Below are positions 1 to 64,000 of a DNA stretch of 64,000 nt, one piece after another. A program made the position numbers and the translations under genes. Location: NCBI GenBank assembly GCA_965112735.1, contig OZ218962.1:2976001-3040000 (forward strand), written 5' to 3'. The notes below the pieces were generated by a model that did no database searches, was not told where the DNA came from, and saw only the letters and a program-made list of their open reading frames with translations. The stretch's first letter is position 1. Every line of letters starts with the position of its first letter. Source of the stretch: Phaeosaccion multiseriatum (Eukaryota > Protista > Ochrophyta, other classes).

Positions 1-3000
1 TTGGCTGCGATTCGGCTGAGACCCTCCCCTGCAGACACAATATGGTACTTGTGTTCACGCTTCTTGCGAGAGTCCACCCACCTCCAGTATCTGCAGAGGA
101 TGGCAGTGGATGGGGGTGAGGGGTGAGGGGTGAGGAGGTGGGGGTGTATACGCCGCATGCCTCCCTACCCGTATGCCTCTCCACTGCGCCGCTCGTCTCC
201 TCTGAGTATCCCGTTCTCTCTCTCTCCCTCTGTCCGGCCTCACCTTAGGGTGCCATCGCTGGAGGCCGAGAGGATCTTCTTGGTGTCGAAGGCCTGCTGC
301 AGCACGGCGTCGGAGTGTCCTCTGAGGCTCATCATGAGCTCTCCCGAGCTGATGTCCGTCACCGCAACGACACTGTCCGCCCCGGCAGACACAATCTTCA
401 TGGCGTCTGTCTGCACCTGCCACACTCGGCCCTGTTGGTGTGTTGTGTTGTGTGTGTTGTGTACGCAGTATATCAGCAAGCGCAAGCAAAGGGAGGTATT
501 GATAAGAAAAGAAAGCAAAGCTTCACAGGGGGAGCGACGAGCACCAGCCGCAGCGGTTGGTGGTACAGCAGTGCAGTGTTCTCTCATCTGCCTTCTTCCT
601 TCCTTCCCTCAGGACTGGCCAAGGTGGAGTGAGCACAGCCCTCCCCTCCTCTCCCTCACTCCTCCCTTCCCCGGGCCTCAGCTGAAAAAATTCCCCTTCT
701 CTGTCGCGTCGCCAAACCAACCCCCCTGCCCTCTCTCCCCTCCCCTCCCTTCCTCCCTCCCTCTCTCCCTCTCTCCCTCTCTCCCTCTCTCCCTCTCTCC
801 CTCCCTCCCTTCCTTACTCCCTCCCTCCCTCCCTCCCTCCCTTCCTCCCTCCCTCTCTCCCTCCCTCCCTCTCTCCCTCCCTCCTTCCCTCCCTCCCTCC
901 CTCCCTCCCTCCCTTCCTTCCTTCCTTCCTTCCTTCCTCCCTCCCTCCCTCCCTCCCTTCCTCCCTCCCTCTCTCCCTCCCTCCCTCCCTCCCTCTCTCC
1001 CTCATTGACTCACCTCATGAACTTTAACCTCCAGCATGACCATCCCTGTCTCTGTCCACCACACCTTAATACTCCCATCAACGTGCCCGCTCACCACCTC
1101 GAGCTCGCCGTACGTCAGGGCAGTGACACCCTGCGGTGTGACAGTTACACCCTGCGGTGTGACACCCTGCGGTGTGACAGTTACACCCTGCCGGTACGAC
1201 TCGAGGCGGGTCTTGGCATAGAGCTTGTGCACGTCGCGCTCGTCTCTATGGGGGGGTCAGAGGGGGTCAGAGGGTAGAGGAGGTGAACGGGATAGAGGGG
1301 CGTCAGTGTGGAGAGTAGAGGGTGTCGGTGTGGGGACTAGAGGGTATCGATGTAGAGAGTAGAGAGTATCGACATAGAGAGTAGAGGGTGTCGATGTAGG
1401 GAATAGAGGGTATCGATGTAGAGAGTAGAGAGTAGAGAATATCGATGCAGAGAGTATGGATGTCGAGAGGAGAGGGTATCGACATAGAAAGTAGACGGTG
1501 TCGACATAGCGTCAGAGGGGGACATGAAGGAGAGAGGGAGAGAACGAGGTGTTTCTACAGGCATAACCGGTTACTGTAATGGGCAGGCAGGCACTCACTT
1601 CCCCTTGGGCGTCTTCCAGATGAGTATGTCTCCATCGGCACAGCCACTCAGCAACCCCCATGTGCCGCACTGCAGTGCCATGACACTCTTGGTGTGGCCG
1701 TGTAGGGTGCGCAGCAGCTGGCCTGGAGGGGGAGGGGAGTGGAGGAAAGAGGAGGGGAGATGAGAGGAGAGGAGAGGAGATGAGAGGAGGGGAGAGGAGA
1801 TGAGAGGAGAGGAGAGGAGATGAGAGGAGAGGAGAGGAGAGGAGAGGAGAGGAGAGGAGAGGAGAGGAGAGGAGATAAGAGGAGAGGAGAGGAGAGGAGA
1901 GGAGAGGAGAGGAGAGGAGAGGAGAGGAGAGGAGAGGAGAGGAGAGGAGAGGAGAGGAGAGGAGAGGAGAGGAGAGGAGAGGAGAGGAGAGGAGAGGAGA
2001 GGAGAGGAGAGGAGAGGAGAGGAGAGGAGAGGAGAGGAGAGGAGGTTGAGAGAGGTCGGAGAGGAAGGGGGAAAGGAGAGTGGAGGGGAGGGGGAGACAG
2101 GGGCAGAGGGAAACCACGGCTGAGAGGGTATGCTCACTTCGTGCCCACCCGTATGCTTCCATCCTGTACTCATCTCCCTGTCTTTGCAATCACACCCACC
2201 CACGCACGCACCCACCCATCCACACACCCACGCACGCACCCACCCACGCACGCACGCACCCACCCACGCACCTGATGTCGCGCTCCACAGCTTGATGGTT
2301 TTGTCAGCTGCCCCGGACACGATTTTGGCCTCGTCTGCGTGCACGGCGGTTACCGTAGCCTCATGACCGTGCAGCACCATCACGCGCGTGTGTGTCTCTG
2401 AGTCCCACACCTGTTGGTGATACAGAGAGCGAAGAAGAGAAAAGAGAGGGAGGGAGGGAGGGAGGGAGGGAGGGAGGGAGGGAGGGAGGGAGGGAGGGAG
2501 GGAGGGAGGGAGGGAGGGAGGGAGGGAGGGAGGGAGGGAGGGAGGGAGGGAGGGCGGGGGCGTGAGTAGATGAGTGTAGGCGATGCCTGCCCTGTGCGCT
2601 GTCCATATACCTGCACGGTGGTGTCCATGCTGCCCGAGTATATTCTCTCCTTGTAGAAGAAGAGGGCCGTGATGACTAGAATGTGACCATTGGGAGTGCC
2701 TAAATGCACGCCTTCCTTATCGCCCTGCAGTATGGGGGAGGGAGAGAGGGAGGGAGGGAGGGTGGAGGAGGGGAAGAACGGGAGGGAGACGGAAGCGAGT
2801 TCTGAGCTCTGAGAGCGCATCGATGTCATTATCGACATTACCGGCATGCTATATCCTTAACACCGATTTCATTATCGACATGCTGATTCCTTAACACCGA
2901 TTTCATTATCGACATGCTATATCCTTAACACCGATTTCATTATCGACATGCTGATTCCTTAACACCTACCTGGAAGACGAAGGCAAGCTTGCCGGAGCTG

Positions 3001-4103
3001 AGGTTGTACAGAGAGATTTGCTTTCCGTCCGCCGCCACCACCGACTCCACCCCGCCCGTCGCTGTGCCCTCCACCTTGGGAGGAGGGTGAGGAGGAGGGA
3101 GAGGAGGGAGAGGAGGAGGGAGAGGAGGAGGGCGAGGAGGAGGGCGAGGAGGAGGGCGAGGAGGAGGGAGAGGAGGAGGGAGAGGAGGAGGGGGAGAAGA
3201 GAGATTAGGACGGCCATTATCCTTCCACGACCGCCATCACCAGTTGGTGATACACCACCACCAAAGGAGTCACAGCAGCCGCAGCAGCAGCAGTACGAGT
3301 TACGAGCAGCAGTAGCAGTTGGTGATACAGCAGCAGTCGCAGAGTTAGACAAGATCAGATCAAATCAGATCAGATCAGATGAAGATAAGGATGCGTCCTT
3401 ACCTCGTTGCCCGCCGTGTTGCTTTGGTTGAGAGCGACAAGCCTAAACTTGCTCTTGCCCGTTAGAGACTTCATCAGGGCGCCCTCCTCGATGGCGATGT
3501 CCTGGGGATGGCAGCGGGTGGATGGCAGGGAATGGATGGCAGTGGATGGATGGCAGGGGATGGACGGGAGAGGATGGATGGCAGTGGATGGCAGGGGATG
3601 GATGGCAGGGGATGGATGGCAGGGAATGTATGTCAATGGATGTCAGGACAAGCCAGGCATTTGGGGCTATCTTGTATCCCCTCATGTTACCCTACATAAG
3701 GGGTGCCCCTCTCATACCTCTATGATGCCGAGGAGGTCGTCAGCGGCGTTGTTGATCTTGTTCTGCACTGCGCTCTCCTTCTCACGAGCCTCCTTCAGCA
3801 GGGCCACCACGTCATCCAGCTTGTCCTGAGGGGAGGGGAGGGGGGCGGGAGGGGAGGGGAGGGGAGGGGAGGGGAGGGGAAAGGAGGGGAGGGAGAGAAG
3901 AAGAGGGGAGGGGAGGGGAGAGGAGAGGAGAGGAGAGGAGAGGAGAGGAGGGGACGGGGAGGGGAGGGGAGGGGGCGGAGGGGAGGAGGAGATTTGAGTA
4001 TTTTGCTTTGTAATGCAAGAGCGCCACGCCTTCCTTCGTTTTTAGTATTTTTCTTTCCCTCCCCCACTCACACACACCCGTCCACACTCACGTCCACACC
4101 CAT

Positions 4104-4183
<80 letters not shown>

Positions 4184-7100
4184 ACAGCCACCACCCTCCC
4201 AACCACCACGCACGCCTCTGTATTCACATGCGCTGTTACATACGCCCTTACATAACCCTCACGTACCTGCAGGCGTATCTTGAACTCTTCAATCTCGAAC
4301 ACGACTTCCACTCCCTCGTGGATAAGTTTCGAGCTCATAAAGTCGAGGTCCGAGCCCTTGGCTTTCTCGAGCTCGGCCTCGATTTTCGACTTGACCGACT
4401 CGATCTTGTACACCTCCTGCAAGTAGAGGAGGTCGAATTTGGACCGTAGGAAGAAGTCGGCATTGGAACACTGGCCACAACGAAAATCGAAAAGCACGAG
4501 GTCGATGTAGAGGACATCGATATAGAGGACATCGATATAGAGGACATCGATATAGAGGACATCGATATAGAGGACATCGATTGTCGACATGGAGGTTGAC
4601 TTTGACGGACCTTGGACGCGGCGATGAGGTCATCCTTGCACGCATCCTTGTCACGCCGCCGCTTCTTTAGTAGCCTGAGGGGAGGTAGTAAGTCAATAGG
4701 GAGGCGCATGGGTGTGTGCGCGTGCGCGTGTGCTCATGTGTTTGGATTTGGATTTGGATGTGCGTGTGTGTGTGAGCTCGTGCGTGTGTATGTGTGTGTG
4801 TGTGTGTGTGAGAGAGAGAGCTGGTATGTGTGTGTACGTGTGCGCGTGCGTACACCGTGTCCCTCCCTCCCTCCGTCCGTCCCTCCCCTCCCTCCCCTCC
4901 CTCCCCTCCCTCCCCTCCCTCCCCTCCCTCCCTCCCTCCCTCCCTCCCTCTCCTCCACTTACTTCCTCATGCGCACGCACTCCACCGTGACTCTCTCCAG
5001 CGTGACCATCTTGCTCTGCTCTGCCGCCGTGTTGACGAGCCTCCCTCTGCACTCTGTGAGCAGCTTGCCGGCCTGGCTCAGCTTCTCTGCGAACTCGAAT
5101 TCGACAGATCTCGCCAATTGTGAGTAGAAGTCACGGTAGTCGTCCTGGACAGAGAGGGATGGATGGAGGGAGGGAGGGAGGGAGGGAGGGAGGGAGGGAG
5201 GGAGGGAGGGAGGGAGGGAGGGAGGGAGGGAGGGAGGGAGGGAGGGAGGGAGGGAGGGAGGGAGGGAGGGAGGGAGGGAGGGAGGGAGGGAGGGAGGGAG
5301 GGAGGGAGGGAGGGAGGGAGGGAGAGGGTTGACGTTCAAAAGCGTAGAGTCTTGTGAGGACATGATTGAAATCACTGCTGGCAGCAGATGGCAGCAGATG
5401 GCAGCAAGCCCACCTGCAGCAAATGCTCGTAGCACTGACTAAGCCGCCTGTACAGCCGTGCGTCGATGCGTCTGTCCTGCACTTTTTGGTTCACAGTGAG
5501 GGCCTTCTTTAGGTAGTCCACGGACAGCTCGAAGCGGGAGGTGTACACATAGCCCTCCGCCAGGCCTAAGGGGAGGGGGGCACCAGCGGATGACAGAAGA
5601 TAAGAAAAGATAAGAAAAGATGAGGGAAAGATAAGGAATAGATAAGGTAGGGTGAGGTAAATAAAGGCTGCTGACCTATGAGGGCTTGAAGCCTGCCCGG
5701 CAGGTGCTTTGCGTTGTCGGACAGCTCCAGGGCCCTGTCGAACGTGACCAGCCCGTAGTCAGGCTGGAAGGGTCCAGTACCGCCAAGTTAGCGGCGTATG
5801 GGATAGAGAGGTAGGGTAGAGGTGTATGGGATAGAGAGGTAGGGTAGAGGTGTATGGGACAGAGAGGTAGGGTAGAGGTGTATGGGAAAGAGAGGTAGGG
5901 TAGAGGTGTATGGGATAGAGAGGTAGGGTAGAGGTGTATGGGATAGGGAGGCAGGGTAGAGGCACATGGGATAGAGATGCAGGGTAGAGGTGTATGGGAT
6001 AGAGAGGCAGGGTAGAGGCACATGGGATAGAGAGGTAGGGTAGAGGTGTATGGGACAGAGAGGTAGGGTAGAGGTGTATGGGACAGAGAGGTAGGGTAGA
6101 GGTGTATGGGATAGAGAGTAGGGTAGAGGTGTATGGGATAGGGAGGCAGGGTAGAGGTGTATGGGACAGAGAGGCAGGGTAGAGGTGTATGGGATAGAGA
6201 GGCAGGGTAGAGGCACATGGGATAGAGAGGTAGGGTAGAGGTGTATGGGACAGAGAGGTAGGGTAGAGGTGTATGGGACAGAGAGGTAGGGTAGAGGTGT
6301 ATGGGATAGAGAGGTAGGGTAGAGGTACATGGGATAGAGAGGTAGGATAGAGGTGTATGGGACAGAGAGGTAGGGTAGAGGTGTATGGGATAGAGAGGTA
6401 GGGTAGAGGTGTATGGGATAGAGAGGTAGGGTTAAGGTGTATGGGATAGGGAGGCAGGGTAGAGGCACATGGGATAGAGAGGTAGGGTAGAGGTGTATGG
6501 GACAGAGAGGTAGGGTAGAGGCGCATGGGCGTGGAGGGGTTGAGAAGACCGTAGTCTGGCTGCTGGGTGGAAGTATTGTGCAGGCATACGGGGATAAGTG
6601 GAAGGCATACGGAGCTGAGGCCGCTGCCTGCTCGTACGTGCAGGTGGGCTGCAGCTGGGGCTGGAGCTCAAGAATTGAAGCTCAAACTGGCCCTCAAACT
6701 ATCCAATCTACGCCAGATCTCAGATTGGATTCATGACCCTGCCCTCGTCTCCCCTACCTTCCCCTGCCCTCCACCCCTCTCCAAATGTGTAGGCTCTGTC
6801 CAAACCTCCCCCCCTGCTTCTAAATCCCCTCCCCATATGCCTCTAAATCCCCTCCCCTCCCCACATGCCTCTAAATCCCCTCGCCATATGCCTCTAAATC
6901 CCCTCCCCTCCCCTCCCCATATGCCTCCAAATGCCCTCCCCTCCCCACATGCCTCCAAATAGCCTCCCCTCCCCTCTCTCCGTATGCCTCTAAATCCCCT
7001 CCCCTCCCCACATGCCTCTAAATCCCCTCCCCTCCCCATATGCCTGCAAATGCCCTCCCCCTTTCCATATGCCTCTAAATCCTCCCCTCTCCTCTCTCCA

Positions 7101-9936
7101 TATGCCTCTAAATCCTCTCCCCTCCCCACATGCCTCTAAATCCCCTCCCCTCCCCATATGCCTGCAAATGCCCTCCCCCTTTCCATATGCCTCTAAATCC
7201 CCTCCCCTCCCTCCTCACCTGCAAGTTCTTGAGAAAGGCCTGTCCGAGCCTCCCATACACCACGCCAAGCTGAAGGTCTCTTCGATGGAGCGTGAGGCGA
7301 TCATCAGCAGCCACGCGTTTGATTTGGTCTTGGTACGCCTTGATGGCTTCCTCGTAACGGCCGTTCTGTATGAAACCGTCACCGTGGGCCATGAGGGGCA
7401 GAGAGGCCAGCCCGCTTACCACCTTGGGAGGAGAGGGGAGGAGAGGGGAGGGAAGGAGGGAGGGAGGGAGGGAGGGAGGGAGGGAGGGAGGGAGGGAGGG
7501 AGGGAGGGAGGGAGGGAGGGAGGGAGGGAGGGACGGAGGGAGGGAGGGAGGGAGGGAGGGAGGGAGGGAGGGAGGGAGGGAGGGAGGGAGGGAGGGAGGG
7601 AGGGAGGGAGGGAGGGAGGGAGGGAGGGAGGGAGGGAGGGAGGGAGGGAGGGAGGGAGGGAGGGAGGGAGGGAGGGAGGGACGGACGGACGGACGGAGGG
7701 AGAGAGAGAGGGACGCAGTGGACAAGGACAGGCAGACGCAGACGAGGCAGGTGAGGCAGGCAGGTCCACACCAGGGATGGAAGACGTCAGTTCGCCAATC
7801 GGTCAGTCAGTCATCCTCTCGCTCGCTTGTGTGGGGCAATTGCTCTTCTCCTTCTGCTTTCATTGCCCCCATTTGTCTATCATTACTTGAAGGGTGTGAT
7901 CCTCTTCTTCCCCTCCTTTGTCCTGACACCCACCCCTCTGTCCTGACACCCAGCCATCCGCCCTCATCCTCTGTCCTCACACTTACCCCCACATTCTTCC
8001 TGTTCTGACACGTCTTACCGCTCTGTTCTACCACTCCCCATTCCACTCACCCCCTTCCTGTCCTGACACCCATTACCCCTCTGTTCTACCACTCCCCATT
8101 CCACTCACCCCCTTCCTGTCCTGACACCCATTACCACCACTGCCCATTCCACTCACCCTCGTCTCCACCCCATGACCCTCCTCCACCTCCAGCCCTCCGA
8201 GCTCTGTCTCTCTGAACACATCGCTGCTCTCCAGATGGCGACGCTGCTTGTTGGAGAACTTGGCAAGTTCGAACTGGCGGTGTATCCCCACTGAGTCAGA
8301 GAGCAGACATTCAACCTTGGGGAGGGGAGGGGGACACAGTCGAGGATGGAGAGGGTAAGTGGATGAAGGGAAATGTAAATTGAGTTAGTTCTTGAACAGT
8401 CACTCAGTCGATCAGTCCATCAGTGAGTCAGTCAGTAAGTCAGTCAGTCACTCAATCAGTTGGTCATTCAATGTCAGTCAGTCAGTCAGTCAGTCGTCCG
8501 TCCGTCCGTCCGTCCGTCAACCACTCCGCCAGTCAGCCAGTCACTCCCTCTCCTTCCTTCCTCCCTTACTCACTCCCTCCCTTCCTCCCTCCCTCCCTCC
8601 CTCCCTCCTTCCCTCCCCCCCTCCCTCCCTCCCCCCCTCCCTCCCTCTTCCCCTCCCTCACCTCACTCTCTAGGTTCTCTCTCTCTTCCTCTGCCCGGGC
8701 AAGGAGGCGTCCCCCTGAGCCCCGAATTATGTATCTCTCCTCCCCCGTGGACTAAAGAGGGGGGATGGCAGTGGATGGGGAGAGGCGGATGGCAGTGGAC
8801 AAAGAGGGGAGAGCAATGTTATTACATAAGTTGGGCTTAAGATTGCGGATGTTGGGCCACAAACATACATACATACTTATTGACAGGCATACAGGCAGGA
8901 CACCTGACACCTGACACCCATTATTATCACTGACCGGAAAAGCGTGCTTGCCAGTGCTCCACTTGACAAAGGCCGCGACCAACAAGCGAGTGCTGAGGCG
9001 TGTGAGTGCTCGGGAGATGACAGTCCTTCCTCGCTGACGCTCCAGGCAGTAGTCCAGCACAAGCTTGGGGGTGGAGGGAGGGAGGGAGGGAGGGAGGGAG
9101 GGAGGGAGGGAGGGAGGGAGGGAGGGAGGGAGGGAGGGAGGGAGGGAGGGAGGGAGGGAGGGAGGAAGGGAGGGAGGGAGGGAGGGAGGGAGGGAGGTGT
9201 ATTAGGAACAGTCATGTTCGCTGCAGCAGCAGAAGCATCCTCAGGAAGGAGCATAAAGCCTACACGCCACAGAAGCAGCCAACCACCCGAATTATTCCTT
9301 CCTTCCTTCCTTCCTTCCTCCCTCCCTCTTCCCTCCCTGACTCACCCGGAAGTACTTGCTGCGTAGGTCTGTGTCGGTCGCCTGCCGCACCTTGACCTTC
9401 TGCTGCATCTTCAGCGCCCGTTCCACGTTAGTGTTGAACAGCGCAAACGCTGCTCGCCGCTCGTTCAGTTCCGCATGGCGCTTCTCCTGTGTGTGTGTGT
9501 GCGTGGGTGTGTGTGGGTGTGGGTGTGTGTGGGTGTGGGTGTGTGTGGGTGGGTACGTGTGTGTGTGTGCGAAGTGTTAACTGAAGCTGCCAACTGCTCC
9601 CCCTCTCCTTACCCCCTTACTAACCCACTTCTTCACCTAACTAAACCCGTCCTAACCCCCTCTCCTACCCCCCTTTGAAAGCCATTTCTTCCCCTAACAA
9701 AAAACTCGTACTGCCCTCCCTTCCCACCTTGCGTACGAGCATGGTTGCTGCCAGCTTGTTGCTCTCCATGTTGGCGGCCTTATCACAAGCAATGCTCTTG
9801 CGGCACCGCTCCAGCTCCTCCTGCAGTTTCTTGCGGAGTACAGGCACCGGGAAGCGCTGGAGGGGGGGGGGGGGGGGGCTAAGTGTTGAAAGCAGTCATT
9901 CCGTTGATTGGTGGACGCGACACGTACATGCGTATA

Positions 9937-10003
<67 letters not shown>

Positions 10004-13000
10004 GATCCGAGCCGTGCATGACGCTGCTGTTGACCTCCCCGCTGCTCTTGAGTGTCAGCACTCTGTCGAGCTCTGCGGCCACGTCAAGTACACGGTGTTG
10101 GGTTTGGCCAAGGCGGCGACCCAAGTCTGCACGGTGGGCAATGGCCTCTACGCGGCGCCGGTCACAGTCCACGATCTGCAGGGGTTGGTGGTACACACGC
10201 GTGATTACATACACAGAATGATTGATGCATGCAGAGTGATGCCACGTAAGTGATGCGTGCGTACATAATCTTACGTACGGGCAGAGTCATTAGTGACTGG
10301 TGCGTCATTAATGGTTGGTGTTGTGGGTGGATTGGTGGTATGCCAATGCCTAGTGCTGCCATCGGCCGACTCACAGACACAATCCCACCCCTGGTGCCTG
10401 CACCACCAACCCGCCCACCTGCTCTTGCAGGCGTTTCACCCGATACTCGTACTGCGCCTTCCTGAGCTCGTAGCCGGGATAGATGGCCTCGATCATCAGC
10501 CTCTCTTCCTCCTTCGCCACACGCCGCGCCTCCTCCTCTGCGGCCTTCTTGCGATTGAGCGCTTGGAGAGAAGCCTCCACGGCACGCAAACCAAGGAGGT
10601 CATCCTCCCCCAGGGCTGGGTAGTAAGTCAATGGGTGGGTAGTAAGTCAATGGGTGGGTAGTAAGTCAATGGATGGGACGTAAGTGAATGGGTGGGTGGG
10701 TAGGTGGGTGCGTAGGTGGGTGGGTGGGTGGGTGAGTAGGTGGGGGTAAAGGGGATGTTGAGTATACAGGTGTACGGGGAGTGCACGGTAGTGTAGGAGC
10801 TGGGGTGCTTCCTACGCCAGAGTCATGTGACAGGTTCCCGCCCCAACCCAACAAACATCGACTTTCAGTCTGTTGATTTACGGCCCATTGACATACAACA
10901 ATCCATTGACATACAATCAATTGACACACAATCCATTGACTTACATTCCAGGTCAGCGCCAGCATCAGGGCCCATCCCACTCTTCATGGCCTCAATCTCC
11001 TCCTTCTCTCTTTGGACTAAAGCGTCCAGCTGCAGGCAGGGGGGGGCATTGAGGAAGAGAGGGGGGAAGGGAGGGAGGGAGGAAGGAAGGAAGGGAGGGA
11101 GGGAGGGAGGGAGGGAGGGAGGGAGGAAGGAAGGGAGGGAGGGAGGGAGGGAGGGAGGGAGGGAGGAAGGAAGGGAGGGAGGGAGGGGAGGGAGGTAGGG
11201 GAGGAAGGGAGGGAGGGAGGGAGGGGAGGGAGGGAGGGAGGGAGGGAGGGAGGGAGGGAGGGAGGGAGGGAGGGAGGGAGGGAGGGAGGGAGGGAGGGAG
11301 GGAGGGAGGGAGGGAGGGAGGGAGGGAGGGAGGGAGGGAGGGAGGGAGGGAGGGAGGGAGGGAGGGAGGGAGGGAGGGAGGGAGGGAGGGAGGGAGGGAG
11401 GGAGGGAGGGAGGGAGGGAGGGAGGGAGGGAGGGAGGAAGGAAGGAAGGAAGGAAGGAAGGAAGGAAGGAAGGAAGGAAGGAAGGAAGGGAGGGAGGGAG
11501 GGAGGGAGGGAGGGAGGGAGGGAGGAAGGGAGGAAGGAAGGAAGGAAGGAAGGAAGGAAGGAAGGAAGGAAGGAAGGAAGGAAGGAAGGAAGGAAGGAAG
11601 GAAGGAAGGAAGGAAGGAAGGAAGGAAGGAAGGAAGGAAGGAAGGAAGGAAGGAAGGAAGGAAGGAAGGAAGGAAGGAAGGAAGGAAGGAAGAAGGAAGG
11701 AAGGAAGGAAGGGAGGAGAGAAGGAAGGAAGGAAGAAAAGACGCAAAGGCGTTATGCTGGGGGCTCTCGGCTCAGTAACGTAAGCCCCCTCCCTCCCTCC
11801 CCACTTCCTTCCCACTTCCTGAATTGACGGACCTCCCTCCGAAGCTTGTCCAGGTAGTCGTTCTTGTCCTCCCTCTGCATGAAGCCCTTGAGGAAGTCCG
11901 TGTCCACCCACTGCCCCTTCGTATTCAGTGCACGGGAAATCTCGTCTTCCCGGGGTGGAAGTCGAAGTGGATATCGAGGTGGAAGGTGATGTCGAGTACG
12001 ATGTTCAAGGCGCACATCAACAGAATGCCGATACTCGAGATCAGTGAATGGTGAATGAATGGACTTACGATACGTACAGCACCCCTCCCTCCTTCCCTCC
12101 TTCCCTCCCTCCCTCCCTCTCTCCCTCCTTCCCTCCCTCTCTCCCTCCCCTCCCACCCTCCCTCCCTCCCTCCCTCCCTCCCTCTCTCCCTCCCTCTCTC
12201 CCTACCCCCGTCCCTCCCTCCCTCCCACCCGCCCACCCACCCACCCACCCACCCTCCCTCCCTCCCTCCCTCCCTCCCTCCCTCCCTCCCTCCCTCCCTC
12301 CCTCCCTCCCTCCCTCCCTCCCTCCCTCCCTCCCTCCCTCTGTCTGTATCACTAACTCCCTCACCTTGCAGTAACTGCTTCCTGCTGGCGGCCTTTGTCT
12401 CGAAGTCGTCAATGGGCACGGCCTCGCCCTGCACGTTACCCCACGACACCGCCCTGATGCTCGCGTTGACGTGCTTGGTGCTGCCGATCAGTCCCTTGAG
12501 CACAATGAAGTTGGGTGGGGCTCTGGCCAGCTCGGCTTCTTGCTCCTCCCGTAGTCCTCTCTCGGCCGCCGTCTCCTCCTCCCCTTCCTCCCTACCCTCC
12601 TCCTTCTTCCCCTCCTCCCTCTCCCCCTCCTCCTCGTCCTCCTCTTCAATCGCCCCCCCGGGACTAAGCCCTTTCGGACCAGTCAACCCAGTGAGGCCGG
12701 ACAGGCCGGTCAGGCGACTGCTCCTTCTCCTCTCCTCGGCCTTGTTGCTTGCTCGGCAGACTGTGCTCGCCTCTTCACCAGCGTCCACAGCGGCTGTTGG
12801 AAGAGTATGGGGAGAGATGAGGAGCGGTGGTCAGAGGGAAGAGAAGCAGGAGCAGCTTCAGCAGTTGGTGGTTCGGCAGCAGCAGAGCGGCATTGATGTG
12901 AGGGTGAAGAGCCGTAAGTAGCTCAAAGCATAGGATGGAAAGGAGGGGGGCGGAGAGAGGGAGGAGGAGGGGGGGGAGGGAGGAGGAGGGAGAGAGAGGG

Positions 13001-16000
13001 AGAGACACCGAGATTGAGAGAGGAGGACCGAGAAAGAGAAGGAGAGAGGGAGCGAGCGAGACCGAGAGAAAGGCATCGAGAGGAGGAGAAAGCAAGAGGG
13101 AGGAGAGGGGCTCCTCACCCGCCATCGCCGCGGCGGCTGCTCCTCCCTCCATTCCGGAGGCCCACACCGAGTGCCGCGTCTCAATCATGACCTTCTTCAG
13201 CGTCACCTGTGGCGTTGTGTTGGCGTTGTTCCGTGGTGTTGTTTCGTCAAAGGAATGGAGCGGGGCGGGAGTAGGGGAATGAAAACAAACAATACACCCC
13301 CCCCCCCCTCCCTTTTCCTGTCTCTCCCTTTCCTCCCCTCCCCTCCCCTCCCCTCCTCCTCCCCCACCCCTCTTCCCCTTCCCTCACCTCCTGGCTCTGC
13401 GCCTGTCGTATGTCCGTAAACTCCACGAGGTAATCGGCCACCCCTGCCCCTCCCAATCGCATAGGGGGGCAGAATGTAACCGTCAGACTGTCCGAGGTGG
13501 GCGGCAGGCTAACGATGTGAAGGGGAGGGCCCGGAGGAGCGGCGGGCAGGGTGATGTACTCTTCTTCGATCTCGGGGCTGAAGTCCGACCATCCCACTTC
13601 GTTACGGCATCGGACCTGTTGGTGATGAGGGTGAGGGAGAGGGAGGGAGGGAGGGAGGGAGTGTGGGAGGGAGGGAGGGAGTGAGGGAGTGAGGGAGGGA
13701 GGGAGGGAGGGAGGGAGGGAGGGAGGGAGGGAGGGAGGGAGGGAGGGAGGGAGGGAGGGAGGGAGGGAGGGAGGGAGGGAGGGAGGGAGGGAGGGAGGGA
13801 GGGAGGGAGGGAGGGAGGGAGGGAGGGAGGGAGGGAGGGAGGGAGGGAGGGAGGGAGGGAGGGAGGGAGGGAGGGAGGGAGGGAGGGAGGGAGGGAGGGA
13901 GGGAGGGAGGGAGGGAGGGAGGGAGGGAGGGAGGGAGGGAGGGAGGGAGGGAGGGAGGGAGGGAGGGAGGGAGGGAGGGAGGGAGGGAGGGAGGGAGGGA
14001 GGGAGGGAGGGAGGGAGGAAGGGAGGAAGGGAGGGAGAGGAGGAAGGAAAGGGAACGTTTCATGAGTGAGGGCTTTCTTCTGCGATGGAGCGGTTGCATA
14101 CAGCTGGAGACGGGTATGAGGTATGGGTATATGGTGTAGTGAAGTATGGAGCATAAGGGCAGGGAAGGGGGGGGGGGAAAGGGTATATAGGGTATATACG
14201 GAATAGGGTATGGGGTAGGCGTATGTATTGGGTATGTTGGGTATGGGGTAGGTGTATGTATTGGGTGTACCGGGTATGTACGGAATAGGGTATGGGGTAT
14301 GCTGGGTATGGGGTAGGTGTATGTATTGGGTATACCGGGTATATAGGGAATAGGGTATGGGGTATGCTGGGTATGGGGTATGCTGGGTATTGGGTATGTT
14401 GGGTACATAGGGAATAGGGTATGGGGTATGTTGGGTATGGGGTAGGTGTATGTATTGGGTATACCGGGTATATAGGGAATAGGGTATGGGGTATGCTCGG
14501 TATGGGGTAGGTATGTGTATTGGGTATGTTGGGTACATAGGGAATAGGGTATGGGGTATGTTGGGTATGGGGTAGGTGTATGTATTGGGTAGGTTAGGGT
14601 ATGGGGTATGCTGGGTATGGGTAGGTGTATGTATTGGGTATGTTGGGTACATAGGGAATGGGGTATGGGGTATGCTGGGTATGGGGTAGGTGTATGTATT
14701 GGGTATACCGGGTATATAGGGAATAGGGTATGGGGTAGGTATGTGTATTGGGTATGTTGGGTACATAGGGAATAGGGTATGGGGTATGTTGGGTATGGGG
14801 TAGGTATGTGTATTGGGCATACCGGGTATATAGGGAATAGGGTATGGGGTATGTTGGGTATGGGGTAGGCATATGTATTGGGTATGTTGGGTATATAGGG
14901 TATATGTTCTGGGTATAATACCTTGATGGCACAATAGGTGTGTGATGCCTTGAGGCCGTCGAGCACGGCTCCAGTGTGACGCACGGGACGGAGTGACGCC
15001 CAGCGGGAGGTGCGAAACGGAGGCTGGGGGGTGTACACCTTTGGTGGGGGGGGGGGTTAAGGTTGGGGTTAAGGTTGGGGTTAAGGTTGGGGTTAAGGTT
15101 GGGGTTAAGGTTGGGGTTAAGGTTGGGGTTAAGGTTGGGGTTAAGGTTGGGGTTAAGGTTGGGGTTAAGGTTGGGGTTAAGGTTGGGGCTAAGATTGGGG
15201 TTAAGGTTGGGGTTAAGGTTGGGGTTAAGGTTGGGGTTAAGGTTGGGGTTAAGGCTGAGGTTAAGGTTGAGGTTAAGGTTGAGGTTAAGGTTGGGGGGTG
15301 GGTGAGTGGGGACGGCCAAACAGAGGGAGAGAGTAAGACAGAGGAACACCATTCCTCCCCTAACTTCCTTTCCTGACCTTCTTTAACCTTTCTCTCCCCC
15401 TCTCTAACTGACCTACGTCCCTCCTCACTGCCCCAACTGACACCAGGTACTGACACCAGGTACTGACCTGTTCTTTGGTGTACTTGTCGATCCTCTCTAC
15501 GGTGTGCAGTGTGTACGCAATCTCGTGCTGGCCGAGGGGAATGGGAGGGGGGCACAGAGGGAGGGAGGGAGGGAGGGAGATGGAGAGAGGCATTTTGAGG
15601 CATACAGAAATGGACAGGGAAGGGAGGGAGCAACGCACCCTGCTCCTGCCCAGCAACATGACGCACATGCTCCAATCACTCACTCACTCACTCACTCACT
15701 CACTCTTCCAATCACTCACTCACTCACACACTCTTCCAATCACTCACTCACTCACTCACTCTTTCACTCACTCACTCACTCACTCACTCACTCACTCTTC
15801 CAATAACTCACTCACTCACGCACTCTTCCACTCACTCACTCACTCACTCACTCTTCCACTCACTCACTTACTCACTCACACACACACTTACTCACTCAAC
15901 CACTCACTCACTCACTCACTCACCCACTCGCCCACTCACCCACTCACCCACTCACCCACTCACCCACTCACCCACTCACCCACTCACCCACTCCCCCACC

Positions 16001-17287
16001 CACTCACTCACTCACACACTCACTCACTCACTCTTCCAATCACCCACTCACTCACTCACTCACTCACTCACTCACTCTTCCAATCACTCACTCACTCACC
16101 CACTCACCCACTCACCCACTCGCCCACTCACCCACTCACTCACTCTTCCACTCACTCACTCACTCACTCACCCACTCACTCACCCACTCACCCACTCACC
16201 CACTCACCCACTCGCCCACTCACCCACTCACCCACTCACTCACTCTTCCACTCACTCACTCACTCACCCACTCACCCACTCACCCACTCACCCACTCACC
16301 CACTCACTCACTCACTCACTCGCCCACCCACTCACTCACTCACTCACTCACTCACCCACTCACCCACTCACCCACTCACCCACTCGCCCACTCACCCACT
16401 CACCCACTCACTCACTCACCCACTCACTCACTCACCCACTCACCCACTCACCCACTCACCCACTCACCAACTCACCCACTCACCCACTTACCCACTCACC
16501 CACCCACTGACTCACTCACTCACCCACTCACCCACTCACCCACTCACCCACCCACCTCGTATATTGGACACCCCCCCTCCACAATGGGCGGCTGCCAGTA
16601 CAGCTCAATGGAGTCGCACGTTACATTCGTAACTGCCACTTCCCGAGGGGGGTGTGGCCGCATCTTGACGACAAGCGTTTCGTTCAAGTGTCTTCCCTTC
16701 TCGCGCCGCTCCTTGGCCAATGTGCGCTTCTTGCACCGCTCCATGTGCTTGGCAAGGATGGCTCGAGCGAAGGACCTTCCACACGTTTCACATTTGGTCA
16801 CTCCCCTCGCCTTACTGCTCAGACTTCTGCCGCTGGTGCTCGCCTTGCGTCCCCCGGCGCCCCCCGTCTTGCTCTTGTTGTCCCCGCCTACCTGCTCTGC
16901 TAGCCCTGCCCCCCCCCCCTCCTCACCCTCGCCGCCCTCCCCCTCTTCCTCCTCCTCTTCCTCCTCCTCCTCAGAGTCCCCATCTGAGTCGAACTCGTCC
17001 TCCCCCTCTCCTTCCATGGGAGGAGGTTTGCAGAAGCGCACGTGTGTGTCGAACAGCGCCCTGACACCGTGTAGGGGGTAGTGGGTAATGGTAATGGTAA
17101 TGGTAATGGTAATGGTAATGGTAATGGTAATGGTAATGGAAATGGTAATGGGAATGGTAATGGTAATGGTAATAGTAATGGTAACGGTAATGGTAGTGGT
17201 AATGGTAATGGTAATGGGTAGGGGGAGTGGAGGGAGGGGGGTTGAGGAGCGTGGAGGGGCCATAGAGGGGCGGAAGAGGGGAACGCG

Positions 17288-17331
<44 letters not shown>

Positions 17332-19720
17332 GAGGCGTCAGCCTCCGTAGTTTCCAGTTTCAGCTTTCTCTCTTGGGGGGGGTTTAACGGAATCGAATCA
17401 AGACCCCGAAGGACTAGACCCGCCGCCGTTAGGTGGAGGGCCTCTCTGCTATTGCTGTACTGTCCCACTGACTTACTGGCTGGCCCATTGACATACTGAC
17501 CTGAGTATCTTCCTGGCGCATGTGGGGCAAGCACGAGTTGTAAGCCCTTCCTCTCCGTCAAGCTTGGCTCGGAGGGCAGCGTCCACCTGCACACACACAC
17601 ATATAGAGAGAGAGAGAGGGAGAGGGAGGGAGGGAGGGAGGGAGGGAGGGAGGGAGGGAGGGAGGGAGGGAGGGAGGGAGGGAGGGAGGGAGGGAGGGAG
17701 GGAGGGAGGGAGGGAGGGAGGGAGGGAGGGAGGGAGGGAGGGAGGGAGGGAGGGAGGGAGGGAGGGAGGGAGGGAGGGAGGGAGGGAGGGAGGGAGGGAG
17801 GGAGGGAGGGAGGGCGAGAGCCAATGCCGGATCAAAAGTCAGGGACAGAGACACGAGGGAGACAGATAGCCCGAGAGAGAGACAGAGGGAGATGGAGGCG
17901 GAGAGAGAGAGGAAGGTGGAGACAAGAGAGACAGAAGGAGATGGAGGAAGAGAGAGAGGAAGGTGGAGACAAGAGAGACAGAAGGAGATGGAGGAAGAGA
18001 GAGAGGAAGGTGGAGACAAGAGAGACAGAAGGAGATGGAGGAAGAGAGAGAGGAAGATGGAGACAAGAGAGACAGAAGGAGATGGAGGAAGAGAGAGAGA
18101 GGAAGGTGGAGACAAGAGAGACAGAAGGAGATGGAGGAAGAGAGAGAGGAAGGTGGAGACAAGAGAGACAGAAGGAGATGGAGGAAGAGAGAGAGGAAGG
18201 TGGAGACAAGAGAGACAGAAGGAGATGGAGGAAGAGAGAGAGGAAGGTGGAGACAAGAGAGACAGAAGGAGATGGAGGAAGAGAGAGAGGAAGGTGGAGA
18301 CAAGAGAGACAGAAGGAGATGGAGGAAGAGAGAGAGGAAGGTGGAGACAAGAGACATTGACAGAAGGAGATGGAGGAAGAGAGAGAGGAAGGTGGAGACA
18401 AGAGACATTGACAGAAGGAGATGGAGGAAGAGAGAGGGGAAGGTGGAGACAAGAGAGACAGAAGGAGATGGAGGAAGAGAGAGAGGAAGGTGGAGACAAG
18501 AGACATTGACAGAGGTGGAGAGAAGAGAGACAAGCGGCGGCAGATATGGGGGGGAGCAAGCAGAGAGAGAAGGGCCTTCTGGTCGCGGTTGAGTCCGGAG
18601 GCACGTAGGTGAGTCTCCTCCTCCTCCCGATACCATACCATACCATACCATACCATACCTGCTTCTCCGCCCACGGCAGGGTGCTGTGGCCGTGCTTGTT
18701 GACGGCCCTCATGTCCTTGACACGCTTCTCGAGGTCCTGCAGCACATCGAGCTTCTCCTTGCCGCGTCGGGTGAGGGAGTGGAGGTCGTTACTGAGAGAG
18801 CGCATTTGGTTCTCAACCTTAGGAGGGAGGGAGGGAGGGAGGGAGGGAGGGAGGGTATGCTGAGGGTGTGGAGTGGACGAGTTTGGGCGAAGAATAGGTG
18901 GACGTAGCAACCATGGTGGGTGGAGAAGGAAGGCAATCAAAGACCCCAAGACTTGTTGCTACTTCTACGGGTGAAGGCCTGGCTCGGCTTAGAAACGAAC
19001 GAAGGGGGAAAGGAGCATGTGGTTCACTCCAGTGACGAGGAGGAGGAGCAGAAAGATGGGGAAGCCAGGGCCCTGACTCGAGCTCCTCTCGCTTCCCTGC
19101 CTCTCTCCTCTCAACCGCAGCTGCAAACACACACACGCACTCACCTTCATGTGCTGTCCCGCGCGCAGCAGTACCCTCCTGTTCTGCGTCTCCTCCTCGA
19201 AGACCATGACCTTAAGTTGCGCGTATCTGCGCTGCTCAGCCATCAGCGCCTGCAGCTGCGCCTCGCTGCGCACGCTGTGAAGGGGATGAGCCCCACCGCC
19301 TTGCTCCCCTCCCTCCTCGAGTTTCTTCTGCTGTCGTGCGGCCTTGCGGTCCTCCACTCGCCTGCGCAGTGTCGTGGCCCGCCAATGGTGCTTCTCCTGC
19401 TTCTCCTTGTCCTGCTTTTCCCACCGCTCGTGAGCCTGAACCGGATCCCCACGGTCATTGTTCGAAGGCTCCGCACCTCTGTCAGGGTGGGCCGCTGCTG
19501 ATGCTTCTCCTGCTGCCAGTGCAGCGTGTGCGTGACCCTGCCCTTCTCTGTCTCGCTCTGTGTGCCCCCACGGTGCTGCTGCAGCAGGGGGGAGGGCACC
19601 AGACTCTCCATCATCACCAACCCGGGCTGCTCCTGTTGCTGCGATTGTCAGTGGCTCTGCTATAGGCCTGCCCACCTCTGGCCCCGCATGGGGTGGTGGC
19701 GGTACAAGGGTGCTGGACAT
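1..19720 (-). CDS. Large multi-exon gene (possibly more than one): coiled-coil, C2HC zinc fingers, 2 FN3 domains, TPR-like region, WD40 repeats, start of a LysM domain; 3' end lies outside the window
   Basis: Short exons between microsatellite introns, e.g. 19145-19720, 18659-18817, ~16557-17070 ([20 protein letters not shown]; [24 protein letters not shown]), ~13380-13615 ([14 protein letters not shown]; [21 protein letters not shown]), ~7220-7422 ([18 protein letters not shown]), WD40 exons ~2272-2411, ~1597-1722, 244-433 ([26 protein letters not shown]) and 1-90 ([20 protein letters not shown]). Not every exon was phased. Confidence 0.7.
1760..2045. repeat. (GAGGA)n intronic microsatellite
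   Basis: Directly visible pentamer run; one of many (GGGA)n/(GGAA)n/(CCCT)n runs, e.g. 13690-14020, 11070-11710, 7455-7680. Confidence 0.95.
5796..6525. repeat. 28-bp minisatellite (GTATGGGATAGAGAGGTAGGGTAGAGGT), ~26 copies, intronic
   Basis: Unit starts at 5796, 5824, ... Confidence 0.9.
14180..14915. repeat. Complex GGGTAT-based intronic minisatellite
   Basis: Recurring GGGTATGGGGTATG/GGGAATAGGGTAT blocks. Confidence 0.85.
15055..15296. repeat. (GGTTAAGGTTGG)n 12-bp repeat, telomere-like, intronic
   Basis: About 20 units alternating TTAAGG and TTGGGG. Confidence 0.9.
15675..16555. repeat. (CACT/CACC)n intronic tetramer satellite
   Basis: Directly visible. Confidence 0.9.
17890..18510. 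repeat. ~47-bp purine-rich minisatellite, ~13 copies, intronic
   Basis: GGAGATGGAGGAAGAGAGAGAGGAAGGTGGAGACAAGAGAGACAGAA at 17937, 17984, ... Confidence 0.9.
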
Positions 19721-20487
19721 TGTCTGCGCCAGGGCCTCCCTTTGCTATTGTGGGCTGCTCTCCTCCATGTCGTGCGGCGGCCGAAGCTTCGTCAACACTC
19801 TTACTGTGACTGCTGCTCCTGGCGATGCTGCTGCACCATGCCTTTGTCCCTCACCTCGCTTTGGTCCGATCCTTCTCTTACAGATCACTGCTGAGTTGTA
19901 TGGACCAGAGAGGAAAGGGAGGGAAATTAAGAGGAAGATTTGGAGGGGTCGGAGGTTGCTGATTCAGGCCCCATCTCGCCCTGCTGCTCCGCCCAAAAGT
20001 GGAGGATAAAGGAAAGAAGAGTATCCCTCGCAAATGAGGGTCGTTCAGCACAGCCCTCCAATTCCTTGCCTCTCCAAAGGTGCCCAACGTTTCACGCGTG
20101 GCGGAGCACCAACACCCCAAGATCGTCGCTGCTCTCACAGATCGGAGAGTAAAGTTACACTCGTAAAGTTACATGTATAAAGTTTATCCCCGCATGGAGG
20201 CCATAAACGTGAACGTTGAAGATGTCCCGTGGCCTACGCAAGCAATGAGCTCGCCCCCCCCCCTTCTTGATGCATTATTAGTATATCATGTCACGGAATA
20301 TATAATTTAGGTGGGCAGGGGGTGGGTCTATACGCAATAATGCGTGTAGACGTGGGTCTCGGCCGAGCAAGCCCGAAAGTTAGAGTATTACAAGAAAAGA
20401 GGGGAAAGAGATTAGGAGGAGAAAGGGTCACGGGCAGTGTGTAGGAGAGCGAGAGTAGACAAGGAACCCTTCCTGTGCTCCGCAGCC

Positions 20488-22074
20488 ATGTCTCACGAAG
20501 GCAGCGATGGAATAGCGGTATTGAAAACCCTGTCCAACCTCGGCTCATACGAAGCTTTGTGGGGGGTGTGCAAGGAGGTTGATGAGGTCACCTCCCGCAC
20601 TCTGAGAGTCAACGCCACCATGCCTGAGTGTGTGCAGCGACGTGTGCTGAGCTTGCTGAAGCACCAGAAGGAAGCGGACGAGAGAAGTGCTGCACTTTCC
20701 CCTGCACCTTCGCGTGCTACTGATGAGGAGGAGAAGGAACAACAGGCAGGCGATGATCATTGCAGAGGCTTCTTTCGCGTGGCGGCGGTGGAGCTTGGCC
20801 TCCTGACTGTGGAAGATGCGCTGGACCAGGCCAAGGTTTCTGCAGATGAGGTCCTCGTTGCAAAGGTGCTCGTGCTTTTACCACCTTCGGTGAAGCGGGT
20901 GACGTTCTCCTGGTATTTCAATCAAGCCGGCGTGTGTCTACCAAGCACAGTCGAGGAGGTGGAGATGGGGCGTGCATTTAACCGCCCTCTGGACCTCCCT
21001 GCCTCGCTGAAGAAGATCAAATTTGAAAGCAGGTTTAATCAGCACTTGGTCCTTCCTTGTGGTGTGGAGGAGGTGGAGATCGGGATGGACTTTAACCTCC
21101 CTCTGGACCTCCCTGCCTCACTGAAGAAGATCAACTTTAAAAGCAGTTGGTTTAATCAGCACTTGGTTCTTCCTTGTGGTGTGGAGGAGCTGGAGATGGG
21201 GTTTTCCTTTAACCTCCCTCTGGAGCTGCCTGCCTCGCTCAAGAAGATCAGATTTTCCTATTACTTCAATCAGCACGTGGTTCTTCCTTGCGGTGTGGAG
21301 GAGGTGGTGATGGGGCATGACTTTAACCTCCCTCTGGACCTCCCTGCCTCGCTCAAGAAGATCAAATTCGGAGAGGAGTTCAATCAGCATGTGGACCTTC
21401 CTTGTGGTGTGGAGGAGGTGGTGATGGGGGACAGCAGGATGAAGCCCCCTCTGGACCTGCCTGCCTCGCTCAAGAAGATCACTTTTGGCTGGGACTCAAA
21501 ATTCAATCAGCAGTTGGTCCTTCCTTGTGGTGTGGAGGAGGTGGTAATGGGGCGTAAGTTTAACGTCCCTCTGGACCTGCCTGCCTCGCTGAAGAAGATC
21601 AGACTTGGTAGCGAATTTAATCAGCACGTGGTTCTTCCTGGTGGTGTAGAGGAGGTAGTGCTGGGGAATGCCTTCAACTTCCCTCTGGACCTGCCTGCCT
21701 CTCTCAAGAAGATTCAGTTTGACCGGGGCTCTCGCTTTAATCAGCAATTGGTCCTTCCTTGTGGGGTGAAGGAGGTGAAGATGGGGTATTTCTTTAACCT
21801 CCCTCTGGAGCTGCCTGCCTCTTTGAAGAAGATCACATTCGGCGAGAGTTTCAATCAGCGTGTGGCCCTCCCTGACAGGGTGGAGGAGGTGGTGATGGGG
21901 AGGGACTTTAACCTCCCTCTGGACCTCCCTGCTTCTCTTCGGACTCTCAAGCTGGGACGGAATTACACCTGCCCTTTGGAGAGCCTACCTGCCGGCCTGA
22001 AGAAGGTTGTGGTTGGGAGTGGGTGCCCGCTGCCTGCAGACCTACCCGAGGGGCTTGAGGTGACTCGCTGGTGA
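20488..22074 (+). CDS. FNIP-type leucine-rich repeat protein A (intronless)
   Basis: ATG at 20488 (MSHEGSDG, matches the paralog start at 25061); alternating 19-aa repeats FNQHVVLPCGVEEVxMGxx / FNLPLDLPASLKKIxFxxx. Confidence 0.88.
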   Translation: MSHEGSDGIAVLKTLSNLGSYEALWGVCKEVDEVTSRTLRVNATMPECVQRRVLSLLKHQKEADERSAALSPAPSRATDEEEKEQQAGDDHCRGFFRVAAVELGLLTVEDALDQAKVSADEVLVAKVLVLLPPSVKRVTFSWYFNQAGVCLPSTVEEVEMGRAFNRPLDLPASLKKIKFESRFNQHLVLPCGVEEVEIGMDFNLPLDLPASLKKINFKSSWFNQHLVLPCGVEELEMGFSFNLPLELPASLKKIRFSYYFNQHVVLPCGVEEVVMGHDFNLPLDLPASLKKIKFGEEFNQHVDLPCGVEEVVMGDSRMKPPLDLPASLKKITFGWDSKFNQQLVLPCGVEEVVMGRKFNVPLDLPASLKKIRLGSEFNQHVVLPGGVEEVVLGNAFNFPLDLPASLKKIQFDRGSRFNQQLVLPCGVKEVKMGYFFNLPLELPASLKKITFGESFNQRVALPDRVEEVVMGRDFNLPLDLPASLRTLKLGRNYTCPLESLPAGLKKVVVGSGCPLPADLPEGLEVTRW

Positions 22075-22681
22075 GGAGGGCGATGGGACAGAGAGCGGCA
22101 CCGAACGGCACAGCACAGCACAGCTATCGTAGGCCCTGCCTCAAGAGGGAGGAGGCCACAGCAGGAGGCGTAGGCTAGCAGCAAGGGGATGAGCAAGCAT
22201 AGATCACATGTATCCAATAAGAGACAGCTGCCTGGCTCAAAACAGCAGGCAGAGCTCAGAGGAGCAACGGGGAGGAGAGAGGGTGGTGCGTGTGCAGACA
22301 CATACGACTCGTACTCGTACGACTCCACTGTACTAAACAGGAGGAGCACATTAATGATGAGTTGCTTCACGGCCTTCGCCCCCCCCCCCCTCACAGTGAC
22401 CCGGTCGTAGGGGCCTTGAATGGAATCATCCTCCTTAAAGGCCTGACCCTCGGATATACACCGAAGACCACCAAGTTTGGTTAAGACGTTAACCCAGTGT
22501 GTAACGCATCGGTTCCAAGTGAACCACTCATTTCCATCGCGTTGGTGAGGACCATTTACTAGAAAGAAATAAGGAAGAAGTCCAGAAAGACATCAAGGAA
22601 GAAATCAAGAAAGAAATAGGTCATTGGTAGGAGTGGTTCCCGGGGGGCAGTGACGATTGGGTCGTATCAAAACCAAGCGAC

Positions 22682-23066
22682 ATGCATTGGGTAGTACACC
22701 ACTGTCCAATAGGGTATGCATTGGGTAGTACACCACTGTCCAATAGGGTATGCATTGGGTAGTACACCACTGTCCAATAGGGTATGCATTGGGTAGTACA
22801 CCACTGTCCAATAGGGTATGCATTGGGTACTACACCACTGTCCAATAGGGTATGCATTGGGTACTACACCACTGTCCAATAGGGTATGCATTGGGTAGTA
22901 CACCACTGTCCAATAGGGTATGCATTGGGTACTACACCACTGTCCAATAGGTTATGCATTAGGTACTACACCACTGTCCAATAGGGTATGCATTGGGTAG
23001 TACACCACTGTCCAATAGGGTATGCATTGGGTAGTACACCACTGTCCAATAGGGTATGCATTGGGT
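22682..23066. repeat. 34-bp tandem repeat (ATGCATTGGGTAGTACACCACTGTCCAATAGGGT) x ~11
   Basis: Head-to-tail units with no spacers, between the two duplicated segments. Confidence 0.95.
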
Positions 23067-24012
23067 GGGCGCTACCCAAGTGGTCCGACATTGGGTACGA
23101 CGCTTGCCAAGATCGGCACATCGGTTACAGCATGTACCGCTTTCGAACCTGATTGAGCCGTGGTGGTGGCCCGCAGAGTGATGGGCCGGCTCCTCCCCCT
23201 CCATCGCTCCACCCGTGCCCCATGTGCCCCTCACATGTCCCAATCTCGGGCAGCGACCATGACCTCGTCGGACTCTCCCGTCTCCCTCCTACCCTTTACC
23301 CCACCCGTCATCCTCCTTCTGGACGGGCGGAGGGAGGGGAGGGAGGGAGGGAGGGAGGGAGGGAGGGAGGCGGGGAGAAACGGACGGATGGAGGGAGGGA
23401 GGGAGGGAGGAAGGGAGGGAGGGAGGGAGGGAGGGAGGGAGGGAGGGAGGGAGGGAGGGAGGGAGGGAGGGAGGGAGGGAGGGAGGGAGGGAGGGAGGGA
23501 GGGAGGGAGGGAGGGAGGGAGGGAGGGAGGGAGGGAGGGAGGGAGGGACGGAGGCAGGGAGGGAGGGAGGGAGGGAGGGAGGGACGGAGGCAGGGAGGGA
23601 GGGAGAGAGAGAGGGAGGGTGGGAGGCAGAGAGGGAGGGAGGGAGGGAGGGAGGGAGGGAGGGAGGGAGGGAGGGAGGGAGGGAGGGAGGGAGGGAGGGA
23701 GGGAGGGAGGGAGGGTGGGTGGGTATGTTGAGGGTGTGGAGTGGACGAGTTTGGGCGAAGAATAGCTGGACGTAGCAACCATCGTGGGTGGAGAAGGAAG
23801 GCAGTCAAAGACCCCAAGACTTGTTGTTACTTCTACGGGTGAAGGCCTGGCTCGGCTCAGAAACGAACGAAGGGGGAAAGGAGCATGTGGTTCACTCCAG
23901 TGACGAGGAGGAGGAGCAGAAAGATGGGGAAGCGAGGGCCCTGACTCAAGCTCCTCCCGCTTCCTTGCCTCTCTCCTCTCAACCGCAGCTGCAAACACAC
24001 ACACGCACTCAC

Positions 24013-24640
24013 CTTCATGTGCTGTCCCGCGCGCAGCAGCACCCTCCTGTTCTGCGTCTCCTCCTCGAAGACCATGACCTTAAGTTGCGCGTATCTGCGC
24101 TGCTCAGCCATCAGCGCCTGCAGCTGCGCCTCGCTGCGCACGCTGTGAAGGGGATGAGCCCCACCGCCTTGCTCCCCTCCCTCCTCGAGTTTCTTCTGCT
24201 GTCGTGCGGCCTTGCGGTCCTCCACTCGCCTGCGCAGTGTCGTGGCCCGCCAATGGTGCTTCTCCTGCTTCTCCTTGTCCTGCTTTTCCCACCGCTCGTG
24301 AGCCTGAACCGGATCCCCACGGTCATTGTTCGAAGGCTCCGCACCTCTGTCAGGGTGGGCCGCTGTCGATGCTTCTCCTGCTGCCAGTGCAGCGTGTGCG
24401 TGACCCTGCCCTTCTCTGTCTCGCTCTGTGTGTCCCCCACGGTGCTGCAGCAGGGGGGAGGGCACCAGACGCTCCATCATCACCAACCCGGGCTGCTCCT
24501 GTGGCAGCGATTGTCAGTGGCTCTGCTATAGGCCTACCCACCTCTGGCCCCGCATGGGGTGGTGGCGGTGCAAGGATGCTGGACATTGTCTGCGCCAGGG
24601 CCTCCCTTCGCGATTGTGGGCTGCTCTCCTCCATGTCGTG
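24013..24640 (-). pseudogene. Duplicated, frameshifted orphan first exon of the large minus-strand gene
   Basis: Matches 19145-19770 but is split across frames (ORFs 24350..24754 and 23857..24486); downstream exons are not duplicated. Confidence 0.7.
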
Positions 24641-25060
24641 CGGCGGCCGAACCTTCGTCAACACTCTTACTGTGACTGCTGCTCCTGGCGATGCTGCTGC
24701 ACCATGCCTTTGTCCCTCACCTCGCTTTGGTCCGATCCTTCTCTTACAGATCACTGCTGAGTTGTATGGACCAGAGAGGAAAGGGAGGGAAATTAAGAGG
24801 AAGATTTGGAGGGGTCGGAGGTTGCTGATTCAGGCCCCATCTCGCCCTGCTGCTCCGCCCAAAAGTGGAGGATAAAGGAAAGAAGAGTATCCCTCGCAAA
24901 TGAGGGTCGTTCAGCACAGCCCTCCAATTCCTTGCCTCTCCAAAGGTGCCCAACGTTTCACGCGTGGCGGAGCACCAACACCCCAAGATCGTCGCTGCTC
25001 TCACAGATCGGAGGTTGAGGGTCGGCACCCTGATTATAGACTTCCCTGTGCTCCGCAGCC

Positions 25061-26527
25061 ATGTTTTACGAAGGCAGCGATGGAATAGCGGTATTGAAAA
25101 CCCTGTCCAACCTCGGCTCATACGAAGCTTTGTGGGGGGTGTGCAAGGAGGTCGATGAGGTCACCTCCCGCACTCTGAGAGTCAACGCCACCATGCCTGA
25201 GTGTGTGCAGCTTCGTATGCTAAGTTTGCTGAAGCACCAGAAGGAAGCGGACGAGAGAAGTGCTGCACTTTCCCCTGCACCTTCGGGTGCTACTGAGGGG
25301 AAGGAGAAGGAACAACAGGCAGGCGATGATTATTGCAGAGGCTTCTTTCGCGTGGCGGCGGTGGAGCTTGGCCTCAGGACTGTGCAAGATGCGGCGGACC
25401 AGGCCAAGGTTTCTGCAGATGAGGTCCTCGTTGCAAAGGTGCTCGTGCTTTTACCACCTTCGGTAAAGCGGGTGTCTTTCTCCTGCTATTTCAATCAAGC
25501 CGGCGTGTGTCTACCAAGCACAGTCGAGGAGGTGGAGATGGGTTGGGACTTTAACCGCCCTCTGGACCTCCCTGCCTCGCTCAAGAGAATCACATGTGGG
25601 GGGAGGTTTAATCAGCACTTGGTCCTTCCTTGGGGTGTGGAGGAGGTGGAGATGGGGCATGCATTTAACTTCCCCCTGGACCTGCCTGCCTCACTGAAGA
25701 AGATGATATTTGGGGATCACTTCAATCTCCACGTGGCTCTTCCTTGTGGTGTGGAGGAGGTGGAGATTGGGCATTACTTTAACCTCCCTCTGGAGCTGCC
25801 TGCCTCGCTCAAGAGAATCACATGTGGGGTGAGGTTCAATCAGCTCTTGGACCTTCCTTGGGGTGTGGAGGAGGTGGAGATGGGACTTGCATTTAACCTC
25901 CCTCTGGACCTCCCTGCCTCGCTCAAGAAGATCAGATTTCACCGCTATTCGCAGTTCAATCAGCACGTGGTTCTTCCTTGTGGTGTGGAGGAGGTGGAGA
26001 TGGGGCATGCATTTAACCTCCCCCTGGACCTGCCTGCCTCGCTCAAGAAGATCACATTTGGGGATCACTTCAATCAGCACGTGGTCCTTCCTTGTGGTGT
26101 GGAGGAGGTGGAGATTGGGAATAACTTTAACCTCCCTCTGGAGCTGCCTGCCTCATTGAAGAAGATCAGATTTGGTGGGACCTCACAGTTCAATCAGCAC
26201 GTGGACCTTCCTTGTGGTGTGGAGGAGGTGGAGATGGGGCCATGCTTTAACCTCCCTCTGGAGCTGCCTGCCTCGCTCAAGAAGATCAGATTTGGCTTTG
26301 CCTTCAATCAGCACGTGGTCCTTCCTTGTGGTGTGGAGGAGGTGGTGATGGGGCATCACTTTAACCACCCTCTGAAGCTGCCTGCTTCTCTGCGGACTCT
26401 GTGGCTGGGAGCGGAGTACACCTGCCCTCTGGAGAGCCTGCCTGCTGGCCTGAGGGAGCTCAGGGTGGGAAGGAGCTACCAGCTGCCTGCAGATCTACCC
26501 GAGGGGCTGGAGGTGATTCCCTGGTAA
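25061..26527 (+). CDS. FNIP-type leucine-rich repeat protein B (intronless), paralog of A
   Basis: 488-aa ORF with the same N-terminus, scaffold and C-cap (YTCPLESLPAGL..LPADLPEGLEV) as A, with fewer repeats. Confidence 0.88.
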   Translation: MFYEGSDGIAVLKTLSNLGSYEALWGVCKEVDEVTSRTLRVNATMPECVQLRMLSLLKHQKEADERSAALSPAPSGATEGKEKEQQAGDDYCRGFFRVAAVELGLRTVQDAADQAKVSADEVLVAKVLVLLPPSVKRVSFSCYFNQAGVCLPSTVEEVEMGWDFNRPLDLPASLKRITCGGRFNQHLVLPWGVEEVEMGHAFNFPLDLPASLKKMIFGDHFNLHVALPCGVEEVEIGHYFNLPLELPASLKRITCGVRFNQLLDLPWGVEEVEMGLAFNLPLDLPASLKKIRFHRYSQFNQHVVLPCGVEEVEMGHAFNLPLDLPASLKKITFGDHFNQHVVLPCGVEEVEIGNNFNLPLELPASLKKIRFGGTSQFNQHVDLPCGVEEVEMGPCFNLPLELPASLKKIRFGFAFNQHVVLPCGVEEVVMGHHFNHPLKLPASLRTLWLGAEYTCPLESLPAGLRELRVGRSYQLPADLPEGLEVIPW

Positions 26528-27130
26528 GGAGGGCGATGGGACAGAGGATGACAACACACAGCACAGCACAGCTATCGTAGGCCTTGCCTCAAGAGGGAGG
26601 AGGTCTCAGCAGGAGGCGTAGCAGCAAGGGGATGAGCAAGCATATATCACATGTATCCAATAAGAGACAGCTGCCTGGCTCAAAACAGCAGGCAGAGCTC
26701 AGAGGAGCAACGGGGAGGAGAGAGGGTGGTGCGTGCGCAGACACATACGAATCGTACTCGTACGACTCCACTGTACTAAACAGGAGGAGCACATTAATGA
26801 TGAGTTGCTTCACGGCCTTCGCCCCCTCCCCCCCTCATAGTGACCCGGTCGTAGGGGCCTTGAATGGAATCATCCTCCTTGAATGAAACCCTTCCTCGCG
26901 CCCCGGCCGGCTTTGAGATCAAATGCTGTTATAGGGTTTGCTCCTTTTGTTGACATATTTCCTCCCCCCTCTCTCTCTTCCCTTCTTTCCTCTCTCAGTT
27001 GCCTCTCTTGCTCCCTATCTCTTCTCTGTGCTTGGCCTCCTCTTCACCTTGAGGGATTTCAGCCGCATCAGTGGGAGAGTCGCGCGCTACCTGAGCACAG
27101 AGAGGAGAGGCACTTGCAGCAGACTCCAAC

Positions 27131-28505
27131 ATGAGTTGGTTCGGAGGGGGGGGCGACCAGGCGCAGCAGCAGGCCAAGGCGGTCCGCGATGAGATGCTGA
27201 ACATCGAGATGATGACCGATCTCTTCAACAAGTAAGAAGGGAAGGCTTGAAGTGGCCAGCAGGATGACTTGGAGGGAGAAGGAGGGCGAGAGAGGAGGGT
27301 GTCTAGTGGAGCACATCACGCCTATTCGCTCAGATTACTAAAGCAGTGCCACTTAAGGCCAGTATGGCCGCCAATGGCAGTCACGGTAGTGCGACGAGGA
27401 AAGGAAAAAGCTGCACACCCTCTTTCTATGTCCCCCTTTCTCCGTCTTCCCCCCCTCGCCCACTCTCTTGCTCTCCCTGCCTTTCTCTCTCTCTCGCCTC
27501 TCTCGCTCCCCGGCCCTCCCTGAAATGCTGTCTCACTTATGAATTTCTCCCTCTCCCTCTCCCTCTCCCTGTCCCTCTCTCGCCGTCCCTCCCTATATCC
27601 CTCTCTCTTCCCCTTCTCCCTTTCTCCCCCCCTCCCCATCTCTCTCCCCCTCCCCGTGTCTCTTCCTCTCCACACCCCCTCTCGACCCAACCCCCCCCCC
27701 CCCTTCCCTCGCTCCCCTTTGTCTCCCTCTCTCTCCCCCCCCAATACATTGCATGCCCCCCAAAAACGCTTCCCAGGATCTCAGACAGCTGCTTCCAGAA
27801 GTGTGTGGTGAAGATCAACGAAGCTGACCTTAGTGTAGGGGAGATGTCGTGCATTGACCGATGTGTTGCAAAATACATGGAGGCGCAGGTGAGCGGGTAG
27901 CGAAGGTCTTAGATGGGTCTTCGATAGGTCTTCGATAGGTCTTAGATAGGTCGTAGCGAAGGTGGACACACGTTTCATCAAGTGCTTTGAAGACTTGGCC
28001 GTGTCTGTCTGTCGTGAGAAGGGGAAGGGCGGGGGTGAGGGACAATACTCTCCCTCTCCCTCCCTCCCTCCCTCTCTCTCTCCCCCTCCCTCCCTCTCTC
28101 TCTCTGTCTCTCTTATCTCTCGCCCTCAGCAATCCTGGACTTAGTTCGAGTGCCCGCTGGCTCTGGCTGAATGGTTGAATGCCTGCCGCGACTGGACTTT
28201 TGGGCTCCACTTTTGTGCCGTGTTGCCGTATTGCTTCCGTTTAGGGCAGCGATGGCCGCTACTGGTCTCTGCGGGTCTGCCCCGTCCTGTTTCTGCGTTC
28301 CCCTCCTTCCTCGCCCTTCCCTTCCCTTCCCCGCTCACCATCACTCTCACTCCTCCTTTTCCCTCTCTCTCTCTGTCTTTCTCTCTCTCTTGTCCCTCCC
28401 CCCGCCTCTGCGCTGATACAGACCAATGTGGGCATGGTGCTGAAGAAGGAAGAGGAGAGGATGACGGCGTCGGGAGGCCCGCAAGGGCCTGCTCAACCGA
28501 GATGA
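27131..28505 (+). CDS. TIM10: Mitochondrial intermembrane chaperone Tim10 (exons 27131-27231, 27777-27888, 28422-28505)
   Basis: Spliced product ..EMMTDLFNK|[30 protein letters not shown]|TNVG..; twin CX3C motif; in-phase GT-AG introns. Confidence 0.9.
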
Positions 28506-28527
28506 GGCTCTGTGAGGGACAGCAGCA

Positions 28528-28581
<54 letters not shown>

Positions 28582-28839
28582 ATCGAGGCTTCATGAGGGA
28601 CAGCAACAGCACCAGCAGCAACCTCTATGAAGGAATAACACCAACACCACACTTAGTGTAGTGCTGTTTATTCTATTATTATGAATCAAATGATTTGAGT
28701 GCAACGTAATATATGCATGAGGCGGGTCCGCCCCCTCTCTGTGCGGCGCTCCCTCTCTCTTACTCTCTCTCTCTCGCTCTCTACTCGATTGCACAAAAGG
28801 TGGACAGGAAAAGCACTGTCTTTCCTCCCTTTCCAACAC

Positions 28840-31674
28840 TCAAAGAGGAGGGCCGTAGGGCGGTCCGATGGAAACGGTGACGATGCTGTCAATCCCAATC
28901 CCCAGTACCTCCCTATTCCCCGGGGGGAGCACAAAGAACGGGTCAAGACCGTTCCAATAACCTTCCTGTCCAGGAGAAAGCCGATACCCCGGGGGGCGCG
29001 CTTGGCGCGACAGTTCCTCCGCGCCCGAGGGATTGTGATACTCCACCTGCTTTAAGCTCATGGGCAGAGCCACCCCCCGCTGGAGAGGGCCATAGAAGGA
29101 CAGCAGCGCCAGCGCGGGGGGTAGGTGCAGGCGGTGCCGGTAGCTGTGACTCCGAATGCGGAGTGTGTGCAGCCGCGGAGGCAGCGGGGTCTGTAGCGCC
29201 TTTGAGTAGTAGTAGCCGACTTCCAGCTGCTGCAGGCCCTGTGGGAGATTCAGGGTCTGATTAAATCGAGCTCCGAATTTCACCACTCGAAGATCCGCCC
29301 AACCCCCCAGCTCCACTGGGGCATTGAACCAATCGCCAAAATCGACAGTCTGGAGCCTGCAGGGGGCCGAGACGGTTAACGTCTCGCTGAAGGTGAGCCC
29401 GAGGTTCAGCCGCAGAAGGGAGGAGGGGATACAGAGAGGGCGGCAAAAGTCTGCGCCAAACACCACCTCCTCCAGCCCCTCGGGCAATTCGATGTCCTGA
29501 TCAAAGGAGACCCCAAACCGAAGCGTGCGTAGCGAAGAGGGCAGCTCCAACGCGTGATTAAAGTCGCGGAAGAAGGAGAGCTCCCTCAGTGACGGGGGAA
29601 GGACCAAGGGCCTGTTGAAGTGGAACCCGAAATGAGCGGTCTCTAGCTTTGGAGGAAGAATAATGTCCTGATTGAACAGGCCGGAGGTCAGTTCCAGGCA
29701 AATGAGGCTCTGCGGCAGCTCCAAAGGCAAGTTGAACTCCATGACGAGGCGGAGAATCTCCAGCCCCTCGGGGAGCTGGAGCTGGTGGTTGAAGGAGCCC
29801 GAAATGGAGAGCTCCCGAAGAGAGGGCGGCAGGTTTAGGAGGGGTCTTGTAACTGCCGTGCCCTCCATTCTCAGGTAGCTGAGAGAAGATGGTTGCTCGA
29901 AAAGCACACTCTCTGTGAAGCCATCCCCAAAGGTGGCGGACCGCACCGACCTTGACAGAAGGACGGGCAAGTTGTAGTCCACACCGAAGTTCACTTCCTG
30001 CAGTCCCGGAGGGAGCGAGATTTGCTGTGAAAAGCGCGTGCTGAGCTGGACTTTCCGTAGCGACGGCGGTAAGACTAACCCAGGCTGATTAAACTCAAAG
30101 CCTAGCGAAAGCTCCTCCAAAGAGCTGGGCAGGATGAGCAAAGGCTGATTGAAGAAATGGCTCAATGTCAGCTTCTTGAGCGAGGCGGGTAGCTCCAGAG
30201 GGAGGTTAAAGTAGTACCCCATATCCACCTCCTCCACACCATGGGGGAGAACCACGAGCTGATTGAAGGTACGTCCGAATCGGAGCTTCCGCAGAGAGGC
30301 AGGTAGCGCAATGGGTTGGTCGAACTGATTTGGCAGCGATAGCTCTACCAGACGCGGCGGAAGGTGGAGTGGGCGGTTGAAAACGCTCCCGTCCTGCCTG
30401 TCACTTCCCGGGGGTTCGGGTTCGAACACGAGGCGACGCAGAGAATCGGGAAGGAGGAGAAACTGCTTAAAGCTGCTCCCCAGAATCAGCTCTTCGAGGG
30501 TCGGGGGCAGAAGCATCAAGGGCTGATCGAATACGCTTCCGCTGTGAAATTCCACCTTGCGTAAAGATTTGGGCAAGGTCAGGAGCCCTGACGAATTCAT
30601 AGCCTCTGAAAGCACGTGCAGCGCGCCCCCCGACTCGGAAATCGCAACCACAAAAGCCGGGAGCCCATCCAGAGCAGCTGTAGAAGGAGTGGTGCGCGCA
30701 ACAGTGAGAGTGTCATTCGCGTCCTTGACGGCCCTCGCCAGATGCTTCAAAGCGTGTACGGAAGCCACAGGAGAGTTGAAGTGTGTCCCGAACTGCACCG
30801 ACTCTAGCCCCTCCGGCAAGCACAAGCACTTGTCATCCCAAACCCCCGCGTGCGACGAGTCCCAAGCCCGAGCCGGGTCGAAATAATCGCCAAAGCAGAT
30901 GTGCTTGATCCCCACTTCCACCCGCCTCTTCCACAGTGCCCGCAAGGCCCGCTGAACAACGCTAACCTCGGCTCGGACGAGCCGCGCACGCTCTGCGTCT
31001 TCCATTTCAGTCGAGTTGATGCAAAAAGGAGTACGGGGATACACCTCGGAGGAAATGCACCCCAGGCGCAGATGCGGGCAGACGGGAAACCTTTTCCTCA
31101 AACACCCCCTCTCGGAGTCCTCCTTGACTCCGCCTCGGAGACTCTTCCCCCTCTCCTCATCGCCCTCCTCCAAGCTCTGTGGTGGTAAGGCCGAGGAGTG
31201 GATACCTTCCCGCCTTACCTCTCCTGCCTCGTCTCTCTCTCCCTCCCCGCCTCCCTCCGGCCCCGCCTCGCGAAGGCCCTTCTGTGGCAGGGCACTCGAC
31301 CTCGGCCGGGCAGGCGCGTGAGCAGCAGCAGGAGCAGCCGTGGAAGGAGCAGGAGTAGCAGCGACACAAGCAGTAGCACCAGCAGTAATATCCTCGGTAC
31401 CACAGGCAGGGTCGCTGCCCTCCGTAGCAGGGGAGGGAGAGGCGGCAGAGGCGGCAGAGGCGGCGTCGACCCCCTGTCCCTCTTCCTCCCCCTCCCCCAA
31501 CATGTGCAGGAAACTATTAATGAGCGGCTCCTTCATCATAGAGTGGACGACTAGACGCCTGGGGGTTACCGCATCCACATCACTGTACATGGGCCATACG
31601 CCACCCATTGCGGTGAGGTGAGGGGCATTGCAGCAGCAGGAGGGAAGCGGGTGCGCAAAGTAGAACAAGCGCAT
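28840..31674 (-). CDS. Divergent FNIP-type LRR protein C (intronless; start at 31674 or 31608)
   Basis: Long ORF with >20 degenerate FN/FD-x-P-x-x-LP-x-SL repeats. Confidence 0.85.
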   Translation of the reverse strand: MRLFYFAHPLPSCCCNAPHLTAMGGVWPMYSDVDAVTPRRLVVHSMMKEPLINSFLHMLGEGEEEGQGVDAASAASAASPSPATEGSDPACGTEDITAGATACVAATPAPSTAAPAAAHAPARPRSSALPQKGLREAGPEGGGEGERDEAGEVRREGIHSSALPPQSLEEGDEERGKSLRGGVKEDSERGCLRKRFPVCPHLRLGCISSEVYPRTPFCINSTEMEDAERARLVRAEVSVVQRALRALWKRRVEVGIKHICFGDYFDPARAWDSSHAGVWDDKCLCLPEGLESVQFGTHFNSPVASVHALKHLARAVKDANDTLTVARTTPSTAALDGLPAFVVAISESGGALHVLSEAMNSSGLLTLPKSLRKVEFHSGSVFDQPLMLLPPTLEELILGSSFKQFLLLPDSLRRLVFEPEPPGSDRQDGSVFNRPLHLPPRLVELSLPNQFDQPIALPASLRKLRFGRTFNQLVVLPHGVEEVDMGYYFNLPLELPASLKKLTLSHFFNQPLLILPSSLEELSLGFEFNQPGLVLPPSLRKVQLSTRFSQQISLPPGLQEVNFGVDYNLPVLLSRSVRSATFGDGFTESVLFEQPSSLSYLRMEGTAVTRPLLNLPPSLRELSISGSFNHQLQLPEGLEILRLVMEFNLPLELPQSLICLELTSGLFNQDIILPPKLETAHFGFHFNRPLVLPPSLRELSFFRDFNHALELPSSLRTLRFGVSFDQDIELPEGLEEVVFGADFCRPLCIPSSLLRLNLGLTFSETLTVSAPCRLQTVDFGDWFNAPVELGGWADLRVVKFGARFNQTLNLPQGLQQLEVGYYYSKALQTPLPPRLHTLRIRSHSYRHRLHLPPALALLSFYGPLQRGVALPMSLKQVEYHNPSGAEELSRQARPPGYRLSPGQEGYWNGLDPFFVLPPGNREVLGIGIDSIVTVSIGPPYGPPL

Positions 31675-31829
31675 GAGTACTAAGATCAGAGGCAAAGACG
31701 CGCTTTCCCTTGGAATACTGTTCGCTCACGCTCTCGCAAAACATGTCTCCTCCTTTTGAGCAAGACCAGAGGTCTTTCCCCCCCCCCCACAGACGTTCTC
31801 CTCCCTCGCCCTCTCATCGATTGCACCGC

Positions 31830-32700
31830 TCACCTTGCCAGACCCCAAAGCTCCCTCCGAGAGCCAACCTGCATAGCCACGGTAACAAGCGCTCGCAGCC
31901 CGTCGTCGCTGCTCAGAGGGGGAGAGCACCCTGAAGGAGGCGCTGAGACTGCAACTCTCTCTGACTCTGACTTGTCGTCCGGCATGCTCCCCTCGTCCTT
32001 CTGCTGCTGCGACTCTACTTGACCGCCGCCACCATGCTGCGGCTGCTGCTTTCTAGAAGAGCCGCTGCCACCATGCTGCTGCTGCTGCTGCTGCTGCTGC
32101 TTCCCTCCTGGCTCCGTATGCGACAGCCCTTCTCCCTCTTGCTCTTCTTTCCTCTTTCCTTCCTGCTCAGTCTTCCTGCCATCCTGCTCTTGTTGCTTTT
32201 CATGCTCTTGCTGCTTATCTTTCTCCTTCTGCTGCTGCTGCTGCTCCTTCACTTTTTTTGCCGCATTAAAGCCATCCTTCATCTCTCTTTTGCCGGCAAA
32301 GGGCCCGGCCGTGACTTGATTCCCTGACTTATTACGGTCATTCTCATAGAGCCCTTTCGTAAGCAAAAAGCGCACATCCTCGCGAGTGCAGCGACAGGGA
32401 GGGCGATAGCGATCATTGCACACTCTGAGGATAGTTCGGCACCTTCCGTAAAGAGATTCCACAGGCCCGAGCCCGCGAAACAGTAGTGGTAGCGGTCGAG
32501 CCGCGAAGGAGGCTCGAAGGAGAGGCAGGAGAGTGTCAACGTGTTGGAAGCGTTGAAGGGTGGAGCTGTCTTTAGAGCGCAGGCCAGGACCAAGGCAGGC
32601 AAGGTGGCAGCGCTTCAGATATCGAAGACAGGCAGCAGCCCGCCGCAAAGTGCCAGAACAATGGGTAGTGTCGGCTCCTCTCTTCACTCCTGCTGCTTCG
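31830..32700 (-). CDS. Hypothetical protein (uncertain)
   Basis: Part of the 356-aa ORF 31830..32900 with a Q/K/E-rich tail; no recognisable domain; its 5' part overlaps the RBR-like gene. Confidence 0.3.
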
Positions 32701-33329
32701 ATACGGGCCCCATCGCCGCTGCCAGCACAGTGTGCTGTGTGTGTGATGGCAGAATTACGCGGTGCCGTCCAGGCCTCCGTAGCGGCCGCAGGATGGCTGA
32801 GGCGACCCAGGCAGCAGTGGTCGAAGTGAATGAGGGAGGCGTCGCTGAGCAGGGGCAGACGGACGAGCCCGCTGGACCCGACCACGCCCATAGCCACCAT
32901 CAGCGGGGGGCCTCATGCAGTGCTCAACACGTGCTGTGTGAAGTCTGCACCGAGCGGTACCTGACGGTGACCCTTCTGCCGAAGGGCATGCCCGTATTCT
33001 GGGAGCAGATTGCGTGCCCTGAGCCCAACTGTTCCGTCAAGGTGCTCATCGCGGCCACCCTCCGCCGCTCGCTGCCCCTGAGTGTCATCAACCAAGTGGA
33101 GGCCAGTCAGAAGGGTGCCGTCGCAGAGAGTGGAGAGGGCAAGACGACGGGAGGACGAGGAGGGGCCGAGAGCGATGCCGAGGATCAGATCTCTCAGCTC
33201 TCTCAGCGCTACCTCTCCAAGCACACTCAACGCTGCCCGGGCTGCTCCATTCCAATTCAGAGAACCGGAGGATGCAACCACATGACGTGCTCGCTGTGCC
33301 ACTACCACTTCACCTGGACGAAGCGCTGA
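32661..33329 (+). CDS. RBR-like E3 ubiquitin ligase (RING1-like + Rcat), possibly N-acylated
   Basis: CCVC..CSAQHVLCEVC..CPEPNC and CPGCSIPIQRTGGCNHMTCSLCHYHF (GCNHMTC catalytic motif); starts MGSVGSSLHSCC. Confidence 0.75.
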   Translation: MGSVGSSLHSCCFDTGPIAAASTVCCVCDGRITRCRPGLRSGRRMAEATQAAVVEVNEGGVAEQGQTDEPAGPDHAHSHHQRGASCSAQHVLCEVCTERYLTVTLLPKGMPVFWEQIACPEPNCSVKVLIAATLRRSLPLSVINQVEASQKGAVAESGEGKTTGGRGGAESDAEDQISQLSQRYLSKHTQRCPGCSIPIQRTGGCNHMTCSLCHYHFTWTKR

Positions 33330-33840
33330 GCGAGCCTCCGAGTGGGGAGGCGTCGATTGAAACCTGGCGGGAGCAGTGCCGCGACGTGCCTGGGACGAGG
33401 CTGGAAAGAGGGTAGCGCGGAGTGGGGGGAGAGGGAGGGGGAGGGGGGAGGGGAAAAGGGGAGGGGGAAAGGGGGGGACGCAAAGGCTGCCGCGCGTGCC
33501 CCTCCTCACAGGCTCGCCGCGTGTCGAGCGTCAGGTCCTCGTTCTTTGCCTCGGCATGGATTGAGCGGGGACGGGCGGCCGAGGAGGTGTGGTATGAAGA
33601 CTGAAAAACTGTTATTTACGGGGGGAAGGGCCGCAAGCGCGAGCCAGGCTCGGGCTGAGATGTATTGAGAGTCAGCCAAGCAGGGTCCACTATACTAGAG
33701 CGCTTCACTTGGTCTCCCTTGTCCCCAATATGAATCGATCAACCCGTCCAAAGCCGGAGGGAGCTCCTAGACAAATCGAAACCAATCGCTGACTTAGGAA
33801 AGAGAGCTCGCCGTTTAAATGACTCTCCTCGTTCGAGCTC

Positions 33841-34701
33841 ATGTCCTCTGCTCGCGAGAAGGAGTTCCGAGGAGTGGAGGCGGCAGAGGGGGGTGCCGTT
33901 GAGAGCTCGCAAAATGTTAGCTCGGCGAAGGAGCTGGGAATAGGGCAAGCGGCGACGGCTGAGGGGAGCGACGTTGAGAGCCCGCGAAGGGTTAGTACGG
34001 CGAAGGAGGTGCGAACAGGACGAGCGGCAGACGGGGATGGCCTTCAGAGCCCCCGAAAGGCTAACTCGGCGAAGGATGTGGGATTCGCCCGACCGGCGGC
34101 GGCGGAGGGGGACGACGTTAGGAGCCCCCGAAATGTTAGCTCAGCTCCGCGAGAGTGTTACGACGATCCGCAGCAGGAGCAGCAGCAGCAGCAGCAGAAG
34201 CAGAAGCAGAAGCAGGAGCAGCAACGACCAGCCTATGCCGCGGAGGACACCGAATGCGAGGGGGAGCACGCTTCACAACGTGGTGGCCATTTCGTCTCTT
34301 TGAGTCCGAGCGACAGCATGACAGTGGTGGGGCTGGCGGCGGAGCTTCCGCCCTTTGGCTTTCTTGCGCTCCCCTTCCTTCGGAGGAGAGTAGGAGCCGC
34401 ACTCGGCTTTCCGCTCGAGGAAGAGCGCCTCCTTGCCACCTTGGACAAGTACTACAGCCTGTCTATGTGGGAGGAGAGAGTGCTCGGGCAGAGGACCCTG
34501 CACAGGGAGGAGGAGTTCTCCCTTCCTCGCAAGTGGACATCGGCCTCGAGGAAGAACAAGAGGAAGCCCAGGACAGCAGCCGCACGTAGCGAGGAGGAGC
34601 GAGCCTCGCCGTGCAAGCGTCCACGAAGGGAGACCGAAGGAGGGGGCGAGGAGCGAGGAGCGAGTAGGGAGGGGGAGCGAGGGTGGAGGAGCGAGTTGTA
34701 G
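33841..34701 (+). CDS. Hypothetical protein with four SPR..SSAKE-like repeats
   Basis: 286-aa ATG-initiated ORF; no known domain recognised. Confidence 0.45.
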   Translation: MSSAREKEFRGVEAAEGGAVESSQNVSSAKELGIGQAATAEGSDVESPRRVSTAKEVRTGRAADGDGLQSPRKANSAKDVGFARPAAAEGDDVRSPRNVSSAPRECYDDPQQEQQQQQQKQKQKQEQQRPAYAAEDTECEGEHASQRGGHFVSLSPSDSMTVVGLAAELPPFGFLALPFLRRRVGAALGFPLEEERLLATLDKYYSLSMWEERVLGQRTLHREEEFSLPRKWTSASRKNKRKPRTAAARSEEERASPCKRPRRETEGGGEERGASREGERGWRSEL

Positions 34702-36068
34702 GCAGGAGGAGCGAGAAGGCAGAGGCGAGTCGCTCGCCTACCTGGCCCCCACCGCAAGGCTCCTGCGGCCCACCTATTCCGAGCACTTACTGATGCCTTG
34801 AGCCCAGCGATCATTCCAAAAGTAATCTCAGCGCTCTCTTCTCTCCTAAAGGGGGGGGGGATCTCTCTTTGATCTCTTCCTCTTCCTCTTTGTTGCGTTG
34901 CTCTGATTGGCCCAGTTTTGCTCCGCCTCGCTGACTCATGCCGCCGCCGGAATGAGTGAGGCGCAACCCCCTCCGATGTGGTCCAAGCGGCACATTGGCG
35001 CAGGCCCCCAGCCACCCGCGGCGTCGCGAATGCCTTGCTTGGCTTGCCCTCCTCTTCGGTCCTCCCTGTCTCGTGATTCCCGCAGGGCTGGAGCTCAAAA
35101 GACCGGCCCGAGACAAGCCGTGTCCCTGATGGGATCGACTATCGATTACAATCGACTGAGTCGCGCAGCACAGGCTTCGGAGGCAGAGGCAGATAGACAG
35201 GAATGCACACACGACTAGTGAAGCAAGAAGCAAGAGTGAAAGTGGAACGGTTGGGGGAGAGAAGCGAGCGAGGGAGCAAGACATGCCGCAGGCCCAGCTA
35301 CCATTGGAGACGTCCCGGCTATCCAGCCAGTGCCATCCACCCAGTGCTATCCAGCCAGTGATAGACCAGGAGGAGGCCCAAGAACGGCCGGCCGGGTGAG
35401 CCTGCGGAGCCGGTGTGGGTTTCAATTTGATGGCACCTCTCCTTCGTATCCCTCATTTCAAGCGCTTGGCTGCTGACCTGCAGAGGTGACTGACTGTGCA
35501 TGGGGTAGAATGGGCACAGAGATACGCACAGAGGACCCTGACGGAAAGTTGTCGGAGATCAACCATCCACAAACTGAAACTGAAACTGCCCAACGTCCTC
35601 CTCCCTACACCTCTCTCTCTCTCTCTGTGTGGCTGGTTCTTGAATGGCTTATGACAGCCAGGCGTAGAGTTTGCGTACAGCTGTGGATCCTCCTGCTTGC
35701 AATGTGTAGCGGCCGGGCGGTGCGGGTAGGCCTTAACAGTCTCAAGAGACCGAGAAATAGGAGCACAACCTGGCCAGCTATGCTTAGTACGGGAAGCAGC
35801 AGCAACAGCAACAGCAGCAGCAGCTGCAGTTGGAAGCCTCCTTTGTTTAGGAGTGAGTCGGTGGGGGTGGTGGGAAGCTGTGCATTTGTTAGCACCAGCA
35901 CCTGTCTTCCAAGCTTTCGACGAGGCATGAACAGGAGGAAGGAGGGGAGAGGTGAGTGCTTGCTTTGCAATTGCGCTGTGGACAGCCAGGGGAAGGGCGG
36001 CGAGACTATAGCCTCCATTTCACTAGTACCCCCATCCCAATGAAAGAGAAACTCGACATCAAATAATA

Positions 36069-37013
36069 ATGGCCTTCTCTGTTTTAATTTCTCTGTTCTG
36101 CTCCTTTCCTTCTCCTTCTTCTCTCTGCTCTTGTCCCTCCCTACCCTCTCTTCTTCCAGTTGGTCTGGCATCCTCCGCTGTAGATGCAAGTAGTTTCTCA
36201 ACGGCCACGATAGACGGAGACTGCAACGTGAGGCCGCCTCCCTACACGGACTTCAGCACCGGCGAGCACAGCACGAGAGCGCACCCGTGCGCTTCTCACC
36301 TTCAACACTCACACATACTGTGGGAAAGCGTGGTGAGGCCGGGAGATACTGTGATTGACTGCACGGCAGGAAACGGCAATGACAGCGTCCGCCTGGGGAA
36401 GATGCTGGGGCTGGGGCCCTCAGCGCATACCTCAGATTCACTGCGGAAGCTACAGCAAGAGGGCGGGGAGGGGTGGAGCAGTAGCAAGAATCTCAGTGAC
36501 GGCACAGCCAGTACACTCCACGTTATTGACATTCAGCAAACGGCCATCGACGGCACGCGAGAGAGACTGGAGCGCGAGTTCGGCGCGGCAACTGTGAGTC
36601 AACACATTGTCACCACAGTGGGAAACTTCGCCCACACACTGCCCCTGCTGCCCCTCCCCCGCTGCTCGGTCAAGCTCATCGTCTACAACCTTGGCTACTT
36701 GCCGGGTAGCGCCAAGGAGACATCCTTTACCACAAACCCCAGCGACACACTGCAAAGCCTCGAGCACGCGCTGACTCTGGTGGGCATAGGAGGCATGGTC
36801 AGTGTCATGTGCTACCGAGGGCACGAGGGAGGGCAGGCGGAGTGTGATGCGGTGAGAAAGTGGGCAGAGGGGTTGGACAAGCGGCGCTTTAGAGCCTTTG
36901 TCCACGAGCGCCTCAATAGCCCTTTGTCTCCGTCGCTCATCACCGTCTTTCGGCCGGGACCGCAGGGCACAACCATGAGCGAGGCGTGCTTGCCCTCTCC
37001 TGTCATGGAGTGA
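36069..37013 (+). CDS. YtqB/MnmM-like SAM-dependent RNA methyltransferase with a probable organelle-targeting N-terminus
   Basis: VIDCTAGNGND, IDIQ..AI..T, YNLGYLPG and YRGHEGG.AE motifs; hydrophobic then Ser-rich leader. Confidence 0.85.
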   Translation: MAFSVLISLFCSFPSPSSLCSCPSLPSLLPVGLASSAVDASSFSTATIDGDCNVRPPPYTDFSTGEHSTRAHPCASHLQHSHILWESVVRPGDTVIDCTAGNGNDSVRLGKMLGLGPSAHTSDSLRKLQQEGGEGWSSSKNLSDGTASTLHVIDIQQTAIDGTRERLEREFGAATVSQHIVTTVGNFAHTLPLLPLPRCSVKLIVYNLGYLPGSAKETSFTTNPSDTLQSLEHALTLVGIGGMVSVMCYRGHEGGQAECDAVRKWAEGLDKRRFRAFVHERLNSPLSPSLITVFRPGPQGTTMSEACLPSPVME

Positions 37014-38875
37014 AGTCAGTGCAGAGCACCAGCGGGAGGGGGAGGGGGAGAGGCTCTGTCTGTATTCAACCCGCAGGGACCCGCAGGGACCCGCAGGGAC
37101 CCGCAGGGGGGCAAGTTGAAGGTTCGTTCTGAGCAGAGGCAACACCGCAGCACTACTACGGTCTTTCTGTGGCCTTCTTGTCATCAACAAGGCAGGCGGA
37201 GAGCGACACCTTCCTGGTAGATATCACAGACTGAGCACGAAACCATCGGATACGGCGCCCTATCTCTTTTCCTCTCTCCCTCCTTTCCTTCCTTCCTTCC
37301 TTCCTTCTTGTGTTTGGGAGGTGGAAGCCGGTGTTGATGGGGCTGCCGCCTCGGACTCTGTGCCCGGAGGTGGGGGGGGGCACACGGCACATGCACACAC
37401 GGCGCGTGATGGGGTGGCGGAGCGAAGCTCTTCTCGTTCCCCTGAGCGCTGTGGTCAATGGACGCGTGAGGGAAGTAGTAGGTCGCAGCAGTGATCTGAT
37501 GATGATGACGATGATGACTGCGGTTGTGTGTGGCCTTTGTGTCACGAAACGGCACGTGAAGGGTCGGGTCAGTCCAAGTCTTGCCGTGGGAGTGTACGTG
37601 CGCCTGGGAAAGGAGCGCCCCTCAGTAGCATACTCCCAGCACACAGGGTTTCTGTAACTGTCGGAAGCTAAAAGGGTGGGCGCGGTTGGGGCACAGAAAC
37701 AGAACACAAGCCCTCCTGCGAGGTCGTTAAAATCGCGGTTGAGTGCCCCCCTGAGGCCGATTTGAGTCAACCCTTAACGGATTTTGAAAGGGGATTATTG
37801 ACCATACTTGAACCACCTTTGAAGGCCCTTGAGCAGACTTTTGAGCGCGTGCTGTGCTGTGGGTGGTGGTGTGGCGAAGGGGGGCTGCTGTAGGCTAAGG
37901 TTGAGGGTGTATCTGTTCTGGCGGCAAAAAGGTGATCAAACTTGGGTCAGAGGGAAATGGGCGTTGTAAGCCGCCGGGGGGAGCTGCATCATCGGCCTTG
38001 AGAAATTGAGAAAATACGAAAATACATCGGTCGCCCGTATGCCTCTAATTCGTTGACTTTTGTACGAGAGAAGGAAGTGGGGATAGTGGGAGGAGGAACA
38101 GCAGCAGCGGTAGCAGCAACTTCATCAAAGTAGTTCACTCTTTCCCCTCTTTAAGCTACTTCTCTAGGGGTTTCCCTTTAGCTCCATAAGGAGAGACCCC
38201 AGACGGCATTTTCAGCAGCAGGCAGCAGCAGCAGCAGCAGCAAGGCGTGCAAAGGGCAGACGTCGCCACTGTCTACAAAGAGAGGCTTCCCGTTAGCTCA
38301 AGTCAAGAGGAGAAACGAGAGAGTGTTACCGAGCTTGACTCCCAACGGAAGTAGCAGCAGTGACAAAAGCAGTGGCAGGAGGAGCAGCAACAGCAGGGCG
38401 TTCGAGTATTTCAAAGACACCACTGGAGCCTTGGGGGGAAGCTATGCCAGGAGTGTGTAAAGTTGAGGGGTGTCAAAAGTATTCGCAGCAGGGAGGATTG
38501 TGTACGTCTCATGGAGGTGTGAGGAAGAAGTGTTCTGTCGAGGGGTGTGAAATGTATATTAGAGCTTATGGGCTCAGTATTGGAGCGCTCGAGGTAAGTT
38601 GTAACCATGTGTAAATGCGTGTATGTGTGGTATTGATGGAGCGTGATGTGGAGGGGAAGAGGATGGTAAGGGTGGTAGAGTAGAGGATAATGGGGAATGG
38701 GAAGGGAGTGAGGGGGGGAGGAGGAGATGAAGGGGTGTGGGAAGGAGTGAGGTGGTGGAGGTGATATGTGAACTATCCTACTGTGGGTGGTGCGGGTGAC
38801 AAGGCGTGACTAACTGTGGTTGCTATGCTGTGTGCTGATGGTCTCGCTGTCTGCTGGCTGGTGTACTCCTGCTCC

Positions 38876-41800
38876 TCAGGCGGCCGCTCCGTCGATGGCT
38901 CCCATGAGCCCCCAGTCGAGGGTTTCTGCTGCTTCGTGCTGCGTCATCGTGGCTCGAAGGAGGGTGCCATACCTGATCTCCCGCTGTGAGAGGGCGCGTT
39001 GAAGGGCGAGGGACAGTTGTTGGCGCAGGAGGCCCTTGATGGGGCCCGTGGCTGCCGCCGCTGCGGGGCCGAGCCCTCTTGATGCCTTGTGGATGGCCAT
39101 CGCCTCGATGAGCTCGGCCGTTTGGTGGCCCAGTCTGCCGTACGTCTCGATTGCAATGCACTTCAGGGTTGAAGTCCCGGGCAGAAAACTGCCCAGGTAG
39201 TGAATGCGCTTGCGCTCTTCGGCGGCGGCTGCTGCGTGGCCTGGCGTGGTGGAGGCCCGTCCCACGTGGGTGGGGGCGGTGGGGTTGGTGACGGTGATGT
39301 CGCAGAGGAGGTTTCTCCGCAGGGGTGCGTCCGCTCCCGGGAAGCTACCTGCGGGATAGGTCAGATCCATGCGTAGGTCTCGGCCTGCTCGGGTGCCCGT
39401 GGGGCCGTCGAAGCAGGTCTGGTCCTCTACACGTGCTCCTCCAATGCCCACGCTGTGCATCATCCTCCCGAAGGCCTTGACGAGGAGGTGGTGTGTGTGG
39501 TTGTGGAGGCCGGTGCGGGGGCAGATGGTGGCGTGGGTGGTGCTTGCCGTGCGGGCGCAGCCTGTGCCGAGGCAGGGTGGGGGCGGGTCCGCGTATGGCG
39601 TGTTGACACCGAGGTTGCGACGAAGGGCCATGGTCCATTCTGCGGGGGCCATGGTGTTGTGGCCGTGGGGGAGCGCTCCGAGGAAGGCCATGGCGCCCCT
39701 TCCTCGCTGTGAGTGGAGTCGGGCTGTTGCCATTTCCTGTGTCTCCTCTCCCCTCTGTGCCTCTGCCGGTGTGACGTCGATGGTGGCGATGCTCTGCGTC
39801 AGCTCCTCATGGCGGCGTTTGTGGATGAAGGTGGTGAGGGCCTTCTGGACGCCGTGGGTCGGTTGACGGCCTGCCTGATGGGTCCTGCGCACGTTGCGTC
39901 GCGCTGTGTCTTGGGCTTGGTGGTCAGGCGGCTCGAGTACGCGTGAGCGGGCCTCGTCGAACTGTGCCTGACCCACTGCTTGGATGAGGGGGGCCTCAGG
40001 GACCCCCTCCTCGTGCAGGAGGTTGACGCTGTCGGCGACGCTCTTGAGGGCTCCGTTGGTGAACAGCTGGTCCGGTAGGGCGCTCTCTTGGGAGCCGTCC
40101 CGGCGTGCGGTGCGGCTGAGCAGGGGGGGGAGGGTGAGCATCTTGTTGCCAAGGTATGCTGCGGGGGCGATGTCGTGGAGGCTGGTGAGGCCGAGGCCGC
40201 CGAAGCGCCGTGCCGTATGCATTTGTAGGCGCTGTGTCTCCGTCCATGGCTCCTCTTGTGCATCTGCGGCCTGCTCCAGAGGGGGGGCATCGGGGAGTCG
40301 CATGATGTGGGCCAGTGTCGCCCTGTTGGTGCGGTCTGCCCTGCTGCCGAGGGCGCGTCGGAAGATGGAGGGGTCAATGGCTCTCGCCAGGTGTGTGAGC
40401 CTGGCTGGGAGGCATTGGAGGAGGACGAGGGTGGCCGCCTGGGTGTTGTCCCACTCGCTGCAGTGTTTGGCGAGTTGGAGGTAGCCCCTGGGGTCTTCTT
40501 GGCCGAGGATGTTGCGGAGGTACTCTTCGATGTACTCCTCCGTGCCGACGGGGATGCCGGCTACCACGGTACCCTCGGTGGCAAGTGTGGCGCCCTGCCG
40601 TTGGGCGTGGTCCCTGTCAGCCTGTGTTGGCTGCTTGCCTTTGCCCATGAGGTAAACCGTTTTCCTCTCGTTGAACTCGAGGCCCAAGCCTCGGAATTGG
40701 GCTTGGAGATGGGCATGGCGTGGGGCGTAGGTCTGTAGGGGTGCGTCGGGTTCCAGCTGGTCCATGAGGTCGTCTGCGTAGGCGGAGATGGTGGGGCGGT
40801 TCGCTGCGGTGTCGGCTGTGTTCTGAACTTTCAGCACTGGGTGGATGGCGGCTGCGAACATGAGAGGCCCTTCTGGTGCTCCTTGGTTGACTCCGGAGCT
40901 CTGGTGGATGGTCTGGGTGCCGTCTGGTGTGAGGGCGTTGTGGGCGGAGGCGTGGGAGAGGCTGGCGATGGCGTAGTTGATGCCTGCTGGGTCGATGGTA
41001 GGGAGTGCGCCTGAGGCTAGGACGCCTCTGGCACGCGACACGCGGGTGTAGGCCTTGGTGATGTCATGCAGCACGACGGTTTTGCCGGCATCGTGCGCTA
41101 GCTGGGCTGCTGCGGCGTGTGTTTCCCCTCCGCCTCTGACCGCTACCGCTAGCTGTCCTGCGCTTCTGAGCTCTGGGCCCACCCTGTCCGCGATGAGCTT
41201 CATGTGACAGCTCTCCACGAGGCTGCGGTAGAGGTTGGGGGATGTCACAGGACGCGCTTTCTCGCCGAGGGCTGCGGCGCTGGTGCTGAACCACCGTTTG
41301 GCGAGCTGTGGAGGCAGTGGAGTGTCCCCCGTTCGGAGCAGCTCGTAGGTGTCAGTCAGAGCCTCCACGATTGCGTACTCCTGGGGGCTGTCCGGGGGGT
41401 ACTTGACGTGGCTCGCCCTGCGCCCGTCTGCTCCTTGGCCCTTCCAGTAGTTGACCCTCCGGTAGGTCAGCAGCATGGCTGTGCTGATCTCCTCTCTGGT
41501 GACGTCGTTGCCATTCTCGGGGTGCTCCTGCACCTGGGTTCTGGCGTACTCCCTGGCTGCTGTTGCTGCTGTGTTGATCTCTTCGAGGCTCTCGTCGACG
41601 TGCGCTTGCTGGAGGCGTCGAAAGGTCTCGTGTGTGGGAGGGAGGTGGCCGTCTCTGCTCTTTGTGCTGAGCCTCGCCGCGGCCTTGTGCAGGCCTCCGG
41701 GTTTGGTGAGCAGGTGGGCGCAGGTTTCTCTCCGTCGCTCCTCTGTCTGTGCCTGTGCTGGGGGTGGTGGGCGGCGTGCGTGTGCTGTGGCGATCGCTGC

Positions 41801-44113
41801 TTGTGCGAGTGGGGCGATGTCGAGGTCGAGGACCATCTGTATCCGCTGCTGGCGGCTGTAGGCTCCGTCTTTAGAGAAGAGCATGGCAGGGAGGAGGTGG
41901 TGGAAGACATCCCATGCCAGAAGGGTGTGGAGGGTGGCGTCGGTGGGTCCGTTCTTGTGGGCCCTCAGCGCCCTGTTCCAGTTGTTGAGCGCTCTTTGCT
42001 GTAAGCTGATAATCAAGCTTACGTGGCGGGGGTTGCACTGCGCTACTGTCTCAAACACGAGTGTTGAGAGGATGGTACCCTGCGGGTCCAGGGCCCCTAG
42101 GCGGAGGATGTTTGGGTGCTGCATGGGCCATCCTTCCTCGGGTGTATCGTCGTTGGCTGGCCCTTCTCCGTCCCCTCCGTCCCCGCCGCTACCTCCTTGG
42201 CCTCTGCTCCGTCCTCCTCCCCCTCGTCTCGCTGCTGCTGCTGTGGTTCCTTGCGTGCGTGTGCTATCTCCCCCTGCCCTTTCTCTCTGAGGTCCCCTCT
42301 CTGCTGCTGCTCCTTGTCCGTTTCCTTCCCCCCTCCCTCGTCCTCCTCTTCGTCCTTCTACTCCACTTGGCGCTGCTGCGATTGCTCCTCCTCCTCCTCC
42401 TCCTCCTCCTTCCGCGTGCCCTCGCCCTCCTCCTCTGCCCGTGGGGGTGGTGGGTTGGTACGGGTTGAGCCTGGCCGTTGCTGTCGTGTGCTGGGGCGTT
42501 GCCGTACGCGACGGGTCCTCGTTTGGGTCTGGGCCTAGATAGGCGTTCTCGAGGTCGTTGAGGGGGCCTTGGTAGGCCGATGCTGCGTTGCCTTGGGTGA
42601 GGATGGTCCTGAGGGCGGGGATGGCTCGTTGAGCTTGGTAGCCAGCCATGCAGCCTTGCGCGGGGCAGGGGAGGTTGCCTGGTGGTATGACGGGCTGCTG
42701 GTTGGCTCTCCTCAGTGTGGCTTGGTCGTTCAGGTGGTGAAGGAGGCACGCGGGGTGAACGGTGTGTTGGCAGCGTCGGGTGCGTACTGGCCACTCCGTG
42801 GTTGGTGCGATGAAAGGGGGGTCCGCGTCAGACATGCATATGCAGCATATCGGGGCTGGGGGGGCGGTAGGTTGGGGTGGGGGTGTGTGTCGGGTGGTGG
42901 GGGGTGGCTGGGACTGGCGGCGCCGTCCTTGGCTGGCCTGCGCGTGCTGCTGATGCGACTCTCTGCGCTCCCTCGCTAGGCGATCCCTTGCGCGGCCCAT
43001 AGCTCTCCCTCCTTGTGCTGTGATGGCCTGCTCGATCGTGTGCCGGTAGCAGGGGTTGCGGCAGTAGGGGCAGAGGTGGTCGTTGCGGTTGGGGTACGTG
43101 CTCATGACTCCCAATGCGCAGTGGTTGTGCACGTGATGTTCGTCTTCGTGCATGGCGACTTGTGCTTGGCCAGTGAGCGGTTCCATACACACCGGGCAGT
43201 TGGGTAGCTCCTCGTTGTTGGTGGGGTCGCCTCCTCCTTCTGCTTCGTCACCTCCTCCCTCTGCTTGCCCTTCCCCTCCTTCTGCCGCTGCTTCCCGTGC
43301 CAGTGCTGGGCGCTCTCCTCCGCCTCTGCTGTTTTCGCCCTCTCCCCCCCCTGCTACTACTCTTCCGTCGCGGTCTCCTCGTCCCCCTCCCCTGTGTCCC
43401 GCTCGCTCTCCTCTCCCTTCTCCCTCCGGGTCGTGCTCCCGTGTAGTGTCTGTCCCACCTGCTCTTGTCGGTGGGGGCATGCTGCGAGCTCGTGGTGGGA
43501 TGGTTGACGATGCCGGGAGGTGTGCTGCTTCGTATGCTCGTATGCATGTGTGGCATATGGGCTGCCGTAGGCCTGCTTGCGGGAAGCTTCTGAGGAGGGA
43601 TCTGCCGGAGTTTCTGTGGGCCAGGTTGCCGCATCCACGTATACAGTCACGTAGCTGATACGTTCTGTTCTGTAGTCCGCTCTGTGGGCCGTTGGCGCGG
43701 TACCACAGGATTGACGCGGCCTGGGGGTGGTGTTCGCGCATCCATCGTTCCCACTCTCGGCCGCGGTTGGGGTGGTGGCTCAACTGGTGCCTGTTGAGGC
43801 GGTCTCTGGACCTGCCGACCGTGACGAAGGTGTCATTGCACTGTTCGAAGTTGCAGAGGACTCCCGTGGCGATGTAGTTGTTGTCAATGTTCCTGCGGTA
43901 CGCTGTGGTGTTGTTGTGGGTGTCGTCCGTCTGTGGCGTGGTTGTGTCACTTTGGGTGGGGGTGTTGGCGGTCCTGGTGCGGTTCCCCGGGGGGCCTGCC
44001 TCGTGCGTAAGGCGAGGGCTTGCCCCGGCGCCCACCACGGTGTGGCCATGGTGTTGGCGAAGGGGGAGGTGGTGGTGTTGTTGGTGTGGTCGCGTAGGGC
44101 GTGGCCGTAGCGC
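38876..44113 (-). CDS. Retrotransposon polyprotein frame: C2H2 finger, 2 RING fingers, reverse transcriptase, CCHC knuckle, restriction-like endonuclease
   Basis: DITKAYTRVSR, SGVNQGAPEGPLMFA, SAYADD (YADD 40780-40769), RRFGGLGL, CLGTGC-x7-H-x3-C (39521-39574), RMDL..LCDITVTNP..AEERKRIHY..IAIETYGRLG; frame open from 44113. Confidence 0.93.
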   Translation of the reverse strand, partial: ALRPRPTRPHQQHHHLPLRQHHGHTVVGAGASPRLTHEAGPPGNRTRTANTPTQSDTTTPQTDDTHNNTTAYRRNIDNNYIATGVLCNFEQCNDTFVTVGRSRDRLNRHQLSHHPNRGREWERWMREHHPQAASILWYRANGPQSGLQNRTYQLRDCIRGCGNLAHRNSGRSLLRSFPQAGLRQPICHTCIRAYEAAHLPASSTIPPRARSMPPPTRAGGTDTTREHDPEGEGRGERAGHRGGGRGDRDGRVVAGGGEGENSRGGGERPALAREAAAEGGEGQAEGGGDEAEGGGDPTNNEELPNCPVCMEPLTGQAQVAMHEDEHHVHNHCALGVMSTYPNRNDHLCPYCRNPCYRHTIEQAITAQGGRAMGRARDRLARERRESHQQHAQASQGRRRQSQPPPTTRHTPPPQPTAPPAPICCICMSDADPPFIAPTTEWPVRTRRCQHTVHPACLLHHLNDQATLRRANQQPVIPPGNLPCPAQGCMAGYQAQRAIPALRTILTQGNAASAYQGPLNDLENAYLGPDPNEDPSRTATPQHTTATARLNPYQPTTPTGRGGGRGHAEGGGGGGGGAIAAAPSGVEGRRGGRGRGEGNGQGAAAERGPQRERAGGDSTRTQGTTAAAARRGGGGRSRGQGGSGGDGGDGEGPANDDTPEEGWPMQHPNILRLGALDPQGTILSTLVFETVAQCNPRHVSLIISLQQRALNNWNRALRAHKNGPTDATLHTLLAWDVFHHLLPAMLFSKDGAYSRQQRIQMVLDLDIAPLAQAAIATAHARRPPPPAQAQTEERRRETCAHLLTKPGGLHKAAARLSTKSRDGHLPPTHETFRRLQQAHVDESLEEINTAATAAREYARTQVQEHPENGNDVTREEISTAMLLTYRRVNYWKGQGADGRRASHVKYPPDSPQEYAIVEALTDTYELLRTGDTPLPPQLAKRWFSTSAAALGEKARPVTSPNLYRSLVESCHMKLIADRVGPELRSAGQLAVAVRGGGETHAAAAQLAHDAGKTVVLHDITKAYTRVSRARGVLASGALPTIDPAGINYAIASLSHASAHNALTPDGTQTIHQSSGVNQGAPEGPLMFAAAIHPVLKVQNTADTAANRPTISAYADDLMDQLEPDAPLQTYAPRHAHLQAQFRGLGLEFNERKTVYLMGKGKQPTQADRDHAQRQGATLATEGTVVAGIPVGTEEYIEEYLRNILGQEDPRGYLQLAKHCSEWDNTQAATLVLLQCLPARLTHLARAIDPSIFRRALGSRADRTNRATLAHIMRLPDAPPLEQAADAQEEPWTETQRLQMHTARRFGGLGLTSLHDIAPAAYLGNKMLTLPPLLSRTARRDGSQESALPDQLFTNGALKSVADSVNLLHEEGVPEAPLIQAVGQAQFDEARSRVLEPPDHQAQDTARRNVRRTHQAGRQPTHGVQKALTTFIHKRRHEELTQSIATIDVTPAEAQRGEETQEMATARLHSQRGRGAMAFLGALPHGHNTMAPAEWTMALRRNLGVNTPYADPPPPCLGTGCARTASTTHATICPRTGLHNHTHHLLVKAFGRMMHSVGIGGARVEDQTCFDGPTGTRAGRDLRMDLTYPAGSFPGADAPLRRNLLCDITVTNPTAPTHVGRASTTPGHAAAAAEERKRIHYLGSFLPGTSTLKCIAIETYGRLGHQTAELIEAMAIHKASRGLGPAAAAATGPIKGLLRQQLSLALQRALSQREIRYGTLLRATMTQHEAAETLDWGLMGAIDGAAA

Positions 44114-45252
44114 TCAACGATGGCTTGGACGTCGGGTAATACCGCGATGAGTTCCTCCTGTCGTGAGGCGGTGATGTAGTCGTTGACCAACTCGTTGGAG
44201 GTGATCTCTTGGCCTGCGAGCGTGTGGGCATAGGCCTCCACGATCTGTTGCCATCCAAGGGGGTAATCTCCTCCCCCATGTGGTCTTCCGGGGGTGGTGG
44301 GGGGGCCTCCGCTCCTTAGAGCTTGTCTGAGGAGGGGCATATAGAAGTGCGAGTTGGTAGGCGGGAGCGCCGCGTCGCGCTGGTGGCGTATGGTGTTGCT
44401 CCATGTCGTTGGTGCGTGTCCATGCGTGTCTGTTTCGAGTGATGCTGTCTCTTCCTCGTGCGTCGTGGGGGGTGGTCGTACGAGGTCGGCGATGGCCTCG
44501 GCCGTGTTGTGGTGGGTCAGTTCCGTCGCGGTGAGGTTTAGGCTTGCGAACTCAGCGCTGATGCGTCGGCTGGCGGATGCTGGCGCTTGTTCGTTGAAGA
44601 AGAGGTTCGGGTGTTGCCGTATGGGGGTCGTGGCTGTGAGGTGGGTGTCTTCGTATTCGTCTTGGAGGATGGAGACGATTTGCTCTGTGATCCCGTGTGC
44701 GTTTCTGTGAGTTGACGCGTTGGTGGTTTGGGCTGGATCTGAGGCTCGGAAAGTGGCGGTTGGCCTTTCCGGGCTGCGTGCTCGGGGGGTCCTGCTTCGT
44801 CCCCTTGGCCTCGTGGTTGGCTGCATGGGTGCTGGGCTGGTCGCTGTGGGGGGTGGTGCTGTTGTAGGGCCTGTTGTCTCGCTGGCGGGCGTGGTAGATC
44901 TCCTGGCGGCTGGTGCTGTTTGTTGCCGTGTCGTTGAGATCGGTTGTGGTTGCTGCTGCTGGGGGTGGGCTTCCGCTGCTGTTGCTGTGGGTTCCGTGAG
45001 TGCTGGTGGGAGCTGTGGGTCCTGCGGGAGGGTGTTGCGGGGTGCTGCGGCCGCTGGTGGAGCCGTGATGGGGGTGGGCACGCCTTCCCGTGCTGGTGTT
45101 TGGCGAATTGCTGCTGCCGCTGCCCGTCTCTCCCTTCTTTCGAGCCGCTGCTGATCGCGGCTCATAGGTGGCTCCTGCTGGGTTGCTGTGAGGTTTGCTG
45201 GTGTCTCCTGGGCTCCGGGGGGCCGCGTGGCCCCCCTGTCGTCCCCTTCCAT
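43780..45252 (-). CDS. Retrotransposon upstream ORF (ORF1, or the frameshifted N-terminus of the polyprotein)
   Basis: 490-aa Pro/Thr-rich ORF starting GCCACCATGG; overlaps the RT frame, which is in the -1 frame. Confidence 0.7.
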   Translation of the reverse strand: MEGDDRGATRPPGAQETPANLTATQQEPPMSRDQQRLERRERRAAAAAIRQTPAREGVPTPITAPPAAAAPRNTLPQDPQLPPALTEPTATAAEAHPQQQQPQPISTTRQQTAPAARRSTTPASETTGPTTAPPPTATSPAPMQPTTRPRGRSRTPRARSPERPTATFRASDPAQTTNASTHRNAHGITEQIVSILQDEYEDTHLTATTPIRQHPNLFFNEQAPASASRRISAEFASLNLTATELTHHNTAEAIADLVRPPPTTHEEETASLETDTHGHAPTTWSNTIRHQRDAALPPTNSHFYMPLLRQALRSGGPPTTPGRPHGGGDYPLGWQQIVEAYAHTLAGQEITSNELVNDYITASRQEELIAVLPDVQAIVERYGHALRDHTNNTTTSPFANTMATPWWAPGQALALRTRQAPRGTAPGPPTPPPKVTQPRHRRTTPTTTPQRTAGTLTTTTSPRESSATSNSAMTPSSRSAGPETASTGTS

Positions 45253-46751
45253 GGTGGCCCTGTCTTAAGCAGAAAAAAAGAGTGGGTGTGACAAGCAGTC
45301 GAAGCAGGGAGGATTGTGTGCGTCTCATGGAGCTGTGAGGAAGAGGTGCTCTGTCGAAGGGTGTGAAAAGCGGTCGAGGCAGGGAGGATTATTTATTTCG
45401 CATGGAGCTGTGAGGAAGAGGTGTAGTGAAGGGGGCTGCAACAAGTACCCTCAGCGTGGTTTAGGTGGGATGTGCATCAGACACGCTCGAATGAAACGAG
45501 AGAGAGGAGAGCAGCAGGAGGGGGGGCTTCAGTGTGCGCCTGGATCTAAGCGACGAGCTGCAACCGACATCCGTGGGAGAGAAGGGAAGAGGGCAAGACT
45601 TCCAACCAAGGAAGAAGACAATGAAGAGAACGACAGGAAGGAGGAGAGTGGGGAAGGATTGATTGCGAGGCTGGGGCTCCATGTCGGGGACGAGGTTCAG
45701 CTGCCCGCTGGTCTGTGGAGGGAGCTGGAGGGTGGTGGGGCTGAGGCTGCCGCGGTGTGCTTGGGCCATCGAGACACAGAGCTGTCGAATGGCGTGGTGG
45801 TGACTGTGGGCCGGAGGAGGGTGAGGCTACTGCCCTACTGTGCGGTCCGCACCAAGAGGAAGGGGGCCAGCGTGGAGAGCATTGTTGGAGGCTTTGTGTC
45901 TGCCTACCACCGCTATCGCTCAGGTGGAGGGGGTGATGATGCTGATGACGAGAAGCGAGAGGAGGAGTGGGCGGTGCTGGAGGAGAGCATGGTGACGGCG
46001 AGTGAGAGAAAGAAGCGCGGGCGGAAGGCGCTGCGAGCGTGCGTGCGTGTGGAGGGCCCAAGGTCGGGTCTTGAGCTGTGAAGACCCGATGACGAGAAGT
46101 GGTGCTCTGTCATTCAGTATCTAATAGATTGTCTGCTGGAAGCAGATGCACTGATGCAGTGTATGGAGAGTGGACAGGGGGTGGGAAGGGACAGAGGGGG
46201 GTAACATGGAGGAGGGGCTGGCTTGGGCGAATGAGCACTCGGCAACCATCAAGGCACGGAGGTGGCCAAAGCCTGCGCTCCGACGATTGATCGAAGTATA
46301 CGTCAAAGAAGGAAGGCAGGTCTAGACTGACACTTCAGAAGGAGTTTGACACCTCAAGATTGATCGAAGTATACGTCAAAGAAGGAAGGCAGGTCTAGTG
46401 TGAGTCCCTCATCATGAGGTTAGAAAGCACACAGAGCCTCCTCCCATGTCTGTGGAACCGGTCCTGGAACCTGCTCCTTCCTTACCACCGTAGAGGCAAC
46501 AGCGGGGATGAAGGCCAACAGGGTGGTTACGCCTCAAGGTAGGCAGCAGCAGCCATTGAGGCTCGACCAAGGCCTTTAGCCTGGATGTGTTCCCCTGTGA
46601 CTGAGAGGAGCCTGACTCCTAACTCAAGATCTTATCTCTGGCCGGCGGGAGCGAGATTGAGAGAGTATAAAATCGAAGAGAATGGTCGCCCGTATGCCTC
46701 TAATTCATTGACTTTCTGTACGGAGAGGGGGACCTCGGACCTCCGCCCCCT

Positions 46752-47181
46752 GCAAGGAAAAGAGTAGAACAGATCGACCCATCGGCAGTAGCAGCAGCAG
46801 TACCATCAGCAGCGGGAGCAGCAACTTCACCCCGCCCCCCGAAGCAAGGAGTAGAACACATCCACCCATCGGGGCGCCATCAGCAGCGGCAGCAGCAACT
46901 TCACCCCCCCCCCCCCCCCTGCAAGGAAAAGAGTAGAACACATCGACCCATCGGAAGTAGCAGCAGCGGTACCATCAGCAGCGGGAACAGCAACTCCCCC
47001 CCCCCCCCCCCCGAAGCAAGGAGTAGAACACATCGACCCATCGGCAGTAGCAGCAGCGGTACCATCAGCAGCGGGAGCAGCAACTTCACCCCCCCTTCCC
47101 CCCACCCCCCGAAGCAAGGAGTAGAACACATCGACCCATCGGCAGCAGCAGCAGCGGCACCATCAGCAGCGGCAGCAGCAA
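46752..47181. repeat. ~90-bp imperfect tandem repeat (x5) ending in poly-C
   Basis: GCAAGGA..GTAGAACACATCGACCCATCGGCAGTAGCAGCAGC..CAACTTCACCCC units. Confidence 0.8.
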
Positions 47182-47517
47182 CGTCATCAACGTAGTTATA
47201 ATTCACTCTTTTCCCCTCTTTAAGCCACTTCTCTAGGGGCTTCCCTTTAGCCCAATAAGGAGAGACAGCCGACGGCATTTTCAGCAGCAGGCAGCAGCAG
47301 CAGCAGCAGCAAGGCGTGCAAAGGGCAGACGTCGCCACTGTCTACAAAGAGAGGCTTCCCGTTAACTCAAGTCAAGAGGAGAAACGAGAGAGTGTTACCT
47401 TACCGAGCTTGACTCCCAACGGAAGTAGCAGCAGTGACAAAAGCAGTGGCAGGAGGAGCAGCAACAGCAAGGCGTTCGAGTATTTCAAAGACACCACTGG
47501 AGCCTTGGAGGGAAGCT

Positions 47518-49694
47518 ATGCCAAGAGTGTGTAAAGTTGAGGGGTGTCAAAAGCAGTCGGTTCAGGGAGGGTTGTGTGTGTCCCATGGAGCTCAAGTGAA
47601 GAGGTGCTCTGTCGAGGGGTGTCAAAAGTATTCGAAGCAGGGAGGATTGTGTACGTCTCATGGAGCCGTGACCAAGAGGTGCTCTGTCGAGGGGTGTCAA
47701 ACGCAGTCGAAGCAGGGAGGATTGTGTGTGTCCCATGGAGCTGTGACCAAGAGGTGTTCTATCGAGGGGTGTGACATGTATATTAGAGCTTATGGGCTCA
47801 GTATTGGAGCGCTCGAGGTAAGTTGTAACCATGTGTAGATGCGTGTATGTGTGGTATTGATGGAGCGTGATGTGGAGGGGAAGAGGATGGTAAGGGTGGT
47901 AGAGTAGAGGATAATGGGGAATGGGAAGGGAGTGAGGGGGGGAGGAGGGGATGAAGGGGTGTGGGAAGGAGTGAGGTGGTGGAGGTGATATGTGAACTAT
48001 CCTACTGTGGGTGGTGCGGGTGACAAGGCGTGACTAACTGTGGTTGCTATGCTGTGTGCTGATGGTCTCGCTGTCTGCTGGCTGGTGTACTCCTGCTCCT
48101 CAGGCGGCCGCTCCGTCGATGGCTCCCATGAGCCCCCAGTCGAGGGTTTCTGCTGCTTCGTGCTGCGTCATCGTGGCTCGAAGGAGGGTGCCATACCTGA
48201 TCTCCCGCTGTGAGAGGGCGCGTTGAAGGGCGAGGGACAGTTGTTGGCGCAGGAGGCCCTTGATGGGGCCCGTGGCTGCCGCCGCTGCGGGGCCGAGCCC
48301 TGTGACAAGCAGTCTAGGCAGGGAGGATTGTGTGCGTCTCATGGAGCCGTGACCAAGAGGTGTTCTGTCGAGGGGTGTCAAAAGAGGCGTGTCCAGGGAG
48401 GATTGTGTACGTCTCATGGAGCCGTAGTCAAGAGGTGTTCTGTCGAGGGGTGTCAAAAGAGGCGTGTCCAGGGAGGATTATGTACGTCTCATGGAGCTGT
48501 GAGGAAGAGGTGTTCTGTCGAGGGGTGTCAAAAGCACTCGGTTCAGGGAGGGTTGTGTGTGTCCCATGGAGCTCAAGTGAAGAGGTGTTCTGTCGAGGGG
48601 TGTCAAAAGCAGTCGAAGCAGGGAGGATTATGTGCGTCTCATGGAGCTGTGACCATGAGGTGTTCTGTCGAGGGGTGTCAAAAGCAGTCGAGGCGGGAGG
48701 ATTGTGTGCGTCTCATGGAGCTGTGACCAAGAAGTGTTCTGTCGAGGGGTGTCAAAAGCAGTCGCAGCAGGGAGGATTGTGTGCGTCTCATGGAGCTGTG
48801 ACCAAGAGGTGCTCTGTCGAGGGGTGTCAAAAGCAGTCGAAGCAGGGAGGATTGTGTGCGTCTCATGGGGCTCAACTCAAGAGGTGTTCTGTCGAGGGGT
48901 GTCAAAAGCAGTCGAGGCAGGGAGGATTGTGTGCGTCTCATGGGGCTCAACTCAAGAGGTGTTCTGTCGAGGGGTGTCAAAAGCAGTCGAGGCAGGGAGG
49001 ATTATGCACAGCCCATGGAGCTGTGAGGAAGAGGTGTAGCGAAGGGGGCTGCAACAAACACCCTCAGCATGGCTTAGGTGGGATGTGCATCAGACATGCA
49101 CGAATGAAACGAGAGAGAGCAGAGCAGCAGGAGGGGGGGCTTCAGTGTGCGCCTGGATCTAAGCGACGAGCTGCAACCGACATCCGTGGGAGAGAAGGGA
49201 AGAGGGCAAGACTTCCAACCAAGGAAGAAGACAACGAAGAGAACGACAGGGAGGAGGACAGTGGGGAAGGATTGATTGCGAGGCTGGGGCTCCATGTCGG
49301 GGACGAGGTTCAGCTGCCCGCTGGTCTGTGGCGGGAGCTGGAGGGTGGTGGGGCTGAGGCTGCCGCGGTGTGCTTGGGCCATCGAGACACAGAGCTGTCG
49401 AATGGCGTGGTGGTGACTGTGGGCCGGAGGAGGGTGAGGCTACTTCCCTACTGTGCGGTTCGCACCAAGAGGAAGGGGGCCAGCGTGGAGAGCATTGTTG
49501 GAGACTTTGTGTCCGCCTACCACCGGTACCGCTCAGGTGGAGGGGGTGATGATGCTGACGATGAGCAGCAGGAGGAGGAGTGGGCGGTGCTGGAGGAGAG
49601 CATGGTGACGGCGAGTGAGAGAAAGAAGCGCGGGCGGAAGGCGCTGCGAGCGTGCGTACGTGTGGAGGGCCCAAGCTCGGGGCTTGAGCTGTAG
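47518..49694 (+). pseudogene. WRKY19-like zinc-finger repeat gene B, 14 units of 75 bp; interrupted in unit 4 and frameshifted in unit 9
   Basis: Units at 47530, 47605, 47680, 47755, 48361, 48436, 48511, 48586, 48661 (1-nt deletion ~48694), 48735, 48810, 48885, 48960, 49035; same C-terminal domain as gene A. Confidence 0.88.
47777..48300 (-). mobile_element. 5'-truncated copy (524 bp) of the same retrotransposon
   Basis: Matches 38553-39076 with 2 differences seen; TSD TGTGACA (47770-47776, 48301-48307); 1-nt microhomology at the truncation. Confidence 0.93.
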
Positions 49695-50100
49695 ATACCC
49701 TGATGAGGCATGACCCCACCCACCCTGTGCTGTCCCCGCTCCATACAGTGAGTCGCCCTCACGGGCGGGACAACCTTGCCACCCTACCTGACCATCTTAA
49801 CTGTAACTACCTCCCTACTTTATTAATTAAGACCTGCAGACATATTTTTGTTTCCAAAGAAAGAACACATGTACTGGGAACTAGCAGTTGAGTGGCACTT
49901 TTGACGCCAAAAGAAAAAGATTTGACGCCATTTGACTTTACCTCTGAACACGTCTGACCACGTCACGTCTGACCCCCCCATCCGACCTACTTTGACCCCC
50001 TGCACCGTATGTTTGTAGCCCCGCATCTACCCTCTCACTCGGGGAGTGACGCCTGCTGCTGCTGTTTGGCTCGAAATCCTGCTGATGCCAAGTCCTCACC

Positions 50101-50490
50101 TCGGCCCCATGCACGCCTAGCGGCCTAGGCCTATTTGGGGAAATTGCCCGGCCTAGCGAGGGCCGTAGGCCCTCGGCCTATTTATATGCCGCCGCCTAGG
50201 GCAGACGCCAGCCAACTAGGCGGACGGTGGGAGTGCCCAGAGTGCAAAGAGTAGTCAGTTTCATTGCATGGGATTGGAAGTGAGGAGTAGACTTGGTTCG
50301 TGTTGTCTCTTCCGCCTCGCTGGCCCTACGAGGAGTGCAGACCTACAGGTGTGCTGCTACCCACTGGCTGGGCGGCACCACGCACGCGCCCACGGTCACT
50401 GGGAGGCGGCCTAGAGGCGGGCTATATAGGCCGCCTAGGACTGAAAAGTTAGCGGCCTAGAGCAAAACCGCTAGGCGTGCATGGGGCCGA
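50101..50490. mobile_element. MITE, 390 bp, 23-bp perfect TIRs, 6-bp TSD
   Basis: TCGGCCCCATGCACGCCTAGCGG (50101-50123) and its reverse complement (50468-50490); CTCACC on both sides (50095-50100, 50491-50496); internal GCCTAG motifs. Confidence 0.88.
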
Positions 50491-50558
50491 CTCACCGCTG
50501 CTGCGCTGCTGCTCTTCTCGCCACAGGAAAGTCTTCCTGTAGCTACTATTTTTTCTTG

Positions 50559-50595
<37 letters not shown>

Positions 50596-50654
50596 GCTCT
50601 CTCTGTGCGACCTCCCCTCCACGTCTCAGCCTCTCGCTGTCACACGAGACCAAC

Positions 50655-51670
50655 ACTGGGTCCCTCGGGTAGGTCTACAGGCGGCGGGAAGTCTCTCCCA
50701 TCCTTCAGCTCCGTCAGGCCAGCAGGGAGGCTCTCCAAACGGCAGGTATATCCTCATCCATCACCACATCCTCCACAACACAAGGAAGGATCGGGTGCTG
50801 ATGGTAGTCCGAGTTCTGGTCAAATTTGATCTTCTTGAGCGAGTCAGGCAGCTCCAGACGGAGGATAAAATCCCAACCCATCACCACCTCCTCCACACAG
50901 AAAGGAAGGTCCACGTGTTGATTGAAGTGCAGGCAAAATCGAACCTTCTTGAGCGAGGCAGGCAGCTCCAGAGGGGGGTTAAACTCACGCCCCCAATACC
51001 ACCTCCTCCGCACCACAAGGAAGGACCACCACGTGCTGAATAAAGCTCCCCACAAATGCCATCTCCCTTAGCGAGGCAGGCAGCTCCAGTGAGAAGTTAA
51101 ACTCACGCCCCATCACCACCTCCTCCACACCACAAGGAAGGTCCACGTGCTCATTGAAGTGCAGGCCAAATCGGACCTTCTTCAGCGAGGCAGGCAGCTC
51201 CAGTGAGAGGTTAAACTCACGCCCCATCTGCACCTCCTCCGCACCACAAGGAAGGGCCACGTGCTGATTGAAGAGCTTGCGAAATTTTGATCTTCTTCAG
51301 TGAGGCAGGCAGGTCCAGGGGGAGGTTGAACATATTCCCCATCACCACCTCCTCCACCCCACAAGGAAGGGTCACGTGCTGGTCGAGTTGAGATCCCTGC
51401 CAAATCTGACCTTCTTCAGGAAGGCAGGAAGGACCAGAGGACTAAACGCATCCCCCGTCTCCAGCTCCTCGATTGCGCTTGGTAGACACTCGCCGGCATG
51501 ATTGACAAAGTGGGAGAAGCCTTGGCCTCGTCCTCCGCATCTTGCCTGGCCCTTAGGCCAAGCTCCACCGCCGTCACGCGAAAGAAGCCTCTGCAATCAT
51601 CGCCTGCCTGCTGTTCCTTCTCCTCCTCCTCCTCTGTAGCACCCGAAGGTGAAGGGGGAAATGCAGCATT
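50655..51670 (-). pseudogene. FNIP-type LRR pseudogene D (A/B family)
   Basis: Same scaffold (LPCGVEEVVMGREFNFSLELPASL) split across frames; homologous N-terminal remnant and C-cap; shares the upstream GGAGCACCAACACCCC.AGATCGTCGC motif with A and B. Confidence 0.85.
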
Positions 51671-51756
51671 GACTCAGAGAGAAAAGGGGGAGGGGGGGTT
51701 GTGAGTATTGCGACGATCTGGGGGTGTTGGTGCTCCTCCTCCTCGCCCCCTCGACA

Positions 51757-54622
51757 TTACTTTTAGACAACCATAGATGGCACTTAAGGGTGTAATTACA
51801 ACCCCCTCGAACTTCGCCTCTAGAGGGTGCATTAATTCCTCCCCGAACTCCACTGCAGAAAGCTTGCGGCCACTCCATAAAGAATTGTCTAGAGGGGGCA
51901 CAAATCCCTCGGCTTTTGGCACCCGAAGGGAGAAGAAGGAGAGGCGTGGAGGGAAAAGGAAAAGTTTGGGGGGTAGGGCCAAGAAGAAGAATCAGTAGTG
52001 TGCACGGGGGAAGCAACCATGTCGCAGGGCCGTCATCGGCAGCTAAAAGTAGCGGGAGTGAGCGAAGACAGCCCCGCGCTGGATGAAGATCATCCCACCA
52101 ACGAAGACGCATGGTTCGCCGTGGACCTCAATGACCTTCTGAAGGCTCCCAAGCAGAAGGTAGGCAAGTGTGCTGTACCGGCCGGTTCCAGAGAGGGGTA
52201 GGCCGCAGGGAGAGAACAAGCAACAGGAGGAGAGAGACAGCAGGACAGAGGAAAGAGGGCGCGAGCAAGAGGGGGTGACAAAGAAAGGGAGCCAGAGAGA
52301 GCGGGTGAGAAGAATGAGAGAGGCAACGATAGGCCCAGCCATGCCCGGCCGCCACTGCCTATCGCTCTACGAATGAGTATGATCTCCCCTAGCTTTGTGC
52401 AGCTCCTCAACCCGCCTGCTGTACGCCCCCCCACCCCACCCCATCACCCCATCCCACCTCAGTCGGCCCGCCCGCTATCGTACGCCTTGGGGGTGATGGA
52501 CGGCCACGGGGGCAATAAAGCCGCACGGTTCTGCCGCGACCAATTGCCCTACGCTCTCGCCCACTGCGACCTCATGGAGTGCACAGACATGCGGCAGGAG
52601 GAGGCGCTCACGTCGGCGCTGGAGGTCGTCGTGGCTGGGGTGGAGGAGAGCTTCTGCGAGAGCTCCGCCCGTACTAAGGACAACTCGGGTATGGTAGGGC
52701 ATGGGTGTGGGGGTATAGAGCACCGGGTTGAGGGACATCTTCTACGCACTGAGCCCTTGCTCTGCTTCCTCTTTCCCCATCTTCCCTTTCCGCGCCGTCT
52801 CGCTCAGCTCTTGCATGGAAGAAAACACACAAGTGTGGCCTACCTTTCAATTCGATGACGCGCTCACTTGTTCTCATTCCCCTCCCTCCCTCACCCACTC
52901 TCTCCCCCTCTCTCTCCGTGCATGTCTCAAGGCACCTGCCTCGCTGTGCTGTTAATCCAAGGCGACGTGCTTGCCTCTGCGAACCTCGGTGATTGCCAAG
53001 CCATCCTGGTCCATCAGGATGGACACATCACCGAACTCACCCGACCACACCGCGCCAAGGACGAGGCAGAGCGCACTCGGATACGCAAGGCAGGGGGAAA
53101 GGTGGTCGATGGGCGTGTGCTCGGCGTGCTGGAGCCCTCCCGCTCGGTGGGAGATGTCGACGTGAAGAGGATATGTCCCAACGCCGTCAGCGCCACACCT
53201 TACGTGGCGTGTCACGCGCTGTTGCCGCCCGACTATGGCACCACCTTCGCAACGGGCAAGAGGGGCAGGAAGGCTTCTCGGGGGGGGCAGGGGCAGCGGG
53301 AGGGGCAGGAGCAAGGGCAAGGACAAGGGCAAGGACAAGGGCAGGGGATTTTACTCATCCTCGGGACAGATGGACTGTGGGACTTCGTCACCAAACAGGA
53401 GGTGGTCCATTTAGCCACGAGCTGCCATCTGTCCGACGGAGATGGCGGGCCAGAGGCGGCTGCTCAGAAGTTGGTGAGCACGGCCCGAGCGGCGGGCTCC
53501 ACCGATGACATCACTGCGGTGGTCGCTGTGCTGCGCTGAGGAAAGGGGCAGGGGAGCGGAGGGAGGAAGAAAGGGAGGGAGGGAGGGAGGGAGGGAGGAG
53601 GACTTTCTCCGCCCGTTCTTCAGTCCCGAGGGGGAGGGGCCCTTTGCGCTTTTCCTCCTAGTTTTATCCTTTCTGATCTGCCCTCGAGCACGGAGGAGGG
53701 ACCGACAACCTGAGGGGGGGGGGTGATACCCGAAGGAGGGCCTGATACCCCAAGGAGGGGCTGATGCTTCCTAGGGGGGGGCTGATGACCGACCAGCAGA
53801 CCAGCAGAGGATGTGGAGCGGCGGGGCCGTCCGCGCTACCCTCCACTGGCAGAGCACTCAAGCTTCTTGAGAGTGCTTCTTGAGTTGACGTGACGCACAA
53901 TCATCCCGGTGTTGGTACCGTAGGCCAAAGGGCAGCAAATGCGCGGCCCAAGCCCTCGTTTCCGGGTCGATAGACTCCTCGAGGGTGTGTAGGCCTTTGT
54001 GCAGCGCTTGTCCTAACGGCAGTGACATGATTGGGACCTACCCTCACCCATGCATGTCACTGCCATCGCAAGTTGTCAGCCATTTGCACAGATGCGAAGG
54101 TACGATGGTGCCCACGTTAGGGATTGGGACACGAATGCGCACACACACACACACACACACACGACTGCCCTAAATGTACAATAGAGAAATCATGAGTGAA
54201 TCCGTGAATCCATTCATCGCAAGCCTCACATCACGCGCGGGCGCTGCCCCCGAGGCTCAGGAGTGTGACACTCTCCTGCCTTGCCCTCGCCGCGGCCGCT
54301 CAACTTCATTCCGTCAGTCAGTCGGTCAGTCAGTGGGTCAGTCGGTTAGCCTCCAGAATGTGTCGCTTCTCCGTACTGCTGCTGCCTGCGACAGCCATGC
54401 ATCAACTGCCACCGACTACGGGACCTTGAGTTTGAGAGTCTGTGCGTGCGAAAACCATCCTACCATCCGCCCTCTCTTCTCGTGTGTTGCTCTACTGTAA
54501 ATGCATCCACACAGAGGATCTTCTATGTTAGGCCCGGGAAAGAAAAAAAGCAAAAAAGCCGTCAGAGTTTCGCTCGAAGATGTGTACACCCTTAAGTGCC
54601 ATCTATGGTTGTCTAAAAGTAA
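51757..54622. repeat. Perfect 38-bp inverted repeat pair (51757-51794 / 54585-54622) bracketing the PP2C gene
   Basis: TTACTTTTAGACAACCATAGATGGCACTTAAGGGTGTA and its exact reverse complement. Confidence 0.9.
52019..53539 (+). CDS. PP2C/PPM-family protein phosphatase (3 exons: ~52019-52159, ~52463-52688, ~52932-53539)
   Basis: NEDA, GVMDGHGG, SGTC, ANLGDC, SRSVGD, ILGTDGLWD and DDIT motifs. Confidence 0.9.
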
Positions 54623-54789
54623 CGCTCGAAGAGTTTGGGCCCGTGAGTGGGTTGGTCCTCCGGAGATCATCACAGCATACATCCATCCAGGAGGAGAAAA
54701 AAAAAACTAGAAGTCTCGACAGATGGTCAAGTGGGTGAGCAAAGGAGTCGGGGGAGGGAGCTCAGCGTAGGGACGAGAGAGCGAGAGAG

Positions 54790-56933
54790 ATGAAGCAGGC
54801 TCGCAAGGCAGTTGCAAGAGCAGCAGCAGAGGCAGCTACGGGGAAAGCAGGAAAGACAGCGAGGAGCAGCGCCAGGAGAGGCGAAGGGCTCTCGAGACTG
54901 GGAGCTGTTCGTCGGTGCTCGGCATCGGCTTCGTCGCCACCACCGCTATCGTCACCGGGATGCTCGTTGTACCTCGGTGTGCATGGCGCGGGAAAGACGC
55001 GTCTGATCGCTCAGCTCGCCCTGGACGCTGCAGAGAGAGAGAGCGAAACAGGCACGTACGCCAATGAGGGAAAGAACATCGTTGCACAACCCTGCTTTTC
55101 GTCCTCCGAGTGGCATGTGTCCTGTCTCCTCTGTTTCCCTCCATTCCATTGTGCTTCTTTCTAGTGCCTCATGTGCAAAAAAAGCTGGGAAACATCACAC
55201 GAACCTCCCTCGCCCACCCATACAAGGCCGACGAATACAGCAGGGAGAACTCTCCCCTGCGGCAAAGTGCTTCTCACCCTGTGCCCTCCCTCTAACCTCA
55301 CCTCACCCCCACGGCCCTGACGCAGGCAAGCGTGTGGTGGTTCTGGCTCCCACCCGCCGTGCGGCTCTGCAGCTGAGGGACATGATAGACCCTCAGCGGC
55401 CCTGGGGATGCACCACCGTCAGCGTGCAGAGGCCGTCCAGGTGCGTGCGTGAGTGAGGAAGCACCAGGTCTATTGAGTGGGTGGGTGGGAAAGGATCAGC
55501 AGTGTGCCACATATAGACTTCCAGCGTACAGGCGGTGCCTGGCGGGGAAAGGAACCGCGCTGGAGAGTGAGTTCAAAAATAAATAGGGTCGACCATTAAG
55601 GGCCGAACATCTTCATCACTCACCCACCCCCTCACCCACCACCCACCCACCTCTTCACCCACCCACCCACCCACCCTTTGCCCGCCCCTGTGTGTCATGT
55701 CTGGCCCCCTGCCAGCTTTCTGTCCTCTGTACTGGCCGAGCACGGCCTCTCCATGGGGCTGTACCCGTCCTCCTCCTCTTCCTCTCCCTCGGCCTCGGTT
55801 TCCGAGCTGGCCGATTGGACCACTATCTCCGTGTTCATCCACCACCATCTGGACCAACTTGGGCTCGTCAGGCTCAAGCCGAGGAAAGGGTAGGGTAGAC
55901 CACAGATGCAAATCATGGAGGCGTATGGGAGGAGAGGTGTTGGGCTCTGTCTGTTATGATGGATGGTGTCGAAGGGTACATCGCAGCTCCCTTCCTTCCT
56001 TCCTTCCTTCTTTCCTTCCTCCCTCCCTTCCTCCCCTCTGACTGGGCTTGCACTAACGGCCTCGAAGGCCTGGCAAACCATGAAAAGCCCCTTTGACATC
56101 AGACCGCTGCACGCTGCCTCCTCCCTCTTTCCCCAACCCCCTCTCTCGCCATCCCACCTCCTCCCACCTCCTCCCACCTCCTCCCCTCTCACCCCCCCCC
56201 CCTCAGATATGGCGTGGACTCTGCGGTAACGGGCCTGCAGAGAATGTTCGCGGACCTTTGCAAGCTCGGCATCCCCCCGGAGGAGTACTGCGCCAAAGCG
56301 AGGCAGTGGCGTGCCCTCGCCTCCACTCGTGCTGGTAAGGAATGAAGGTATACAGTAGTAAGTGGTAAGGAATGAAGGCATAGAGTAGGAAGTGGTAAGG
56401 AATGAAGGCATAGAGTAGAAAGTGGTAAGGAATGAAGGCATAGAGTAGAAAGTGGTAAGGAATGAAGGCATAGAGTAGTGAGTGGAGCTTGCGTAGTGTA
56501 TTTCCATCGAGGCAACACCACCACAGCTGTCAAGCACAGCCGTCAAGCACAGCTGTCAGGCACAGCTGTCAAGCACAGCTTTCAAGTGCTGCGTTCGGGG
56601 ACTGGACGGGCGCTGAAAGGAGGGGAGGGTATATATACCTCTTCTGCACATAGCCTCAGCTCAGCATCTATAGCCTCACTCAGCATCTACCCATTGCAAT
56701 ACTACTGCTCGATGTTGCGTGCGTGTGCGTTTGTGTGCGTGTGTGTGTATGCGCGCATTTGTGCGTGTGTGCGCGTGCTCAGACGTGGAGGTTGCTGAAC
56801 TGGAGCTGGAGAAGGCAGCGGCGTACTCGTCCTTCGAGCGCCTGAAGCACGAGCAGGGCCTCATGGGGTGGGACGATCGACTCATGCTGTGCAGGGAGTT
56901 GCTCATGACCAGCGCTTTGGCCCGGCAAGAGGT

Positions 56934-56964
<31 letters not shown>

Positions 56965-59900
56965 TTGCGTATCTGCGTATGTGTGTGCGCATGTGTGTGT
57001 GTGCGTGCGTGCGTGCGTGCGTGCGTGTGTGCGCCTGCACCTATTTCTATCCCGTGTAGACACCGCTGCGCTGACGTCTCGGCAAGGTGACCACCCCATG
57101 GCCATGGCCATGGTGGCCTTTGGTGCATGCCCCATGGTGGCCTTTGGTGCATGCCCCATGGCTCCAGGCTCCACTCCGCCTGGTCTTATCTCGCTTGTCA
57201 CACTCGAATGAGCCGACCTGACTGACTTTGACTGCCATCTATCGATCATCTATCGATGTAACGGCATCCATCACTGCACCAGGTGACAAGAAGCATCGGG
57301 GCGGTGCTGATCGACGACGTGCACTCCCTCTCTCCCATCATGTTCGACATCATCGGCCTCTGCAGCGGGAGGACGAGCATTCCGCCCACCTCATGCTCAT
57401 CCTCATCCTCCACCTCCACCTCCACCACCCCCAACCCCACAAATGGCGGAAATAGCACCAGGCCCGAGGCCCCCCAAGAGGCCCAAGAAGCCCAAGAAGG
57501 GGCCCAAGAGGGGCTAGGACCTGTGGTGCCTGCGCTGCCCCTGGTGCCCGTTATCGCTACTGCGGACCCGTTCCTTGCCCGCTGCCCCACGGATCGCTTC
57601 GGAGGGAGGCACCCTCTTGACCCTGACTCCGACGTGTCCACGTTCCTAAGGAGGTTTCCGGGCGCAGATGTGCAGGTGCTCAAGCCTCCTTCTGTGCCTG
57701 CTCCTGGTTGGGGCTTGGGCCAGGCCACCTCTGAGGCGAGGACTACCCCGGGCGGCGGCTCGACCTCGACTTTGGGGGGCGAACAAGTCGAGCTCCTCGA
57801 CAACGTACGCAGAGCTTCTCTCACGGCAGCCATGGCAAAGCTGGGGCCTGTGCCCACAGCAGAAGCCTCTGCAGCAGCAGGACAAGGAGGAGAAGGAGAA
57901 GGAGAAGGAGAAGGAGAAGGAGGAGCTTCGGCAGTTGGTGATACGGCAGCGACTCGGGGCGGGAGAGACAAACTGAGAGACAAGCTCGCAGCACTCAATG
58001 CTCAGCTTGGCATGCAACAGGGGGAGGGCCTGCAGCGACTGGTGCCCGAGTTGGTGGTACGGGGTAAGGGGAAGGGGAAGGGGAAGGGCAAGAAGCGGAA
58101 ACGGCCGCTGTCGGTAGGCGTGACGGAGGAGGAGGCGAAGGTGGGGGGTGGGGGGCGGCACTTGGGGATGCAGGAAGAGCAACAGGACGGAGGCTTGAGT
58201 TGCATCACCTTCGCGGATGAAACCGCAGAACTCGTCGGAGTGGCAGCACGGGTAAAGCGCCTTCTGGGGGATGGTTCAGCAGTTGGTGATACGGCAGAGA
58301 AGGGCAAGGGGAGGGGGGAAGACCACGGCCAAGTCCAAGACAGAGGTGCGGCTGGGGATGACGGTGAATACGGACACAAAGTATTTCCTTCACTTTCACC
58401 AGAGGAGGTGGCGGTGTTCGTTCCGCAGTGGTCCCATGTGAGCAGAATGGAGGCGGCGCTAAGGACTGCAGGAGTGCCGGTGAGGTCGGCTCAGCGGAAC
58501 CCCAAGGTGAGCAAGGGGATGACGAGGGGGGAGGGGGGGGAGGAGACTTGAGGTGAAGTTTGAGTTTGAGTCTGAAGCCGGCGTTCCACGGGCACAAGTC
58601 TCTGTGCCATGTGCACGAGAGTCAGAGATTGCCGCACCTGGGGTGCCCTTCCTAAGCCGAGCACCCCTTACTGCCCCGCCCTTGGGAATAGCCCAAATCG
58701 TAACCCAAATAGTAGCCCAAATAGTAGCCCAAATAGTAGCCCAACTAGTAGCCCAAATAGTAGCCCAACTAGTAGCCCAAATAGTAGCCCAACTAGTAGC
58801 CCAAATAGTAGCCCAACCACCTCTCGCATACTCACGCCCCCCCCCCCTCCCCTCCCTTACTTCCCCGTCGCCCTGTCCTGTGCCCGTTGATGAACCGTGC
58901 TGTATCACCAACTGCTGTGCTGTGCTTAGGTGTTCGACTCTGCCGTGGTACGCCTATCCATGTCCATGCTGCGTGTGCTGCTGCTCCCCTCCGACACTCC
59001 CTCCCTGCTGCACCTGCTGAGCCACTGCCGAGCCTACGCCCTCCCCCCGGGGCAGCTCGAAGGGCTCCTGGAGGGGCAGAGGAGGCGTCACGCCTGTCTC
59101 CTCACACATCTCCGCGAGGTGTCGGCAGGGGAGGAGGCAGGAGGAGGAGAGGAAGGGGGGGTGGGAGAAGGAGGAGATGGAGGAGGAGGAGGAGATGGAG
59201 GAGGAGGAGGAGGGGTTGGTGTGACGTTCGAGGCTCGGCTTGTGGCTGCGAGGCTTCTCAAGGACCTCGACCGATTCATGGAGGCAGCCAAAGGTGGAGA
59301 TGGCAGTGGATGGCAGTGGATGGGGATAGTTATCGAGGGGGATGGCAGTGGATGGGGGCGGGTGGGTAGATGGGTGGGGTGGGGGGCTCATCAGTAGGGA
59401 GACAAAACAGTGGAAAGAAGGCGGGGAGGGGGGAGAAGAGAGAGGGAGTGATGCCTCACAAAGAGAATACCGTACCATTGTGAGTCCCACATCTTATCCT
59501 TACCCTCCCCGCCCCTCTCCTCCTCCTCTCCCCTCCTCTCCCCCCCATCCACTGCCATCCATCCCCTCCCATTCAGGTCAGCGCACACGTGACCTCGTGG
59601 TGTCTTGGCTCTCTCACACGGGGCATTTAGAGGAGCTGCTGAGCCCCGACACGCCCGACTTGGAGGCGGAGGCTGCGGCGGTGGAGAGCCTGCTGAAGCT
59701 TATTACCAAGGTAGGTAGGTAGGGAGGGAGGAAGGGAGGGAGGGAGACCTTGAGAGAGCGAGACTCCTAACAGCGCCCGTTCGGCTGCCATCCCTACCGT
59801 GTGGGAACTGCGCACAACACCCCCATAAATTGGGGAACTGCAGGCAGAGGCTCTCTCCAACAGCAACAAGGCCTCCGGGGGGGCGAGGCCGTCCGACGTG

Positions 59901-61015
59901 GAGCCCCTTCTGAGATTGTTCCGCGAGTACGAGGGCCCCGGCGGTTACACGTCCGACGGCGGGCTTGACGAAGAAGGTGAGCGGACAGCGGCAGGATGAT
60001 CTTGATTGCAGCAGGGCCCGCGCCCTCTCTCCTTCTCCTCTCTCTTCCCCTCTCCCCTTTCCCTCTTGCTCTTGCTCTCCCTCTCTCCCTCTCCCACCTT
60101 CTCTCTCTCGCTCTTCCTCTCTCCCTCTCTCTCTCTTCCTCTCCCCTTCCGCTCTTCCCCCACCCTCTTCTGACACCCCTCTCCTCCCCACCCCTTGACC
60201 ATTTGCAGGCGTACGAGTCATGCCCCTCTCTCTTGCACACGACTGCGGAGAGCGCTACCACACCGTGTTCCTCCCCATGCTCTCCTCGCGGAACGTTCCA
60301 GGAATGATCCGCAAGGCCACGCGACTGAGCCCCCCTCCCGCGTCTCTCTTTGGCCTCTCTCTGCCCGACCCACCTGTCGCCCCCCGGGGCTCCGAGGACG
60401 TCACTGAAACTCCTACTGAGGGAGGCGAGGGCACCACCACCACCACCACCAACAACAACATCATCAACCACGACGCTTCTTCTTCTCATATCACCAACTC
60501 TCCCCCCTTCGATCTGGTGAGCCTGACGACGGTGGGGACGGCATCGCACAAGGAGAGTCAGCTCAACCACTGGAGGGGCGCCCTCTGCACAGCACTCGGC
60601 ACAGCGATACAAGAGGCGGTGCTCAGTCTCGCGGGCCGCTCCGTTCGGGGCAAGTGAGTGCGTGGGTGCGTGCGTGCGTGGGTGGGTGGATGGGTGGGTG
60701 GGTGCGTGGGTGGGTGGAGGGTTGGAGGCGTATGGGTGGGGTAGGGTCGAGGGAAGGAGGGGTGGGTGGGGAGAAGGTAGTAACGGAGACACGGAGCCGG
60801 GCCGTAGGAAGGAGCGAAAGGGTGGGACACACGTAGTACCATACAAGCATATGGAAAGGGAAGGGATGGCAGCGGATGGGGAGAGGAGAGCGAGGGGGAA
60901 GAGCGTGGGTGCTTCACCGCCCAAAGTTTCAAAGGCGCTTTTGCTTCTTCTCTGAGGCCATTACATTTATGTGTGTGTGTGTGTGTCCCTGCCCCTTCTC
61001 GCGTGGTGCATCATA

Positions 61016-61082
<67 letters not shown>

Positions 61083-62580
61083 GCAGGTTGCAGCTGTCCC
61101 CCAGCGTATTCCTGAGCGAGATGCTCCCCGCCAGTGAGGTGCCGTCAGCTGCTGTCCTCTCCGTCGCGGACGGAGGTACAGGCACCGACAGCGGCAGCAA
61201 CAGCGGCAGTGGTCAGCAGCAGCAGCAGGAAGAGGAGGAGGAGGAGGAAAGGGGAAATCGTATGGGTCAGGGGCAGACGGCCACTGAGAAGGGCCCCGGC
61301 GGGGCCACACTGACACCGCCGGCAGAGCCCCTGCTGGCAGAGCCCCTGCTGGCAGAGCCTCACGAGCCGCTGAGTGTGTCCTTCTCCTCGCTGTCCACGT
61401 ACCAGCGCTGCCCCTACAACTACTTTCTGCAGTACAGGCTCAAGGCCCGGCCCCCGCCCAATCCGCTCATGGTCTACGGAAGGGCCCTGCACGAGATGGC
61501 AGCCCACGTGCAGGCACAAGCACAGCTGCAGGCAGGCTCTGAGGGGGGTATGGGCATGGTCGGAGTGCAGCAGCCGCAGCAGCAGGAAGAGTTGGTGATA
61601 CAGCAGCAGGAGGAAGGTGAGGAGGGAGGGACAGGGGCAGAGACGATGGTAGAGAACATGGCGCGGGAGGCAGCGGCAGTGTTTCGGAGAGACTTTCGGA
61701 GCGGAGGGGCAACGTTTCGGTCGGCGGCGGAGGAGGAGGAAATGCTGCAGAGGGGAGAGGAGGCCTCCAAGGACTTTGTGCGAAGGTACATGCACATGGG
61801 GCGGCGGAAGCCCTCCTTGGGTGACGCGGGTGACCGCGAGGATAAAGCTGATGACGGAGGGAGAACAAGCGGCTGCGAGGATGGCAGTGGATGGGGGAGA
61901 GGCAGCGCACCGCGGTCGGCAAATCTAGACACATGGCCATCGCTCCTTCCTTCGTACTTGCGCCCCTCCGCCAGCGAGGATGGCAGCGGAGGAGGGGATG
62001 CTGCTGCTGCATCACCAACTGCTGCTGCTTCTGCTGGTGGTGGGTGTGGGGAGAGTGCCGACGACGGCTCGACGCGCGTGGAGAGGGAGGAATACATTGA
62101 GTACCCCTTCGACATTCCTTTCGAGGCTCTTGGGCCTCCTGATGATGCAGCAGTTGATGATACAGCCTCGGCGGGCATCACCTTCATTGGCACGTTTGAC
62201 CGCGTTGACGTGCTGCGCAATGTGAAGCAGGGCGGCGGTTACAGTCACATGGGCAGCAGCAGCAGCAGCAGCAGCAGTCGGATGGGAAGCAGCGACAGTG
62301 ATGCGGGACAGGTGGTGAGGGAGGGAGGAGGAGGTGATGGACAGACAGGCCCCATTCGGCAGCTGTGGATCACAGATTTTAAGTGCAACGTCGGAGCCAA
62401 AGACCCGGCAAAGGTGCGTTATTCGTTATTCCGTTAAAGCAAACCCATGCACGAGAGGACACAAAGCTGAGAATATTGTAGAGCAATCTTCGTCCGTCGT
62501 GCGTGCGTGTGGGCGTGCGTGTGTGCGCGTGTGCGCGTGTGTGTGTGAGTGCGGCCTTCCCTTCTCCCATCCGGCACACG

Positions 62581-62657
<77 letters not shown>

Positions 62658-63643
62658 TTCATCCCTCTCACCCCTCTCTCACCTACTCGAAACGCCTGTA
62701 ACTGTAACCTCCCTCCCCCCTCCCCGACCCATACCCCTCCACCCATACGATTGTACCCCCCGGCCCAGGTGGCTGCCAAGAGCCTGCAGCTGCAGCTCTA
62801 CTCCATCGCCGCGCACCACCTCTTCGGCACTCGGCCGTCTCATGTAGTGATTGAGAGTATCGAGGACGGGAGGGTGGGGACTCTCCCACAACACAAGATG
62901 AGGGACTTCGAGTCCGTCAAGCAGGTAAGGGGTGTGGGGAGGAGACGGGGAAGGAGGGAGGGAGGGAGGGAGGGAGGAGAGAGGATGGAAGGAAGGAAGG
63001 AAGGAAGGAAGGAAGGAAGGAAGGAAGGAAGGAAGGAAGGAAGGAAGGAAGGGAGGGAGGGAGGAAGGGAGGAAGGGAGAGAGGGTGAGAGGAAGGAAGG
63101 AAGGAAAGAAGGGAGGGAGGAGAGACAGGTGGTGTGGGAGAAACAGAGAGATGGAGGGATAGGAAGGTGGAGGTGGAGGGAGAGGGAGGGAGGGCGCCTC
63201 TGGGGGCCCGAGTGAAGCAGGCGAGAGGCGTATGGGCAGTCGTGTCCTCTGCCCGAGGGGGGGGCATTTCGGCTCCGTGCGCCCGAGGAGCCCCCCCGAG
63301 GAGAGAGAGAGAGAGAGGCCCTCCTGGATGGTACCCGATGCTTTGCAGGCCCGCTCTGCGTGCCTCTCATCTCCGTCCCTCCCTTCCTTCTTCCCTCCCT
63401 CCCTTCCTCCCTTCCTTCCTTCCTTCCTTCCTTCCTTCCTTCCTTCCTTCCTTCCTTCCTTCCTTCCTTCCTTCCTTCTTCCCTCCCTCCCTCCCTCCCT
63501 CCCTCTTCGCTCCTCAGGAGGTGCAGGAGGCGGTGGGGGCCATCCGCAGAGGCGAGTTCGAGCCCCGCCCAGGCTTCTCTTCGTGCACGTTCTGCGGTTT
63601 CAAACACACATGCGCCTTCTCCACGGCCAAGGGCAGTGCTTGA
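54790..63643 (+). CDS. UvrD/REP-like helicase fused to a PD-(D/E)XK nuclease with a 4-Cys Fe-S staple (AddB/AdnA-like), multi-exon
   Basis: Walker A GVHGAGKT, VVLAPTRRAA, MGWDDRL, LIDDVH; nuclease SFSSLSTYQRCP..YGRALH..GTFDRVD..ITDFK..QLQLY..CTFCGFKHTC; exons include 54790-55051, 55326-55440, 55716-55889, 56207-56334, 56782-56931, 57283-58506, ~61085-62413, 62769-62924, 63518-63643. Confidence 0.82.
56334..56478. repeat. 30-bp tandem repeat x5 starting at a 5' splice site
   Basis: GGTAAGGAATGAAGGCATAGAGTAG.AAGT units. Confidence 0.85.
58690..58816. repeat. 12-bp repeat (AGTAGCCCAAAT/AGTAGCCCAACT) ~x10, intronic
   Basis: Directly visible. Confidence 0.9.
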
Positions 63644-64000
63644 GCAGTGCCTGAGCAGGGCTGTTCATTAAATTGATTGTGGATTGACTGTTGATTGACT
63701 GTGGATTCTTTTTTTTAACTTGACTGTGGATTGACTGTTGATTGACTGCACTCAAGGAGACCAACCTCCCTCCTCTTCACTTCGCTCTTGTAAGCGTGTA
63801 AGTGACTGTCAGCAGTACAGTACTGAGTGAGTGTGCTACGGATGTCAGCAGTACAGTACTGAGTGAGTGTGCTACTGCTGCTTGAGACGGGGAATGCGGT
63901 TAACACTGCTGGAGAGAAAGTAAGGAGTGTATTGTATCGTATTGTATTGAAAATTGATGTACTTACATAGCAAATTGACGTAACTATACTCTAAAATGGA

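Follow-up and report, generated by a model that had tools for sequence, protein, structure and literature searches.

Two similar insertions in a 64,000-nucleotide stretch of Phaeosaccion multiseriatum DNA (the window) raise the question of whether a retrotransposon can use a repeated segment of protein-coding sequence as its specific target, or whether the shared position was simply inherited as the host genes multiplied. The two copies lie antisense at the same base of Zf_WRKY19-type repeat units in two paralogous genes, designated A and B, with copy 1 interrupting the second unit of gene A and copy 2 the fourth unit of gene B (Table 1). This arrangement had been described in a first-pass annotation of the window, and its coordinates and anatomy were reproduced. 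The repeat units of the gene paralogue match Pfam Zf_WRKY19 (PF24906; E = 3.9e-35).

Table 1. Features of the two insertions and their host genes (positions are those of the window)
Feature	Position	Strand	Details
Host gene A, 5' part	38444..38552	+	Start codon, unit 1 and the part of unit 2 before the insertion; read directly
Target copy GAGGGGTGTGAAA in gene A	38540-38552	+	Host sequence ending at 38552
Retrotransposon copy 1, full-length	38553..45283	-	6731 bp; 6738 bp if GGGTGTG (45284-45290) is counted as the 5' end
Element 3' UTR	38553..38875	-	C-rich; fold not markedly structured
Antisense-strand intron, copy 1	38594..38879	+	286 nt, GT..AG; inferred from the copy 2 joint
ORF2	38876..44038	-	1720 open codons
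CCHC and PD-(D/E)XK restriction-like endonuclease	39197..39574	-	ORF2 residues about 1489-1614
Reverse transcriptase core	40646..41161	-	ORF2 residues 960-1131; Pfam RVT_1 at 29.6 bits, equal to the curated cut-off
ORF1	43783..45252	-	490 aa; no Pfam match; overlaps ORF2 frame
Host gene A, 3' part	45284..46081	+	Opens with GGGTGTGACA (45284-45293), possible second target copy
Host gene B, 5' part	47518..47776	+	Units 1-3 of TGT-CAA type; the part of unit 4 (TGT-GAC) before the insertion
Retrotransposon copy 2, 5'-truncated	47777..48301	-	525 bp, element positions 6214-6738
Antisense-strand intron, copy 2	47818..48103	+	Spliced joint observed here
Host gene B, 3' part	48302..49694	+	In frame with the 5' part after removal of the insertion and one target copy

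The first letters of copy 1, at 38553, are TGTATATTAGAG, and the element's 3' end reads ...CTCTAATATACA, with no poly(A). Neither LTRs nor terminal inverted repeats were found in copy 1, and its internal direct and inverted repeats are host repeat units only. In gene B the host sequence GAGGGGTGTGACA stops at 47776, and copy 2 is flanked by a target duplication, GTGACA, at 47771-47776 and 48302-48307. A 10-bp duplication had been proposed for copy 1; the sequence is present, but the duplication may be shorter, because full-length copies in TGC-type targets also carry GGGTGTG at the 5' end, and these bases can therefore belong to the element.

The ORF2 frame is -1 relative to that of ORF1, with the junction at a C5/C6 run near 43962, and ORF2 is arranged as an N-terminal C2H2-like finger, two RING-like fingers, the reverse transcriptase and the endonuclease. 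A PDB sequence search returned a weak, marginal match to the R2 reverse transcriptase (E = 0.17), in an alignment that includes the ADD motif. Residues C110, H123, C127, H137, E159, D179, D201 and Y235 were invariant in 25 homologues, and K was nearly so. The C terminus of ORF2 was modelled at a pLDDT of 88.9. When this model was used for a fold search against the PDB, ranks 1 to 7 were all R2 proteins (probability 1.00, E = 7.5e-4 to 2.5e-2), followed by Prp8 and then PD-(D/E)XK nucleases; R2 proteins are the sole good PDB matches of the predicted structure. No match to an AP-type (Exo_endo_phos-type) endonuclease was found in ORF1 or ORF2 at E values up to 5, and the Pfam search of the element ORFs detected no Myb, RNase H or Ulp1 protease domain.

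Using a representative protein search, 886 distant homologues of ORF2 with both reverse transcriptase and C-terminal coverage were identified, the best at 33% identity; the nearest matches (≤33%) are metagenomic proteins. A word-indexed protein search gave two matches, and the Atlas search returned generic reverse transcriptase clusters alone. In the contigs carrying distant relatives (P0003, P0004 and P0007), no zinc-finger repeat follows the ORF; each holds one copy, so that the element ends are undefinable. Both frames are open from end to end in 1 of the 13 full-length copies examined. Most frame breaks coincide with homopolymer runs and could be errors of assembly.

Searching the genome with the 25-nt 3' end of the element gave 116 matches, versus none for the reversed control, and the 3' UTR (38553-38875) gave 45 scored matches at 97-100% identity. 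Tabulation of the flanks placed most copies at the zinc-finger site and not in unrelated sequence. The 10-nt core GG(G/C/T)TG(T/C)GA-N-A precedes the junction in 79 of the 104 listed junctions (approximately 0.002 expected), and at least (T/C)GA-N-A does so in 91 of the 104; these counts were made by hand from the 16-nt flanks in the pattern searches, which for some copies are the sole coverage. In a set of 61 non-redundant junctions, A occupies position -1 throughout, and G occupies positions -4 and -6 in 60 each. The site of almost all copies is GAG-GGG-TG(T/C)-GA(N)-A, coding for Glu-Gly-Cys-Asp/Glu, and sits within the coding repeat (75/81 bp) that characterizes a large tandem Zf_WRKY19-type zinc-finger gene family. 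The element is always antisense to the gene, and its 3' junction is fixed. Thus, a multicopy protein-coding zinc-finger repeat is the target, as had been proposed from the two copies in the window. The same site is occupied by a diverged subfamily that is 80-91% identical, and 247 empty GGGGTGYGANAAGCA sites are present in the genome. Upstream positions -20 to -11 are in any case conserved among the host repeats, so that junction conservation does not reveal the true length of the recognition site.

The main target codon in the genome is GAG; GAC, GAA and GAT are also used, and the window holds GAA and GAC alone. The first-pass annotation had remarked that most unhit units read TGT-CAA. On contig C13, 0 of 39 CAA units are occupied, versus 4 of the 13 units of other types (hypergeometric P = 0.003). 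Similarly, TG(T/C)-CA-N-A does not precede any of the listed junctions, despite 60 such empty sites. The first base of the codon following Cys matters, with GAG, GAC, GAA and GAT units used and CAA units spared. Most copies occupy one site in one orientation, and near-identical CAA sites are avoided, as for a sequence-specific element.

Arrays on C1 (0.09-0.78 Mb) and C8 (1.43-1.74 and 2.17-2.66 Mb) hold strong concentrations of copies, and the core is imperfect in about a quarter of the listed junctions. Both observations could be accounted for by a regional or chromatin preference for zinc-finger arrays acting together with a nick motif that is short and degenerate, akin to the "relative site specificity" of ingi/L1Tc. 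However, insertions within the arrays all occupy a single position of the 75/81-bp unit, CAA units of the same genes are spared, and the core is reproduced by insertions outside the arrays, where copies in non-finger DNA retain it alone (GCGAGA, CGACA, CTGTGAAA and a (GT)n tract). A regional preference is accordingly regarded as very unlikely to explain the site.

The position could also have been inherited, if one or very few insertions had multiplied inside the tandem zinc-finger arrays through segmental duplication, unequal crossing-over or gene conversion. Clear segmental duplicates do exist: at C1:680-694 kb a pair of copies truncated at element positions 5790 and 3752 occurs four times at a spacing of approximately 4.1 kb, and flanks have been swapped between copies. 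Because some copies are such duplicates, raw copy counts exceed the number of events. Against a common origin for all copies, there are at least 32 distinct 5' truncation points among copies on 11 contigs, target duplications range from 0 to 15 bp, full-length copies with differing 5' junctions are also present, and some copies lie in non-finger DNA with the core motif alone. The shortest copy measures 53 bp and the longest 6.74 kb, and every copy has the same terminal 3' base. In the window, the two element copies differ at 2 of 525 nt (99.6% identity), versus 30 mismatches and 6 gaps in 467 nt and 49 differences in 810 nt for the host flanks of genes A and B (90.6-93.8% identity). The varied truncations and duplications, together with element identity above host-gene identity, point to independent target-primed insertions and not one duplicated event. 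These sequence comparisons support the view, put forward at the outset, of independent insertions that postdate the host gene duplication, and spread by inheritance is largely refuted already and extremely improbable. The empty-site joint (47776->48302) was absent from the contigs of four runs, which, as contig-only data, are uninformative on this point.

We therefore consider it highly probable that a young family of restriction-like-endonuclease non-LTR retrotransposons targets the multicopy coding zinc-finger repeat by independent target-primed insertions. The element protein would recognize the site and nick the coding strand after GA-N-A, to within one base. A nick in the coding strand after GACA had been suggested; the joint to the coding strand after GA-N-A agrees with this, but the main codon is GAG and the nick is placed only to ±1 base. 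The 3'-OH at the nick would prime reverse transcription from the 3' end of the element RNA, without poly(A), and the other strand would be cut afterwards at a variable distance upstream. The multicopy repeat would play the role that rDNA plays for R2, supplying renewable targets whose single losses are tolerable to the host.

The precision of the site might instead derive mainly from base pairing, with the downstream flank UCUCACACCCC carried on read-through element RNA annealing to the nicked target end, the carried CACACCC annealing to the target at the 5' end for second-strand synthesis, and the endonuclease being weakly specific. Target sequence follows every copy, so that read-through RNA would carry it; the TGT-type GGGTGTG on full-length copies in TGC-type targets indicates that target-like sequence travels with the RNA; and the N position at times differs between the left and right target copies. 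These N mismatches, found in several copies, probably reflect later unequal recombination, because tandem duplicates of one and the same insertion include either state. Beside the 3' junction, the N base and the choice of TGC or TGT track the local gene subfamily, so the junction flank is host sequence rather than element sequence and is not copied from a master RNA. Furthermore, the GA-N-A core persists at off-target sites, and no read-through RNA was observed. Base pairing is thus an unlikely main source of precision, although it can be compatible with protein recognition of the site without replacing it.

The sense-strand 3' UTR shows no significantly stable fold (z = -1.6). The opposite strand of this region, on which the host gene reads in sense, harbors an intron; in copy 1, its acceptor and the complement of the ORF2 stop codon overlap. 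In copy 2, the joint 47817|48104 reaches a depth of 3609 in the RNA-like run X5 versus an interior depth of 3.7, and the genome does not contain the joined sequence. The splice signals are retained in a subfamily that is 80-84% identical. An antisense intron spanning the whole element (donor 41 nt inside the 3' end, acceptor ...CTTAAGCAG near the 5' end) was also considered and was rejected, because 7 A's leave the frame of copy 1 unrestored and because a run X5 contig continues unspliced through this acceptor to 45279.

According to published descriptions (PMC4640811), the targets of site-specific elements with a restriction-like endonuclease are genes for rRNA, spliced-leader RNA, tRNA and snRNA as well as transposons, microsatellites and telomeres. 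The element shares with R2 the succession of reverse transcriptase, linker, CCHC motif and restriction-like endonuclease, an N-terminal zinc finger, a precise 3' junction without poly(A), variable 5' truncation and a multicopy target. It differs from R2 in that the target is a protein-coding repeat and not 28S rDNA, no Myb domain was detected, two RING-like fingers are present, ORF1 is a separate frame or fused to ORF2, and the sequence match is very weak.

Members of the CRE clade (CRE1/2, SLACS and CZAR; MoTeR, Cnl1 and FoTeR) likewise combine strict specificity for a short multicopy sequence with N-terminal C2H2 fingers and a restriction-like endonuclease, and the motif order CCHC, H, E, D, D/E is shared (PMC12857005). 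The element had been called CRE-like; its agreement with the CRE/SLACS endonuclease pattern C-X1-3-C-X7-8-H-X3-4-C-X9-10-RHD/N...E...R/KPD-X12-14-D/E (PMC12857005) is partial. The order and most spacings fit, but the element has C-X4-C, THH where RHD/N is expected, RMD where R/KPD is expected, and 21 instead of 12-14 residues ahead of the final acidic residue. The CRE targets, unlike that of the element, are spliced-leader RNA genes or telomere repeats. Utopia, which targets U2 snRNA and is present in oomycete stramenopiles, and NeSL, which targets SL1, resemble the element in their restriction-like endonuclease, stramenopile hosts, use of one position of a small multicopy gene and tandem and nested arrays within the target cluster (PMC4640811). 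They differ from it in that its target is zinc-finger coding units and not an RNA gene, and neither RNase H nor Ulp1 protease was detected in it.

A target of this kind was not known to have been described. Within the literature searched, a target inside a protein-coding repeat is new for restriction-like-endonuclease elements, but ingi/RIME in RHS genes provide a precedent in a coding multigene family. The ingi/RIME elements belong to the AP-endonuclease group. In Trypanosoma, the RHS genes are described as a retrotransposon hot spot at which ingi/RIME insert (PMC7563717, which cites Bringaud et al. 2002); as here, non-LTR elements occupy one position in the coding sequence of a large protein-coding gene family, and many pseudogenes result. 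Unlike the present element, ingi/RIME show relative site specificity only, with many copies elsewhere, and the RHS site is single per gene rather than a unit of an intragenic tandem repeat.

A more speculative reading, to which we give rather little credence, is that an ongoing conflict between the element and the zinc-finger family has shaped both, through escape of the C13 subfamily (GA-N to CAA after the invariant Cys, with the finger kept) and through an antisense intron protecting the element 3' UTR. Under such a conflict, the CAA codon would remove the nick site. The element would retain an antisense spliceosomal intron because the host gene always transcribes it backwards; splicing would remove the complement of the 3' UTR from host read-through RNA, and the 3' UTR, presumably bound by the reverse transcriptase, would thereby be kept from double-stranded RNA and RNA silencing.

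A coding minisatellite as a target widens the idea of a "safe harbour in multicopy sequence." As one codon base (G or C after Cys) decides whether a unit is hit, the family is a natural system for direct tests of target recognition and of host escape. An N-terminal C2H2 finger with two RING-like fingers and no Myb domain would be a new solution to DNA recognition among the enzymes of restriction-like-endonuclease retrotransposons, a class under development for gene insertion. For the host, the element disrupts many members of the zinc-finger family and should therefore drive turnover of the family.

Two paralogous plus-strand genes in the window, A and B, are built of 75-bp zinc-finger units (Pfam Zf_WRKY19, E = 3.9e-35), and each is interrupted by the same element. 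The first-pass annotation had this layout right: a full-length copy (copy 1) lies in the second unit of gene A and a 5'-truncated copy (copy 2) in the fourth unit of gene B. Removal of the insertion together with one target copy leaves the frame of gene B intact.

Coordinates of the interrupted genes, the element copies, and the features within them
Feature	Position	Strand	Remarks
Gene A start	38444	+	
Gene A break	38540-38552	+	2nd unit, after GAGGGGTGTGAAA, which occupies these positions
Copy 1	38553-45283	minus	6.7-kb element
ORF1	45252-43783	minus	490 aa; no family match
ORF2 (long frame)	44038-38879	minus	1720 codons
Gene A continuation	from 45284	+	begins GGGTGTGACA-AGCAG
Gene B start	47518	+	
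Gene B break	ends 47776	+	4th unit, after GAGGGGTGTGACA
Copy 2	47777-48301		525-bp piece, the last 525 nt of the copy 1 element; second GTGACA directly after
GT..AG intron, 286 nt	47818-48103 (observed); equivalent 38594-38879	+	antisense to element

A search of the 67-Mb genome with the element's 25-nt 3' end gave 116 matches (reversed control, 0). Two pattern searches yielded 104 junctions with 16-nt flanks, whose cores were counted by hand. A perfect GG(G/C/T)TG(T/C)GA-N-A, in which GA-N is the codon after Cys in the zinc-finger unit and N is any base, precedes 79 of these, and 12 further junctions keep (T/C)GA-N-A. The zinc-finger coding repeat proposed as the target is therefore the target genome-wide, and most copies do not lie in unrelated sequence. 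Across 61 nonredundant junctions with 45-nt flanks, position -1 is A in all 61 and positions -4 and -6 are each G in 60, with the zinc-finger unit (TACTGT-GAG) upstream of about three quarters. Some of the remaining junctions abut a target remnant left by a previous element, in arrays that are tandem or nested; the rest reflect off-target insertion into unrelated DNA, most with the core kept, as with GCGAGA on contig C11, CGACA on C12, CTGTGAAA on C8, and a (GT)n tract on C13. Copies outside zinc-finger sequence were identified at C13:1085877, C11:1216994, C12:3051606, C8:2661265, C7:3858550, and C7:3894178; most had a short core (GTGA, GCGAGA, CGACA, or CTGTGAAA), which was absent from both C7 copies. 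The junction flank is host sequence, not element, and its TGC/TGT state and N base vary with the gene subfamily at the locus. Genome-wide, GGGGTGYGANAAGCA is also present in 247 empty copies.

The contrast drawn earlier between GA-type and CAA-type units was also borne out. On C13, where the genes are mostly TGT-CAA, none of 39 CAA units was hit, compared with 4 of the 13 units that have a different codon (p = 0.003 under random placement of the four hits), and none of the 104 junctions listed genome-wide follows GGGGTGYCANAAGCA, of which there are 60 empty sites genome-wide. On C1, 21 of 56 GAG units were occupied versus 7 of 52 GAC units, both figures being inflated by duplicates.

Copies with both ends readable are truncated at no fewer than 32 distinct 5' points, from 53 bp to 6.4 kb, and a dozen full-length copies have differing 5' junctions. 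Target duplications span 0 to 15 bp, mostly 5 to 12. Copies 1 and 2 differ at 2 of 525 nt, whereas genes A and B show 30 mismatches and 6 gaps over 467 nt upstream and 49 differences over 810 nt downstream. The element copies are thus far closer to each other than the host flanks are, and the two insertions are independent and younger than the host duplication, as first suggested. True segmental duplicates also exist among the copies, so that copy counts exceed event counts. At C1:680000-694000 (copies L045-L047, L029, and L030), a pair of copies truncated at element nt 5790 and 3752 is present four times at ~4.1-kb spacing, with left flanks swapped between copies (GAGA versus GACA), a pattern suggestive of segmental duplication and of unequal recombination inside the arrays. 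A diverged subfamily, 80 to 91% identical in the 3' region, occupies the same site; the specificity is therefore no recent accident. An older subfamily, whose 3' end starts TTTATATT and whose 3' UTR is 80 to 84% identical, is located at C1:452689, C1:453643, C3:1463404, C5:102362, C13:1603541, C13:1605469, and C8:1525260, mostly at this target core.

The element belongs to the restriction-like-endonuclease group of non-LTR retrotransposons. RVT_1 was detected at ORF2 residues 960 to 1131 with a score exactly on the Pfam cutoff. C-terminal to this reverse transcriptase lies a CCHC motif, followed by H, E, D, D-x-T, and K, at positions that are fully or almost fully conserved when aligned with 24 homologues. 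The last 341 residues of ORF2 gave a structure model (pLDDT 88.9) whose seven best PDB fold matches are R2 retrotransposon proteins (probability 0.96 to 1.00), followed at much weaker scores by Prp8 and PD-(D/E)XK nucleases. The published spacing of CRE/SLACS endonuclease motifs (PMC12857005) is matched only partly. At the N terminus of ORF2 are a C2H2-like finger and a pair of RING-like fingers; these RING-like Cys/His clusters precede the reverse transcriptase (window 42650-43855, residues about 280 to 440) and fall below Pfam thresholds (zf-RING_2, 20.5 bits versus a cutoff of 27.3). Pfam detected no AP-type endonuclease, Myb, RNase H, or protease domain in the element frames, and the element has neither terminal repeats nor poly(A). 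An exhaustive HMMER search returned 886 relatives, none named and none exceeding 33% identity.

Both frames are open end to end in one of 13 full-length copies examined, the frame-breaking differences being mostly single bases in homopolymer runs, which are often miscalled in long-read assemblies. ORF1 and ORF2 meet at a C5/C6 run near 43962 (window about 43958-43964; element nt about 1329), where four of the 13 copies, including that in the window, have C5 and two overlapping frames, and nine have C6 and one continuous frame.

The element lies antisense to the gene, its antisense strand running on from the coding strand at a fixed junction. Under target-primed reverse transcription, the coding strand would be nicked after GA-N-A, and its 3'-OH would prime cDNA synthesis at the last bases of the RNA (...AUAUACA). 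The final A could be the element's own, as an A is also present at several non-target junctions; the nick is thus placed to within one base. A second-strand cut a variable 0 to 15 bp upstream would give the variable duplication length. In TGC-type targets too, full-length copies have GGGTGTG, of the TGT type, at the 5' end, so target-like sequence seems to travel with the 5' end of the RNA. Transcription of a master copy probably starts within the target remnant upstream of it, and the sequence carried along may aid cDNA annealing for second-strand synthesis; comparable annealing has been described for some R2 elements. Such 5' ends are seen at window 45284-45290 and in full-length copies on C1 (e.g., L033, L036, and L049), followed by a short variable stretch (AGAGT, AAGAA, AGATG, and others) and a run of 7 to 8 A. 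The 10-bp duplication first assigned to copy 1 is consequently ambiguous, since GGGTGTG may be carried 5' sequence of the element.

Two public sequencing runs containing this stretch, X1 and X3, behave as noisy genomic long reads. A third, X5, from another sample of the same organism, behaves like RNA despite its automated label of "DNA?"; its depth is zero over intergenic positions 46476-46743. In X5, a joint between 47817 and 48104 reaches a depth of 3609, with 286 nt removed (interior depth, 3.7) and plus-strand splice signals GAG/GTAAGT...CTCCTCAG/G, where slashes mark the splice sites; the genome assembly contains nothing that matches the joined form. All but the final 41 nt of the element 3' UTR falls within this intron, whose acceptor overlaps the sequence complementary to the ORF2 stop codon. 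The subfamily with 80 to 84% identity keeps the splice signals (donor GTGAGT, a TGACTAAC box, and acceptor CACAG) and has several indels in the intron interior. Once spliced, the host frame reaches a stop after about 40 codons, and the host gene is therefore not rescued by the intron; the public-run data show no sign of splicing-out of the whole element.

Described targets of site-specific restriction-like-endonuclease elements are rRNA, spliced-leader, tRNA, and snRNA genes, transposons, microsatellites, and telomeres (PMC4640811), and no coding target is added by a review from 2026 (PMC13580325). Full-text literature searches turned up no account of such an element directed at a coding repeat. 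In trypanosomes, ingi/RIME have a coding-sequence hot spot in the RHS multigene family (PMC7563717), a partial precedent for a coding target but one outside the restriction-like-endonuclease class. The machinery of the element is ordinary; the class of its target is unusual.
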